From: Methanomassiliicoccaceae archaeon
GTDB lineage: Archaea > Thermoplasmatota > Thermoplasmata > Methanomassiliicoccales > UBA472
NCBI GenBank assembly: GCA_963827905.1
Contig: CAWHCB010000003.1
Location: forward strand, 3,005 to 67,004
Length of the DNA: 64,000 bases
Reading direction: 5' to 3'
In this document: positions 1 through 64,000 of the stretch, in pieces
How positions within the stretch are numbered: the stretch's first letter is position 1
Layout: every line of letters starts with the position of its first letter
The notes under the pieces: generated by a model
Told to the model about the DNA's origin: nothing
The model's input: only the letters and a program-made list of their open reading frames with translations
Database searches by the model: none
Translations under genes and position numbers: made by a program

Positions 1-556
1 CCTTTCCCTTCAGCTCGCGGACCTGCGCCATGATGATCCGCTGGTGGCGGACCGCCTCGACGACGTTGCCGGTGCCCGGCTCTCCCTTGGTCCGGATCAT
101 GGCCGCGCCCTCGTCGATGCGCCGCAGCGCCTCGCCCAGGTCCTGGCCCCGCAAACGAACGGTACGGTGAACTTGTTCTTGACCACGTGATAGAACGGGT
201 CGGCCGGCGTCAGCACCTCCGACTCGTCGATCATGTCCACTCCCAGGGATCTCCAGGACCTGGGCCTCGACGAAGTGGCCGATGCGGCACTTGGCCATGA
301 CCGGGATGGTGACCGCGTCCATGATCTCCTCGATCTTGATCGGGTCGGCCATGCGGGCCACGCCGCCCTGGGCTCGGATGTCCGCCGGAACCCGCTCCAG
401 CGCCATGACCGCCACCGCGCCGGCTTCCTCGGCGATGCTGGCCTGGTCGGCGTTGGTGACGTCCATGACCACTCCTCCCTGTTGCATCTTGGCAAAACCT
501 CTCTTTACCAGTTCAGTCCCAAACCGGAGCTTGGTCATGTCGAAATCTAATGGCAT
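1..556 (-). CDS. pdxS: Pyridoxal 5'-phosphate synthase lyase subunit (runs off window start; indels)
   Basis: Manual translation gives [34 protein letters not shown], ...[15 protein letters not shown]...PFVCGA and [30 protein letters not shown]. Confidence 0.95.
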
Positions 557-717
557 TCTTTCACCAGTTGGCTTAATTGCGAGCGCTTATATGAATATTG
601 ACATGAAATGAACATAAAACACAATAAGGTATTGAATGTACAATATGAAGTGCATCGCTCAGATCGACTTCGTGGAATTGACGAAATCTAATATACGCCG
701 GTGCGATATCCGCGCCA

Positions 718-1874
718 ATGGTCGCCAAGCGCATGGCCAACATCCCCGAGTCTGGGACGGTCAGGATCGCCAACATCGTGAGCAACCTGAAGGCCGAGGG
801 AGTGAACGATCATCTCCTTCTCGGTCGGCGAGCCAGACTTCAACACTCCTGACAACATCACCGAGGCGTGCGTCCAATCCCTGCGCGACCATTTCACCCA
901 TTATACGCCTTCGGCCGGAATACCCGAGCTGAGGAAGGCGGTGGCGGAGAAGACCGGAAGGGACAATGGCATCCCTTGCGACCAGCAAGCACGTCGTGAT
1001 CACCCCGACCAAGCACGCCATCTTCATGGCCTTCCTGGCGATGGTCGAGGAGGGCGACGAGGTCATCCTGCCCGACCCTTCCTGGGGGACGTTCGAGGCT
1101 TGCGCCCGGATCGCTGGGGCCAAGGTCGTAGCCAAGTTCGACCCGGAGAAGGAGTACCGCATGTTCCCGGAGAGGGTGGCGGAGCAGGTCACCAAGAAGA
1201 CGAAGATGATCCTCATCAACTCGCCCTCGAACCCACTCGGCTCGGTCATGGAGAAGAAGGACGTCAAGGGAATCGCCGACATCTGCCAAGGACCACGATC
1301 TCTACCGTCCTATCGGACGAGACCTACGAGAAGATCATCTTCGAGGGGGAGCACACCTCCATCGCCTCGCTTCCAGGGATGTTCGAGCGCACCATCACCG
1401 TGAACGGGTTCTCCAAGACCTATGCCATGACCGGCTGGAGGATCGGGTGGAGCGTCGCCCCCATGCACATCACCAAGGAGATCAACAAGCTCCAGAGCCA
1501 GACCGTGACCAACGTCACCTCGTTCGTCCAGACGGCCGGGGTCGAGGCGCTGATAGGGCCGCAGGACTCGGTCCAGACGATGAAGGAGGAGCTGAAGGCC
1601 CGCCGGGACCTGGTCTACGATCTGGTATCGGAGATACCCAGCCTGCATTGCCCGAAGCCCAAGGGCGCTTTCTACATCTTCCCCTCGTACGATCATGAAG
1701 ATGTCCTCGGAGGAGATGGCCGAATATCTTCTGAAGAAGGCGCATGTCGCGGTCACGCCTGGCTCTGCCTTCGGTCCGGCGGGGGAGGGGCATTTCCGCA
1801 TCTCTTACGCGGCGAGCAGGCAGAACATCATCGATGGGATGGGGCGGTTGCGCTCGACCCTCAGTCAACTGTGA
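718..1874 (+). CDS. Class I/II PLP aminotransferase (aspartate aminotransferase-like), frameshifted
   Basis: MVAKRMANIPESGTVRIA, FSVGEPDFNTP, ILINSPSNPLG, LSDETYEKI, NGFSKTYAMTGWRIG (PLP lysine), PKGAFYIFP, spread over several frames. Confidence 0.9.
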
Positions 1875-1884
1875 ATCATCGCCT

Positions 1885-2058
1885 CTAAGGCGGTAGCAAG
1901 TTAGGAATCGAGTCTTCTATTTGAAACGAAATTGAGCACACGGGACAAATCAACACTCCATCGACAATGTCCTCGCCTTGCTGTTTTGCCACCACCAGGG
2001 TTAATGGGTGGCCTTTACAAATTGGGCAAGCCAAAATATCCAAAAGCTCTATCTTCAT
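1885..2058 (-). CDS. Trm112-like methyltransferase activator (57 aa, absent from ORF track)
   Basis: Manual translation MKIELLDILACPICKGHPLTLVVAKQQGEDIVDGVLICPVCSISFQIEDSIPNLLPP*; two CxxC pairs and the LLDILACP / IPNLL signature. Confidence 0.9.
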   Translation of the reverse strand: MKIELLDILACPICKGHPLTLVVAKQQGEDIVDGVLICPVCSISFQIEDSIPNLLPP

Positions 2059-2210
2059 GGTTACTTAGCGCAGATACATAGTAAATGATATTTGTTTCCA
2101 TTTTTTTTAACATCATATCCTTAGCCAATAAAAATCTCAGAGGAAGCCAAATTATTTATCATCTCTAAAATCTCCACCACAAAGTGCAAAAAAAGGGCAT
2201 TATCTTTTCA

Positions 2211-3281
2211 ATGGTAGGGACAGATGTCCGTCATTACAACGGTCAAACATTCAGGGCAAGGATGCTGTCACTAAAATTCTCGACGAGCTTTATAACACGA
2301 GGGTCTATTATTTTTGGACGGACCAAGAAAAAATACCAATGGAAATTAAACAAGTAAAGGCGCAATTCTCTGCCCGATACAATAAGAGGACAATAGCTAA
2401 AATTCCATTCGTTTTCGATTTACTGAAGCAAGATAATAAATTCAATATATTATATATATGTGGAGAATTTAAAATGTTTCCACTTTTTATTATTCCATGT
2501 AAAATAAAAAAGATAAAGGTCGTGTTTGGAGCCGAGAGCATTTTGTCCCTCGAGCAGAAAGCAACGTCTGGAAGTCCTTTGGACAAGATCATTGATGGTG
2601 CCCTTGAACGATTTGTTGTAAAAAGATCAGACAAGGTGATCGTTACTTTCGGAGGATATTAAAAAGTTCTATACTGTTTATAATGCACGAACCGAGGTTG
2701 TAAATGCCATCCTGAACGAGAGCTGGTTCGAAAACTCCAGAAGTGAAATTAAGAAAAAAGATTTTTACGATGTCGGAGTTATTGGTCCATTTAACATCGA
2801 GAAGAGGAACAAGCGAGAGCTTGATTTTATCCTCACGAATTTAGATCGATTTGGGGAGGGGGTTGTTTTTCACATATTTGGTAAGTGCGACCACCAACTC
2901 CCAATTTCGAAAAAGATCAACAAGATTGGTTTCATTCCCGATTACTCAGATTACATGAAGAGCCTGTCGAAAATGGACGCCGTTATTGTCCCGACCACGA
3001 TACCAACATATGGACCATTGACGAAGATCCTTGAGCCTATGGCATGTGGGATATTCCTGTTTTCACAACGCCAGACGGTTATTTTGGCCTAGACCACATT
3101 GAAAAAGACCAAGATATTTTCGTTTACAATTTAGATGATATTGTGGGGGGGATTCCACCACAGCCTTTCAGATATTTCGAATCTTAACGCGGTAAGGATT
3201 CGTGGTATGAAGAAGGTCCGAGAATTTTACAGTTATGAATATAATAAAAACAAATTGGCCGATATTATTCGAAGGATCTGA
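2211..3281 (+). CDS. Divergent GT4 (GT-B) glycosyltransferase, AT-rich, frameshifted; start uncertain
   Basis: ORF 2339-2662 plus downstream frames: ERFVVKRSDKVIV, KIGFIPDYSDYMKSLSKMDAVIVP, GPLTKILEPMACG-PVFTT. Confidence 0.7.
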
Positions 3282-3338
3282 CACGCTTAGCTCAGGCAAA
3301 TGTCAATGATTATTACACCAAAGGTCGTTAATGGAAGG

Positions 3339-4367
3339 ATGATGCGTGTTGGTGTGATTCGGCGTGGGCTCTATGGGTCAGAACCATGCAAGGGTCTTCT
3401 CAGAAATAGCTGACTTGATAGGCGTTCACGACTCCATGAAGAACCAAGCGCGCAACGTAGCAGATAGGCTGGGGGTGGGGGCCTTCGATTCATTAGACGA
3501 TCCATTAGAAAGAGTGGATGCGGTAAGTGTCTGTACCCCCACCAGTATACATTTCGAAGTGGCGATGAAGGTCATTTCGAAGGGGTGCTCCCTTCTCGTC
3601 GAAAAGCCTTTCACAGGGGACTCCAACAAGGCTTTGGAGCTCGAGGCCAAAGCAAAGTCGAAAGGCGTGGTCCTTGCGTCCGGTTTTATCGAAAGATTCA
3701 ACCCCATCGTTTCTGTCGCCAGGGACGCGGTAAGAGAAGGAAGATTGGGGGACATAATTTCTATATCATCACGAAGGGTTTCTTCCTTCCCATCTCGTAT
3801 CCGAGATATCGGGGTGATAATGGACCTGGGTATCCACGACATTGACGTCATTCGGTATATCACCTCCTCGGATGTGAGATCCGTGTTCGCGGTAGGAGGG
3901 ATGCACCAGAACTCGGATTTCGAGGATCATGCCAATATTATCATGGAGATGGTCAACGGTACTTTAGGATTGGTTGAAGTAAATTGGTTGACCCCGATGA
4001 AGGTCCGGAAGGTGGCAATGACCTGTAGTGCCGGCTTTGCACAGCTTAGACTATACCGATCAGAGCTCTGGAGCTATCGACTGCGAAACTGCAAGAAATT
4101 GACCCCTCAGATATGTTCCACATTCCATTGGAATATGATGTTCGCAGAATTTCAGTCAAGAAGGAAGAACCTTTGAAACGAGAATTATCAGATTTTTTGA
4201 GGGCGGTCGAAACCGGGGAAGGGCCACAGGTCACTGCCATAGACGCCGTAAAGAATCTTAAGGTCTGTGAGGCAGCATTAGAATCGATGAGAACGGGGAA
4301 AAAAGGTCATGTTGACCTGAAGCACCATTTATTACCGTCAGATAATATGTCGACCATGATAGAATGA
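3339..4367 (+). CDS. Gfo/Idh/MocA oxidoreductase (UDP-HexNAc(A) 3-dehydrogenase, WbpB-like), frameshifted
   Basis: MRVGVI-GVGSMGQNHARV, VCTPTSIH, LVEKP, GFIERFNP, GVIMDLGIHDID, EEPLKREL. Confidence 0.85.
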
Positions 4368-5460
4368 GAATGATCGATTTACGTAGTGACACATTCACCA
4401 TTCCCCCTAGGGAGATGCTTGAAACAATAGTGGAGGCCCCGCTAGGTGACGACGTGGAGAGGGAGGACCCCACGGTCAACAAGTTGCAAGATATGGCGGC
4501 CGACCGCTTTGGTGCAGAGGCAGCTCTGCTGGTACCAAGTGGGACCATGGGCAATCTGGTGGCAATGCTCTCCCACTGCAGAAGGGGGGACGAGATCATT
4601 CTCGAGGCTGACGCCCACATGTACTATTACGAGGTAGGGGGCATGTCCTCCCTGGTGGGGGCCATGCCCCATCTTATCAAAGGAACAAATGGAGTGTTCA
4701 CTCCTGAACAGGTGCAGGCAGCATTGCGGCCTGGGGACCCACTTCATTATCCCCCATCTCGGTTGTTAGAGATAGAAACACCCATAATCGAGCAGGAGGG
4801 TGTTGTTGGACGCCCATTCAAGTAAAGGCCGTCAGTCGATTGGCGCACGACAATGGCATGAGCGTGCACATCGACGGAGCCAGGATATTCAACGCATGCA
4901 TCGCGTTTGAGACGCAAGTCCTAAGGATTTCATGCGACACGTCGACAGCCTCACCTTCTGCCTGTCCAAGGGATTGAGCTGCCCCATCGGTTCCATAATA
5001 GTCGGCAACGAGGAGTTCATCGAGAAAGCGAGGATAAATCGAAAGATGGTCGGAGGGGGTATGCGTCAGGCTGGTGTCATCGCCGCCCCAGGTATATACG
5101 CCCTGGAGAATATGGTCTCGCGATTGAAAGAGGACCACGACAACGCTAAGCGTCTCGCCGATCGGTCTTGCCAATCTAGGACTCGAAGTTGATTGCAGCA
5201 CGGTACAAACCAATCTAGTTCTAGCTGATACATCGGGGGTAGGTCTGAACGAGGATGAGATGGTGGGCCTTGGGAAGAATGCGGGCGTTCAGTTCTTCAC
5301 GATGGGCCACAACAAAATTCGTTTCGTGACCCATTATGGGATCGATCATAAGGACGTTGATGAGGCGTTGGTTAGGTTGGAGAATGCGTTAAGGCGAGAC
5401 GCTAACCCTTCCCCACACCCTTGTAAATCAAACCGGCCTTTACACAATCATTCTGGTTGA
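4364..5460 (+). CDS. ltaE: Low-specificity L-threonine aldolase, frameshifted; 3' end approximate
   Basis: [69 protein letters not shown]. Confidence 0.9.
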
Positions 5461-6691
5461 ACAGGTTCCTACCATCGATCACGATAGGTGTTCGCATCAA
5501 TTCCTTCATTACTGTCAGTTTTATCCGCTTATATGGAGTGGTCGGTGACGAATATGGCACAATCGGCACCGCGAAGCGCCCCTTCTATGTCTCTCGTCAT
5601 AGGTACCTTGTAATGTCTTTTCACATATGGGTCATGAACGATTAGGTCGGCCATCGTCGTCAATTCATCAATTATTCGAATCGATGGCGAGTTACGGATA
5701 TCATCAGAGTCCCTCAGGAAGGCAAGCCCCATGATAGCGACCTTCGCCCTTCCTTCAACATTAGAAATTTATGGTGGATCGGGCAATTTCCGCTACATGC
5801 AAAGGCATCATCTCGTTGAGCTCCCTTGATGGTGCGATTACCTTGGATTCATAATGAGGGGTGGAACTAAGGAGAAGCCAGGAATCCTTGGGCAGGCAAT
5901 GTCCTCCCACTCCCGCCCCAGGAACATGCATGTCGCGAAACGGGCAGGTATTGACCAATCGTCTCACTTCATATGCGTTTGCACCCAGGGATTCGCATAT
6001 CAACCCTACCTCGTTGGCGAATGCTATCTGGACATCTCTGTAAGCATTCTCCTGTCGTCTTAGAAATCTCCGCACATGGTAGATCCGTAGGGTGGATTTC
6101 TGCTTGAACTACCTTGGAGTAATAGTAAGCACCCTTCCGAATTGATTCCTCATCCAATCCACCAAGGACCCTTTCTACACCTCTCATGTTTTGCAGCAAT
6201 TTTCCAGGCATGACCCTTTCCGGGCAATGGACCAGTGAGAAATCTATGCCCGCCTTCAGGCCACTCCTCTCTTCTAAGATTGGCAGAACAATGTTTTCCA
6301 TTGTCCCCGGCGGTAGGGTCGACTCGATTGATATCAGGCACCCCCTCTGAATAACGTTGCCAACAGAGACCAAAGCTGCCCTCAATTGCTCAAGTTTTGG
6401 TTTGTGATCTTCATCTATTGGAGTATCAACACAAACGAAGAAGGCCGAAGCAGATCTTGCCTCTTCCATCTTGCTTACTGCCTTCAATCTCCCCTCGGAC
6501 ACGGTTCTGAGTAAAAGACCATTCAACCCTGGCTCGTCACCCGCTATTGGGCAATCCCCATTATTGATTTTGGAGACCCGGTCGATATCGATGTCAACGC
6601 CAATGGTGAAAAACCCACTTTCAGCTAGAACGCACGCTAACGGCAGGCCCACATATCCAAGCCCTACTACTGCAACTTTTTCTGAGGCCAT
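5402..6691 (-). CDS. Nucleotide-sugar 6-dehydrogenase (WbpA/WecC family), frameshifted
   Basis: VVGLGYVGLPLA, CVDTP, IESTLPPGT, CPERVMPG, ENAYRDVQIAFANE, GVGGHCLPKD, DIRNSP, IDGRN...YKGVGKG*. Confidence 0.92.
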
Positions 6692-6760
6692 TTATCCCCA
6701 ATCATGATGATGTCATATAGCCATTACTGATAGGATAGAGTTATTTGTGTTGGCATCGTT

Positions 6761-7771
6761 TCATCGAACGAGTTCGGTTAATGTCGTTTCGATCGCCCCC
6801 TCCTTTCTCGAGGGAGAATTGGTTGATAACTCTTCTTCTCCGGCTCCATCCGCATCCAATGCGATTTCAATGGCTGAGGAGATCCTATTCACATCTCCGT
6901 AGGGGACAAGGAAACCGGTGTCTCCAGCAGCGGACCTATTCCCAGGGATGTCTGATCCGACAAAAGTGCATTCGCAGAGCATGCTTTCACAAACGGCATT
7001 AGGAAGACCTTCGCGGTAGGATAATTGTGCATACACTTTCGCCCTTTGGTATAGTTTAGGTGTTTCCTCAAAAGGAACCGGTGGAACGAACGCGACATTG
7101 GCCGGGGCCAGGTTGCGCAACCGTTCAAGAGCCTCACCGCTAGGTCCTGCTATCACAAAGTCGACCTCAGGAAGTTGCGTGGCGGTCGAAACCAACACAT
7201 CCAGTCCCTTTATCCTTGCCCTTGACCAAGAGGAACCCGAAGATACCGTCAAGACCTTGCGCTCCTTCTTACCTATGGGCTGGAACATTTCGGAATCGTA
7301 ACCTGTTGGAATCACTCGAAATCCGCTAGTGTCCAGCCCTAGATTCTTTCTGACATCGGCACACAATCCCTCGTCCACCGGAAGAATTGCGTCTGCCCTC
7401 TCTAAGACATTTTTAACCCTTCTTCTCCCCTTTTCAGTTTAACAACGCCCCATATGCAAAATCTGGCTCCGCTGCAACATCGTATCCGCCAAGCACCACC
7501 GCGGTTTTTTTCCTAAAGGTCGAGCTATTTTTGAGGGCCAGTAAGAAAAGTCAGCGAACCATGAATAGACAACATCTGCCCATTGGACACCTCTCGCCAG
7601 CGAGAGTAAATTCGGCACATTGTCTATGATATACCTCTTACCGAGCTGCTCCCTGCCATAAAGATAGACAGTTCTAACATCGAACGATTTTGCTAAAAGG
7701 TTGGCGTCATGAAGAATGAAAGGAGACCTCGTTGGAGCTACCAACAGGACCCGAGTTCTGCGCTCTCTCAT
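6761..7771 (-). CDS. GT4 glycosyltransferase, frameshifted
   Basis: ADVVYSWFAD, VIPTGYD, KGLDVL, YAQLSYREGLPNAVCESMLC (EX7E motif). Confidence 0.85.
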
Positions 7772-8007
7772 CGAACCGGTCACGCACCTCGATTGGTCTG
7801 AGATGATATTAAATGGAACGGCCACCCCGAATTTCGAATATAAACCCAGCTATGGTAACCTATAAATCTCGTCTCCCTTTTTCCTCCTCTGCACTCGTGG
7901 GTATGGTTCAATATCACCAATAATCGCAAAAATGATGAATTGGTATCATTGGCCTTCCTATTAGCGCATCGAACAGTCAGACTCGGCTTTGAGAGGAAAG
8001 TGAGCCA

Positions 8008-9066
8008 ATGAGGAAATTATTCACTGTGGGCCCAGTAGAAGTCTTCCCGGACACCCTGGAGGCGATGAGCCGTCCCATGGTCGTGCACCGGGGGAAGGAC
8101 TACCAGAACCTGCAGCATGGCGTGGTGGAGAAGCTGCACAAGGTCTTGGACACGGACATGGAGATATTCCTGTCCCCCGCTTCGGCCACCGGGTTCCTGG
8201 AAGCGTGCGTGCGCTGCGGCGTGCACAAGAAGATGACGGGCATCTCGAACGGCTCCTTCGGCGACCGCTGGCAGCGATCGGCACCCTGAACGGCAAACTG
8301 GTCGATCGCATCGACGCCACCTGGGGCAAGGCAGTGCGCAAGGAGCATATCGAGGGCAAGATCAGCCCGGAGGCCGAGGCCATCACCGTGGTCTCGAACG
8401 AATCGTCCACCGGCGTGCTCAATCCCATGCTGGAGATCGCGGACGCGGTCCGGGCCAATGGCGACCCGTTGCTGTTCGTGGACGGCGTGACCGCGGTGGG
8501 CGCGGTGGACATGCATCTCCGCAAGATGCGACCGGACGCGATGGTCTTCGGCAGCCAGAAGGCGCTCGCTCTGCCGCCCGGCCTGGCGATCATCTGCGTC
8601 TCCGAACGGCTCATGAAGAAGGCGGAGACGGTGAAGAACCGCGGCTACTACTTCGATCTGGTCGAGATCAAGAAGTTCGCCGACAAGGACCTGCCGCTGA
8701 CCACCCCGCCGTGTCGCTGCTGTACGGCCTCGACTACCAGCTGGACAAGATGGCTGAAGGAGGGCATGGCCCGGTACGATCGGCACGACGCCATGACCGA
8801 GATCGCCACGAGTGGGCCATGAAGCGCTTCGAGCTCTACGCCGAGGAAGGCTTCTGTTCCCGGACGATCACCGTGGTGGAGACGGGAAGTTCGACGTCGG
8901 CCACCTCGACAAGGAGCTCAAGGCGGAAGGGTTCGAGGTCTCGCCTGGCTACGGCAAGCTGAAGGACACCACCTTCCGCATCGGGCACATGGGCGATCTC
9001 ACCACGTCCGATATTAAGGACCTGCTAAGCGATGTGATGGACGAGGTTCTGGAGGACATGAAATGA
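8008..9066 (+). CDS. Class V PLP aminotransferase (alanine-glyoxylate / archaeal phosphoserine aminotransferase-like), frameshifted
   Basis: KLFTVGPVEV, NESSTGVLNP, VDGVT, GSQKALALPPGL, YYFDL, FRIGHMG; stop overlaps the serA start (ATGA). Confidence 0.88.
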
Positions 9067-10664
9067 AGATAATCGTCACCGACGAGCTGTCCAAGGAGGG
9101 CATGGAGATGCTCACCGAGGGCTCGAAGGTGTAGGTGGACGTCAGGCCGAGGATATCCCCGGAGGACTTGCTCAAGGTCATCGGCGACTACGATGCCATC
9201 ATCATCCGCTCCGGCACCAAGGTCACCGCCCAGGTCATCGAGGCCGGGAAGAAGCTGAAGGTCGTCGGGCGCGCCGGCGTGGGCGTGGACAACGTGGACG
9301 TCGAGGCGGCCACCCGGCATGGGGTGCTCGTCATGAACACCCCCGGCGGCAACACCGTCTCCGCGGCGGAGCACGCCATGGCCATGATGCTGGCGTTGGC
9401 GAGGAACATCGTCTGGGCCGACGCATCCTTGAAGTCGGGCAAATGGGAGCGGGGCAAGTTCATGGGCACCGAGCTCAACGGCAAGACCCTGGGCATCGTC
9501 GGCATCGGCCGGGTCGGCGGCGAGGTCGCCAAGAGGGCGAAGTCCTTCCAGATGAAGATGATCGGGTACGACCCGTTCATGTCGCCGGAGGTGGCGGTCA
9601 AGCTCGGCGTGCGCTTGACTACCGCTGGACAAGGTCTTCGAGGAGGCGGACATCATCACGGTGCACGCACCCCTGACGTCCAGGCACCCACCACCTGATC
9701 GGGAAGGAGCAGTTCGAGAAGATGAAGCCCGGATGATGATCATCAACTGCGCCCGCGGCGGGATCATCGACGAGGAGGCGCTGTACGAGGCGCTCAAGAG
9801 CAACCGCATCGCCGGCGCCGCCCTGGACGTGTTCGAGAGCGAGCCGCCCAAGGGATCGAAGCTGATGGAGCTGAGCAACATCGTGCGTCACGCCCCACCT
9901 GGGCGCTTCCACCAAGGAGGCGCAGGAGAAGGTCTCCCTGGAGATGGCCGAACCGTCAAGGACTTCCTGGTCGAGGGCAAGATCGCCAACGCGGTGAACG
10001 CGCCCATCGGCCGGGTGGACCCGAAGGTCATCCCCTACATGGCCTCGCCGAGATGCTGGCTCCTTCGCCTTCCAGCTGGTCGACGGCCCGGTCAAGCGGG
10101 TCGAGGTGGTGGTGAACGGCGAAATGGCCAAGATGGACACGAAGACGCTGGCAACGTATCCGCGCTCATCGGCGTGCTGGAGAACATCATCGGGGAAGTG
10201 AACATAATCAACGCCGGCGCGATCGCCAAGGAGAAGGGCATCCAGATCGTGGAGACCAAGATCGAGGAGTCAAGCCGCTACGTGAACATGCTGACGGTGA
10301 TGGTGCATTCGGACGGCAGCCGCCAGGTCCGGGGCACGGTCTTCCCCTCGGGCGAGCCACGCCTGCTCGGCGTGGACGAGTACGACCTCGACATGCCGGT
10401 GGAGGGCGATTTCATACTCACCATGCACAACGACGTTCCGGGGATGATCGGGAAGGTCGGGACGATCCTGGGCGAGAAGGGCATCAACATCGCCCGCATG
10501 GGCGTGGGCCGAGAGAGCCGGGGCGGGAAGGCGTTGATGCTGGTCTCGGTGACGACCTGGTCACCAAGGACGTGCTGGAGGCGCTGAAGGCGCTGCCTAA
10601 CTTCCAGGAGGCCCACTATGTCCGCCTCAGCCACATGAAGGCCAAGGAGTACATGAACGTCTGA
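9063..10664 (+). CDS. serA: D-3-phosphoglycerate dehydrogenase (type I with ASB/ACT domains); in-frame TAG at codon 24 plus indels
   Basis: [80 protein letters not shown]. Confidence 0.93.
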
Positions 10665-10706
10665 ACGGGTTGGCAAACGGTTAAGAGCAGCGCCCCCATT
10701 CGGGAC

Positions 10707-11782
10707 ATGCGCATAGCGTCAGTGGTGGGAGCGAGACCCCAGTTTGTCAAGCTGGCACCGCTGCACCGCGAGGTCGTGAAGAGACATCGTCACATCATTG
10801 TCCACACCGGACAGCATTATGATTATAAGATGAGCCAGGTGTTCTTCGAGGAGCTTAACATCCCTGAGCCGGACCATAACTTGGGCGTGGGGTCCGGGAG
10901 CCACGGGGAGCAGACCGGGATGATGCTCTCGGCCATCGAGGAGGTCTTCATGAGGGAGAGGCCGGACATGGTCCTGGTCTACGGCGACACCAATTCTACA
11001 TTGGCAGGGGCCCTTGCCGCCACCAAGCTCCTCATCCCGGTGGCGCATGTCGAGGCTGGCCTGAGGTCCTACCGCCGGGGCATGCCCGAGGAGATAAACC
11101 GGGTGCTCACCGACCATATGGCCGACCTGCTGCTATGCCCTACCGAGCTGGCCATGGCCAACCTGAGGAAGGAGGGCGTGCAGAAGGGCTGCCACCTGGT
11201 GGGCGACCCCATGGCCCAGGTGCTGCTGGTGTTCGAACCATTGCTGGACCCAGCCGTGCCGGAACGTTTCGGCACCAGACGGGAGGATATGTCCTGGCCA
11301 CCATACATCGCCAGGAGAACGCCGACTCCAGGGAGAACATGGAGAGCATAATCGAGGCCATGCTGGAGTATGATGGGGACATAGTCCTTCCGCTACATCC
11401 CCGTACCGCGAAGAACCTCCGCTCCTGGGGGGCGCTATCCCGTCTGGAGGCCGCCGGACACATCAAGCTGGCGGAGCCGCAGGGTTTCCTGGCATTCACC
11501 TCGTTGGAGAGGCACGCCCGCATGGTGATGACCGATTCCGGTGGCGTGCAGAAGGAGGCCTATTTCTTCCGGGTGCCTTGCGTCACGGTGCGGGACGAAA
11601 CGGAATGGGTGGAGACCTTGGAAGGGGGTTGGAACGTTCTTACAGGGGCCGACAAGGGACGGATCGCCGCGGCATTGCAGAGACCGAGGCCCAAGGCAGA
11701 GCCAAGGCTTACCTATGGGGACAAGCACGTCTCGCAAAGGATCGTGGAGTGCTTGGAGGCCTTCATGGCCTCAAGGTCATAG
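10707..11782 (+). CDS. wecB: Non-hydrolysing UDP-N-acetylglucosamine 2-epimerase (WecB/WbpI family), one frameshift near 11280
   Basis: [56 protein letters not shown]. Confidence 0.93.
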
Positions 11783-11973
11783 TTTGGCGCGGACGCTCTC
11801 CACCTTGTCACTTATGTGACTCTCGATCTATTGGTCAACGATCATGACGTCGCTCATCGCTCGGCTTGACAAGCTCAAGACCTTCCAGATAGTTCATGAT
11901 GACCGCAATGACCTCGTCCATGTCCCCTTGCACTATGGTGCCCATGGGCGTAAGCGCTGAACTCCGCTATCAT
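11777..11973 (-). pseudogene. Degraded MTH1187-family thiamine-binding protein
   Basis: Remnants MIAEFS joined almost directly to LTPMGTIVQGDMDEV, then [13 protein letters not shown]; internal deletion, frameshifts and an internal stop. Confidence 0.7.
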
Positions 11974-12213
11974 TTCGGAACATCTGCGAAAAAGATGATG
12001 TTATTCGGATGGCGTGATATTTCTGCATAAGTTCATATAAATGTGTCGCTACGAAATTTCAAACCTGGATTTCAACCAGGGAAAGATGTCGAGCTCTGCG
12101 AAACATCGTATCAAAATGATAGGGGCGTCGACCAAAATATATATATACATTATTGTGAATGGTTTAAATTCAATTTCTTATAGATTCATTATATCGTTCA
12201 GAGGCCAGTCAGC

Positions 12214-12765
12214 ATGAAAAGCGGTGCAGGTGCCAAGGGAAGAGTTATTTCTGGAGCCAAGAAAGCCGGGAGCAAGTCCGCGACCATTTCTATGGTCGGG
12301 GATTCTAGCATCAAGGACGAGGTCCCGTTCGTCTCCGGTGGAGGCGCGAAACAACCAACCTTTGAGATCTGTTTCGACAATAAATGTACCACCTTGACCG
12401 TGGAAGACCTCACCAACGCCATCCGAAACGGCATAGACCGCGAGGGCATGCCGGAGGAACAGGCCCGGGGAATGGCCCAACATGTTCTGAACTTCTTTGG
12501 TTACAGCGAGAGGATCATCGACAACATCTTGGAACCGGAGGACCGGGACGCCTTCTATCAACTGGAGGACACCGGCATACTCACCACCGAGCGGGAGGAG
12601 ACCACCCTATACGACGGAAGGGAGTGGCGCATCCATTACTGGCTTTTCCGCAAGGAGCGCATCCATGAGCTGATAAACGTGGATGGCAGCCTGAGCGCGG
12701 GGAACGAGGACGCCTCGTTCGATTATGGCGAAGTGCCGGAAGAGATCTGGCAGCGCACCAAGTGA
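12214..12765 (+). CDS. Conserved Thermoplasmata protein (DUF6015-like)
   Basis: Intact 183-aa ORF with HVLNFFGYSERIIDNILEPEDRDAFYQLEDTGIL...EETTLYDGREWRIHYW; AT-rich promoter upstream and T-tract downstream; family name recalled, not searched. Confidence 0.7.
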   Translation: MKSGAGAKGRVISGAKKAGSKSATISMVGDSSIKDEVPFVSGGGAKQPTFEICFDNKCTTLTVEDLTNAIRNGIDREGMPEEQARGMAQHVLNFFGYSERIIDNILEPEDRDAFYQLEDTGILTTEREETTLYDGREWRIHYWLFRKERIHELINVDGSLSAGNEDASFDYGEVPEEIWQRTK

Positions 12766-12843
12766 TCGTTTTTTCATTCGGTCCCTGACAGTTTCGGGGA
12801 CCTCAAGGAAACCATATTGACGTTCATAGGGATAGCTCTAGAG

Positions 12844-14767
12844 ATGGACCTCTTCCCTTACCCTCACCGGCCTCACCAGACGGAGTTCGTTTCGCTGGTG
12901 GCGAGCACCGCGGCCAAGAGGCGCCACGTGGTACTGGAGAGCGGCACTGGGACCGGCAAGACCGTATGCGCCTTGTGCGGTGCGCTTCAGGAGGCGTTGC
13001 CCCAGGGCCGCAAGGTCCTCTACCTGACCCGGACCAATTCGCAAGAGAAGCAGGTCATCATGGAACTTAGGCGAATCGCGCAGAAGGCTCCCGTCTTCGG
13101 TCTGGCCATTCAAGGGCGCCAGGTCACCTGCCCGTTGGTGCGCCAGGACCCGGACCTCAAGGGCGGCAACCCCGAGGAGCTGGCCCGACTGTGCCGGGAG
13201 AAGAAGAAAAAGGCCATGCAGGGCGATGGCGGCTGCCGCTTCTTCGCCGAGACCATGGCGGCGGACCGGGACGCCATCGCCGCCTGGTGCCGCCAGCAGC
13301 TTCCCACCGCCGAGGAGTTCGTGGAATATTGCGAAAAGTATCGCTACTGTCCTCACGAGCTCATGAAGGAACTAGCGGCAGAGGCAGACGTGATCGCCGC
13401 TCCCTACGCCTACTTCTTCATCCCCTTCATCCGACATTCTCTACTCAACTGGATGAACGTCTCCCTGGAGGACCTGTTCATAATAATAGACGAGGCTCAC
13501 AACCTGCCTGACTACACCAGGGACGTGGAGAGCTTCTCCCTGTCGACCTGGACGCTGGACGCGGTAGGGCGGGAGATCGAGGAGTACGGCGACCCCGAGG
13601 TGCTGGAAGGAACGAGCATCCGCGATGTGCTGGTGCAGACCCGGCGTATGTTGGAAGAGGCGGTGCGCGACTACCTCATCGACGAGGACGGCCTCATCCC
13701 GCCCTCATTCCTGGAGGAAGGGCTTATGTCGGCCTTCACCACCTCCTCGCGCGGGCTGCAGGCGGCCGCCAAGATGCTGATGGAGCAAGGGGAGATCATC
13801 AAGGAGCAACGCACCATTGAAGGCCGATTGCCCCGCTCCTACATATTCGCCCTCGGCTCCTTCATAAATTATTGGACCAGCCTGGACGACGCCCTTTATG
13901 TCAAGCTCATCACTTGGAGGCGATAACCCCAGCTTCCGAGCCTACTGCCTGGACCCGGAGGTGACCACCTCGGTGCTCTTAGGGTCAGGGGGCTCGCTGC
14001 ATATGTCCGGCACCCTGGCCCCCTTGTCCGAATACCGGGACTCGATCGGGCTGCCTCGGGACAGCGTGCTCATGACCTTCCCCTCCCCCTTCCCACCGGA
14101 GAACCGGGCCATATTCTATCTGGACGACGTCACCACCAAATATGAGGAGATGGCCGCCGATGCGGACATGGTGCAGCGCTTAGAGGACCGGGTGGTGCAA
14201 GTGTGCAACGTCATCGGGCGCAACACCGTGGTCTTCTTTCCCTCCTATTCGCTAATGGAGAGGTTCATAGCCGACCGAATTCTGCCGCGCATGAAGCGGA
14301 AGGTGCACGTGGAGGAACGTGGCATGGCCCAGAACGACCTGATGGAGGTGGTCTCCCGCTTCAAGGGCCAAAGCGAACATGGGGCGGTGTTGTTCGCCGT
14401 GATGGGGGGAAGGATCAGCGAAGGTATCGACTTCCCCGACCGGGAGCTGGAGCTGGCCTTGATCGTGGGCCTGCCATATCCTCGTCCGACCGCGAAGCAG
14501 CGTGCCCTCATGCATTTCTATGAGACCCGCTTCCGCAAGGGTTGGGAGTACACCGTAAAGGCGCCGACCTACCGCAAGATGGCCCAGGCCATCGGACGCC
14601 TGATACGCACGGAGACGGACGTGGGGGCGGCCCTGATCATGGACAAGCGCGCCAAGCAGTTCGAGGAGCGTTTCGACCTCATCCTCAGCGAATCGCCGGC
14701 CAACGACCTGCTGCTCTTTTTCGAGGAAAGGGGCTCCAGTCCTCCCGGGCCGTCGAAAGTTTCTTAA
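12844..14767 (+). CDS. xpd: XPD/Rad3 Fe-S DNA helicase, one frameshift near 13915
   Basis: ESGTGTGKT, YLTRTNSQ, four Fe-S cysteines (TCP, LC, GCRFF, YCP), IIDEAHNL, SGTLAP, GRISEGIDF, QAIGRLIR. Confidence 0.92.
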
Positions 14768-14789
14768 TCGATGGGGGGAATCGGCCGCC

Positions 14790-15362
14790 ATGGACCTAAC
14801 CGAGGTCTTGCTCCTGATCTTCCTGGGCTTCTGGCTCATGCTCCCCGCCTTCCTGCCCAATTCCGCGGCTGTCCTGTTCGGCGGTGGCCTGCCCATGGAC
14901 CTCGGTAAGAGCTGGAAGGGCAAGCGGTTGCTGGGGGACGGAAAGACCTGGAGGGGTTTCATCGGCGGGGTGAGCGCCGGCACATGCATCGGCATAATCC
15001 AGTTGTTCATCGCCTACCCCTTTGACGCCGTGGAGTTCTGGGGCTTCGGCCCGGTGCCCGAGGCCATCCTGGTGGTGTTCGTCCTCGCCCTCGGTTCACT
15101 GCTGGGGGACCTGGTCAGCGCCTTCATCAAACGCCGATTGGGATTGGAGCGGGGCGCCAAGGCACCGGTCCTGGATCAGTACAACTTCATTGCCGGGGCG
15201 ATGCTGCTCGCCCTGCTCATCGTGCCAGACTGGTTCATCGGCGCGTTCATCGAGGGGGAGCACGTCATAAGTCTGATCGCGGTCCTGGTCATAACGCCGA
15301 TCCTGCATCGCGGGGTCAACATCATCGGTTACAAGAAAGGTCTTAAGAAGGTTCCCTGGTGA
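14790..15362 (+). CDS. carS: CDP-archaeol synthase
   Basis: LPAFLPNSAAVLFGGGLPMD, LGDGKTWRG, GDLVSAFIKRRLG, PVLDQ, NIIGYKKGLKKVPW. Confidence 0.93.
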   Translation: MDLTEVLLLIFLGFWLMLPAFLPNSAAVLFGGGLPMDLGKSWKGKRLLGDGKTWRGFIGGVSAGTCIGIIQLFIAYPFDAVEFWGFGPVPEAILVVFVLALGSLLGDLVSAFIKRRLGLERGAKAPVLDQYNFIAGAMLLALLIVPDWFIGAFIEGEHVISLIAVLVITPILHRGVNIIGYKKGLKKVPW

Positions 15363-15366
15363 GATC

Positions 15367-15897
15367 ATGAGCGAGAAGATGAAGCAGGCGCTGGTCGGGT
15401 GCGGGGCCATACTCTACGGGGACTTCACCCTGGCCTCGGGCAAGAAGAGCCGTTACTACATCGACATAAAGAAGGCCAGCACCGACCCCAAGGTGCTGAG
15501 GTTGGTGGCCGCCGAGATGGCGACGGAGCTGAGGCACAAGGGGATCAAGGCGGACCGCATCGCCGGGGTGGTGCTCGGCTCCATCCCGTTGGCGGTGGCG
15601 CTATCGTTGGAGACCGGCATCCCCTTCATCATGGTGCGAAAGGAGAAGAAGGACCACGGCACCAGCAAGCTCATCGAGGGCGCCTACCAAAAGGGAGAGA
15701 GGGTGTTAGTGGTGGAGGACGTGGTCACCTCCGCTGGGTCGGCGCTCTTCGCGCTTGACCTCCTTCGCTCCGAAGGCATGGTGGTCGACCAGGTCTTCAG
15801 CGTGGTGGATCGGGAGGAGGGCGGACGGGAGAGGCTTCGCGATGCCGGGACCGAGCTGACCGCCCTGGTCACCGCCACCGAGGTCCTGGGGCAGTGA
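15367..15897 (+). CDS. pyrE: Orotate phosphoribosyltransferase
   Basis: GDFTLASGKKSRYYID, RKEKKDHGT, VVEDVVTSAGS, VVDREEG. Confidence 0.95.
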   Translation: MSEKMKQALVGCGAILYGDFTLASGKKSRYYIDIKKASTDPKVLRLVAAEMATELRHKGIKADRIAGVVLGSIPLAVALSLETGIPFIMVRKEKKDHGTSKLIEGAYQKGERVLVVEDVVTSAGSALFALDLLRSEGMVVDQVFSVVDREEGGRERLRDAGTELTALVTATEVLGQ

Positions 15898-16433
15898 TGT
15901 CCACCGATCCGCGATGCCGCCGGTGCCGCCTCTGCGAAGGCCGCACCCAGGTCGTCCACCCGCAGGGAGACCAGAGCTCTCCACTGCTCTTGATCGGGGA
16001 GGGCCCCGGGGAGAAGGAGGACCGGTCGGGACGCCCCTTCGTGGGCCGAGCGGGGAAATGGTTGGACAAATGCCTCGAACAGGCCGACCTTAGGCGCGAT
16101 AGCGTGCTCATCACCAACACCGTGCGCTGCCGACCGCCGCAGAACCGCCGTCCCGAGCCTGACGAGATGGCGGCCTGCAGACCTTACCTGATGGAGGAGC
16201 TGCCCGGCCGACGTCTGGTCGTTCCCTTGGGGGCGACCGCCACCGAGAACCTGCTGGGAAGGCCGGTGCGTATGGGGGAGGAGGCGAACCGCGTCCGGGA
16301 AGTGGTCCTGGACGGGATCGTGATAACCGTAATGCCCACCTACCACCCCTCCGCCTGCATCTACAACAAGGAGGCCAGGGTGAAACTGGTCGAAGGCTTG
16401 GCCATTGCAAAAGAGCTCAGCGGTCTTGCTTGA
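15894..16433 (+). CDS. Uracil-DNA glycosylase family 4 (Fe-S)
   Basis: CRRCRLC, IGEGPG, GRPFVGRAG, TNTVRCRPPQNR, TYHPS. Confidence 0.92.
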   Translation: MMSTDPRCRRCRLCEGRTQVVHPQGDQSSPLLLIGEGPGEKEDRSGRPFVGRAGKWLDKCLEQADLRRDSVLITNTVRCRPPQNRRPEPDEMAACRPYLMEELPGRRLVVPLGATATENLLGRPVRMGEEANRVREVVLDGIVITVMPTYHPSACIYNKEARVKLVEGLAIAKELSGLA

Positions 16434-17102
16434 AGGTGCGGCGCTTCGTGAACAGGAAACGGATGTTCTTGTAACCGTCCTTCCAGGAGGACAGCTTCAC
16501 CTCTCCCACCCGGCGCCGGTATTCGATCGGGACCTCTCTGGCCTTGCCTTTGCGGAAGGCCTCGATCTTGATCTCCTCCGACAGGGCCATGCCATCCGAG
16601 GTCAGGTCCAATCGGTCCAGCAATGAGCGATGGAACACCCACATGCCGCTCTGCGAATCCTTGATCCAGACATGGAAGAGGAGGTTGGTGGTGAACGTGA
16701 GCGCCTTGTTGCCGAGGGTGTGCTTGGCCGACATCGCTCCCTCCTCCAACATGGCGAAGCGGTTGGTGGTGATGAAGTCCAGCGATCCGTCTGCAGCATG
16801 CGGGTCAGCCTGGGTATCTCCTCCGCCGGGTAGGTGCAATCGGCGTCCAGGGTGGCGATGATGTCCCCCTCGGCCTTTTCGAAACCGGTCTTGTAGGCCC
16901 GTCCATACCCACGACGGGGCTCTTCGACGACCACCGCGCCCATCTCCTTGGCGATGTCCTTGGTCCGGTCCTTGGAGTTGGTGTCTACGATCACGACGTC
17001 ATAGGAGAACTCCGTGCCGTCCAGGGCCTTCCTGACCGACTCGATCACTCCGCCTATTCCCGCCTCCTCGTTCATGGTTGGGATGATGACCGTGATCCGC
17101 AT
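16417..17102 (-). CDS. GT2 polyprenol-phosphate glycosyltransferase (DPM1-like), one frameshift
   Basis: VIIPTMNEE, SKDRT, RGYGRA, LDADCTYP, DSQSG, EVPIEYRRRVGEVKL. Confidence 0.88.
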
Positions 17103-17177
17103 GTCAAACACCGGGAACGCCCCCCTCCCGATATAAGGGTTGTTGCACGTTGGTAGGGAGCCGCTATCTCAGCGGCC

Positions 17178-17973
17178 CTATCGCCGTTCGTAAGGACCGC
17201 GGTCCCCGAATAGCTTGAAGGCCACGTAGCCCATCATGGCCACCGACAGCCTGGTCAGGGACCAGAAGGTCGTCTTCTGTTTGAACATGCGCAACGGGTC
17301 GTAGCTGGTCCACAGCCTACCATGCTTCATGGTGAGCTGCTTGCGCCCCGCCCCGTTCCAGAAGGCCTGTTTGTAGAAGCGGTAGAGGGTGGACTTGTGC
17401 CGGTGGTAGACGATGGCATTCTCGTTGTAGGATATGTTGAAGCCCTTGTCCACCACCCTCATGTTGAGGTCTATGTCCTCGGCGGTGATGAACCAGGGGT
17501 CGAACATGCCCGCCTTGATCACCGCCTCGCGTTTGAAGGCCTCGTTGCAGCTGGGCCAGGAGATATCGTTGCCTCGGTAGTACAGCTCCACCCGGTCCAG
17601 GTCCACCCAGGCGTCCAGACCGATGGTGATGGTCTTACCCACCACCACGCCGTTGCCCTTCCATTATGGTCTTGCGCAGCTCCTTTATCCAAAAGGGGTT
17701 GGCCAGACAGTCACCGCCGATGAACGCCAGGATATCGCCCTTCGCCTTCTCCACCCCGTAGTTGGTGCTCTCGCCTCGGCGGCCGGGTTTGACGTGCAGA
17801 CTGATGAAGGGATATCTTTCCACATATTTCTGCACGATCTCCCTGGTGCGGTCCTTGCTGGCGGCGTCGACCACCACCACCTCCATGGGCTGCTCCTGGA
17901 TGACCAGGGAGTCGAGGAGGTCGGCTATGTTCTTCTCCTCGTTCATGACATTGAGGACGACGCTCACCATCAT
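17178..17973 (-). CDS. GT2 glycosyltransferase, one frameshift
   Basis: VSVVLNVMNEE, VVVDAASKDRT, GMFDPWFITAEDIDL; the DxD position reads GGD. Confidence 0.85.
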
Positions 17974-18044
17974 CGGAAACGCTCTAGCATCTTGGCCGAT
18001 GGATATGATGATTTCGCCCCGCTTCCGCGGCAGGATAACCATAT

Positions 18045-19262
18045 CTACAGGACCTCGTCCACCCTCTCCTTGATGGCATCGATGACCATTGGGTCGTCGT
18101 TCCAGGCCCCTAGGTTCAACAGTTCCACATCGCTGCCTACCCTGGCCTTACGCACCAGATCAGGTATATCGCATTGGCTGTGTATCGCGTCGGCGCTGAT
18201 GGCGGCAGAGAAGTAAATGACCTTCCTAACCCCTTTGGCCACCAGCTCCTCCACCTTATCCTGGGGGGAAGGTTGGCGGAAGGCCATCCAGGCGAGGCTC
18301 ACGTTCTCCTGTTTATAGCCATTAGCAACGAAGAGGTCCATGACCTTGATCCGGAAGTTGTTCTCATGCTCCGTCTCCGTGGGGAACTCCCGGTCCCACT
18401 CCTTAGGTTGGCCATGCCCGACCAGTAGGACACCGACCTCTCCCCTTTCCGTCACTGGCACCACGCGGTCCGCCTTGGCAAGGAACGCCTGATGCAACTT
18501 TTCCGAGTTCCAGAGGGTACGGGTGTACCTGACATCGATGCCCATCCTCCCCAGGTCCAAGCGTCTCGACCTGGTGCTTCCCCTCCTTGGTATGGTTCGA
18601 GTCCGTGAGGAAAACCTCTGCCACCACCACCCGCCCGGCCCCTTCGTTGACCGCCTTGGCACGACACCGTCCACCCTTGGGTCCGAGTCCAGGAAGGACA
18701 GGTAGAACCGGGTGTCCTTGTCACCTTCGTTCCGGTATCGTCTCTCCAATTCCCGCATCATCCGTTCATGGACTTCGGTGTGGTTGCTCTTACCCGCCCT
18801 TTTGTATTTGGAGCGGAGGATGAAGAGGAAGAAGGGACGGACGAGGAAGGGCATGAACGGAACACCCTGCTCATCGAACTCCCTGAACTGGAGAACCCAG
18901 CTCATAGGTTCGTAGAACGGTGACTCACCGTGGCTGAAGTAGACGATGGCCGTGGGTCCGGAGTCAATACCCGTTTCGCGCGGAGCGATCGGTCCGGGGA
19001 CCGGTCTTTGGTACTTGATGCCTAACACGAACCGAGCCATCAGGCTGTAGCCCAAAAGGGCAAGGGTGGCAGCCAGCGCGATGCCGATCCAGATATCGGT
19101 TCCAGACAGTTGCGTGATGGCAAGGACGACTGTGCCCAATGAAAGGCTCATAAGGACCACGAACGGCATAACATATCGGGGCAAACAGGTCAGGTACTGG
19201 ACGAAGAGACCCCCAAAAAGGAATGAAGAGGCGGCCGCAAGCAAGAGCATCGAGGCGTCCAT
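18045..19262 (-). CDS. Membrane-anchored ferrochelatase/class II chelatase-fold protein (compensating frameshifts near 18565-18660)
   Basis: About three N-terminal hydrophobic helices, then AIVYFSHGE, YLSFLDSDP, LLVGHGQP, AISADAIHSQCDIP, AWNDDPMVIDAIK. Confidence 0.6.
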   Translation of the reverse strand: MDASMLLLAAASSFLFGGLFVQYLTCLPRYVMPFVVLMSLSLGTVVLAITQLSGTDIWIGIALAATLALLGYSLMARFVLGIKYQRPVPGPIAPRETGIDSGPTAIVYFSHGESPFYEPMSWVLQFREFDEQGVPFMPFLVRPFFLFILRSKYKRAGKSNHTEVHERMMRELERRYRNEGDKDTRFYLSFLDSDPRVDGVVPRRSTKGPGGWWWQRFSSRTRTIPRRGSTRSRRLDLGRMGIDVRYTRTLWNSEKLHQAFLAKADRVVPVTERGEVGVLLVGHGQPKEWDREFPTETEHENNFRIKVMDLFVANGYKQENVSLAWMAFRQPSPQDKVEELVAKGVRKVIYFSAAISADAIHSQCDIPDLVRKARVGSDVELLNLGAWNDDPMVIDAIKERVDEVL

Positions 19263-19445
19263 GCGGATTGAGGATGCCCGCCCATCACTATTAATGGTTT
19301 CGACTTTTATAATGAATGCCGTAATAATATCAATGGAAAAATGCTACGCCAGTTCGCATCGAAAGCCAGGTACAATCATTATCCGATAGGGCCAGTCAGA
19401 CGATAGCAAATAAGTATCAAAAGGGACATTCCAAACCCGGTCGAG

Positions 19446-19904
19446 ATGAAGCTGTTGGCCGAGTTCTATTCCATTAAGGACTGCAAGATCGGGGATGGCA
19501 CCATCGTGCGCGATTTCGTCAACCTTTATGGCTGCCAGATCGGCAAGGATTGCAAGGTGGCGGCCTTCGTGGAAATTCAGCGCGGCGTGATCATTGGCGA
19601 TAGGTGCAAGATCGAGGCCTTCGCATTCATACCTAGCGGGGTCACCATCGAGGACGAGGTCTTCGTTGGGCCTCATGCCACGTTCACAAACGATCTCCAC
19701 CCCCATGCGGTGGGCGACTGGTCCATAACCCCCACGACGGTAAGGCGCGGCGCATCCATTGGAGCCAACGCGACCATAGTGTGCGGCGTGACGATCGGCG
19801 AAGGCGCCACAGTCGGGGCGGGCGCCGTGGTGACCAAGGACGTCCCACCAGGGGAGTTGGTGGTAGGTAACCCGGCCAGACCGATCAAGAGGAGAGGTGA
19901 TTGA
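19446..19904 (+). CDS. Hexapeptide-repeat N-acetyltransferase (WbpD-like)
   Basis: GVTIEDEVFVGPHATFTND, GASIGANATIVCGVTIG, GAGAVVTKDVP, VVGNPAR. Confidence 0.9.
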   Translation: MKLLAEFYSIKDCKIGDGTIVRDFVNLYGCQIGKDCKVAAFVEIQRGVIIGDRCKIEAFAFIPSGVTIEDEVFVGPHATFTNDLHPHAVGDWSITPTTVRRGASIGANATIVCGVTIGEGATVGAGAVVTKDVPPGELVVGNPARPIKRRGD

Positions 19905-21003
19905 ATGGAAAGGATTCCAGCGGCGAGACCCACAGTGACCGATGAGATGGTGGAGGCGGCTGCCAACGCCCTGCGGAATGAGAAGATGGTGCTGGGCGAG
20001 AGCGTTTTCAAGTTCGAGGAGGCGTTCGCGCGGTACACTGGAACGAAGCATGCCATATCCCTTTCGTCGGGAACGAACGCGCTGCATCTGACCTTGGAAG
20101 GGTTGGGCGTCCGCGGCAAACCGGTCATCACCACCACCTTGTCGTTCGTGGCCACGGCCAACGTCATAGTCCAGGCCGGGGGCGTGCCGACGTTCTGCGA
20201 TGCCTCCCAGGCGGACAACAACATAGAGCCGACAAAGGTGCGCCAAGCCATCGGTCCGAGCACCTCCGCCCTAATGCCCGTCCATCTGTTCGGCCATCCC
20301 TGCGACATGCGGTCGTTGGGGGCCATCGCCGAGGAGAAAGGGCTCACCCTCATCGAGGACGCCTGCCAAGCACATGGCGCACTATACCATGGCAAGAAGG
20401 CCGGGGTCCATAGGCCACGTGGGCTGCTTCTCCTTCTACCCCACCAAGAACATGACGGTGGGCGGTGACGGGGGCATGATAACCACTGACGATACCGACC
20501 TGGCCAAGCGCATCGCCAAGCTCAGGGACTGCGGACGGGTGTCCCGTTACGTGCACGATGTCATCGGTTACACCTCCCGGCTCAACAGCAGCAACGCCGC
20601 CTTCGGGCTGGTCCAACTGAAGCATCTGGACCAGTGGAATGACAGAAGACGGGCGATCGCCAGGCTCTACACCGGTCTTTTGAAGGACGTGGTGGAGCTC
20701 ACCCCCCCGCCCATGGGGGACAAGGACGTGATCCCGGTGTTCCATCTCTATGCCGTGCACTGCCAGCGGCGGGATGTCCTGGCCCAGCACCTTATCGATA
20801 AAGGGATAGAGTGCGGCGTCCATTACCCCGTCCCCATCCATCTCCAGCCGGTCTACAAGGACCTCTACGGGTTCAAGGGCGGCGAGTTCCCGGTGGCGGA
20901 GAAGCTATCGCAGATGCTGCTCTCCCTGCCGATCTTCCCCACCATGACCGATGACCAGGTGAGGCGCGTGGCCGAGGAGATAAGACAGTTCTACGGGAGA
21001 TGA
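19905..21003 (+). CDS. DegT/DnrJ/EryC1/StrS sugar aminotransferase (WbpE-like), one frameshift
   Basis: SSGTNAL, PVHLFGHP, IEDACQAHGA, FSFYPTKNM, GDGGMITT, VHYPVPIHLQP, LSLPIFP. Confidence 0.92.
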
Positions 21004-21007
21004 TGGC

Positions 21008-21956
21008 ATGAGGCGATTCGAGGTCGGGGTGCTGGGCGTCGGTTATTGGGGCAGGAAGATCGTGGAGGAGTACAGCTCCATCCAGAACGTCAAGGTGAAG
21101 GCGGTCTCCGATCTGATGGACCGCAACCTGGAGTACTGCCGCGACCGGTACCAGGTCCCCAACCTGGTCCATGATTACAAGGAGGTCATCGCGGACAGCT
21201 CCATCCAGGCGGTGCACATCTGCCTGCCCAACGCGCTCCACTACCAGGCTTGCAAGGAGGCCCTGGAACGGGGCAAGCACGTCCTTGTGGAGAAGCCCAT
21301 CACGTTGACGAGCGAGGAGGGACGCAAACTGGTGGAGCTCGCCGAGGAGAAGAACCTCACCCTTGTCCGTGGGTCACATCTACCGTTTCAACAACGCCCT
21401 CGCCGAGGTGAAGAGGCTGTGGAAGGAGAACTTCTTCGGGCGGGTCTTCCTGCTCAACCTTACCTGGACCAATCTCGAGCCAGTGTTCTCCGACCGGGAC
21501 GTCATCGTAGACCTGGCCCCTCATTACTTCGACATAGTCAACTATCTCTTCGAGGCCTGGCCCCAGCGCATCACCTGCGTGGCCAAGCCCTACCGTCAGA
21601 AGGCCCAGGAGGAGGCGGCCTACATCATCAGCGAGATGCCGTCCGGGGCGGTCTCCCAGGCCCATCTCAACTGGGTATCGCCGAAGAAGGTGCGCCAGAT
21701 CGAGGTGGTGGGCGAGAACCGTTCCTGCACCATAGACGCGGTGGGGCAGGTGGTCACGGTCTACGAGAGCGGTTACACCTACCAGCTGGGCGTGGTTCGC
21801 AACAACACCATCCGGGACGAGCTCCTGCATTTCATCCAATCCATCGGCGACCCTTCCGCGGAGACCAGGAACAGCGGCTCCATCGGGGTCCGCACCGTGG
21901 AGATGATCGAGGGGGCGAAGGAATCCTTGCGGAGCGGGTGCTCCGTGGAAGTGTGA
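21008..21956 (+). CDS. Gfo/Idh/MocA oxidoreductase (WbpB-like), one frameshift
   Basis: GVLGVGYWG, HVLVEKP, VGHIYRFN, DLAPH. Confidence 0.88.
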
Positions 21957-21966
21957 GGGGGAGACC

Positions 21967-23069
21967 TTGCGCCACCGGGTCCTGATGCTCCTCTCCAACG
22001 AGTACCGGCCCGACGTTCGGGTGGAGAAGGAGGCCAGGGCCTTGGCCGACGATGGTCATGAGGTCACCGTGCTGGCCTGGGACCGAGGGCACAAACGTCC
22101 AATGGAGGAGGCCAAGGACGGCATCCTGGTGAACCGGGTGAGGACCAGGAGGTTCGATTCCAAATTCGGGCTGGCCTTCAACTATCCATTTTTCATCATA
22201 GCGCTCCTGAGCTCCTCCAGAGGCCGTCATTTCGATGTGGTGCACGCCCATGACCTGGACACGCTATTGGCGGGCACACTGATCTCCCGCCTGAGGGGCG
22301 TGCCCCTCGTCTATGACGCCCATGAGCATTATGCCGACATGGTGTCCCAGGACCTGCCTCGCGGCGTAGCGAGGATGTTCGACCTTTTCGAGAAGGTACT
22401 GGTCAGGAACGCGGACCGAGTGGTCGCCGCCAATCAGAGGATAGCCGAATATCTCAATGACTGGACCACCCGACCACCGGTGGTGGTGATGAACTGCATC
22501 GAGCCGCCGCAGGGGATGGAGACCAGACAACGGCGCGAAAAAATGGTGGTGTTCTACGGTGGCAGCCTGGAGCCGCTACGTTTCATAGAGGAGGCGGTGG
22601 CGGCGGTGCGGGAAGGCGATGGCACCCTCCTCCGCGTGGCCGGGGACGGATCGCTGCGAAACCTCGTGGAGGATGCCGCAGGCTCCGGTCGCAACGTGCA
22701 GTACATAGGGTATGTGGACCATGCCACACTTGTTGAAGGAGATGGCGCAGGCCGATGTGATCATCGCCATGCTCGACCCGAGCAACCATAACAACCGCAT
22801 CGGGACCCCGAACCGCATGTTCGAGGCCATGGCGGTAGGGACGCCGGTCCTCGTCTCCAAGGGCACCTTGAGCGGGGAGATCGTCGAGAGCGCAGGGGCT
22901 GGGCTGGCCATCGAGTGGAGCGTATCCTCGTTCCAAGAAGCGTTGCTAGCGTTTGGCCGACCCGGAGCTAAGGGCGAGGCTCGGTGAAAATGGCAAGGAT
23001 GCGGTCAAGAGGGAATACAACTGGGGCGCCATGCGGGCCAGGCTCCTCGACCTTTACCGATCGCTGTGA
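21967..23069 (+). CDS. GT4 glycosyltransferase, frameshifted
   Basis: PDVRVEKEARAL, VHAHDLDTL, YDAHEHY, PNRMFEAMAVGTPV, EYNW. Confidence 0.88.
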
Positions 23070-23081
23070 TGATGGTCGGTC

Positions 23082-24584
23082 CTACTTTCCTTTCAGTTCG
23101 GAACGGATGTAGCTCATCATCTCCCCGACGTTGACCACGTCCAGGAAGAAGTCCAGGTCCCGCTTCTGCAGCTCCTTCAGCAAGAGCAGCACCAATGCAA
23201 AGACGCAGTAGCTGACGATGCTGACCAACACCAGGTCGTACCATCGCTCCACCGGGACCAAGAGGCTCAGACCATAGGCGGCCATGGCAGCCGCCGCTAT
23301 CGCCGCCAGATACTTCAAGGGGCGGTGGTCCAGCTTGACCGGGATCTGTCGGCTGGCATAATAGATGGAGAGGCCGAACACCACGACATATGTGATGAGG
23401 TTGGCGATGGCCGCGCCCACGTAGGAAAGCCCGAGGAGCTCCACTCCGAGGATCTCGTGGGGGACCAGGATGAAAAGCAGGACCGCGTCCACCAGCATGG
23501 CGGTCACGTAGATGCGCGCCACCTTCTTCGGCTCGTTTATGGCGTAGAGCTGGGTGATGAAGATGGTGGCGATGGCGCTCAGGAATATGGAGACCGAAAG
23601 GATGTTCAACGTCTTGCCCGAATCGGCGAAGGTGCCCCCGAAGATGATGACCGCCGTCTCCACCGGGAATAGCAGGATCACCACCACCATGGGCAGGATG
23701 ATCATGCTGATGTAGCGGATGGCCTCGGTGGACTTGGAACGGATCTCGTCATGCCGGCCCTCCTTGTCCAGCATGGAGAACGCCGGGAAGGCAAGGGCGG
23801 CCACGGCGCTGCTCACCACCAGGAACATGGACAGCAGGTTCTGGCTGGAGCTGTAGAAGCGCACCGAGTCCTCGGAGATGAAGGTGCCGATGACCAGCTT
23901 GTCCATGGTGGAGAGCACGGTGCTGGCGATGACTATGGCGAGCACCGGGGTGGCATATCTCAAATAGGAACGGAACAGGGTGGGCTTGGTCCAGTGCACC
24001 TTGTCCCGGAAAAGGTAGAACAGGGCCACGCAAACCGTGGCCAGACCGCCCAGCACATAGGCCCAGGCAACCTCGGTCACTCCCTGCCGGTCCATGAGCA
24101 GGAAGACCACCAGGGGCACCCTTATCAGAGGGTCCACCAGCACCGAGAGCTGGGTCTTGGTGGTCTGCAGGCGGGCGTCGAAGGTGAGCGTGGCGATCCC
24201 TGCCAGCCCATAGAACACGTAATAGGCCAGGAGGATGTAGACCAGCTCCTTGACCGTCGGTTCCATGGGCGTGGGGAAGATGAGGTCATAGCTGAACAGC
24301 AGCGCGAGCGTCACCGCCACCGCTCCGGCCAGGGTGCAGAGCTTTACCGTCGCATAGGTGCTGACGCAATCATTTAGGTCATTGCCCTCCGAGACCCGTT
24401 TTATGTGCGCCTGGGCGAAACCGAGGTCCGCCACCCCGAAGATGATGGCCAGGAAGGCGAGCGAATAGCTGAGCTGCCCATAGGCCTCGTCCAAATACCG
24501 GGTCATGAAGGTGAGGGCGACCAGGCCGAGGGCGGCGCTGAGGAACCGCGAGATCATGATCAGAAAGGAGCGACGGCCTATCAA
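23082..24584 (-). CDS. Oligosaccharide flippase (Wzx/MATE-like polysaccharide export family); start uncertain
   Basis: About 500-aa polytopic membrane ORF with YGQLSY, ADLGF, MDKLVIG, FPAFS, GAAIA. Confidence 0.88.
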   Translation of the reverse strand: MIGRRSFLIMISRFLSAALGLVALTFMTRYLDEAYGQLSYSLAFLAIIFGVADLGFAQAHIKRVSEGNDLNDCVSTYATVKLCTLAGAVAVTLALLFSYDLIFPTPMEPTVKELVYILLAYYVFYGLAGIATLTFDARLQTTKTQLSVLVDPLIRVPLVVFLLMDRQGVTEVAWAYVLGGLATVCVALFYLFRDKVHWTKPTLFRSYLRYATPVLAIVIASTVLSTMDKLVIGTFISEDSVRFYSSSQNLLSMFLVVSSAVAALAFPAFSMLDKEGRHDEIRSKSTEAIRYISMIILPMVVVILLFPVETAVIIFGGTFADSGKTLNILSVSIFLSAIATIFITQLYAINEPKKVARIYVTAMLVDAVLLFILVPHEILGVELLGLSYVGAAIANLITYVVVFGLSIYYASRQIPVKLDHRPLKYLAAIAAAAMAAYGLSLLVPVERWYDLVLVSIVSYCVFALVLLLLKELQKRDLDFFLDVVNVGEMMSYIRSELKGK

Positions 24585-24726
24585 CGGGCTCTCGTAGCCA
24601 TTGTCATTATTTAACGGTAATCGGCCCGATACCGGGCAGGATAAAAAGGGCAAAGGGTTCGGACCCGCAGGCCAAAGAATTTATTGGTGCGAGATAAATA
24701 AAATATAAATAATTCAGAAGGCATTC

Positions 24727-24753
24727 CTTAAATATGTCCGACAGTCGTCGGAC
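24727..24753 (+). promoter_or_regulatory. smc promoter: TATA-like CTTAAATA followed by the inverted repeat GTCCGAC-AGTC-GTCGGAC
   Basis: Perfect 7-bp arms at 24736-24742 and 24747-24753, immediately after the TATA-like element in the AT-rich flippase/smc intergenic region. Confidence 0.5.
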
Positions 24754-24830
24754 TCGATGGATGGGATGCACTTGGAGCTTGAGCTTTATCAGAGCGTATG
24801 CTCAAGGGCCCTTGGCCGAGGAGGGCGGGA

Positions 24831-27800
24831 ATGTACCTGAAGCAGATCGAAGTGGAGAACTTCAAGTCCTTCGGCAAGCGGATGACGATCCCCATGCTGA
24901 ACGGCTTCACCGCCGTCACTGGCCCGAACGGCTCTGGCAAGTCCAACATCTCTGACGCCATCCTTTTCGTCCTCGGCCCGAAGAGTTCCAAGGCCATCCG
25001 CGCCGGTCGGCTCACCGACCTTATTTTCAACGGCGGACCGTCCAAGCAACCGTCCTCCTATACCAAGGTCTCCCTGGTGTTCGACAACAAGGACCGTCTC
25101 ATCCCCATCGACGACGACATCGTCAGGCTCACCAGGCATGTCAAGCTCTCTGAGAGCGAGACCGGTTACAACTCATATTTCTACGTGAACGACAGGAAGT
25201 CGTCCCTTAACGAGTTCGATTATCTGTTGGCCTCGGCAAGGATCAGCGCCGACGGCTACAACCTAGTGCAACAGGGCGACGTCACCCGCATCGTGGAGAT
25301 GTCGCCATTGGAACGACGCAGATTGATGGACGACATCTCTGGCATCAGCAAGTTCGATGAGGACATCGTCAAGGCCGAGGGCGAGCGCAAGGGCGCCGAG
25401 GAGAACATGGACCGCATCGGCATCATCATGAACGAGCTGGAGAAGCAACTGCATCAGCTGGAGCTGGAGAAGGCGGCGGCGTTGCGCTTCATGGAGGCGA
25501 GGGACCGTCTCGCCCTGTCCAGGTCACGCATGGCGCACAAGAAGAAGGAGGCGGCGGAGTCCGAGGTCAACGCCACCCGCGCCCAGATCGATGCCTATAA
25601 CAAGGACATGGAGGCCTTGCGCCTGCGTAAGGCCGAGATCGGCAGGGCCATCGCCGACGCCGAAAGAAGGATAATCGAGCTGGAGGCCCAGATCACCGAG
25701 AAGGGCGGCCAGGAGTTCAAGGACCTGAAGGAGCGCATGGACGCCGCCAAGATCGAGATCGCCAGGGCGACCGACGCGGCCCAACGCTCGGACGAGGAGG
25801 GCAAGGAGCTGCAGGAGACGCTGCGCCACCACCGTGAGGAGCGCAACAAGCTCCAGCACGAGGTCCGCTCCATCGATGACAAGCACAAGGTCACGGAGGA
25901 GACCCTGCTGGACAAGCAACGCCTTCTCGAAGAGAGGCGCAAGCAGCAGGCGGAGGTGCAGTCCAAGATATCCGCCTCCGACTCCGAGCTGTCCGCCCTG
26001 GAGAGGCGGTTGCTCGATCTGGACGCCCAGGTCAGCGAGGGCGAGGAGAAGGTCCACTCCCTCACCATGGACAAGGACCGCCAGGAGGACCGGCTGAACC
26101 GTCTCAAGGCCGAGCTGGCCGAGAACGAGGAGAGCAAGGGCAACCTGGAGTTCCAGATCAAGGACGCGGAGTGGCGCCTGCGCGAGATCCAGAAGACGGA
26201 AAAAAGCTCCACGGGCGAGCTCAGCGCCTTGCAGACCCAGTTCTTCGCCAAGCGTTCGCAGGAGGCGAAGATGGCCGCACAGCTGGACGAGCTGGAGCAG
26301 GCCATCAAGACCCTCACCCGGGAATACAATCACATCTCCGCGGAGAAGGAGGCGGTGGAGAACCTCGCCAAGGGCTACAACCGCGCCGTCCGTTCCCTGT
26401 TGGAGGCGAGGGACAAGCACGAGATCAGAGGCATCCATGGCACCGTGGCCGAGCTGGCCAAGGTCGACCCCCAGTACGACATCGCCCTCAACGTCGCCGC
26501 CGGCGCGCGGATGCAGTCGGTCATCGTGGACGATGACGATGTGGCCTCCGAGGCCATCCAGTTCCTGAAGCGGAACAACCTGGGCCGCGCCACCTTCCTA
26601 CCTCTCAACAAGATGCTGGACGGCAAACCGCGGGGCAAGGCCCAGCTTGTCGTCAAGGAGGCGGTCGGATACGCCATCGACCTCATCGACTTCGAGGAAC
26701 GCTACCGTCCCGCCTTCTGGTACGTTTTCGGCGACACCGTGGTGGTCCAGGACCTGGCCAAGGCCCGAAAGCTGATGGGCGGGGTTCGCCTGGTGACCGC
26801 GGGCGGCGAGCTCATCGAGGCCTCCGGGGCCATGGTGGGCGGCACGCTGGACACCAACACCCCCAAGTTCGGCCAGAGCTCGAAGGGCAAGCTGGAGGAG
26901 ATCGCCGAGGAGCTGCGCAAGAGCGTGGAGCACTCGGAGAAGCTGACCGCCCAGCTCAAGGCGCTGCGTCTGGAGCTGCAACAGGTGGAGTCCCGCATGC
27001 GCGAGCTCAGCGGCTCGGAGAGCAACAACGAGATCAAGATCAGCGGCCTGGAGGCCACCTTGAAGGACCTGAAGGGCCGGATGGCCAAGGGACGCGAGGA
27101 GGCGACGACCAAGGCCAAGGAATCGGAGGAGCTGCGTCTGGCCATCGAGAGGTTGTCCAAGGAGGTCGCTTCCGCCGCATCCAAGGTGGAGCAGACCAAA
27201 TCTCAACGTGAGCAGGCCCGGCAGAGGCAGATGGAGATCGCCCCCAAGGACCTCACCGCCAAGCTGCGCGCGTTGCAGTCCGAGGTGGTGGAGCTCACCG
27301 CCTCGGTGGCGGAGCTGAACTCCGAGAAGGCCACCGGCAAGACCCAGATGGACCTGCTCCGCAAACGCCTGGAGGAGATGGACCAGTTCGAGGCCGGTTC
27401 CAAGGAGAAGTCGGTCAAGCTGCGCTCCGAGGGCGAGGAGGCCCGGGCCAAGGAGGCCAAGCTCCGCGTGGAGCTCAACGGCATGAGGCGCATCGAGGAC
27501 TCCATGGGCAAGGAGATGAACGACCTCCGCCTCAAGAAGGAGGCCTCGTTCAAGGAACGGACCCAGTTGGAGTCCGACCGGGACAAGGTCCAGACCAAGG
27601 CCGAGACCTCACAGGACTTCGTCATCACGCTCAACACCAAGCTCGCCACCGCCATGGAGCGCATCAAGGAGTGCGACGTCGAGATCGAGCAGATCAAGGT
27701 GCCGGTCACCTACCCTCTGCCCCCCATGGACGAGATCAAGGCGGAGATCAACCGCTGCGAGTCCACCCTGGCCAACATGGGCGCCGTCAACCTGCGTTCC

Positions 27801-28430
27801 ATAGAGGACTACGAGGACAAGTTCGCCCGGCATGTGGAGCTGCGCAACGAGATCAAACGCCTGGACGACCAGAAGAACGACCTCATCAAGCTCACCAACG
27901 AGCTGAACGAGAAGAAGAAGGTCGCCCTGCTCAAGGTGTTCGACGCGGTCAACGAGAACTTCCGCACCGTCTACGCCGAGCTTTCGCAGGGAGGCGAGGC
28001 CGAGCTGCTGCTGGAGAACCCGGAGCGGCCGTTCGAGGGCGGGCTGGTCATGAAGTGCAGGCCCAGGCACGGCAAGGTGCTGCGGCTGGAGGCGCTAAGC
28101 GGAGGGGAGAAGTCGCTGGCAGCGCTGAGCTTCATCTTCGCCATGCAGGAATGGCAGCCATCGCCCTTCTATCTGCTGGACGAGGTGGACATGTTCCTGG
28201 ACGCGGTCAACGCCGACATGGTGGCCCAGCGCGTCAAGAAGAGCTCCCACACCGCCCAGTTCGTCATGATCTCGTTGAGGAAGGTCACCCTGAACAAGGC
28301 GGACCACATCATCGGGGTGACGAAGCCAGAGGGCGGGATCAGCAATGTCATAATGAAGCCCGACATGGGCGATATCAAGGACCTCCAGGACGACCTTAAG
28401 GTGCTGGAGGAGAAGGGGGATGGGGTATAA
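24831..28430 (+). CDS. smc: Chromosome segregation protein SMC
   Basis: GPNGSGKSN, Q-loop VQQGD, long coiled coils, hinge GIHGTVAEL/LGRATFLPL, LSGGEKS, LLDEVD; GAGGAGG before the ATG. Confidence 0.98.
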   Translation: MYLKQIEVENFKSFGKRMTIPMLNGFTAVTGPNGSGKSNISDAILFVLGPKSSKAIRAGRLTDLIFNGGPSKQPSSYTKVSLVFDNKDRLIPIDDDIVRLTRHVKLSESETGYNSYFYVNDRKSSLNEFDYLLASARISADGYNLVQQGDVTRIVEMSPLERRRLMDDISGISKFDEDIVKAEGERKGAEENMDRIGIIMNELEKQLHQLELEKAAALRFMEARDRLALSRSRMAHKKKEAAESEVNATRAQIDAYNKDMEALRLRKAEIGRAIADAERRIIELEAQITEKGGQEFKDLKERMDAAKIEIARATDAAQRSDEEGKELQETLRHHREERNKLQHEVRSIDDKHKVTEETLLDKQRLLEERRKQQAEVQSKISASDSELSALERRLLDLDAQVSEGEEKVHSLTMDKDRQEDRLNRLKAELAENEESKGNLEFQIKDAEWRLREIQKTEKSSTGELSALQTQFFAKRSQEAKMAAQLDELEQAIKTLTREYNHISAEKEAVENLAKGYNRAVRSLLEARDKHEIRGIHGTVAELAKVDPQYDIALNVAAGARMQSVIVDDDDVASEAIQFLKRNNLGRATFLPLNKMLDGKPRGKAQLVVKEAVGYAIDLIDFEERYRPAFWYVFGDTVVVQDLAKARKLMGGVRLVTAGGELIEASGAMVGGTLDTNTPKFGQSSKGKLEEIAEELRKSVEHSEKLTAQLKALRLELQQVESRMRELSGSESNNEIKISGLEATLKDLKGRMAKGREEATTKAKESEELRLAIERLSKEVASAASKVEQTKSQREQARQRQMEIAPKDLTAKLRALQSEVVELTASVAELNSEKATGKTQMDLLRKRLEEMDQFEAGSKEKSVKLRSEGEEARAKEAKLRVELNGMRRIEDSMGKEMNDLRLKKEASFKERTQLESDRDKVQTKAETSQDFVITLNTKLATAMERIKECDVEIEQIKVPVTYPLPPMDEIKAEINRCESTLANMGAVNLRSIEDYEDKFARHVELRNEIKRLDDQKNDLIKLTNELNEKKKVALLKVFDAVNENFRTVYAELSQGGEAELLLENPERPFEGGLVMKCRPRHGKVLRLEALSGGEKSLAALSFIFAMQEWQPSPFYLLDEVDMFLDAVNADMVAQRVKKSSHTAQFVMISLRKVTLNKADHIIGVTKPEGGISNVIMKPDMGDIKDLQDDLKVLEEKGDGV

Positions 28431-29338
28431 TGGAGACCAACGCAGAGGCCATCTACGGCCATTTGCTGTTCCACCGCGCCATCATCGACGAGGGGGACCG
28501 CAGCGAGAAGATCGAACGCTACATGGAACTGCTCAAGCAGGCCGAGGCGGGGGAGGGCATAGCCCCCCTCGACCCAGTGGATAGGGCGGTGCAGCTGGTG
28601 TTCCAGCTGGTCCTCTCCAACAACTTCGACCCTTGGGACGTGAACCTCATGGAGTTCGTCCGCATGTACACCAAGAAGATGCACGCCGACGAGGTGAACT
28701 TCATCGTGGCAGGCAAGCTGGTGCACATGGCCTGGAGCATCCTGCGCATGCAGAGCCAAGAGGTGCTGCTGCTGCACGAGCGCCCCGAGCAGTTCGAGCT
28801 GATCTGCGCCGACTGGGACCTGGAGGGCGAGGGCCACTCCGAGGAACCGTTCCATTCCGATATCGTCACCGACGTCCCGGACGGGGTGGAGCTGGCCGAG
28901 GCGGTACGCCACCACACGAGCCGACCGGTCTCGTTGGTCGAGCTCTTGGACGCGTTCGACGAGGCCAAGCGCGAGGTCGAGGTGCAACTGGCCCGGCAGA
29001 AGGCCCGGGATGTGCTCAAGGCAGCGCAGGAACGCTTCGACGGCAAGGCCCACTCCGAGGACCTGGAGAAGGACGTGGAGATGACCTGGGACCGCATCCT
29101 CCGATGCGGCAACGGGCCGATCGCGCTCGAGGACATCATTGAAGGCGGCAAGGAGGACGCGGTCACGGTCGTGGTCTCATTGCTGTTCCTGTCCCGGGCG
29201 GGCAAGATCGCCCTGTGGCAGGACGAACTGCCCTATGGCCAGGTATTCCTGGAGATCAAGATCCCGTGGGACATCGGCACCCTTGAGGAAAGGCCAGCGC
29301 CGCTGGTGCCCGCCCCTGAGAAGAGAGCGGTGATCTGA
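28430..29338 (+). CDS. scpA: Kleisin ScpA
   Basis: FDPWDVNL, RPVSLVELL, VSLLFLS...IALWQDELPYGQV; start overlaps the smc stop. Confidence 0.9.
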   Translation: METNAEAIYGHLLFHRAIIDEGDRSEKIERYMELLKQAEAGEGIAPLDPVDRAVQLVFQLVLSNNFDPWDVNLMEFVRMYTKKMHADEVNFIVAGKLVHMAWSILRMQSQEVLLLHERPEQFELICADWDLEGEGHSEEPFHSDIVTDVPDGVELAEAVRHHTSRPVSLVELLDAFDEAKREVEVQLARQKARDVLKAAQERFDGKAHSEDLEKDVEMTWDRILRCGNGPIALEDIIEGGKEDAVTVVVSLLFLSRAGKIALWQDELPYGQVFLEIKIPWDIGTLEERPAPLVPAPEKRAVI

Positions 29339-29339
29339 G

Positions 29340-29837
29340 TTGGAATCGGAGCGAGCAGTGGAGGCGGTGCTGTTCTCTTCCGGCCGGCCGATGAAGGCCT
29401 CGGAACTATGCGAGGCCACCGGACTCGGCCCTGACACCGTAAGGAGGGCGCTGAAGAAGTTGGAGGAGGAGTACGACCAGAGAGGCTCCGCCATCCAGGT
29501 GGTCAAGATCGGCCTGAAGTACTCCATGCAGCTCCGTCCGGAGGCGGCGCGCTATTCCACCACCTTCGCGGAGAAGGAGCTGCCCGACAAGGTCCTCCGC
29601 CTGGCAGCCATCATAGCCTACAACCAGCCCATACTGCAGAGCGAACTGGCCAAGCTCATGGGGTCTGATGTTTACGACGAGGTGCGCACCCTGCGCCACG
29701 CCGGTCTCGTCACCGGCAAGAGGCAAGGGCAGACGTTGTTGCTGTCCACGACGCAGAAGTTCTCCGAGTACTTCGGCATCGGCAGCAACCGAAAAGAGGA
29801 CATCAAGAGGTGGTTGGAATCACAGTCAAAGAAGTAG
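29340..29837 (+). CDS. scpB: SMC-Scp complex subunit ScpB
   Basis: VEAVLFSSGRP, AIIAYNQPILQSEL, TTQKFSEYFG. Confidence 0.93.
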   Translation: MESERAVEAVLFSSGRPMKASELCEATGLGPDTVRRALKKLEEEYDQRGSAIQVVKIGLKYSMQLRPEAARYSTTFAEKELPDKVLRLAAIIAYNQPILQSELAKLMGSDVYDEVRTLRHAGLVTGKRQGQTLLLSTTQKFSEYFGIGSNRKEDIKRWLESQSKK

Positions 29838-30034
29838 TGAGAGTGAAGGAAGATCAGAAGACTACCATCGGGCGCATACCTATCATGGTCTCCGAGACGA
29901 GGCGTTTGCCTGGCTCCGACCCCTGCGTCACCATCACGGAGCTGAGCGTGGAGCGGAGGGAGGAGGACGCCCCGCCCCTGCGCACCTGGTCCGGATACCC
30001 CTTCGTATCTCTGAAGGGCTCGCACGGCAAGTGA
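29837..30034 (+). CDS. Small hypothetical protein (~65 aa) coupled to scpB
   Basis: GTG start overlaps the scpB TAG (TAGTG); host-like codon usage; RVKEDQKTTIGRIPIMVSETRRLPGSDPCVTITELSVERREEDAPPLRTWSGYPFVSLKGSHGK. Confidence 0.5.
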   Translation: MRVKEDQKTTIGRIPIMVSETRRLPGSDPCVTITELSVERREEDAPPLRTWSGYPFVSLKGSHGK

Positions 30035-30171
30035 TGGTCCCAAGGCCTCGACCGTCCACGGTGCTAGATGGACGGATACGACTGGCCGGCCTTGGAACGG
30101 CCATGGGTGGGCATGCCCTCATAGAAAACCTTTATATCCAGCGGTCCTAATGCGTCAAAGTAGTGGTCTTA

Positions 30172-30387
30172 ATGGTCATGCCCCTTGCGCTGCTCGAGAA
30201 ATCCATGAACAAGAACATCTCCCTCCTGCTGAAGGACAACCGTACGCTAGAGGGCAAGCTTACCGGATACGACGAGTACATGAACATGGTCTTGGAGGAG
30301 ACCGAGGAGCGCACCTCTGAACAGACCAGGCGCCTGGGCGTCGTCATCCTCCGGGGCAACAACGTGGTGAGCATCTCACCCCTCTGA
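30172..30387 (+). CDS. LSm / Sm-like archaeal protein
   Basis: PLALLEKSMNKNISLLLKDNRTLEGKLTGYDEYMNMVLE...ILRGNNVVSISP; BRE/TATA AAAACCTTTATAT at ~30125. Confidence 0.93.
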   Translation: MVMPLALLEKSMNKNISLLLKDNRTLEGKLTGYDEYMNMVLEETEERTSEQTRRLGVVILRGNNVVSISPL

Positions 30388-30417
30388 AATCCGTTCCTGT
30401 TACTGGTGAAATAACGG

Positions 30418-31384
30418 ATGAAGGCGGTAATTCTTGCAGGCGGCCTAGGCACGCGCCTAAGGCCACTCACCTACCGAACACCAAAACCCCTCGTACCTCT
30501 GGTGGGAAAGCCATTGGTGCGCCACATCATCGATTCCCTGCCCTCCCGCGTGGACACGGTGGTGCTGGCCGTCTCCTACATGAGGGAGGCGTTGGAGGAT
30601 TACTTCCGGGTGAACGACTGCGGCCGCAAGGTCATCCTGGTCAATGAGACCCAACCGCTCGGGACCGGGGGGGCCCTGAAGAACGTCGAGGAGCATCTCG
30701 ACGAGACCTTCATGGCCTTCAATGGCGACGTGATCTGCTCGCTGGACCTCAATGCCATGCTGCGTCGGCACCGCCAGGGGGGCGGCATCGGCACGTTGGC
30801 GTTGTGGGAGGTGGAGGACCCAAGCCCCTTCGGCGTGGTGGCCCTCGACCCGACCGGGCGGATAACCCGTTTCCAGGAGAAGCCAAGCTCGGGCGGAGGC
30901 GGTATCGAACCTGATCAACGCGGGTACCTACATCTTCGAACCGGAGATACTGGACCACATCGGCCCAGGGGTGGTGTCGCTGGAACGCGAGGTGTTCCCC
31001 AAGGTCCTGGTGGACGGGCTGTTCGGGCACGAGTTCGAGGGTTACTGGGTGGACTGCGGGACGAGGGAGAGCTACCTCAAGGCCCAGGAGACCATCATGC
31101 GGTTCCAAGGGGACAAGGTCTTCGACCTCGAGCTCCGCGGCAAGGTGGCGATGGAAGGGCCCTATCATCTGGACGGTGCCTATCTGGAGGACTGCCAGGT
31201 CGGTCCCAACGTCTATGTCTATCCCGGGGCCGAGATCATGTCTGGTGCCTTGGTGAGCAACAGCGCCATCATGGCCGGGGCCCGCGTGTCGCCCGGAGCC
31301 CAGGTGAGGGACTCCCTCATCGGTCCAGGGCAAGTGGTGCCCCAGGGCACGTCGGTCATAGGACAGATCATAGCGGAAAGATGA
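30418..31384 (+). CDS. NDP-sugar pyrophosphorylase (mannose-1-P guanylyltransferase-like), one frameshift near 30890
   Basis: ILAGGLGTRLRPLT, PKPLVP, PLGTGGAL, FQEKP, INAGTY, SLEREVFP, YWVDCG. Confidence 0.9.
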
Positions 31385-31471
31385 GTCCGTATCGACCATT
31401 ACCGGGCCCCGATTGTTAGTTATGTATATATCCCTGGAAATTTTCCGGTAGGCTATAGAGGTGGTGGGCCA

Positions 31472-33130
31472 CTGGCGGAGAAGCCTCAGCAAGGATTCCA
31501 AATTTGGATCAACAGCCGTAACTTCCGGAACGGCTGGCTGGGCTTCGTCATCATTTTCTTCATCCTCTTCATCGTCCTGCCCACCATATGGATATTGAGC
31601 TACACCGTCACGGACTGGGACCTCATCCAGAAATACGTCTTCGACGACCCGGCCACGGTCCAGCTGATACAAGATGCCATAGTGGCCTCGTTCGAGATCG
31701 CCGCCATCGTCGTCGTGATCGACATCATAACCGGCCTGCCCATGGCCTGGATCCTGGTGCGCAAGGAGTTCCGGGGCAAGCAGTTCCTGGATACCTTGAT
31801 CGACATGCCCTTGGCCGTGCCCACCGCCGCCCTGGGGTTCTCCGCGGCCATATTCTGGGCCGTGTCCAAACCATCGGCGGAGGCCCCTTGGTTCGCCGTG
31901 GGCGAGATATCCAGCCCCTTCATCTTGGTGTTGCTGCTCCACGTCGTCTTCTCCTACCCCTACATGGTGCGCTCGTTGGCCGCCATCCTGGAGCAGATCG
32001 ACCAGACCTATGAGACGGCCGGCCAGACCCTGGGGGCGAGCAAGCTCACCGCGGCCCGCACCATCACCCTGCCCCTGTTCCGCGCCGGCCTGGTGACCGG
32101 CATCATCCTGGCCATGGCGCGCAGCCTGAGCGAGACCGGCGGCACCATGATCGCGTTGGCCACCATGGCCAATTCCCAGAACTTCCAGACCGGGCCGACC
32201 CTCATCGGCACCCTCAAGGCGGGCCTCAACCTCAATCCCGACCTCGCCGCCCCCCTGGCCTTCATCAGCATCCTGTTGATCGCCCTCTCCTTGGTGCTCC
32301 TGGTGGCGCTCAAGCTGGTGGTCATGAAGGTAAGATTGCCCGCGGGCAAGGTCTGGCCCAAATGGGAGAAGATACTGTCCCGGGGCATCGCCCCCAAGTT
32401 GAAGGACGGTTTCAGCGGCGCCTTCCTCATCATCATCGTGCTCATACCTTCCTTCTTCATCTTCGCATATGTGTTCACCGCCACCGCCTCCCAGGGCGAT
32501 TGGCAGACCTTCTGGGAGAGCCTGGCCAATTCCTTCATCATCGCCGGCGTGGTCACCTTGGTGGACATATTCCTCGGCATACCCCTGGCGCTGTACATCG
32601 CCCGCAACAAGAAGGGCCGGCTCCCTCAGTTCCTGGACGTGATGGTCAACATACCGTTGATCGTCCCCACGGCCGCTCTGGGGTACTCCCTCGGCATCTT
32701 CTGGGGCGGGGCTCCGTTCATATCGGCCATCCCGTTCCTCCTGGTCATCTTCGCCCACATCGCCTTCACCTATCCCCTGGTGGTCAGGAACGTCGAGGGG
32801 GCGGTGGAGGAGGTCGACGCGGCCTATGAGGACACCGCCCGCACCCTGGGGGCGAGACGCCTCCAGACCTTCCGCAAGGTCCTCTTCCCGATGATCAAGG
32901 CCTCGGTCCTGGCCGGCGCTATAATGGCCTTCACCAGGAGCCTTGGCGAGACCGGCGCCACCATCGCGGTGGCGGGCACGTCCGTCAACACCGCCCCGGT
33001 CTATATCGTCGAGCTCATCAACAAGGAGCAGTTCTACATGGCGGCCTTGGCCTGCATCGTGCTGATCGTGGTCTCATTCGCCTTCATGATGGCGCTCAGG
33101 GTCATCACCAGGAAGAGGAGGGCAGGCTGA
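31472..33130 (+). CDS. ABC importer permease, two fused domains (FbpB/ThiP/ModB-like); probable CTG start
   Basis: Two EAA motifs (YETAGQTLGAS, YEDTARTLGA), DMPLAVP/NIPLIVP, RSLSETG/RSLGETG; frame is open upstream to CTG 31472 after GAGGTGGTG. Confidence 0.9.
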   Translation: MAEKPQQGFQIWINSRNFRNGWLGFVIIFFILFIVLPTIWILSYTVTDWDLIQKYVFDDPATVQLIQDAIVASFEIAAIVVVIDIITGLPMAWILVRKEFRGKQFLDTLIDMPLAVPTAALGFSAAIFWAVSKPSAEAPWFAVGEISSPFILVLLLHVVFSYPYMVRSLAAILEQIDQTYETAGQTLGASKLTAARTITLPLFRAGLVTGIILAMARSLSETGGTMIALATMANSQNFQTGPTLIGTLKAGLNLNPDLAAPLAFISILLIALSLVLLVALKLVVMKVRLPAGKVWPKWEKILSRGIAPKLKDGFSGAFLIIIVLIPSFFIFAYVFTATASQGDWQTFWESLANSFIIAGVVTLVDIFLGIPLALYIARNKKGRLPQFLDVMVNIPLIVPTAALGYSLGIFWGGAPFISAIPFLLVIFAHIAFTYPLVVRNVEGAVEEVDAAYEDTARTLGARRLQTFRKVLFPMIKASVLAGAIMAFTRSLGETGATIAVAGTSVNTAPVYIVELINKEQFYMAALACIVLIVVSFAFMMALRVITRKRRAG

Positions 33131-34222
33131 TGCCGTCGATCACCATGGACCGGGTCAAGAAGTCCTACGGCGACATCCATGCCGCCGATGGTCTGGAGCT
33201 GGAGGTGCTCGATGGGGAGTACCTGTGCATCCTCGGCCCCACCGGGTCGGGCAAGACCACCATGCTGCGCCTGATCTGCGGCCTCACCCTCCCCGATTCG
33301 GGAGCGGTCTTCCTTGATGGCAAGGACATCACCAGGTGGGAGCCGGAGGACCGGGGGGCGGTCATGCTTTCCCAGACCTACTCGCTCTTTCCGCACATGA
33401 CCGTGGCCGAGAACGTGCTCTTCGGACCGGAGCTCAGGGGCATGCCCGATGAGGAACAGAAACATCTTCTGGCCGAAATGCTGGACATTGTCCGACTCTC
33501 CTCTCGGGCCGACGCTCTGCCCAAGGAACTGAGCGGGGGCATGATGCAGCGCACCGCATTGGCCCGGGCCTTGGCCTCCGGCACCGAGATCCTCCTGCTG
33601 GACGAGCCTTTGCGCGCCTTGGACGCGCGATTGCGCATCAACCTCCGCCATGAGCTCCGTTCCTTGGCCAAAACGCTCGGGCTCACCACCATCCACGTCA
33701 CCCACGACCAGGAGGAGGCCTTGGTCATGGCCGACCGCATCGCCGTCCTGAGACAGGGGAGGATCGTGCAGGTGGGCACCCCGGGCGAGATATTCGACAA
33801 TCCCAACTCACCTTTCGTGGCCAATTTCGTGGGCCAATCCAATTTCTTCACCGGGAAGGTGGAGGCCAAGGCCGGGAACACCACGGTCCGCCTCCCCGAT
33901 GGTCGGGAGCTGCATGCCCGCGCGTGCCAGTTCCCCATCGGGCAGGAGGTGGTGGTCGGCATCAAGGTGGGCAACACCGATATCAGCAAGGAGGAGGCCA
34001 GGCCCCCTGCAGGGAAGGATCGAAAGGATACTGTTCGAAGGCAAGTTCCTTTTCATCGACGTCCAAGTGCCAGGGGTGGGGCTGATCAGCTCCAAGGTGC
34101 CCTCCTGGAGGATGGGCAAGCTGGCGGTGGGGGACGATGTGAACGTGCGCTGGGCCTGGGAGAAGGCCACGGTGTTCCCGCTGCCCGAGAACGGGCTGAC
34201 GGAGGAGCTGAGGGTGGACTGA
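33130..34222 (+). CDS. ABC ATP-binding protein 1 (PotA/CysA-like with TOBE tail), frameshift near 34005
   Basis: GPTGSGKTT, LSGGMMQR, LLLDEP, HVTHDQEEA; C-terminus in ORF 33899-34222. Confidence 0.9.
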
Positions 34223-35307
34223 TGCCTGAGGTACGCTTGGAAGGATTGGGCAAAACCTACGGAAAAGTGGTGGCCGTGGGCGGGGTGGACCTGGTGATCC
34301 GGGACAAGGAATATGTCACCATCCTCGGCCCTTCGGGGTGCGGCAAGACCACACTCATCCGCATGATCGCCGGTATCATCGAACCTAGCCAGGGCAAGGT
34401 ATTCCTTCGTGGAAAGGACATGCATGGCGTGCTCATCGAGGAACGGGGCATCGGTTACGTCTTCCAGAACATCGCGTTGTTCCCCAACCTGAACGCCGCC
34501 CAGAACGTCGCCTACAGCAGCCGGGCGAAAGGGGCGGACAAGGAGATGCAGGAAAAGGTGGCCCGGGAGCATCTCCAGCTCGTCAAGTTGCTGGACCGGA
34601 TGGCCATGTTCCCCGACGAGATGTCCGGCGGGGAGCAACAGAAGGTGGCCTTGGCCCGGGCCCTTGCCAGCGGGTCCGACCTATTGCTGCTGGACGAACC
34701 GCTGTCCGCCCTGGACGCCCGGGTGAGGGTGGACCTGCGCTACGAGCTGCGCCGATTGACCAAGGCGCTCGGACTCACCACCATCCACGTCACCCATGAC
34801 CAGGAGGAGGCGATGACGGTCTCGGACCGGATCGTGCTCATGAGGGCAGGCAGCATCGTGGAGGCCGGCACCCCCGAGGAGCTTTACTCCCAGCCCAAGC
34901 ATCTGTTCACGGCCAACTTCATCGGCGAATCGAACTTCCTGGAGGGTTGGGTGAGGGAGAAGGTGGACGGCCTGACCCGGGTCGAGGTCCGGGAAGGTTC
35001 CACCATCGATGTCATGGGGTCGAGGCTGGAGCTCGGCGATCCGGTGGTGGTCTCGGTCCGGCCGGAGTTCGTGTACCCCTTCACCACCGGACTGAGGTCC
35101 AAGGTCACTGGCTCAATCTACATGGGCACATATTGGCGCATCAAGGCGACGACAGAGGGCGATGATGAAATGAACTTCGATGTTCCGATAACCGATGGAC
35201 ATCTCTATCAAATAGGGCAAGACATTTATCTGATGGTCAACAAGAGAGCGGCAGTGCTGTTCCCCCGTCCGCGGGAAGGGGTCGAGGAGGCGATCAGCCT
35301 TGAGTGA
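34222..35307 (+). CDS. ABC ATP-binding protein 2 (PotA/CysA-like)
   Basis: ATG overlaps the previous TGA; GPSGCGKTT, VFQNIALFP, MSGGEQQK, LLDEPLSALD, HVTHDQEEA. Confidence 0.92.
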   Translation: MPEVRLEGLGKTYGKVVAVGGVDLVIRDKEYVTILGPSGCGKTTLIRMIAGIIEPSQGKVFLRGKDMHGVLIEERGIGYVFQNIALFPNLNAAQNVAYSSRAKGADKEMQEKVAREHLQLVKLLDRMAMFPDEMSGGEQQKVALARALASGSDLLLLDEPLSALDARVRVDLRYELRRLTKALGLTTIHVTHDQEEAMTVSDRIVLMRAGSIVEAGTPEELYSQPKHLFTANFIGESNFLEGWVREKVDGLTRVEVREGSTIDVMGSRLELGDPVVVSVRPEFVYPFTTGLRSKVTGSIYMGTYWRIKATTEGDDEMNFDVPITDGHLYQIGQDIYLMVNKRAAVLFPRPREGVEEAISLE

Positions 35308-35986
35308 AAAAGGTTCTATGACAGATTGGTTCGGCAAGCGCAGGGAATCGGTCATAGCCAAAGGCATAAGGGACCATGCGGAGAAGGTGTGCGACACCGT
35401 CACTGAGGTCAACCGCGCCTTCGGGGCGATGGCCAACAACGACCACAACAAGGCGCTGGAGGCCTTGAAGCGAATGGGCTACTCGGAGAAGGAGGCGGAC
35501 AACGTCGAGGAACGCATGTCCGAGGAGCTGGCCAAGGGAGACCTGGCCTCCAAGGAGCGCGAGGACCTCATGCACCTGGTCCGGCGCATGGAGGACGTGG
35601 CCGATTGGGGCAAGGAGGCCTCTCGGAACCTGCAGCTGGCCATCGAGGCGAACGTGCACGTTCCCCAGCATCTATGGAAACGCTTCTTCGAGCTCACCTC
35701 CGAATTGGAGAAGGCCGCCAAGGCCATGCGCCAGAGCGTGGAGGCCTTGGGCGTCAACGCCGAGATGGTGATGAGCCAGGAGAAGGCGGTGGGCGTTCTG
35801 GAGCACATCATCGACGACATGTACTTCAACATCAAGAAGGAGATCTTGCTGACCGAGCTGGACCCCAAGGGCGTCTATCTCCTCATGGACATGCTGCGCT
35901 GCCTGGAGGAATCCTCCGATTCCAGCAAGGACGCCGTGGACATGCTGCACATTTTGGTCATAAGCGACCAGTTCCATTCAAGATGA
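35300..35986 (+). CDS. DUF47 / PhoU-like phosphate transport regulator
   Basis: All-helical; SEKEADNV, REDLMHLVRRMEDVAD, LEHIIDD, LEESSD. Confidence 0.8.
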   Translation: MSEKGSMTDWFGKRRESVIAKGIRDHAEKVCDTVTEVNRAFGAMANNDHNKALEALKRMGYSEKEADNVEERMSEELAKGDLASKEREDLMHLVRRMEDVADWGKEASRNLQLAIEANVHVPQHLWKRFFELTSELEKAAKAMRQSVEALGVNAEMVMSQEKAVGVLEHIIDDMYFNIKKEILLTELDPKGVYLLMDMLRCLEESSDSSKDAVDMLHILVISDQFHSR

Positions 35987-35996
35987 GGCGTTTGCG

Positions 35997-37361
35997 ATGA
36001 GCGAGAGGTTGTTCGGCACCAACGGGGTACGGGGAGTGGTGAACGAGGACATGAGCGTCCAGCTCGCCTTGGACGTCGGCAAGGCCATCGGCACGTTCAT
36101 GGGCGGCAAGGTGGCCATCGCCACCGACACCCGCACCTCGGCCCACATGATCAAGAGCGCCGTCTCCGCGGGCCTGATGGCCTCCGGCGTGGAGGTGCTG
36201 GACCTGGGCATGCTGCCCACCCCGGCGCTGCAGTACTACGTGAAGGGCTCCGCCGTGAAGGGCGGGGTGATGATCACCGCCTCCCACAACCCTCCCGAGT
36301 TCAACGGCATCAAGTGCGTCGATTATGACGGCACGGAGATGCCCCGCCACAAGGAGGAGATGATCGAGGCGATCTACTTCAACCAGAGCTTCGCCCAGAA
36401 GAGCTGGCGCACGGTCGGTTCGATGAGGCCGATCACCGGTGTGGGACAGACCTACATCACGGTGGTGAGGCGACAGGTGGACCATGCCGCCATCGAGGAC
36501 GCCAAGCTGAAGGTGGTGCTGGACTGCGCCAACGGAGCCGGGTCGGCCACCTCCCCCCAGCTCCTCGAGTCCTTGGGAGTGAAGGCGATCACCCTGAACG
36601 CCAACCCGCAGGGGACGTTCCCTGGCCACGAGAGCGAGCCCACCCCGGAGAACCTCCGGGACCTGGTGGAGATGGTCAAGGTGACCGGTGCCGACCTGGG
36701 CATCGCCCACGACGGCGACGCGGACCGCTGCATCTTCGTGGACGACAAGGGCAACTACCTTTACGGAGACCGGTCCCTGGCCATCGTGGCCCGCTATGTG
36801 GTCGCCGAGAGGGGCGGCGGCACGGTGGTCACGCCGGTGAGCACCTCCTCCTGTCTGGAGGACGTGGTCAGGTCCGCTGGGGGGGAGGTCGTCTATACCA
36901 AGGTCGGCTCACCGGTGGTGGCTCGCAAGATGATCGAGGTCAAGGCCATCTTCGGCGGCGAGGAGAACGGAGGGCTCATCTTCCCGGAGCACCAGTATTG
37001 CCGGGACGCGGCCATGACCATGGCCAAGGTCCTGGAGATAATAGCCAAGGACGGCCCCCTCTCCCGATTGGCCGCTTCGATCCCCGGCTACGCCCTGGAC
37101 AAGCGCAAGATGCACACCCCGCCCGGCGTCAAGGACCAGGTGGTCGAGGAGCTCCTCATGCGCTTCGACGGCATGAGGGTGGACACCACCGACGGCATCA
37201 AGGTCTACTTCGACGAGGGATGGGCATTGATCAGGCCCTCAGGCACGGAGCCGATCTTCCGCATCTACTCCGAGGCCCGCTCCGACCAGGCGGCCAAGCG
37301 CATCGGGGACGAGTGCGAGAAGGCCCTCAGGGAAGCCGTCAAGGAATGCGAGGGCGACTGA
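35997..37361 (+). CDS. Phosphohexomutase (phosphoglucosamine/phosphomannomutase family), paralogue 1
   Basis: LFGTNGVRG, ITASHNPPEFNG, HDGDADR, GGEENGG, LIRPSGTEP. Confidence 0.93.
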   Translation: MSERLFGTNGVRGVVNEDMSVQLALDVGKAIGTFMGGKVAIATDTRTSAHMIKSAVSAGLMASGVEVLDLGMLPTPALQYYVKGSAVKGGVMITASHNPPEFNGIKCVDYDGTEMPRHKEEMIEAIYFNQSFAQKSWRTVGSMRPITGVGQTYITVVRRQVDHAAIEDAKLKVVLDCANGAGSATSPQLLESLGVKAITLNANPQGTFPGHESEPTPENLRDLVEMVKVTGADLGIAHDGDADRCIFVDDKGNYLYGDRSLAIVARYVVAERGGGTVVTPVSTSSCLEDVVRSAGGEVVYTKVGSPVVARKMIEVKAIFGGEENGGLIFPEHQYCRDAAMTMAKVLEIIAKDGPLSRLAASIPGYALDKRKMHTPPGVKDQVVEELLMRFDGMRVDTTDGIKVYFDEGWALIRPSGTEPIFRIYSEARSDQAAKRIGDECEKALREAVKECEGD

Positions 37362-37389
37362 ACCTCGCACCCCTGCCTTTCATCTCCCG

Positions 37390-38913
37390 TCAATACCCAT
37401 AGATGGCAGAGAACTTCGCATCCAGGTATTTCAGGAACGGCCTGATGTCCAGGTCCTTGCCGGTCACGGTCTTGACCAGGTCGGCCGGGTCGTAGAGGTT
37501 GCCCTTGCGGTGCACGTTCTCCACCAGCCAGTTCTTGACCGGGGCGAAATCTCCCGCCTCGACCCCCTTCTTCCAATCCGGCAAAGCCCGGTCCATCTTA
37601 TCTAGGAACATACCCCCGTAGATGTTGCCCAGCGCATAGCTGGGGAAGTAGCCGAAGTAGCCGGAGGCCCAATGCGTGTCCTGCATCACGCCCTCCGAGT
37701 CGTGACGGACATCGACACCGAGATAGTCCTTGTACTTCTGGTTCCAGACCTGGGGCAGATCGTCCACTCCGATCCTGCCCGAGAACAGGTCCCTCTCGAT
37801 CTCGAACCTTATGATGACATGCATGCCGTAGGTGACCTCGTCCGCCTCGATGCGGATGCGGCTCGGCTCCACCAGGTTGACTGCGGCCACGAACTGTTCC
37901 AACCCGACCCCTTCCAGCGCCCCGTTGGTGACCGAGCGCAACCGGGGCAGCATGTAACGCAGGAACTCCGGGCTTCGGCCGACGATGTTCTCCACGAACC
38001 GGCTCTGGGACTCATGTATTCCGTAGCTGGCGGCAGCACCGATCGGTTGGTACTTCCATGCCGGGGGTTGGTTCTGTTCGTACAGGGCATGCCCCGCCTC
38101 ATGGAGCACGCTGAACAGGCTGGAGGTGTACCGGTCCTCGAAGTAATGGGTGGTGATCCTGACATCGTCATAGTAACCGGTGGAGAAGGGGTGCTCGGTC
38201 TCGTCCAGACGCCCTCCTTCGGGCCCGTAACCGACGAACTCCATGGCCAGGTCGCTGATCCGCCTCTGGGCCTCGATGGGCACCTTGCGCTCGGTTATGG
38301 ACACGTCCGGCTCGAACCCCGATCCCTCGATCTTGTCCAAGACCTTCTTCAAGCCCTTGCGCATGCCATCGAACACCTCGGTGACGCGATCGGCGGTCAT
38401 GCCCGGTTCGTAGGAATCAAGCAAGGCGTCGTACGGCGTCCTGGTGCCCTTCACCTGCATCATGATGTCCGCCGCCTGTGCCCTCAGCTCGATCATGCGC
38501 GCCAGCTCGGAGCGGTACAGATTGAAGTCCTGGGCCGCCTTGGCCTTCTTCCATGCCGCGACGGTCAGGGCGGACTGTTTGGACAGGTCGGCCACCAGGC
38601 TCTCCGGCAACCGGGCCGATTCGTCGTAGGCCTTGCGGAAGAGGTGAACGTTGCGGCGCTGCGCCTGGTCCAGCGAGCCGAGGTCCTGGTGCGCCTCGAT
38701 GGCGTCCAACATCCTCGCCACCTCCGGGCCGACCAGTTCCTGGTGGGCGATGACGTCCAGGACGGCCAGTTGCTCGCTCCTTTGCTCCAGGCCGCGCTCT
38801 GGCATCTTCGTCTCCATGTCCCAGTGCAGTATCCCAATGGCGGACGAGAGCAGGACGAGCTTCTTGGAACGGGTAAGGAGGCCCTCATAGACCTCCAGGA
38901 TGGGTGCGGTCAT
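37390..38913 (-). CDS. Carboxypeptidase M32 (Taq-type)
   Basis: HPF, DVRITT, HEAGHALYEQ, IHESQS, IRIEADE, GVMQDTHW, GYFPSYALG. Confidence 0.96.
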   Translation of the reverse strand: MTAPILEVYEGLLTRSKKLVLLSSAIGILHWDMETKMPERGLEQRSEQLAVLDVIAHQELVGPEVARMLDAIEAHQDLGSLDQAQRRNVHLFRKAYDESARLPESLVADLSKQSALTVAAWKKAKAAQDFNLYRSELARMIELRAQAADIMMQVKGTRTPYDALLDSYEPGMTADRVTEVFDGMRKGLKKVLDKIEGSGFEPDVSITERKVPIEAQRRISDLAMEFVGYGPEGGRLDETEHPFSTGYYDDVRITTHYFEDRYTSSLFSVLHEAGHALYEQNQPPAWKYQPIGAAASYGIHESQSRFVENIVGRSPEFLRYMLPRLRSVTNGALEGVGLEQFVAAVNLVEPSRIRIEADEVTYGMHVIIRFEIERDLFSGRIGVDDLPQVWNQKYKDYLGVDVRHDSEGVMQDTHWASGYFGYFPSYALGNIYGGMFLDKMDRALPDWKKGVEAGDFAPVKNWLVENVHRKGNLYDPADLVKTVTGKDLDIRPFLKYLDAKFSAIYGY

Positions 38914-39046
38914 GTGATATCGGCCGAGGATGGGCGGAACGATGCTTTAGCCTTTACCAAAGACAAGAAGTAGCACGCTGCGTTCGGAGAACGGGTTGAA
39001 AAATAGTGGAAGGGGAAGTCGTTTCGACTTGCCGAGTCGACAGGTC

Positions 39047-39433
39047 TCAGACCTTGGTGATCATGCGGCGCTCCATGGCGACCAGGTACATGATCTCCTC
39101 TCCGGAGTGGAGCTGTCCCTGGAACTCCTCTGGAACGGCCAGGGAGAAGTTCTCGAAGGTCTCCAGGTCCATCAGCTGGACCTCGTTGCCCCCGACCGCC
39201 AGGATCTGCGCCTTGCGCTTGTCGATCATGGGGACCTGCACCCTGTGCTTCACCGGGAACACCACGCTGCGCTTCTTCTTGTCGAAGATGCCAACGGCGT
39301 CGATGTTGGCCTTGGCCTCGCCATGTTTACCGGGTTTGGATGTGGATATGGAGATGATCTTGCAGGGCTCCTCATCGATGAGCATGTAACGGCCCTCTTT
39401 CAGCTCACGGACCTCTTGCTGCGTCCACGACAT
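39047..39433 (-). CDS. eif5a: Translation factor aIF-5A
   Basis: Hypusine loop SKPGKHGEAKA; VQLMDLETFE. Confidence 0.97.
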   Translation of the reverse strand: MSWTQQEVRELKEGRYMLIDEEPCKIISISTSKPGKHGEAKANIDAVGIFDKKKRSVVFPVKHRVQVPMIDKRKAQILAVGGNEVQLMDLETFENFSLAVPEEFQGQLHSGEEIMYLVAMERRMITKV

Positions 39434-39452
39434 AACAATCTACCCGTCAATC

Positions 39453-40541
39453 CTACTTTGATTTATAAACCTTGCCTCTTTTAACCGGCCGCTGCGGCAC
39501 TCTTGGCTGGCTCTGCGGGCTGGAAACCCGGCGCGGGGGCTCGGGGTACTTCTCCTTCACCTCGACCACCCTCGCCTCCATGTCGGCCAGTAGCTTGTCG
39601 CCGATGAAGTCGCCCTTGTAGAAGTCGACCTTGGCGGCTATGCTGGCCTTGGCCGCCAGGCTGCGGGCCACCTTGCCCCTCTGCCAGTATGGCGCCCGGT
39701 TCACCATGGGGTGTTGGAAGATCACACCGTGCTTGGGGGGCCGCTTGCCGGTCTTCAGGTGCAGGAAGAGGGCCTTCTCCGCTCCCAGCAGCTGTACGGT
39801 GCTGGAAGGGAACCGCGCCAATCGCCCCAGTCCTCCAGCGATCGAGATCATGCGCGCCGCCAGGTTGGCCGACAGCAGGTGGGTCAGGTTGGGGGCCACC
39901 TTCTGCATGCTCTCCAGGATGTATCGGTCCAACGCCTCCTTGCGTCGGTACATGGCCTCCAGACCGGAGGCGAAGGAGCGGATGGTCTCCAGGTCGTCCT
40001 CGAGCATCTCCGATCCCACGGACTCGAGCTCCATGCCCAGCTCCACCAATATCCTGTCCCGTGAGCCATGCTTGGCGATCAGCTCCGCATAGCGCAGGTC
40101 CTGGGCGTAATCGGCCAGCTCGGGGAAGTGCAGCCCGTACCACTCGTGCAATCGCTCGCTCATGAGGTTGATGGTCTCGATCAGGTCGTCGGTGGCGCGG
40201 ATGGCCTGGGCCACGCACCGGTCCTCGCCCAACGGCTCCCGCGTCCTGACCTTGCCCAGCTCGACCATGACCTTCTGCATGAACTGCGGCTCCAGGCCGT
40301 AGTCCTGAGGTTTGATGAAAGAGGAGTCGAACAGCACCGGCTTTCCCAGCTTGGAGAGTCGGGGCTCGGCCACCTTCATGCGCTTCTGGGCCAGCCTCCG
40401 CTCCTCTGGCAGTATCTCGCCGCGCTGCACGGCCGCCAGCTTCTTGGCGATGGCCTTGGCGTCCTTCTCGAACAGCTCATGTCGCTTCACGCTCTGCTCG
40501 TCGCAGAGGAACACCCCGAACCACTTGGTGACCAGTATCAT
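39453..40541 (-). CDS. nop5: Box C/D sRNP protein Nop5 (NOP56/58 family)
   Basis: ERLHEWYGLHFPEL, APNL, STVQLLGAEKALF, PPKHGVIFQHP, RGKVARSLA. Confidence 0.95.
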   Translation of the reverse strand: MILVTKWFGVFLCDEQSVKRHELFEKDAKAIAKKLAAVQRGEILPEERRLAQKRMKVAEPRLSKLGKPVLFDSSFIKPQDYGLEPQFMQKVMVELGKVRTREPLGEDRCVAQAIRATDDLIETINLMSERLHEWYGLHFPELADYAQDLRYAELIAKHGSRDRILVELGMELESVGSEMLEDDLETIRSFASGLEAMYRRKEALDRYILESMQKVAPNLTHLLSANLAARMISIAGGLGRLARFPSSTVQLLGAEKALFLHLKTGKRPPKHGVIFQHPMVNRAPYWQRGKVARSLAAKASIAAKVDFYKGDFIGDKLLADMEARVVEVKEKYPEPPRRVSSPQSQPRVPQRPVKRGKVYKSK

Positions 40542-40556
40542 TTCGATGCCCTTCCT

Positions 40557-41190
40557 TTATGCTAACTTCGACCTCATGATGCGCGCCACCTCTTCAGGGG
40601 GAAGGTCGGCCGCCCCCCCGATGACATTGACCCGGTACTGCAGTTTGGCCAGGAACTCCATGGCCTCCATGCGATGGAACGCCTCCCGCACGTCGCGGCC
40701 CACCGTGATGGCGCCATGCTTCTCCAGCAGGTAGGCGTTGCTCCAGGACATAGGCTCACCGATGGAGCGGGCCAGGTCCTCCGTGCCCGGGGTGGTGTAT
40801 GGGATCAAAGGTATATCCTTTCCCAAGTACAGCAGCGATTCCGGCGTCAGCGCCGGGCGCAACCGCTCGCTGGCCAAGGCAAGGACGGTGCAGAACTCCG
40901 GATGGGTAGTGCACCACCGCACCAACGTCCGGTCGTCCTCGATAGAAGGCCAGATGGAATGGCGTCTCAATGCTGGGCCTGCCTCCGGCCGCCACCTCCC
41001 CGGTGGCGATGTCAATCTCCACCAGCTTCTCCGCCTCCAGCATGCCCTTGCACACTCCGGAGGGGGTGATGAGCATACGACCTCCCTCCATCCTCAGGCT
41101 GATGTTGCCCGCCAGTCCGCTCACGAGCCCCTTCTCGTAGAGCAGCTTCCCATAATGGACCAGCTCCTTCCTCGCCTTCTCGTCCTTCAT
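40557..41190 (-). CDS. Class II aldolase (FucA/MtnB family), frameshifted
   Basis: GNISLR, ITPSG, RPSIETPFH, VVH-THP, IPYTTPGT, LLEKHG. Confidence 0.9.
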
Positions 41191-42199
41191 GACATCCGCG
41201 CCCCCTTGACCTTATGGACCTCGGATGGCTTGATGACGCCTATCTCGGTGATGATGCCGGTGACGTACTTGTGCGGCGTGACGTCGAACGACGGGTTCAA
41301 CGCCGCCGACCCCTTCGGCGCGATGAGACGCCCGTCCACCTCCGTCACCTCCGTGGGCGACCGGTTCTCGATGGGTATGTCCTTGCCGCTCTCCATCTTC
41401 AGGTCGAAGGTGGAGATGGGCGCCGCGGTGTAGAAAGGCACGCCCAGCTCATGGGCCAGGACGGCCTTCTCGAAGGTGCCGATCTTGTTGGCGAAGTCCC
41501 CGTTGGCGGCGATGCGGTCGGCCCCGACGATGACGATGTCGGTGCCCAGGCGCAGGAAATGGCCCGCCGCCCCGTCCGGGATGATGGCATGGGGTATGCC
41601 CTCCTCCACCATCTCGAAGGCGGTGAGCTTCATGCCCTGCCAGCGCGGTCTGGTCTCGGAGACGTAGACGAAGAGGGGCTTGCCCTTCCTCCACGCCGCG
41701 CGGATCGGCGCCAGCGCCGTGCCGTGGTCCAGGGTCGCCAAGGCCCCGGCGTTGCAATGGGTCATCACCCTGGCCCCGCTGGCGATCAATCCCTCCCCAT
41801 GCTCGCCGATCAGACGGCACTTCTCCACGATGGTGTCGGCGTAACGGTCGGCCGCCTCCTTGGCGTCCTCGCCCTTGGCCATCGATCTCCAGCATGAAGT
41901 CCACGGCGAAGAAGAGGTCGTGGGCGGTGGGCCTGGTGGACTTGAGCAGCCGTGGCCGCTTCCTGCAGGTCCATGCCCTGGTTCTTGGCCAAGAGCATTC
42001 CGTAGGCCGCCGCCGCGCCGATGGCGGGCGCGCCCCGAACGGTCATGTTGCGTATGGCCTCCGCCATGTCCTCGCAGTTGTAGATGTCCAAAAGGACCAC
42101 TTGGTGGGGGAGCAGCCGCTGGTCGATCATGCGCACCTTGTCGCCCTCGAGCCATAGCGCCCGGCGGTCCTGGACCTTGCCATCTAGCCTTATCTTCAT
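41187..42199 (-). CDS. mtnA: Methylthioribose-1-phosphate isomerase, frameshifted
   Basis: IDQRLLP, VRGAPAIG, THCNAGALAT, ETRPRWQG, GADRIAANGDFANKIGT, NPSFDVTP. Confidence 0.92.
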
Positions 42200-42330
42200 C
42201 TTCTCATGCGAGTGAGGGCGGAGGGATTAGAAAATTGTTCTTACTGCAATGGGTGGGCAGATTTCCGATATTTCGTCTCACAACAATATCTTTATTAACT
42301 GGCTTCATTAATCAGAATGTTGGCTAGGAG

Positions 42331-43078
42331 ATGAATAAGAAACCATCGGATTTTGACGTGTATTCGACCTCGACGGGGCTGCGCCAGATATCCAATCCAG
42401 TAAGGCAGAAGATATTGGCCGAGCTGCAACGCCGGGACCTTAGCCTGAGCGAGATCGCCGCCCTCACCGGGAAGGCGCAATCCACCCTGTCCGTGCACCT
42501 TGACAAGATGGTGGTGGAAGGGTCTGATCGGTTACCGGGACGACCCGCACGACAATCGACGCAAGATATTCTATCTCATCTCAAGGCCGGTCGGTTCCTC
42601 GGTGGTGCCACGGGAGGAGCTGAAGAAGGCGGTCAGCAACACCATCGCCCGCAGCATCGGTACCCCGTCCACCTTCTTGAAGGGCATGATCCGTTCCATC
42701 GTCATCGGGATGGAGGCCATCGGCTTCAACATGGACCCGGTGCTGAAGGACATCGGGCGGCAGATCGGGACCGAGGTGGCGAAGCGGTTCAAGTCCACCA
42801 ATGTGGAAGGCCTCATCCAGGAGGTCAAGGAGTTCTACAAGGAGCACGAGCTGGGCGAGGTCGTGGTCTATTCCGTGCACCCGGTCACGCTCATCATCAA
42901 GGACGAGTACGACTGCTCCAAGGCGCCCGACGTCGGACGCACCCTCTGTCTTCTGAACGAGGGCATGCTCGAGGCCATGTTCGAATCGAAGCTGAACATG
43001 CCGTTGCGCGTGGTGGAGAAGGAGACCTTCGGTTCCAATTTCAACATGTGCAAGTACGTGATCGAGCCCTCACTGTGA
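42331..43078 (+). CDS. ArsR-type HTH plus V4R-domain transcriptional regulator, one frameshift near 42520
   Basis: NPVRQKILAEL...GKAQSTLSVHL...DNRRKIF; C-terminal YDC...GRTLCLLNEGML...CKYVI. Confidence 0.8.
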
Positions 43079-43121
43079 GGTAGCGAAGCATTTCTGGTCC
43101 ATTTGTAAGATCAAAGGGTCT

Positions 43122-44091
43122 CTAATTATCTCTGGACCCCCAGTACATGTATAGCCAACCATGTTCCTCGCCCTCGATGTCCTCGGACCTGTCCATGAAG
43201 AAGAAAAAGTAATAGACGCCCTTCATCACCGGGACATCCACCGTTCCGTTGGCTCTGATCAATGACAAAGTGGAGTTGTAATGGAACATACCGCTGTCTT
43301 CGATCTCATGTACGTCGCTCATCGAGAGCATGTACATGGTTCCGTTCATCCCTTCGATTCGATATTTCAGGGACTGGTCGGTGCCGACCTCAACCAAACC
43401 CCAGACCAACATCCATTCTATCAGGGCCAACACCATAGCCGGTGGCATCAGCTTTTACGACGTTCAGGGCCTCAGCGTGGTTTTCCCAATACCGTTCATC
43501 GCAATCTCAGATGCCAGGACTATTGGTCTCGTTCATGAAGATCGTGTAATGGTAGGCTGGATTCACCACAATTATGCGATATACAAGGGATGATTGCAAA
43601 CCGGCGTTGATTATTACGGTGGAATTGCCACACGGACCGATTATCGTCCTCACTGCTTTTTCACCGAACGGGGTCGATATCTTCTCATTCCCGATGAAGT
43701 AGTAGTGATACTCGTACTCCTTTGCGAGAATAGGTTCCACAGATCCAGCCTATTGTTAGGACCACCGAAGCTTTGATTAAACTCGGGCGGAACACGCATC
43801 CAACCTGAACTCGAAAATACCATTGTAAGGCAGCATGTGGAAAGAGCCGTTAACCGGGGAATTATCGTCGAACTCACCAGCGATGGAATAGTTGACATAT
43901 TCATCGCTATGGAATTCATAGGGCCCCTCGTCGTCGTCCTGCCAATCTACCAGGAGCATCGAGGCCAATCCAATGACACCGATTATGGACAAGGCCACCA
44001 AGACCACCATCCATTTCTTTCTCCTCGATGAAGGACCTTTGATCGATTGTTCATCTGTCACTTTGGTATTCGCCCCTTCCAACCCAACCAC
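43122..44091 (-). CDS. Hypothetical membrane-anchored extracellular protein, split over three ORFs
   Basis: RRKKW plus hydrophobic helix at the N-terminus, beta-rich segments (YVNYSIAG, EKISTPFGEK), several N-x-S/T sequons; lower GC. Confidence 0.5.
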
Positions 44092-44218
44092 TAGATGACA
44101 ACTATTTTGCTGACCTTTAATAATTTATTCTTCTTCCATGACGATGATTTTTATCAGAACGGTCTTGCTTTTTCAACAACCTTGAAATCCTGTTCGGTCG
44201 ATGCCATCGGCCATGGCA

Positions 44219-45001
44219 ATGAAGGTCATCGCGGTCCTGGGCAGCCCCCGCCGTCATGGTGGCGGTTATGGCGTGGTCAAGAGCCTGGAGGGCAGGCTCA
44301 AAGCGCTTGGCGATGTCGAGGTGGAATATGTCCATCTCGTCGATGTCGGGCTGCTGCCATGCAAAGGATGCTTCACCTGCATCTCCAAAGGCGAGGCTCA
44401 CTGTCCGCTCAAGGACGGGAGGGAGGACCTGGAGCGAAGGATGCTGGCAGCGGACGGGCTGATCCTGGTCTCCCCCGGGTATGTGCAGAACGTGAGCGGT
44501 CTGTTCAAGAACTTCATGGACCGGTTCGCCTATACCAACCACCGGCCCCGCTTCTTCCACCAGAGCACCCTGGTCGTCGCCAATGGCGGTGCGGGCCTGA
44601 AGCATACCCTGCGCGCCTTGAGCATATCCTTGGGCGGGGCGAGGATCGTCGAACGTTTGTCGGTGGCGATCCCTCCCTGGCCCATCAACCAGAAGATGCA
44701 GGACAAGAACGATAGGGCGATCCAGGGGGCGGCCCAAGCTCTATACAAGGACATGACCACCAAAGGACCTTCGCCGAGCCCCGATTTCCAGGAGTACATG
44801 CGCTTCCGTTTCTTTTCCAAGGTGGCGCCAGAGCTAAAAGAACATCTGCCGGCCGATTATGAGTTCTACCAAGGGAAGAGGGACTTCTACTACGAGACCC
44901 ATATTTCCTTGGGCAAGAGATTGGCCGCTGGGATACTCGTCCCTCTCGGTCTTTTCATGGCCAAAGGAATGGCACCAGCTCCCAAAGACATGTCCAAATA
45001 A
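44219..45001 (+). CDS. Flavodoxin-like NADPH-dependent FMN reductase / iron-sulfur flavoprotein
   Basis: GSPRRHG, CKGCFTC...CPLKD, ADGLILVSPGY, KNFMDR. Confidence 0.88.
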   Translation: MKVIAVLGSPRRHGGGYGVVKSLEGRLKALGDVEVEYVHLVDVGLLPCKGCFTCISKGEAHCPLKDGREDLERRMLAADGLILVSPGYVQNVSGLFKNFMDRFAYTNHRPRFFHQSTLVVANGGAGLKHTLRALSISLGGARIVERLSVAIPPWPINQKMQDKNDRAIQGAAQALYKDMTTKGPSPSPDFQEYMRFRFFSKVAPELKEHLPADYEFYQGKRDFYYETHISLGKRLAAGILVPLGLFMAKGMAPAPKDMSK

Positions 45002-45071
45002 AATCCGAGCGAGGAAGGGTAATGGTGCCTCACCGGCCAAGATTAAATATCACCTAGCCAATCGCAACGAC

Positions 45072-45521
45072 ATGGTCCGGCAGCGGAAACCCTATGACCT
45101 GATATACCTGATGACGGTCGAGTTCCTGATCTCGATCCTCACTTTCTACAGCTCGGTCATCATGATCGTGGCGGTCGCCACCGGGTCGGAATCGGACAGG
45201 TTGGGGCTCATCGGCCCCGATGCCCCGGCATGGGTGTTGGACGACCCATCCCAGGCGCTGACCATCTTCAGCATGGCCTTCATGGCCCTGGCATTGCTGT
45301 CGTTCCTTTTACTATGGGGCTTCCTTCGCGCCAAGTCCTTCTCATGGATGACCGGCATCCTTGCCTCCGTCGCTACGACGGTGGTGGGCATGGCGGCCAT
45401 CCTCGCCCTGGGGTACGAGGACACGCAGACCTTCTTCCGCTATGTGATACTGGTCATTGCACCGATGTTCGTGATCTATCTATTGGTCCGCCAGGACATA
45501 AAGGCCTACCTGCTCAGGTAA
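45072..45521 (+). CDS. Hypothetical four-helix membrane protein
   Basis: Four hydrophobic segments; ends YLLVRQDIKAYL. Confidence 0.65.
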   Translation: MVRQRKPYDLIYLMTVEFLISILTFYSSVIMIVAVATGSESDRLGLIGPDAPAWVLDDPSQALTIFSMAFMALALLSFLLLWGFLRAKSFSWMTGILASVATTVVGMAAILALGYEDTQTFFRYVILVIAPMFVIYLLVRQDIKAYLLR

Positions 45522-45691
45522 GCCGGTCCATCGATCAGGCCATCTTCCCACTAGTTCCGATAGCAATAGCGTTCCGAGGTAATAGCGAAAGATTTATTCA
45601 AAATGAGGAATTCATCGGCCTGCTTATCCCCTACGCTCTCAACGGCGATGGGGGTGAGATATCTGACCCATGAAGATGGGAGGGATGAACA

Positions 45692-46138
45692 ATGGGACTG
45701 TTTGACAAAGTGAAAGGAGTTAAGGAAGCAGAGAACACCAAACTGACCAAGGAGGAATCCTTCGCCGCCGTGGCCTTGGCCGCGGTCGCAGCGGATGGGA
45801 TGATCACCGAGGAGGAGGCCAACGGCCTCGTCGTCAGCCTGGTGCGCATGAAGCTCTTCTCTGGTTACAACGGCAACCAGATGGGCGCCATGTTGAACAA
45901 GCTCGTTCAGATCATCAAGAAGCAGGGCGTCGACGAACTGGTCAACATGGCCAAGGAGTCCTTGCCGAAGGACCTGAAGGAGACCGCGTTCGCGGTCGCG
46001 ACCGACCTGGCATTGGCCGACGGGGAGCTGGGCGGGAAGGAGAAGGAGATCCTCACCAAGATCCAGCAGATCCTGGAGATCCCTGAGGACAAGGCGGTGA
46101 CCATAATCGAGGTCATCCTCATCAAGAACAAGGGTTGA
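45692..46138 (+). CDS. Tellurite-resistance TerB-family protein
   Basis: AAVAADGMITEEE, ETAFAVATDLALADG...EKEIL; followed by a T-tract at ~46171-46184. Confidence 0.85.
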   Translation: MGLFDKVKGVKEAENTKLTKEESFAAVALAAVAADGMITEEEANGLVVSLVRMKLFSGYNGNQMGAMLNKLVQIIKKQGVDELVNMAKESLPKDLKETAFAVATDLALADGELGGKEKEILTKIQQILEIPEDKAVTIIEVILIKNKG

Positions 46139-46176
46139 ACCTTTTCAATAAATGGTCCAGAGGACCATCATTTTTT

Positions 46177-47247
46177 TTATTTTTCAAAATCGACATTGAG
46201 CCTGCGTATCTGCAGGCACCGGAACAACGACTCACATTCCAAGGCCTTCACCGAACGCCTCTTTTCCTCCAATCCCATGCGCATCCCCAGGACCCAGACG
46301 CCATTGTTGCTCTCTGGCAGGTCGGTGCGGGAGAAGTATCTGACATGCCCCACCTCCAGGCGGTCCTCCATGATCTTGACCGACCTTCTGTACCAATCGT
46401 GCCATGGCGCCTGTCTGGACCTGCCTAACAGCTCGAGGAGGAGGAGCATGCGGGCGAATTCCCTTCCCGTCACATATTCCCCCTGGTACCCTGGCAGATG
46501 GACGCTCCAACCCATCATGTAATATTGCCCATCGTGTCGAACGACGCCGTATCCCGGCCAGAGCGATTGGTATTCGGGACTTAGGACCAGTTTGATCACC
46601 GTCTCGACCTTCGACCTCCGGTCCTCATCGCCCATGATGCCCTTGGAATGGAGGAACGCGTACAGGTCATAGATCCAGGGCAGTTTCAGATCATCATCGG
46701 GATAGAGGTCTGGGTTGAGCAGAGGGGACCGTCGGAAGGCCTTGGGGTATCCCGGGAGGGTGTCCTGAGGGACGTACGCATGCTCGAATCAGGTCTCCTG
46801 GCAAAATCGTAGACCCTGTCCAAGCGATGCCTGACCCAGGCATCGACCGCCCCATCCTCGTAACCCAGCATGGTCAGGAACGCGGCGCAGATGGTCCGAT
46901 GAAAGACCGGGAGATGGCCCTGGTGGGGGAGGTCCATCTGCTCCTCCATCCATCGTTGGAACGGAGCGACCCGATCGTCCAGGACCTGCACGCCCTTTCT
47001 CAATCCGAACTCGAACAATTTCCCCATGGCGTTCTCGAAGACCTGAGGGATGGCCCCGTGCAGGGTATGACGGTCGCACTCGCTTGGGATACTTTCGAGC
47101 CAGGACCTCACCAGTGGGGAGGCCAACAGACTCGGTCAATTCCGCGATCGCCCTGTTTCCATCTTGATCATGCCCTTTAGATAACCGATACCTGATCACA
47201 GGCCCAGCGTTCTCCATCAGCCATCGGGCGACATCTGCGTTCTCCAT
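46177..47247 (-). CDS. Hypothetical protein, frameshifted
   Basis: Three abutting ORFs: WLMENAGPVIRYR, ENAMGKLFEFGL, LPWIYDL, YYMMGWSVHLPGY. Confidence 0.6.
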
Positions 47248-47372
47248 GTTCCCCGGACCGTTGGGATGTCACTGGGATGATTATAATCCTATCTCTCGCT
47301 CCCTTGGGCCACGGTCAGACTGGTGTCATCATTATTTCGATGCTTACATAGCTCGCTAGGACGGCGATCATA

Positions 47373-47972
47373 TCAGGAGGTGGTCCCGGTCCCACTCCAA
47401 TCCTTCTTTAGGAGCGCGAAGTAAACCTCATCAAAATATCGTCCATCGTAGAACACCCGCTCGCGAAGGACGCCTTCCTCCTTGAACCCATATTTATGTA
47501 ACAGCGATCGCGACCCGACATTGATGGCCAACGGGACCGCTTCCAACCTGTTCAGGCCCACCACCGTGAAACCATAGGTGATGATGGGCATAAGGGCCTC
47601 GGTCATGATGCCCTGCCTCCAATGGTCCGGATCAAGCTCGTAACCCAGCTCTGCGCAATGGTTTAGAAGATGGAAGTTCCAGAGACAGACCATGCCGATG
47701 ACCTGGTCGTTTGGCATCGATTCAATGGTCCAGATCATGGCAGAATGTTTTTCGGTGGCATCGATGCACTCCCGGACCCACTTCCTCGTATCCTCGATGG
47801 AACGATGAGGCGATTCCCCATATAGGCAGGTCACTCGGGGGTTCGATTTGGTGGCAAACAAGGTCTCCGCGTCCTCGAGGACCATTTTTCGCAATCGTAA
47901 CCTCTCGGTCGAAAAGTATGATTGATGGGTGTAATCATCAAATGGTTCCATCGGACGTTTGAACACCGTCAT
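47373..47972 (-). CDS. RimJ/RimL-type GNAT acetyltransferase; start uncertain
   Basis: TERLRLR, AELGYEL...WRQGIMTEAL, LNRLEA, GFKEEGVLR. Confidence 0.88.
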   Translation of the reverse strand: MTVFKRPMEPFDDYTHQSYFSTERLRLRKMVLEDAETLFATKSNPRVTCLYGESPHRSIEDTRKWVRECIDATEKHSAMIWTIESMPNDQVIGMVCLWNFHLLNHCAELGYELDPDHWRQGIMTEALMPIITYGFTVVGLNRLEAVPLAINVGSRSLLHKYGFKEEGVLRERVFYDGRYFDEVYFALLKKDWSGTGTTS

Positions 47973-48178
47973 CGATAAGTGAAATTTCGTATTCTCTGGT
48001 AGGAAGAACGCCAAAGTAGGTCATAGGGGGTGTGGGGGACGTAGTTGAAATCCACTGGACAAAACAATTCCCCCCCCCCATCACTCCCCCCTTGCCTTCT
48101 TCTGCATCAATACGAATTATCCAACATGGTTGATAAAATATTCAATGGCATCAATAAAAAATTGTAAAACATTGAGGG

Positions 48179-48310
48179 TCATTTCTTCTTCATCTTGGCC
48201 AGCTTCTTCTTCGCTGCCCCACTGCCCGATGCAGCCTTGCTCTCCAAAGCTGCCATCTTTTCATTCTTTCCTGCCTTTTGCTTTTTAATATCATTCTTCG
48301 AAATGCTCAT
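48179..48310 (-). CDS. Small Lys/Ala-rich basic protein (43 aa, absent from ORF track)
   Basis: MSISKNDIKKQKAGKNEKMAALESKAASGSGAAKKKLAKMKKK*; GGGAGC directly before the ATG. Confidence 0.6.
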   Translation of the reverse strand: MSISKNDIKKQKAGKNEKMAALESKAASGSGAAKKKLAKMKKK

Positions 48311-48567
48311 GCTCCCGAAAGCAGTAATTTTCTATTTATGTGATGGGCATCCACCACGGAACATTGGGTCGAAAATGATCTGGATTCGTAGGAAGATGAG
48401 AAGGCAAGAAACACACCGGAATGGGAAATGGCGTTTAGGATATCGGTTAACGATGATCAAATTCCCTTGCATGTCGATGGGTGCCAGGGCCATTGCTCGA
48501 GCCAGCTATCAGGACCGAAAAGGATTGAATTGAAATCAGAAAATAAATGTCTGGATGAGAAGATGAG

Positions 48568-48640
48568 TGGGCTCAGCCGGATTCGAACCGGCGACCTTCT
48601 CCGTGTCAGGGAAACGTCATAGCCACTAGACCATGAGCCC
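48568..48640 (-). tRNA. tRNA-Val(GAC), intron-less, CCA not encoded
   Basis: GGGCTCATGGTCTAGTGGCTATGACGTTTCCCTGACACGGAGAAGGTCGCCGGTTCGAATCCGGCTGAGCCCA folds as a cloverleaf; anticodon loop CT-GAC-AC; T-loop GGTTCGAATCC; upstream GAAAGACATATA. Confidence 0.96.
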
Positions 48641-48779
48641 GTGCGTTGTCGCAGTAAAGCGTTCTACTCTATATGTCTTTCGTTATCGTCCTGAAAGCAC
48701 TGGCAGTCCCTACGTCACTTGTCCTGGTGAGAACGAATAATTTTTTATTGGGCTCTCGCATCACCTGCGGCTGAACAAG

Positions 48780-49019
48780 ATGCCAGAGATCTTACTTTTC
48801 ACCAAGCCCGCCTGTCAGAAGTGCGATTACGTCAAGGAACGCCTGCCGGAAGGTCTGAAGGTGGACATCGTGGACACCTCCACCGCCGAGGGCCTGGCCG
48901 AGGCCGCCTACTATGAGCTGCTGAACAAGCCCACCCCCATCCTCGTCGTCGACGACGAGGTCTTCGAAGGCGCCATCGTGATCATGAACAAGCTCAAGGC
49001 GCTCTCCGAGAACTGCTAG
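48780..49019 (+). CDS. Glutaredoxin/thioredoxin-like protein
   Basis: FTKPACQKCDYVK (CxxC), cis-Pro motif TPILVV. Confidence 0.8.
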   Translation: MPEILLFTKPACQKCDYVKERLPEGLKVDIVDTSTAEGLAEAAYYELLNKPTPILVVDDEVFEGAIVIMNKLKALSENC

Positions 49020-49061
49020 GGCGAATCGCTTTTTTACCTAGGTTCGTGCGTTAAGGTCATC

Positions 49062-50042
49062 ATGATCGCGCTCGGCATCGAGGGAACGGCCCACACCTGC
49101 GGCGTAGGCATCGTCAACGCCAAAGGGGACATCCTTGCCAACGAGATCAAGATGTACAAGCCTGAGAAGGGCGGCATCCATCCCCGGGAGGCGGCCAACC
49201 ACCACGCCGAGCATCTTGTCCCGACGATAAAGGCCGCGGTGGAGAAGGCCGGGATATCATTCAAGGACATCGACCTGGTGACTTTCTCCCAGGGTCCGGG
49301 TCTGGGGCCATGCCTGCGCACGGTCGCCACCGGGGCGAGGGCCCTGGCCCTGTCGCTCCAGGTGCCGATCATCGGCGTGAACCATTGCATCGCCCATCTG
49401 GAGATCGGGCGCATCAAGACCGAGGCCAAGGACCCGGTCCTGCTATACGCCTCCGGCGGCAACACCCAGGTCATCGCCTTCGCCAACGGCAAGTACCGCA
49501 TTTTCGGCGAGACGCTGGACATCGGCATCGGCAACATGTTCGACAAGCTCGGTCGGGAGATCGGGCTCGGTTACTACGCCGGTCCCAAGATAGAGAAGGC
49601 CGCATTGGAGGGCTCCAAGCTGCTCGACCTCCCCTATTCCGTCAAGGGCATGGACCTGGCGTTCTCAGGCATCCTCACCGCGGCCATGCAGCACCGGGCC
49701 AAAGGGGAGAGCATCGAGGACATCTGCTTCAGCGTGCAGGAGACATGCTTCGCCATGCTCACCGAGGTCACAGAGCGGGCCATGGCCCACATCGAGAAGT
49801 CCGAGGTGCTCCTGGGCGGCGGGGTGGTGCAGAACAAGCGCCTGCAGGGCATGGTGGCGAAGATGGCCCAGGACCGGGGCGGGAGCACCTTCGTGCCGGA
49901 CCGATTCCTGTGCATGGACAACGGGGCCATGATCGCCTGGACCGGTCTGGTCATGTACGAGGGCGGGGTGCGCATGACCGTCAAGGACACCGAGATAGAC
50001 CAGCGCTTCCGCACCGACCAGGTCGAGGTCACCTGGCGCTGA
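49062..50042 (+). CDS. kae1: KEOPS t6A threonylcarbamoyltransferase Kae1 (stand-alone)
   Basis: [54 protein letters not shown]. Confidence 0.97.
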
Positions 50043-50069
50043 ACGCCCAAAAACTCATGGCCGCTCGGC

Positions 50070-51430
50070 TCACTTGGCCGCCCTGGCGGTCTTCTGGGCA
50101 CCGATGATGCCATCCAACAAATTGAGGAAATCCTCCTCGCGGCCGCGAGGCACCCTGCCGCCGCTGGCGATGTTGTGCCCTCCGCCCACGCCCCCGACCT
50201 TGGCCGCCGCCTCCTTCATCGCGGAGCCCAGGTCCACCCCGAGCTCGTCCACCATCTTGCGGTTGGCGCGGGAGGATATCTTGACCTCGCCGTTCTTATG
50301 GACCAGGCTGAGGGTGGGCTTCTCCCTGTCGCCGACCCATTGCATCATGACGCTGCACGCCTCCGAGGAGACGTCGGGGTTGGGGCAGATGAAATACTGG
50401 ATGTTGGCGCCTTGGATGAGACCTTTTCGGCTCACCTCGACCGAGGCATGCAGCAGGCTCTCCCCGAACTCCACCCGCATCCGCTCAGCGTCCTTGGCCG
50501 CCTCCGCCTCACCGAGGAGCATCGCCACGCCCAACGCCTGCCTCTCGGACTTGCCGCAGGCGTTCAATGCGTTGGCCAGGTCTTGGGAGAACTGCCTTTG
50601 CTCCGGGAAGTAGTAGCGGTTGGCGAGCACCTCCTCGAAGTTGCCGATGGTGCTGCCCTGCCTCAGCAGGCGCAGCATGATGAGGGAGTTGAGGCGCATG
50701 CGCTGCCCCTCGTCCAACGATTCGTATGGGAGGTTGTCCAGGACGTCCGCCTCGTCCAAAAGTCTCCTGACGCCCTCCCTGTCGCCGCTGACGCCCATGA
50801 TGAAGGGGTCGGTGGTCTTGTTCAGGGCGTCCTTGAGGTTACCGTCCACGATGAGCTGTCCGGGACGTTCCTGGACGAGCTTCCGCTTGGCCCCGTTCTG
50901 ATAGAGCCAGATGTTGATCCCGCTCAGGCCGCGCAGGTGCTGCTTATCGCCGATGATGCCGCCGAAGGCCACCCAGAGCAGGTCCCAGTTCTTCTCCGAG
51001 ACGTGCACGGCAAGGAGCATGGCAAGCGAGCTGGCGCAACCGGAGATGGCGCCATCGATGCCGTAACAGGTGGGGGTTGAGGTGCATCAACCTCTCGCCG
51101 CCCTTCTCCGGCCGGTGATGGTCCAGCACGATCACCGGGACGCTCAACGACTGAAGGACGTCCAGGTTGTTGGACCCCATGTCGGAGATGATGAGCAGGT
51201 CGACATCCTTGGCCGTCTCCCGCACCAGTTTCTCATCGAAGCCCTTGGCCATGGTGCACTGGAACTGTTTGCACTCCCGCAAGGAGCATGGCGCAGAGGA
51301 CCCCGGCGGACGCCAGTCCATCGGCATCGTTGTGGGAAATGACCCGGACCGTGACGGCCCGGCGGACGGCCTCCGCCGCCCTAGAAAAGTCAGTGAAGAG
51401 GTTTGGGGGAAGCTGGACGATATCGTCCAT
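50070..51430 (-). CDS. RecJ-like DHH/DHHA1 phosphoesterase, frameshifted
   Basis: SHNDADG, SDMGS, LDHH, KISSR, GGGHNIASG; directly downstream of rps15. Confidence 0.9.
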
Positions 51431-51436
51431 CCGCCC

Positions 51437-51892
51437 TCACTCGATGAGCAGCTCGGCGGTCTTGAGCGAATACTGCCACTCCATGGGCAGGCCGCCCTCG
51501 CGCTTGTAGTACTTCACCAAGCGGCGGATCTTCGCCTCGATGAGCTGCAGGCCGCGGCGGTTCGCCACGTCCTTCTTGTTGGCCACCACATGTACGTTGA
51601 GGTCGATGGCCCGGCGCATCAGGGCGACCAGGTCCTCGGGGAGCTTGGGGGAGAGGTTGTTCTCGTCCAGGATCTCCAGGATGGTCTTGCCGGTGGCCAG
51701 CTTGACGTCGGGGACGGCGTATTGGTCGCGCAGCTTCAGGCCGATCTTGGCCGTGGGCATGCCTTCCTTTCCGAACTTCACGACAAGCTGAACGATCTCC
51801 TCTTGGGGCACGGGGACCCACTCTGGGTTCTCCGTGACCATGGGACGGTGGGAACCTGACTTCCCCCTTCTTCTGGCGTGCATCTTTGCCAT
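51437..51892 (-). CDS. rps15: 30S ribosomal protein uS15 (S15/S13e)
   Basis: MAKMHARRRGKSGS, IGLKLRDQY, LPEDL, LQLIEAKIRRLVKYYK. Confidence 0.97.
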   Translation of the reverse strand: MAKMHARRRGKSGSHRPMVTENPEWVPVPQEEIVQLVVKFGKEGMPTAKIGLKLRDQYAVPDVKLATGKTILEILDENNLSPKLPEDLVALMRRAIDLNVHVVANKKDVANRRGLQLIEAKIRRLVKYYKREGGLPMEWQYSLKTAELLIE

Positions 51893-51997
51893 ATTGTCAT
51901 CTCTTTGAACTTCAATGTTAAACGGTTTAAGTACCTGTGGCGAGGCATCAGCCAATTCCACTACTAATATTTAAGACTTTAATGTCAGGGAACGGGC

Positions 51998-52345
51998 TCA
52001 ATCCCTAGGGCGAAGGCACGCCTCGGCCCACCGCAGTTGCTCGACATATTCCACCTCCGGGAAGGCCAGTTCGTCCGGCAATGATCCGAACAGCCTCCAA
52101 TCCATCTCCCCCTGGCCCTCGACGAGCATCAGATCGCCTGCGAAGACATGCCCGTCGCGAAAAGGGGCTTTGGCCCTAGGTCGGAAACCCTGTCCCGTCT
52201 CCTCCAGGAACTCCCGGACCACCGCCTGCTCCGGGGTCTCGCCCTCTTCCATCCTTCCCCCGGGCATCTCCCAACCATGACGCTTGGGGTTGTAGACCAT
52301 GAGGAACCTGCGGCCAGAGAAGGCGATGGCGTAGACGAAGCTCAT
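51998..52345 (-). CDS. NUDIX hydrolase
   Basis: WEMPGGRMEEGETPEQAVVREFLEETG (Nudix box). Confidence 0.9.
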   Translation of the reverse strand: MSFVYAIAFSGRRFLMVYNPKRHGWEMPGGRMEEGETPEQAVVREFLEETGQGFRPRAKAPFRDGHVFAGDLMLVEGQGEMDWRLFGSLPDELAFPEVEYVEQLRWAEACLRPRD

Positions 52346-53016
52346 GCCCTTTGCACCACCACCATGGCATGGTCCTTCTCGTACGGTTCCAGGTCGACCA
52401 CTTCCAGGACCTTGAACCCCGCCTTCAGGAACTGCGCCTCCACCGAGCGGAAGATGTCCCTCGGTTCCTTGGTGACGTCCTCAGAGCGTGCCTTGACCAC
52501 CAGCATGCCTTGGCCGATGCCGAAGGCGTCGAGGTTGCGCAGGAAGATGCCCGCCTGGTCCTTCTGGGCCACATCCTGGTAGAGGACGTCCGGTCCTTCC
52601 ACCACGAAACGGAGATCGTCCGGTCTGGTGGCGTCCCCCAGTATGGGCACCATGTTCGGCCTGGACTCGCATACGGTGACCAGGTCGCGGAAGGACCGTT
52701 GGGAGATCTCCACGCAGAAGACCGAACCGTCCAGCACGATGTCGGAGACATGGCTCGAGGTGGTCCCGCTGGCCGCTCCCAAGTACAGCACCTTGGAGCG
52801 CCTGCCGATCGGACAGTGGGCGCCGCCCTTCTTCATGTAAGCGGCCAGCTTGCTGCGGCTTGGCACCCATTCCCGGTATTCCACCCCTTCGTGGTCGAAG
52901 AGGCGCTCCCCGTAGACCCTCACTCCAGGCACCATGTTCTGGGTGAAGAGGAGATCGCCGTCGCTGAAGACCCCCACCCATCGGGTGGGACGGATGGCAT
53001 GTTTGGAGGCACCCAT
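52342..53016 (-). CDS. flpA: Fibrillarin-like rRNA/tRNA 2'-O-methyltransferase
   Basis: VYGE, RSKLAA, VLYLGAASGTTSSHVSD, YQDVAQ, LEPYEKDH. Confidence 0.96.
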   Translation of the reverse strand: MGASKHAIRPTRWVGVFSDGDLLFTQNMVPGVRVYGERLFDHEGVEYREWVPSRSKLAAYMKKGGAHCPIGRRSKVLYLGAASGTTSSHVSDIVLDGSVFCVEISQRSFRDLVTVCESRPNMVPILGDATRPDDLRFVVEGPDVLYQDVAQKDQAGIFLRNLDAFGIGQGMLVVKARSEDVTKEPRDIFRSVEAQFLKAGFKVLEVVDLEPYEKDHAMVVVQRA

Positions 53017-53071
53017 ACGGTGGCATGGATGAGGGTTAAGGTTAAAAGCGTTTCTCGCCGCTATCCGGTCC

Positions 53072-53530
53072 GTGGCCGGTGAGGGGGACCAGGGCAAGAA
53101 GATCGACGAGCTCACCCAGAAGGTGGAGCAACTAGAGCAGGCCATGCGCGACGTGGCCCGCCCCTACTCCGAACTGGTGGAGCAGTTGGCCCGGTTCCAG
53201 GAGACGGTGCAGAAATACTTCCGCCTCATGGACCTGTACCAGCGCTATGGTTCCATCTCCATCGAGACCATCCTCCCCGAGGTCAAGGACCCCATCTCCA
53301 AGGACATCGTCAAGGTACTGCTGGACAAACCTGGGCTGAACATATCGGAGATAACCGAGGAGCTCAGGGCCCGGCGGGGCAGCTCCTCTCGGCGCATCGT
53401 GCGCGACCGGTTGGGGGAGCTGGTGGAGCAGAAGGTGCTGGTGGAGAAGGCTGGCCAAAAGGAGAAGACATACGATATCTCCGAGCCCGTGATCAAGAAA
53501 TGGTCACAAGTGCTCGGGTTGAGCAAATAG
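53072..53530 (+). CDS. Coiled-coil plus winged-helix putative regulator
   Basis: Heptad N-terminus; KDPISKDIVKVL...LNISEITEELRARRGSSSRRIVRDRLGEL. Confidence 0.7.
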   Translation: MAGEGDQGKKIDELTQKVEQLEQAMRDVARPYSELVEQLARFQETVQKYFRLMDLYQRYGSISIETILPEVKDPISKDIVKVLLDKPGLNISEITEELRARRGSSSRRIVRDRLGELVEQKVLVEKAGQKEKTYDISEPVIKKWSQVLGLSK

Positions 53531-53606
53531 GGTGACCATGCTTGACCTAATACGAAGGACGAAGGGAGACCGGGAACGAACCGTATGAGACGGACGAGGT
53601 GAAGAG

Positions 53607-53954
53607 ATGACAGAAAAGGAAGGGTACAAGAGCGAAATGCCGGACGCGCAGGAGCTAAGGGAGATATTCGAGGTGCTGTCCGAGCATGTGCCGCGGTTGC
53701 TCGAGGCGGTGACCAAGGTACTGTACAACGCCCAGGAAGGGGAGAAGTTCGGTCAATCGGTGGCCGGGTTCTACAAATCCCTCAAGGCGGCGGGGATGAG
53801 CGGACAGGAGGCCTTCGAGCTCACCAAGCAGTACATGGACACCATCAGCCTGGGTGGGCTTTTGAAGAACATGATCGGCGGCTATGGCGATGACGACGAC
53901 ATCGGGAGGGCCATCAAGAAGCGGGTGGCCAAGGAGATCGAAGAGGAGAAATGA
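53607..53954 (+). CDS. Conserved hypothetical helical protein
   Basis: GAGGTGA RBS; GEKFGQSVAGFYKSLKAAGMSGQEAFELTKQY. Confidence 0.7.
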   Translation: MTEKEGYKSEMPDAQELREIFEVLSEHVPRLLEAVTKVLYNAQEGEKFGQSVAGFYKSLKAAGMSGQEAFELTKQYMDTISLGGLLKNMIGGYGDDDDIGRAIKKRVAKEIEEEK

Positions 53955-54223
53955 TGGACCCGGAGGATAAGGAAGCGGTCCTGGTGGTGACAGCGGCCGC
54001 CCCCAAGTTGATGATCACGCTCTTCATCTCCTATCTGCGCCTCAAGCGGGCAGCGGTGCGGGCGGAGAAGGACCTGCGGCGCTCCCTGCAGGCCAACGGT
54101 GTCCCGAAAAAGGAAGCGAAGGAGCTCGCCGCGGCCTACACCGAATGGACCTCCTTGCGTTATTGGCTGAGGAGGGCGGCGTTCCCGGCCGCCCTGGAAG
54201 GGATCCGGTCCGCCGGCAAGTGA
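53951..54223 (+). CDS. Hypothetical protein (amphipathic/membrane-associated)
   Basis: ATGA overlap with previous gene; hydrophobic N-terminus; RRSLQANGVPKKEAKELAAAY. Confidence 0.65.
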   Translation: MMDPEDKEAVLVVTAAAPKLMITLFISYLRLKRAAVRAEKDLRRSLQANGVPKKEAKELAAAYTEWTSLRYWLRRAAFPAALEGIRSAGK

Positions 54224-54230
54224 TCTCAAT

Positions 54231-55149
54231 TCACTGCCGGATCAGATACTCGGCCACGCCGAAGCCGACCTCTTCGTCCATCTTGAACCGGGTGAGGGTC
54301 TCCCACATCACGGCGTGGTGCTTCTTGTCCTCGCCCTCGAAGTGCATCATGGCCTTGCGCTTGGTGACGCCCTTCACGCCGTACACGTTGCCATCCTTGT
54401 CATAGAACGCCATGTACAGCTCGGTCGGGCTGCCGTCCGCCTGGAACTCCTTGGCCACGTCCACCTTGACGATGGGGATCATCTCGCCGTCCAAGTACAG
54501 GAAGCCAGCGTCGACATCGCCCTTGTCCATCTCCAGCTTGGTGATGTTGAAGGCGAACTTCTCGTTGAACTGGCAGGTGACCCAGAGCCACAGGCGGGGG
54601 GCGGTCCATTCCCTGACGCCCCAGGAGTGGTCCCTCTCGCCCAAGGCGCGGACCACGAACTCCCGATCCTCGACCTTGACCGTGCCTATGAAATGTCCGA
54701 CCTGCTCGATGTGCTCGGCCGCCACCTGCTGGGCGATCTTCTCCTTCTCCGGCGTCACGCAGTTGCGGTAGTCGAACTGAGGGGTGATGGCATCGAAGTC
54801 CAGGGCGAACGAGACCTTGACCGGCTTGACCTCGCCCTTGTCCATTTGCATTGAGCTCTCCCTCATAGGAGAGGTTCCACTTCTTCTCCGCCTCGACCGC
54901 GGTGAACTTGAGGCCCTTGGCGCTCAGCTCGTTGTCTTCCATCTCGACGTTCTCTTTGAGGCCCACGATGGAGCCGTCCGGCATGAGGAAGAAGCAGAAG
55001 AGCGCCTTCTCCTTCTTGTTCGGCTTCATACCGATGCGCATGAAGCCGCAAAGGTCGTTGCCGCGATCATAGAAATTGAAGTAAAAACTCTCGTTCCAGT
55101 CCTTTTGCTCTCCGACCTCATGAAGCATATCGTAATCCAAATCGATCAA
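54231..55149 (-). CDS. AttH/tocopherol-cyclase-like double beta-barrel protein of unknown function, one frameshift near 54855
   Basis: DWNESFYFNFYD, GFMRIG, HIEQVGHFIGTV, GERDHSWGVREW, GFGVAEYL; TTG start overlaps the upstream TGA. Confidence 0.65.
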
Positions 55150-57762
55150 CCTTCCAACACGTAAATCGTGCCTTCGTTGCCGTCAAGGGTTATCCTCTGC
55201 CCCGTCTTGAAGATTTTCGTTGCACCCTTGACCGCGGTGACCGCCGGGAGGCCGTATTCGCGCGAAACCACCGCCCCGTGCGACAGCACCCCGCCGGTCT
55301 CGGTGATCAGTCCCCCGATCTTGCTGAACACCGCCGTCCAGCCCGGGTCGGTGTTGGTCGTGACCAGGATCTCGTGGTCCCGCACCTCGCCCAGCTGCTC
55401 GATGGAATCGACCACGCGAACGATGCCAGTGCACGTTCCCGGGCTGGCCGAGGTGCCGACGATCCTCAGGCCGTCCCCTTGCCATATGACCGTGTCGTCG
55501 AACTCGGTGTTCCCTCGCAGGAACTTCGGGGGCAGTCGGTCCTTGTAGCGCATGAACTCCTTCCGCCTCTGCTCCACCGTCCTCTTCAGCTCCTCTGACG
55601 GCTGCCCTGGCATTTGGAATATCTCCTCCTTGCTCAGGAAGAAGATGTCATCGACGCCTTCCAGCAACCCTCTCTCCTTGAACCTGCGGCCATACTCCAT
55701 GAAGAGGCGGCGCCAGCGATAGAGGATGTGGTCCAGGTAGAAGCGCTGGTTCTCCCGGAACATGAGATAGGTCTGGGCATACCCGAGGACGGTCTTGAAC
55801 AGCTTGCGGCGCAGGTAGCCGTAACGCATCTTGCCTATCGCGGCCAGTATCTCCCGCTCCGCCTCCATGCGCTCCTTGACCTTGTTCCGCTCCATCTCTT
55901 CCAGGTCAATTTGCGGCGACCGGACCAGCGCCCTCAATATGTCGACCACCAGGGCGGGGTCGTCCGCCCAGCGGGGGAAGTAGATCTCGCGGGTGTGGGA
56001 CCTCTGGCCATAGGCATCGAGGAACTCCAGGAGCTCGATGCGATAATCTGAGTACATGGGCTGGGTCCAGAGCTCCTCAAGGAACTGCTCGGACGATAGC
56101 TCCTGCAGGCGTCTCGCCACGGCGGCATCCTCCCTGGCCTTGTCGGCCAGCTTGGCCAAGGCCATGTTGGTCTCGATGGTCTTGTTGCCCTTCAGCCCGG
56201 AGATGACCTTGGAGTAGAGCACGCCCGACCTATCGTCCAACCAGTCGGTCAACCAGCGCTTCACCATCAGGTTCGTTCCGATGGAGTGGGTCACCATGCC
56301 ATAGCGGATCAGGCGGAAGTGCTTCAGGTAGGCCTGCTCCATGGCCAGGAACTCCTGGTGCAACCGTTCGTCCTCCACCTTGGTCAGGTCCAGGGCGTCG
56401 AAGGGACCTACCGCCTCCATGTAATCCCTCCGTCCACCGCTGGTAGGCCTTGTCGGTCCGGAATATGGTGCCGTCCCGGTCCAGCACCGCGATGCGGACC
56501 TCCGCCCACAGGCGTTTGCCCACCTTGGTCTTGACGTTGGCGATGCGTTCCTGGTCCTTCACCGGGAAGTAGTTGAGCAGCTCCTTGGTGCGTGAGAATC
56601 GGGGGTTGTAGGTGAAGACCTCCTCCAACACCTCGGTGTTGAAGTAGATGTGGCCCTTGTGCACCCGCAGCAGCACCTTGTCGGTGAGGTCCTTGTAACC
56701 CATGATCTCGCTGCCCTCGTGGTTCACGTACTTGGTGAGATACTCTCCAAGCAACGAGTAGAACAGCGGCGAGGTGACATCGGCCCAGTATTCGTCCCCG
56801 TAGGCCCTGGTCCACAGGGTCCGGTCCTTGACCAGGGTGGTGATGGGACGGGACTGCAGGATGTATACCGAACTTCCGTCCATGGCCCACTCGATGTCCT
56901 GGGGCGACCCGAAGTGGTCCTCCAGTCTCAGACCGGTGCGGGCCAGTTCCTCCGCTTGCCCTGGCTCCAGGGTGGGCTTGGTCTGCAGGTCCTCCGGGAG
57001 GGCGGTCGCCTCGGCCGAGCTCAGATGGAAGGCCTTTTCCTTCCGGTTGATCTGGCGATGCTCCAGTTTGCAGCTCCGGCCGTCGCATGTGTAGCGGTCC
57101 GGACTGACCATGCCGGAGGCCACGGCCTCTCCCAGGCCGAACGCCGCCTCGATGACGACCTTGTCATCGCCGGTCACGGGGTCCTTGGTGAACATGATCC
57201 CTGAGCTTACCGCATCCACCATCCTCTGCACGATGACCGCCATGCCCGTGCGCAGGTGAGGCACCTCGTTGTTGTGACGATAGGTCATGGCCCTCTCGTT
57301 CCAGTAGGAGGCCCAGCATCGTTTCACATGCTCCGCCACCGCCTCCTTCCCGATGCCAAGATAAGTGTCCTGCTGCCCGGCGAACGACGCGTCGCCCAGG
57401 TCCTCCGCGATGGCGGACGATCGCACCGCCCAAAGACGATCGGAGGCGAGCCTGTCCCGCAGCCCTGCCAACAGCTCATCGCGCAGAGGCCTCGCCATCA
57501 TGGCCCTCTTGATCTCTTGGGAGGCCTTCTGCACTGCCAGGGCGTCATCGAAATCAGTGCCCTCAAGGACCTTGGCGATCTCCTCGGTCAGCCCATCGGC
57601 CCGGAGGAAGGAATCATACTCCATTGCCGGCACCACCAACGCCCAAGGCACCGGAAAGCCCGCCGATAGAAGGTTGGCCAGGTTCGCCGCCTTCGGCCCG
57701 ACCAGCCCGATGTCCCCCTCCCCGACCTCCTCCAAGGACAGGACGGTCTTCGCAGCTGTCAT
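55146..57762 (-). CDS. PEP-utilising-family enzyme with ATP-grasp, central domain and C-terminal phosphohistidine swivel (rifampin phosphotransferase/PigC architecture), one frameshift near 56425
   Basis: GPKAANL, AVRSSAIAEDLGDASFAGQQDTYL, QDIEWA, LQSRPITT; C-terminal TDPGWT, ETGGVLSHGAVVSREYGLPAV; no PEP/pyruvate TIM barrel. Confidence 0.88.
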
Positions 57763-57862
57763 GCCATTGATTTGGACCAGGCCCCCAGCCGGCTTAGACC
57801 TTCCATCAACAAAATGCTTTGCCCCTCCAATTATTTCTAAAGGAAGGGCCATTGAGGCCCTG

Positions 57863-58636
57863 ATGCTCGATATCCTGAACGAAATCGCCGACCGGGTGGC
57901 CGAGAAGGTCAGACCGAGATGGCGCGAGGCCTGCATGGGCGAGGAGCTGGAGATGGGGGCGGACGGCACCCCCACCTTGTTGATCGACCGTCTGGCCGAG
58001 GAGATCATCATAGACCACGTCAAGCGCTCCGGACTATCCTGGGACATACTGAGCGAGGAGGCGGGCCGAGTAGGGGATGGCGGGGACAGGACCTTGGTCA
58101 TCGACCCCATCGACGGCACCTACAACGCGATCATGGGAATACCGTTCTACAGCGTGTCATTGGCCCTGGGCAGGGAGAGCATGTGCGACGTCGACACCGC
58201 GGTGGTGCTGAACCTGGTGACCGGCGACCGGTACACCGCCATCAAGGGCAAGGGGGCCTGGTTGAACGGATGTCGTATCCAGACCAGGAAGCTGGACCTC
58301 AAGCAGGCGGTGTTCCTGGTCTACATGGGGCATTTCGCCACCGACAAGGACTTCCGCATGGCCCGGATGGGGCGGAGATGCCGCTCCCTCGGGTGCAGCT
58401 CCCTGGAACTGGCCTTGGTGGCCCAGGGCAGCGCCGACGGCTATTACCTTCACACGGACGTCTACGAGAAGGCCATCCGCGTGGTGGACATCGCCGCCGC
58501 GGCCTTGATCCTGCGCGAGGCCGGCGGGGACCTCGTCGATCTTAAAGGAGGCAGGTTGGACATGCCCTTCGACCTGAGCACGAGAAGTAACTTCTTAGCC
58601 TATGGCGACGAATCTATGCGCGAGGTGCTGCGATGA
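57863..58636 (+). CDS. Inositol monophosphatase / FBPase / NADP phosphatase family protein
   Basis: MGADGTPT, LSEEAG, IDPIDGTYN, RSLG, RVVDIAAA. Confidence 0.9.
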   Translation: MLDILNEIADRVAEKVRPRWREACMGEELEMGADGTPTLLIDRLAEEIIIDHVKRSGLSWDILSEEAGRVGDGGDRTLVIDPIDGTYNAIMGIPFYSVSLALGRESMCDVDTAVVLNLVTGDRYTAIKGKGAWLNGCRIQTRKLDLKQAVFLVYMGHFATDKDFRMARMGRRCRSLGCSSLELALVAQGSADGYYLHTDVYEKAIRVVDIAAAALILREAGGDLVDLKGGRLDMPFDLSTRSNFLAYGDESMREVLR

Positions 58637-59442
58637 GATTCGGCATGAGCGTCAACATGGACATACCGGACGCACCCCGTCTGGCCAAGAAGGTGCTGGG
58701 GCTATTGAAGGGGCACGAGGTGCTGCTGGAGAACGAGGTCGCGGCCCGGCTCAAGCGCCCCGGCATGAAATTGGACGACATGGACGTGGACATGGTGGTG
58801 GCGGTGGGCGGGGACGGCACCATCCTCAGGGCTTTGCAGCACAACGCCGCCCCTTTGTTCGGCATCAACGCCGGCGACCTCGGTTTCCTCACCACGGTCA
58901 CGGAGGAGGAGATGGAGGAGGGCGTGGAGAACATCCTCAACGGCAATTACTCCTTGGAATCCCGCAGCAAGCTGCAGACGATGGTCGGCGGCAAGCGCCT
59001 GCGCGACGCCGTGAACGAGGCGGTGGTGCACACCGCCCAGATCGCCAAGATCCGCCACTTCCAGGTCCACGTCGACAACGAGCTCGCCATCAATGTCCGG
59101 GCGGACGGCATCATCGTCTCCACCCCGACCGGCTCCACCTGCTACGCCATGAGCGTCGGTGCCCCGTTGGTCGACCCCAGGGTGGACGCGCTGGTCATCG
59201 TGCCCATGGCCCCTTTCAAGTTCGCCGCCAGGCCGGTGGTGGTGCCCTCGAGCAGCAAGATCACCCTGCGCGTGATGCGGCCGAAGGAGTGCTTGGTGGT
59301 CATCGACGGCCAGGACTCGGAGCTGATGGCCGGCAATGAGACGGTGGAGTTCACCATGGCCTCGACCAAGGCGCGCTTCGTCACCTTCGGCAAAGGCTTC
59401 TACACGCGTACCCGGGAGAAGCTGATGGGGTCCCTATGCTGA
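58633..59442 (+). CDS. nadK: NAD kinase
   Basis: GGDGTILR, GINAGDLGFLT, NE, ADGIIVSTPTGSTCYAMSVG. Confidence 0.95.
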   Translation: MRFGMSVNMDIPDAPRLAKKVLGLLKGHEVLLENEVAARLKRPGMKLDDMDVDMVVAVGGDGTILRALQHNAAPLFGINAGDLGFLTTVTEEEMEEGVENILNGNYSLESRSKLQTMVGGKRLRDAVNEAVVHTAQIAKIRHFQVHVDNELAINVRADGIIVSTPTGSTCYAMSVGAPLVDPRVDALVIVPMAPFKFAARPVVVPSSSKITLRVMRPKECLVVIDGQDSELMAGNETVEFTMASTKARFVTFGKGFYTRTREKLMGSLC

Positions 59443-59816
59443 AAAGACCCCACGGCATTTACCGCGAGGTGCTGGAGATGGTCATCGACGTGGCCAAGAG
59501 CAGCCATCCCCGGGAGTTCGTGGCCCTGCTCCACCAGGAGGACGGGGTCATCGACGAGCTGCATTTCCTTCCCGGAACGACCTCCAACGAGGACAGTGCC
59601 TATCTCCTGTTGCACATGCGCCCCATCGACCTCAACATATGCGGCACGGTGCACTCCCATCCCGGACCATCGTTCCGGCCCTCGGGCGCGGACCTGAGCC
59701 TGTTCAATCGCTTCGGGAGCACTCACATCATCATGTGCCTGCCTTACGAAATGAGGAGCTGGCAGGCGTACGACCACGAGGGAAGGCGCATCTCCCTGCA
59801 GATCGTCGATGAGTGA
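59436..59816 (+). CDS. JAMM/MPN+ (Mov34) metalloprotease
   Basis: HPRE...GTVHSHPGPSFRPSGADL (E...HxH...S..D). Confidence 0.9.
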   Translation: MLKRPHGIYREVLEMVIDVAKSSHPREFVALLHQEDGVIDELHFLPGTTSNEDSAYLLLHMRPIDLNICGTVHSHPGPSFRPSGADLSLFNRFGSTHIIMCLPYEMRSWQAYDHEGRRISLQIVDE

Positions 59817-61043
59817 TCAGAAGACGCGCGAGTCCGGACCGATGTTCCCCCGGGCCAGGGTGCCCATGCCGATGGTGCATCTCTCCCAGATGATGGTGCC
59901 CGGTTCGATCATGCTGTTGATGCCGGTCTTGACGTCATCGCCCATGATCACGCCCAGCTTCCTCAGTCCGGTGTCGATGAGCTCGTCGCGGAACGTGACC
60001 TTGATGGTGCGGTTGTCGAAACGGAGGTTGGCCACCTTGGTGCCCGCGCCGAAGTTGCACCGCTCCCCGATCACGCTGTCACCCACGTAGTTGTGGTGGG
60101 GGATGTGGGTGCCGGCCATGACGATGCTGTTCTTCACCTCGACCGAGGCCCCGATCTTGACCTTCTCCGCCAGGCTGGTCGCCGGTCGGATATAGCAGTT
60201 CGGGCCGACCTCGCAGCCCTTGGATATGTACACCGGTCCTTGGACATAGGCGCCGCTGCGCACCACCGCCCCCTCCTCCACCACCACGTTCCCTTTCAGG
60301 ACCGCCCCCTCCTCCACCTCGCCCCGGATGTCGCGCTGGACCTCCGACATCAGGATCTCGTTGGCCTTGAGCAGGTCCCAGGGCCGCCCCACATCCATCC
60401 AGTAACCTTCCAGACGTTGGACCACCAGGTCGTTGGCGGCGGCGAACAGGTTGAGCGTGTCGGTTATCTCGAACTCCCCGCGGGGGGACCTCACGGTCCT
60501 GCGGATGTAAGGGAATATCTCAGGGGTGAGGATGAACATGCCCGCGTTGATCAGGTCGCCCGGGGGGTCCTTGGGCTTCTCGACGATGCGTGCCATGCGG
60601 CCCTCCCTCTCGTCGATGACGCCGAAGCGGGAAGGGTCCTGCACGCGGACGGCGCATATCATGGCCTTGCGCTCCCTGCGATAGCGGTCCACCGCCGCCT
60701 TGATGTCCTGTCTCGATAGGAGCACGTCCCCGTTGAGGCATACGAACTCCTCATCGATGTGGCCCTCGGCGATGCCGATGGCGTTCGCCGTCCCCAAGCG
60801 CTCCTTCTGCTCCAGGAAGTTGATTTTCAGGCCCAGGCTCGAGCCGTCGCCGTAATGCTCCTTGATGCGGTTGGCCTTCCAACCCACCAGGATGGTGACG
60901 TCCTCCACCCCGGCCGAGCGCAGCGATTCCATGAGGTGGGTCAGGTACGGTTTGCCTGCCAACGTCAGCAATGGCTTCGGTATGTTGGAGGTGAGCGGTC
61001 TGAGCCTGGTCCCCTCTCCTGCGGCAAGGATGAACGCCTTCAT
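59817..61043 (-). CDS. glmU: Bifunctional sugar-1-P nucleotidylyltransferase/acetyltransferase (archaeal GlmU)
   Basis: ILAAGEGTRLRPLT, LGTANAI, VEKP, SPRGEFEITD, hexapeptide region, HHNYVGDS, GAGTKVANLR. Confidence 0.93.
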   Translation of the reverse strand: MKAFILAAGEGTRLRPLTSNIPKPLLTLAGKPYLTHLMESLRSAGVEDVTILVGWKANRIKEHYGDGSSLGLKINFLEQKERLGTANAIGIAEGHIDEEFVCLNGDVLLSRQDIKAAVDRYRRERKAMICAVRVQDPSRFGVIDEREGRMARIVEKPKDPPGDLINAGMFILTPEIFPYIRRTVRSPRGEFEITDTLNLFAAANDLVVQRLEGYWMDVGRPWDLLKANEILMSEVQRDIRGEVEEGAVLKGNVVVEEGAVVRSGAYVQGPVYISKGCEVGPNCYIRPATSLAEKVKIGASVEVKNSIVMAGTHIPHHNYVGDSVIGERCNFGAGTKVANLRFDNRTIKVTFRDELIDTGLRKLGVIMGDDVKTGINSMIEPGTIIWERCTIGMGTLARGNIGPDSRVF

Positions 61044-62347
61044 TTCAGGCACCTCTTCACTATGCCCCTCCCCAGGTTCATGAGGCGGTCCACCTCCTCC
61101 TTGTTCCTGGCCTCGGCATTGACGCGGACCTTGGGCTCGGTGCCGGAGAGCCGGACCAGGAACCAACCGTCCTGGAACTCCGCGCGCCAGCCGTCCACGG
61201 TGATGAGGCGGTTGCACTTGAGGTTGGCCATCTCCCCCCCGATCTTGCCCCGGACTATGTCCCTCTCTTGGGATTGGAACATGAAGGACTCCCGGGCGGA
61301 GGGATAGGAAGGTAAGGCGTCGACCAGCTCGGAGAGACGGTTCTCCGCCACACATTTGGCCAGAAGGGCCGCGGCATACACGCCGTCCGGACAGTAGGTC
61401 TGCCGGGGGAAGATGAAGGTGCCCGACGGCTCGCCTCCGAAGGGGAAGCCGGTCTTCTTGAGCGCCTCCGCCACGTAGACATCGCCCACCTTGGTGCGGA
61501 CCACGTTGCCATCGACCATGTCGTCCAACACCATCGAGGCGTCGATCGGCGCCACGATGCCGTCCGCCTCCACCAACGAGGCGAACAAGGCCAGCAACCG
61601 GTCCCCGTCGATGAAGCGGCCGTTCTCGTCCATGGCCACCATGCGGTCGCCGTCGCCATCGTGGGCGATGCCCAGGTCCGCGCTCTTGGCCAACACGGCA
61701 TGGCGCAGGTCGCCCAGCTGCTCCTCGGTCGGTTCAGGCAGTCGACCGGGGAAGTATCCGTCGGGCTGGGCGTTCAGGCTGAGCACGCTGCAGCCCATCT
61801 CGCGCAGGAGGATGGGGGTGATGGTGGTGGTGGCCCCGCAGCCGCAGTCCACCACCACGTTGACATGGCATTGGCCCAGGGAGCGCATCACCTCTTGGAT
61901 GTGGTCATGGATGGCGCCGGCGTAATGGCTCTGCTGCCCCACTTTCCTCCATCCAGGCATGGTCTTGGAGGGTTCGGTGATGAGGCTCTCCACCTCGTCC
62001 ATCTGTCGGCTGTCGAACGCGCTTCCGTCCGGGTTCCACATCTTCACGCCGTTGTACTCTGCTGGGTTGTGGGAGGCGGTGACCATGAGACCGCAGCTAT
62101 GGCCGAAGGCGGCCCGGGCCAGGGTGGGGGTGGACACCATGCCGGTCAGGTGCACATCGGCGCCAGAGGCCATGGCCCCTGCTGCCAACGCGCTCTCCAT
62201 CATGTCGCTGCTGGTGCGGCAGTCCTTGCCGATGATCACGTCCTTGTAAAGCTGCCCCACCGCGATCCCGATCCGGAGGGCGAGGCCCGCTGTGATCTCG
62301 CGGCCCACCACCCCGCGGATCCCTGACGATCCGAACAACGATGTCAT
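61040..62347 (-). CDS. glmM: Phosphoglucosamine mutase, paralogue 2 (operon with glmU)
   Basis: LFGSSGIRG, VTASHNPAEYNG, HDGDGDR, TKVGD, GGEPSG, VRLSGTEP; stop overlaps the glmU start. Confidence 0.9.
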   Translation of the reverse strand: MTSLFGSSGIRGVVGREITAGLALRIGIAVGQLYKDVIIGKDCRTSSDMMESALAAGAMASGADVHLTGMVSTPTLARAAFGHSCGLMVTASHNPAEYNGVKMWNPDGSAFDSRQMDEVESLITEPSKTMPGWRKVGQQSHYAGAIHDHIQEVMRSLGQCHVNVVVDCGCGATTTITPILLREMGCSVLSLNAQPDGYFPGRLPEPTEEQLGDLRHAVLAKSADLGIAHDGDGDRMVAMDENGRFIDGDRLLALFASLVEADGIVAPIDASMVLDDMVDGNVVRTKVGDVYVAEALKKTGFPFGGEPSGTFIFPRQTYCPDGVYAAALLAKCVAENRLSELVDALPSYPSARESFMFQSQERDIVRGKIGGEMANLKCNRLITVDGWRAEFQDGWFLVRLSGTEPKVRVNAEARNKEEVDRLMNLGRGIVKRCLK

Positions 62348-62415
62348 TTCCAGCGCGGTCATTGACATCAGCCCATATATTCTTAGCGTGCCGGCATGGA
62401 GAAAAAATGTCTTAA

Positions 62416-62616
62416 CTGGAGCATTATCCAGCATAATTTCTATGGGGGTAAAAAATAAATTAAAAATCAATCGTTAATCCGACAAAATCTGGCTATCTTG
62501 ACCGAAAAAATGGTTTATTTTATAAGTAAAATAATGTCTGGTCAGTGAGCATTATCAGATAAATATTATATATTAGTAAAGTTCATTACAATCTGGACAT
62601 AAGGCCAGTTAACTGG
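62416..62616. promoter_or_regulatory. AT-rich divergent promoter region with repeated operator-like motifs
   Basis: CTGG-N8-CCAG at 62416-62431 and 62593-62608; direct repeat GAGCATTATC at 62419 and 62547; palindrome CCAGTTAACTGG at 62605-62616; TATA-like TATTATATA near 62564. Confidence 0.55.
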
Positions 62617-62640
62617 TCTATGAATGGATGGTGATAGCAC

Positions 62641-62868
62641 ATGGTGATGGAACAGATTAGCCTGGACAAGGCGAAGGAGATTGCCAAGAAGAAGGGCCTT
62701 AAGCCCGGACGCGTCAAGGGCACCAACGGTGTTCAATTCACAAAGGGAAACAACCCGAGGCTCGAGATCGTCGATTGGAACGAGTTCGAGAAGACCCTGA
62801 ACAAGAGGTCCCTGGCCGTCTACGAGTCCGGCGGCTGGATGAAGATCATGAAGAAGGCCGGCAAGTAA
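62641..62868 (+). CDS. Small basic conserved hypothetical protein (75 aa)
   Basis: GGTGAT RBS, strong host codon bias, Lys-rich; T-rich stretch downstream. Confidence 0.85.
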   Translation: MVMEQISLDKAKEIAKKKGLKPGRVKGTNGVQFTKGNNPRLEIVDWNEFEKTLNKRSLAVYESGGWMKIMKKAGK

Positions 62869-62957
62869 GGCCCCTACTCTCTTCGAACAAACGTCTTACT
62901 TCCCTTTTTATTTCTATATGGTCAAGCCGACGCCATGACCTTTGAAGACCATTGAGC

Positions 62958-64000
62958 CTACCAAATGCCCTTATCGACCTCGACGTCAGTGACCAAGGCC
63001 CTTCCGTACGCCTTCTGGAACGCCTTGCCGTCCGCCTCGACCCCCCAGCATTCCAGTTGGCACTCTCCCTTGGAAAGGATGCGGAGCACCGCCCGTTCCT
63101 TGGTGGCACGTATGAAGCCGGTGCCCTCCACCATGCCCACGTGGCTGCGGTCCAGGCTCTCGGCGATGCGCAGCAGCGCGGAAAGCTGGGAGATGGTCTC
63201 CTGGGCCTGATGGTCCAGACCGTCCATCTCCGGGTCGTTCCTCCTTGGCACCTTCTTGCGGTGGAACTTGGCGATGTTGGCGATGATGGCGGTCTCCTTC
63301 TGGTCGAAGCCTAAAAGCTCGGAGTTGATGATGATGTAATAGGAGTGGAGGTGATGGTTGTTGAAGGAGATGAAATCGCCGATGTCGTGCAGGAAGGCCG
63401 CGTACGAGAGCATCTCCCTCTCCCAGCCCCCATAGCCATGGAGCTTCACCATACGGGCGGAATCGAAGAGCTGCAGGGCCAGGCGTTGCACGATGCCAGC
63501 ATGGTCCTCGTCCATGTCGCAGCTGCGGGCCAGTTGCAGCACGCTCCGCTCTCTGACGTTCACCGTGTCCGAGTCCGGCAGCAGACCGATGTCCCCCAGG
63601 TACTCCACGAAGAGCCCGTCCCTCAACCCTCGCTCGCTCACCAGCACCTCATTGATGCCGAGCTCGTCCATCAGCGTCTCCAGCGTGGCCGCCCCTCCGA
63701 TGATGATGTCCGCCCTCTCCGGGTTTATTCCGGGCACGGCCCGCCGCTTCTCCAGGCTCAGCGAGCGGAGGTGGGCGGAGAGCTTCTTGAGGTGGGTGCG
63801 ACGCAGACGGAGCGGTTGCGTCTCATCGAGGTCGAACATCTGGACGGCTATCTGGGCCAGGTTGATGGCCGTGCCTGAGGATGCCACCGTGACCGAGATC
63901 TTGTGGTCGGCCACCTCCTTCTTGGTGCGGATGATGGCGGCCCGGACGTACTTGCGCATCTTGTCATACATGGCATCGGGTATCGGTCCCGTGTGCCCCT
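62958..64000 (-). CDS. Ppx/GppA exopolyphosphatase with HD domain (5' end outside window)
   Basis: SSGT, GINPERADIIIGG, VSERGLRDG, AAFLHDIG, HHLHSYYII, LRIAESLDRSH. Confidence 0.92.
   Translation of the reverse strand, partial: GHTGPIPDAMYDKMRKYVRAAIIRTKKEVADHKISVTVASSGTAINLAQIAVQMFDLDETQPLRLRRTHLKKLSAHLRSLSLEKRRAVPGINPERADIIIGGAATLETLMDELGINEVLVSERGLRDGLFVEYLGDIGLLPDSDTVNVRERSVLQLARSCDMDEDHAGIVQRLALQLFDSARMVKLHGYGGWEREMLSYAAFLHDIGDFISFNNHHLHSYYIIINSELLGFDQKETAIIANIAKFHRKKVPRRNDPEMDGLDHQAQETISQLSALLRIAESLDRSHVGMVEGTGFIRATKERAVLRILSKGECQLECWGVEADGKAFQKAYGRALVTDVEVDKGIW

Follow-up and report, generated by a model that had tools for sequence, protein, structure and literature searches.

A rifampin-phosphotransferase-type dikinase linked to a 25-phosphosteroid lyase homologue: a candidate ATP-dependent dehydration module in archaea

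A stretch of 64,000 nucleotides from a Methanomassiliicoccaceae archaeon (hereafter the window) contains a gene for a large phosphotransferase whose stop codon overlaps a candidate start of a second gene, and the question is whether the two form a unit and, if so, what reaction they might carry out. The initial annotation had placed both genes on the minus strand and had read them as an enzyme of the rifampin phosphotransferase (RPH) type coupled to a protein resembling AttH, CrtC and tocopherol cyclases. Both were found where it had put them, and the motifs that it quoted were recovered: WTRAYGDEYWADVTSPL at 56764–56814, WNESFYFNF at 55072–55098, HIEQ at 54696–54713 and GERDHSWGVREW at 54606–54641. 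The features of the locus are as follows.

54231–55149, minus strand: gene 2, a DUF7065 and DUF7064 protein (Pfam PF23213 and PF23212), 305 amino acids from TTG 55149
54606–54641, minus strand: GERDHSWGVREW motif; the Asp codon at 54630–54632 encodes the probable catalytic residue
54849–54852, minus strand: one-nucleotide insertion splitting gene 2; extra A near 54852 in the window only, compared with four congeners
55146–55149, minus strand: TTGA overlap of the gene 1 stop and the candidate gene 2 start, reading GGTTGA; translational coupling
55146–57762, minus strand: gene 1, RPH-like dikinase, ATG 57762, TGA 55146–55148; 871 amino acids after discounting the extra base
55170–55379, minus strand: phospho-His swivel domain (PF00391, PEP-utilizers mobile domain, E 5.3e-24)
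55380–56826, minus strand: putative substrate-binding middle domain, starting near WTRAYGDEYWADVTSPL
56423–56429, minus strand: one-nucleotide insertion splitting gene 1; extra T near 56424 in the window only, among five congener sequences
56827–57705, minus strand: ATP-grasp nucleotide-binding domain (PPDK_N, PF01326, E 2.6e-87, residues 20–312)
57763–57862, no strand: A+T-rich spacer of 100 bp between gene 1 and a divergent inositol-monophosphatase-family gene

Neither gene is a single open frame in the window, which the initial annotation had passed over. Gene 1 is split into frames of 629 and 424 amino acids and gene 2 into frames of 249 and 211, and tblastn placed the frame switch between 56431 and 56426 in gene 1 and at 54851/54853 in gene 2. 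Every spanning contig from three other runs (X1, X5 and X18) omitted one letter at 56423–56427 and at 54849–54852, including some contigs whose identity to the window nearby was 99% or more; run X6 covered 17 of 30 bins, with neither insertion site among them. Both genes were whole in two congener genomes (G002 and G004), and two other few-contig congeners had a shift of their own elsewhere in gene 1. When window genes were compared with those of a many-contig congener, 6 of 11 were broken and all eight frame switches were one-nucleotide insertions, or about one spurious inserted base in every 1–2 kb of the coding sequence compared. The frameshifts in both genes are consensus errors of the assembly and the locus is intact; because spurious bases are this frequent, apparent pseudogenes in the assembly are not to be believed.

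That both genes are true pseudogenes in this archaeon, or are read through programmed +1 frameshifts, is highly improbable. The two shifts needed in the window do run in the same direction, but frame switches of the same kind affect the other broken genes in that comparison, the two sites differ in position and are not conserved, and the extra bases occur in no contig of the three other runs. We rejected both readings on the frequency of such shifts among the genes compared and on their absence from those contigs.

Gene 1, for which an intact orthologue also has 871 amino acids (locus L004), has the domain order of RPH: an ATP-grasp domain, a substrate domain and a His swivel with its phospho-carrier His. 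This order, which the initial annotation had recognized, was borne out by Pfam (PF01326 in the 56230–57762 minus-strand frame and PF00391 in the 55146–56420 minus-strand frame, with nothing else at E ≤ 0.01) and by the best match in the PDB, Listeria RPH (5hv1/5fbs, E 1.1e-95). The codon of the swivel His lies at 55278–55280, inside TETGGVLSHGAVVSREYGLPAV; this residue, H828, lines up with the corresponding motif His of RPH 5hv1 and was invariant in all 30 aligned gene 1 family sequences. In the same 30-sequence alignment the middle domain of the archaeal family was strongly conserved, with many invariant columns, and it aligned end to end with the NCBIfam PRK06241.2-2 and RedH models, below their cut-offs. 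No PEP/pyruvate barrel family was matched at E ≤ 0.01 by either piece of gene 1.

Gene 1 reached the cut-off of no curated NCBIfam family. The RPH models scored 425.9 bits (equivalog NF041857, cut-off 999) and 322 (NF000283, cut-off 1700), the prodiginine ligase models 365.2 (PigC, cut-off 1300) and 389.5 (RedH, cut-off 1350), the PEP synthase models 368.7 (NF005057, cut-off 598) and 363.4 (TIGR01418, cut-off 739.75) and the pyruvate phosphate dikinase (PPDK) model 81 (TIGR01828, cut-off 843). We class gene 1, from its sequence, as an RPH-type dikinase with three domains and with predicted phosphotransfer activity.

Gene 2 has three candidate starts, TTG 55149, TTG 55140 and ATG 55128. The overlap with the gene 1 stop stands as the initial annotation described it, but the start that it chose, TTG 55149, is only one of the three; TTG 55140 corresponds to the Met position in most orthologues, and near-identical proteins have been called at 305 or 298 amino acids in the database. 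An intact orthologue was found (P0001). PF23212 scored 66.2 (gathering threshold 24.7) and PF23213 scored 33.3 and 37.4 on the two window pieces (gathering threshold 27), and both domains, DUF7064 and DUF7065, were present in 120 of 120 gene 2 homologues among the matches listed.

Searching the PDB with a gene 2 family profile found only chains of 25-phosphosteroid lyase (25-PSL; best E 3.3e-11), which comprise two distinct sequences, the wild type and a D→N variant; the presence of DUF7064 and DUF7065 on 25-PSL itself is deduced from this profile match. Foldseek searches with an AF2 model of gene 2 (pLDDT 94.4) agreed, all five top hits being 25-PSL (9g2i/9fzn/9g4c; E 4e-15 to 1e-14, TMq 0.68–0.71, probability 1.00). 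Three motif blocks are common to the two proteins, YYFN, RD(R/H)SWGVR and EVGYG..E. The GERDHSWGVREW motif aligns with LGSRDRSWGVR of 25-PSL, and its residues E171-R172-D173-H174-S175-W176-G177 are nearly invariant in the gene 2 family alignment. In the 25-PSL complex with phosphate and product (9g4c), Asn replaces the motif Asp; we read from this variant sequence in the PDB, rather than from a paper, that D173 is the probable catalytic residue of gene 2. Sequence profile and modelled fold together identify the gene 2 product as a 25-PSL homologue, and its identity of about 20% to 25-PSL suggests that its substrate is probably something other than a 25-phosphosteroid.

Of the AttH/CrtC/tocopherol-cyclase likeness proposed initially, the fold survived and the family membership did not. 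VIA-align gave Z scores of 26.7 for AttH NE1406, 25.6 for pericyclases, 25.5 for 25-PSL and 24.3 for kievitone hydratase, and gene 2 had no Pfam match at E ≤ 0.01 to the AttH, CrtC and tocopherol cyclase families PF07143, PF17186 and PF14249. Tocopherol_cycl was seen only on neighbouring DUF7064/DUF7065 Atlas clusters (16% of members in one cluster).

In 67 of 78 archaeal loci, gene 1 was the gene immediately upstream of gene 2 (both were whole in 46, fused in 5, truncated by a contig end in 10 and affected by a frameshift or a run of N in 6), and in the 46 whole loci the gene 1 stop fell from −10 to +29 nt relative to the gene 2 match. Fourteen fused proteins of 1119–1211 amino acids are present in the protein database; the fusion at locus L074 has all four Pfam domains and, like gene 1, no barrel domain in Pfam. 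In a sample of 301 genomes of the phylum, 21 had both genes, adjacent in all 21; gene 2 alone occurred in 1, a distant gene 1 relative alone in 6 and neither in 273, and DUF7064 had no match in 14 control genomes. Seven of the 21 paired genomes carry a divergent version, 24–30% identical, in which the gene order is reversed. Two complete genomes of the same family, G011 and G019, also have the pair. Together, these results show that genes 1 and 2 form a linked functional unit. Because the other 11 of the 78 loci keep gene 2 with a gene 1 remnant (6) or with no gene 1 found (5), gene 2 may also work without this kinase. A complex prediction for gene 1 residues 312–871 with gene 2, both given as alignments, scored 0.00 and has no bearing either way.

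All-against-all clustering of open reading frames from the 78 loci gave no third conserved partner, but only shadow frames and synteny at the level of the order; in 11 loci of other lineages, Pfam gave no family that recurred in the flanks; and no neighbouring gene hinted at a substrate, the flanks being unrelated outside the order. The divergent neighbour in the window (ATG 57863, plus strand, Pfam Inositol_P) bounds the spacer at 57763–57862, which from its position is presumed to be the promoter region of the pair. A fibrillarin gene is also among the window neighbours and shows that the organism is an archaeon. In metatranscriptome run X18, two contigs, 95–99% alike, matched 54792–55088 and 56288–56542, and other RNA runs had small shares, evidence too thin to show transcription.

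On balance we favour the reading that this is an intact bicistronic module, interrupted only by assembly errors, in which the dikinase phosphorylates a hydrophobic alcohol and the lyase eliminates the phosphate. By analogy with RPH, gene 1 would use ATP to load phosphate onto its swivelling His, which would pass it to the hydroxyl of a bulky hydrophobic substrate held in the middle domain, with release of AMP and Pi. Gene 2 would then remove the phosphate and leave a C=C double bond, so that the pair would spend ATP to take water from an alcohol for which direct dehydration is not possible. As substrate, a tertiary or hindered aliphatic alcohol is the most plausible, for example a hydroxylated isoprenoid. 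The AMP-forming stoichiometry is taken from the reaction of RPH, in which, according to the excerpted text of PMC4844700, rifampin and ATP yield phospho-rifampin, AMP and Pi. The excerpts of PMC8449060 give tertiary C25 phosphoesters a group-transfer potential close to that of ATP, so that the ADP-forming 25-hydroxysteroid kinase (25-HSK) is fully reversible; a dikinase forming AMP and Pi would be expected to pull the phosphorylation of a tertiary alcohol forward.

The same logic is found in the 25-PSL route, where a kinase makes the phosphoester and the lyase eliminates phosphate: as excerpted, PMC8449060 has 25-PSL of Sterolibacterium denitrificans acting after 25-hydroxysteroid kinase in anaerobic degradation of the cholesterol side chain. 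Because gene 2 is, by its profile match, a sequence homologue of 25-PSL, phosphorylation followed by elimination is to that extent already known; the pathway that had been called undescribed is new in its kinase type and its archaeal setting, not in lacking a precedent. The comparison with 25-PSL was made through PDB titles and sequences (9fzn/9g2i/9g4c; 272 residues aligned by VIA-align). The archaeal protein is about 55 residues shorter (305 against 362 amino acids), and its host is an anaerobic archaeon without known sterol metabolism rather than a steroid degrader. The kinase differs too, and this counts against the module: PMC8449060 describes the partner of the characterized lyase as an ADP-forming enzyme of 40 kDa, encoded elsewhere in the genome and not of RPH type, whereas here it is an 871-amino-acid RPH-type enzyme whose gene overlaps, adjoins or is fused to that of the lyase.

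Phenols and a pyrrole aldehyde are also among the substrates of known RPH-type enzymes; once these are phosphorylated, a lyase could not eliminate phosphate from them in the same way, and this too weighs against the module. We know of no experimental precedent for pairing a lyase with a dikinase. RPH of Listeria monocytogenes shares with gene 1 its three domains in the same order and its aligned His motif, but phmmer left gene 1 middle-domain residues 312–501 unaligned, and gene 1 always comes with a lyase gene. Archaeal RNA polymerase is, to our knowledge, not a rifamycin target. The prodiginine ligases PigC, RedH and HapC, phenylphosphate synthase, HpeHI and MarK, as excerpts of their descriptions present them, have the superfamily and domain logic of gene 1 (the RedH model aligns gene 1 residues 6–870 in one stretch) and differ in activating an aldehyde or a phenol. 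None of these ligases or aromatic-catabolic dikinases is, as far as we know, paired with a DUF7064/DUF7065 protein.

One further pair may be comparable. According to PMC5340868, Rv3168 and Rv3169 of Mycobacterium tuberculosis form an operon, which the TetR regulator Rv3167c represses. Against the NCBIfam Rv3169 model gene 2 scores 58.6 bits (E 5.3e-16) and, because this is below the cut-off of 150, lies outside the Rv3169 subfamily. Rv3168 is presumably a kinase of the aminoglycoside-phosphotransferase fold and would then differ from gene 1 in kinase fold; if so, this would be another kinase–lyase pair. We know of no assigned function for either protein.

Three other accounts of the function have to be weighed against the proposed module. 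Because 25-PSL ties with AttH, the pericyclases and kievitone hydratase at Z scores of 24–27, the AttH-like fold permits hydration or pericyclic chemistry, and gene 2 could be a hydratase, cyclase or pericyclase acting on a lipophile, with phosphorylation having a different function, for instance to activate for condensation, as in PigC, or to trap the product. The tie itself and the Tocopherol_cycl matches on related clusters speak for this; AttH NE1406 (2ich), kievitone hydratase (7a0t) and the fungal decalin-forming pericyclases CghA, Fsa2 and Phm7 match the two-barrel fold of gene 2 over its whole length (rmsd 2.9–3.7 Å, 268–283 residues aligned). These proteins, however, carry out hydrations or cycloadditions in which phosphate is not the leaving group, were missed by the profile that detected 25-PSL alone, and are 10–15% identical to gene 2 in structural alignment as against 20–21% for 25-PSL; the shared RD(R/H)SWG motif and the missing Pfam matches point the same way. 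We consider this account fairly unlikely, and where hydration, cyclization or cleavage had been proposed, the most likely chemistry is now phosphate elimination.

Nor need the substrate be endogenous: the same chemistry could be an inducible means of detoxifying or catabolizing an outside compound, whether a terpenoid or steroid alcohol or an antibiotic-like molecule, instead of part of endogenous lipid or cofactor metabolism. The distribution is patchy (22 of the 301 genomes), the family tree mixes phyla (a quick tree with many unresolved forks), the pair travels as a cassette of its own between unrelated flanks, an HTH_10 regulator is transcribed divergently in 3 of the 4 reversed-order loci examined, and RPH is itself a resistance enzyme. 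The Methanomassiliicoccaceae pair, by contrast, sits in conserved synteny among housekeeping genes, without a regulator and with host-like G+C, and we know of no degradation of such compounds by archaea of this type; we judge a detoxifying or catabolic role of this kind unlikely. That gene 1 is a plain PEP synthase or PPDK beside an unrelated neighbour is scarcely credible. Public names do include ‘phosphoenolpyruvate synthase’ and ‘PEP-utilizing enzyme’, and the NCBIfam PEP synthase models match both terminal domains, but they do so far below their cut-offs, the barrel is missing, as the initial annotation had already argued, and gene 1 is bound to gene 2 by the fusions and by their adjacency in either order. 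On another contig of the genome (C14), a separate match with an open frame of 775 amino acids looks like a true PpsA.

The preferred reading, phosphorylation followed by elimination, gives a testable prediction for two uncharacterized families: phosphorylation with release of AMP and Pi, then loss of the phosphate. Archaea of several phyla keep a lyase relative tied to a different type of kinase, overlapping, adjacent in either order or fused. The reading would extend the strategy of ‘ATP-dependent dehydration’ beyond denitrifying steroid degraders, and it points to a hydrophobic alcohol in methanogen-rich anoxic habitats. A bolder and decidedly doubtful extension would see in the pair the first ATP-driven alcohol dehydratase of archaea, an AMP-forming dikinase and a phosphate lyase that are sometimes a single polypeptide of about 1190 amino acids, turning tertiary isoprenoid hydroxyls into double bonds without oxygen; candidate substrates would be hydroxylated ether lipids of archaea (hydroxyarchaeol or OH-GDGT-type chains, for example) or terpenoid or steroid alcohols from the surroundings. 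Were this true, anaerobic archaea would gain a lipid-remodelling or isoprenoid-activating reaction that had no previously assigned enzyme. The literature searched contained no mention of DUF7064 or DUF7065. The two domains define a large family of archaea and bacteria, whose first characterized member, 25-PSL, has been in the PDB only since 2026.

Gene 1, encoding a dikinase resembling rifampin phosphotransferase (RPH), and gene 2, encoding a DUF7065–DUF7064 protein, are bicistronic on the minus strand, each divided between two long open reading frames:

56230–58119, minus strand: gene 1, first frame piece
55146–56420, minus strand: gene 1, second frame piece
54400–55149, minus strand: gene 2, first frame piece
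54231–54866, minus strand: gene 2, second frame piece
Residues 20–312 counted from the ATG at 57762, minus strand: PPDK_N (PF01326; Pfam E 2.6e-87), gene 1 first piece
End of gene 1 second piece, minus strand: PEP-utilizers mobile domain (PF00391; Pfam E 5.3e-24)
Gene 2 first piece, minus strand: DUF7065 (PF23213; Pfam)
Gene 2 second piece, minus strand: DUF7065 and DUF7064 (PF23212; Pfam E 4.5e-18)

No PEP/pyruvate barrel family was among the Pfam matches to these pieces, and the assignments bear out the domain description of the initial annotation (ATP-grasp, helical middle domain and phospho-His swivel, without the barrel). The motifs it had named were all found (56764–56814, 55072–55098, 54696–54713 and 54606–54641), and the overlap claimed between the gene 1 stop and the gene 2 TTG start was seen as GGTTGA. 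Its unbroken reading of both genes had overlooked one frame change in each.

When the locus was aligned with that of four congeners, an extra T near 56424 and an extra A near 54852 appeared, both in the window only. Both genes are unbroken in two of these congeners (G002 and G004); gene 1 of the other two (G001 and G003) carries a single-base shift that differs from the window's. Such frame changes could be read as pseudogenes or as programmed frameshifting, and both readings were rejected because every spanning contig from the public sequencing runs omits one letter at each site. In run X1 the omission accounted for depth 23.8 of 23.8 at 54849–54852, while at 56423–56427 three omitting contigs total 30, the depth at 56423 and 56425 (50.3 at 56426); X1 also contains pieces near the insertion sites that differ from the window by 1 in 505 and 1 in 269 bases. 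The corresponding depths were 6.8 of 6.8 and 6.46 of 6.46 in X5, and 3.47 of 3.47 and 3.2 of 3.2 in X18, an RNA library. The frameshifts in both genes are assembly errors.

Other genes in the window carry the same type of error, and apparent pseudogenes in this assembly are therefore suspect. From four pieces of the many-contig G002 assembly, 15 ORFs with a minimum length of 200 aa were placed on the window by tblastn, and four (200, 212, 243 and 228 aa) were excluded as overlapping shadow frames of lower identity; 6 of the 11 genes kept were affected by frame switches, eight in total. Each uncompensated indel in the DNA alignments of the window with congeners was a 1-nt insertion in the window. 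Besides genes 1 and 2, four genes at 40560–43080 and 50070–51440 are split by single inserted bases relative to G002:

215-aa gene: frame switch near 40908
345-aa gene: frame switches near 41885 and 41952
249-aa gene: frame switch near 42522
454-aa DHH/DHHA1 gene: frame switches near 51077 and 51282

An intact gene 1 orthologue (871 aa) matched the Listeria RPH structures 5hv1, 5fbs and 5hv2 (E 1.1e-95) over residues 7–311 and 502–869. In the sequence alignment the His of its TETGGvLSHGAVVSREYGlPAV motif superposes on that of the same RPH motif and is invariant across 30 archaeal sequences, in which the middle domain is also largely invariant. No curated NCBIfam model exceeded its cut-off (bits against cut-off: PRK06241.1-3, 476 against 945; PRK06241.2-2, 450 against 883; RPH, 426 against 999; RedH, 390 against 1350; PigC, 365 against 1300; PEP synthase, 369 against 598). 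As RPH structures and the His motif match, yet no cut-off is reached, gene 1 is an RPH-type dikinase forming its own subfamily. RPH converts rifampin and ATP to phospho-rifampin, AMP and Pi (PMC4844700).

The AlphaFold model of gene 2, built from 34 homologues, is all-beta and of high confidence (pLDDT 94.4, pTM 0.91), and its best five Foldseek matches were all chains of 25-phosphosteroid lyase (25-PSL; 9g2i, 9fzn and 9g4c; E 4e-15 to 1e-14, TMq 0.68–0.71), followed by fungal pericyclases, AttH NE1406 and kievitone hydratase. Structure alone cannot separate 25-PSL from these other AttH-like relatives, since all gave Z 24–27 in VIA-align; identity to gene 2 was 20–21% for 25-PSL and 10–15% for the others. 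Searched against the whole PDB, the gene 2 family profile found only 25-PSL chains, of two distinct sequences (wild type, E 3.3e-11; Asn variant, E 1.4e-10), aligning their YYFN, LGSRDRSWGVR and EVGYG with archaeal SFYFNF, LGERDHSWGVR and EVGYGIAEYL. In the 25-PSL entry containing phosphate and product, Asn replaces the Asp of the RD(R/H)SWG motif, which we take as a sign that this Asp, D173 in gene 2 and nearly invariant in the archaeal family, is catalytic. The protein had been called AttH/tocopherol-cyclase-like: the likeness of fold to AttH NE1406 stands, but gene 2 matched neither the AttH/CrtC nor the tocopherol cyclase family in Pfam, and in an Atlas look-up tocopherol cyclase was confined to clusters neighbouring that of gene 2.

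The two genes are linked across genomes, the initial annotation's proposed check. A pattern scan limited to a single genome from each species gave 78 archaeal loci with gene 2, of which 67 have gene 1 directly upstream: whole and ending −10 to +29 nt from gene 2 (46), in one open frame of 1183–1207 aa (5), reaching a contig end (10), or complete apart from a frameshift or N run (6). The fusion at L074 contains all four Pfam domains, and the protein database holds 14 fusions. In one phylum sample of 301 genomes, DUF7064 occurred in 22, the gene 1 middle domain in 27 and both in 21, adjacent and on the same strand in all 21. Another five genomes, including two single-contig ones, also had the two genes side by side, and a close gene 1 orthologue was found in 22 of 41 relatives. 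The taxa represented include Methanomassiliicoccales, other Thermoplasmata, Methanofastidiosa, Methanomethylicia, Methanocella and Conexivisphaerales; they are intermixed in a quick tree of the family, in which many forks are unresolved.

At the other 11 loci gene 2 is whole, with only a C- or N-terminal remnant of gene 1 (L046, L048, L051, L065, L079 and L101) or no gene 1 found (L057, L062, L072, L076 and L086), which suggests that the kinase was repeatedly lost and the lyase retained; several Methanomassiliicoccales among them keep the inositol-phosphatase and NAD-kinase neighbours in place. A deeply divergent version of the pair (24–30% identity; 7 of the 21 genomes) has the reversed order, lyase then kinase, confirmed with Pfam on four loci. 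Beside it, at three of four loci examined, lies a divergently oriented HTH_10 (Bat-type) regulator of 225 aa (L103:6687–7361, L105:2279–2953 and L106:2180–2854), which may be devoted to sensing the module's substrate. Upstream of the pair in an archaeon labelled NM3, a heliorhodopsin gene adjoins a LonB-type protease gene (L069:3–656, minus strand).

Phosphorylation followed by elimination has precedent. In Sterolibacterium, 25-hydroxysteroid kinase (25-HSK) phosphorylates a tertiary 25-hydroxysteroid, and phosphate elimination gives a delta-24 alkene; the ADP-forming kinase is described as fully reversible because the group-transfer potential of the tertiary phosphoester is close to that of ATP (PMC8449060). 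The lyase was still termed putative in 2024 (PMC11061730). The archaeal pair has a relative of 25-PSL, whereas a dikinase stands where 25-HSK would. If RPH-like in action, this dikinase would spend two anhydride bonds, and could render phosphorylation of a hindered alcohol irreversible, supplying the lyase. The natural fusions argue that hand-over takes place inside one complex. ORF clustering at the loci and Pfam searches of the flanks revealed no neighbouring gene indicating a substrate; as both relatives act on hydrophobic substrates, our guess by analogy is a hydroxylated isoprenoid. The initial annotation's central proposal, that two coupled enzymes work on a lipophile, holds, but 'undescribed pathway' was too strong given Sterolibacterium 25-HSK/25-PSL. 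No case of a DUF7064/65 lyase combined with an RPH-type kinase in archaea, natural fusions included, was found in the literature covered, which excluded the primary 25-PSL paper. Rv3168–Rv3169, of which we take Rv3168 to be a kinase, could represent a further, third version of this kinase–lyase idea. These genes form an operon in Mycobacterium tuberculosis (PMC5340868).

Near-identical proteins and contigs bear the names Methanomassiliicoccaceae or Methanomassiliicoccales. The pair (G+C 0.60–0.63, similar to its surroundings) neighbours genes for fibrillarin, Kae1/TsaD, a DHH-family protein, NUDIX, a GlmU-like protein, PGM/PMM and Ppx, with an inositol-monophosphatase-family gene, then NAD kinase, also nearby. 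Its immediate flanks are:

57763–57862: A+T-rich spacer of 100 bp between the pair and the divergent inositol-monophosphatase-family gene
53033–54220, plus strand: three small conserved genes (about 165, 121 and 109 aa) converging on the gene 2 end

The three small genes are 47–91% conserved in two other genera and had no Pfam assignment, the sole signal being a weak FlaC_arch match to the first. A tRNA-Val (GAC) gene (48567–48640, minus strand) lies within a low-G+C stretch (0.49) with many indels between congeners, and the sequence surrounding it, about 75–140 bases, has several further matches elsewhere in related genomes. The window also holds two PGM/PMM-family paralogues, at 35853–37358 (plus strand) and 61040–62470 (minus strand), to which a 502-aa ORF of G002 is 97% and 36% identical, respectively.
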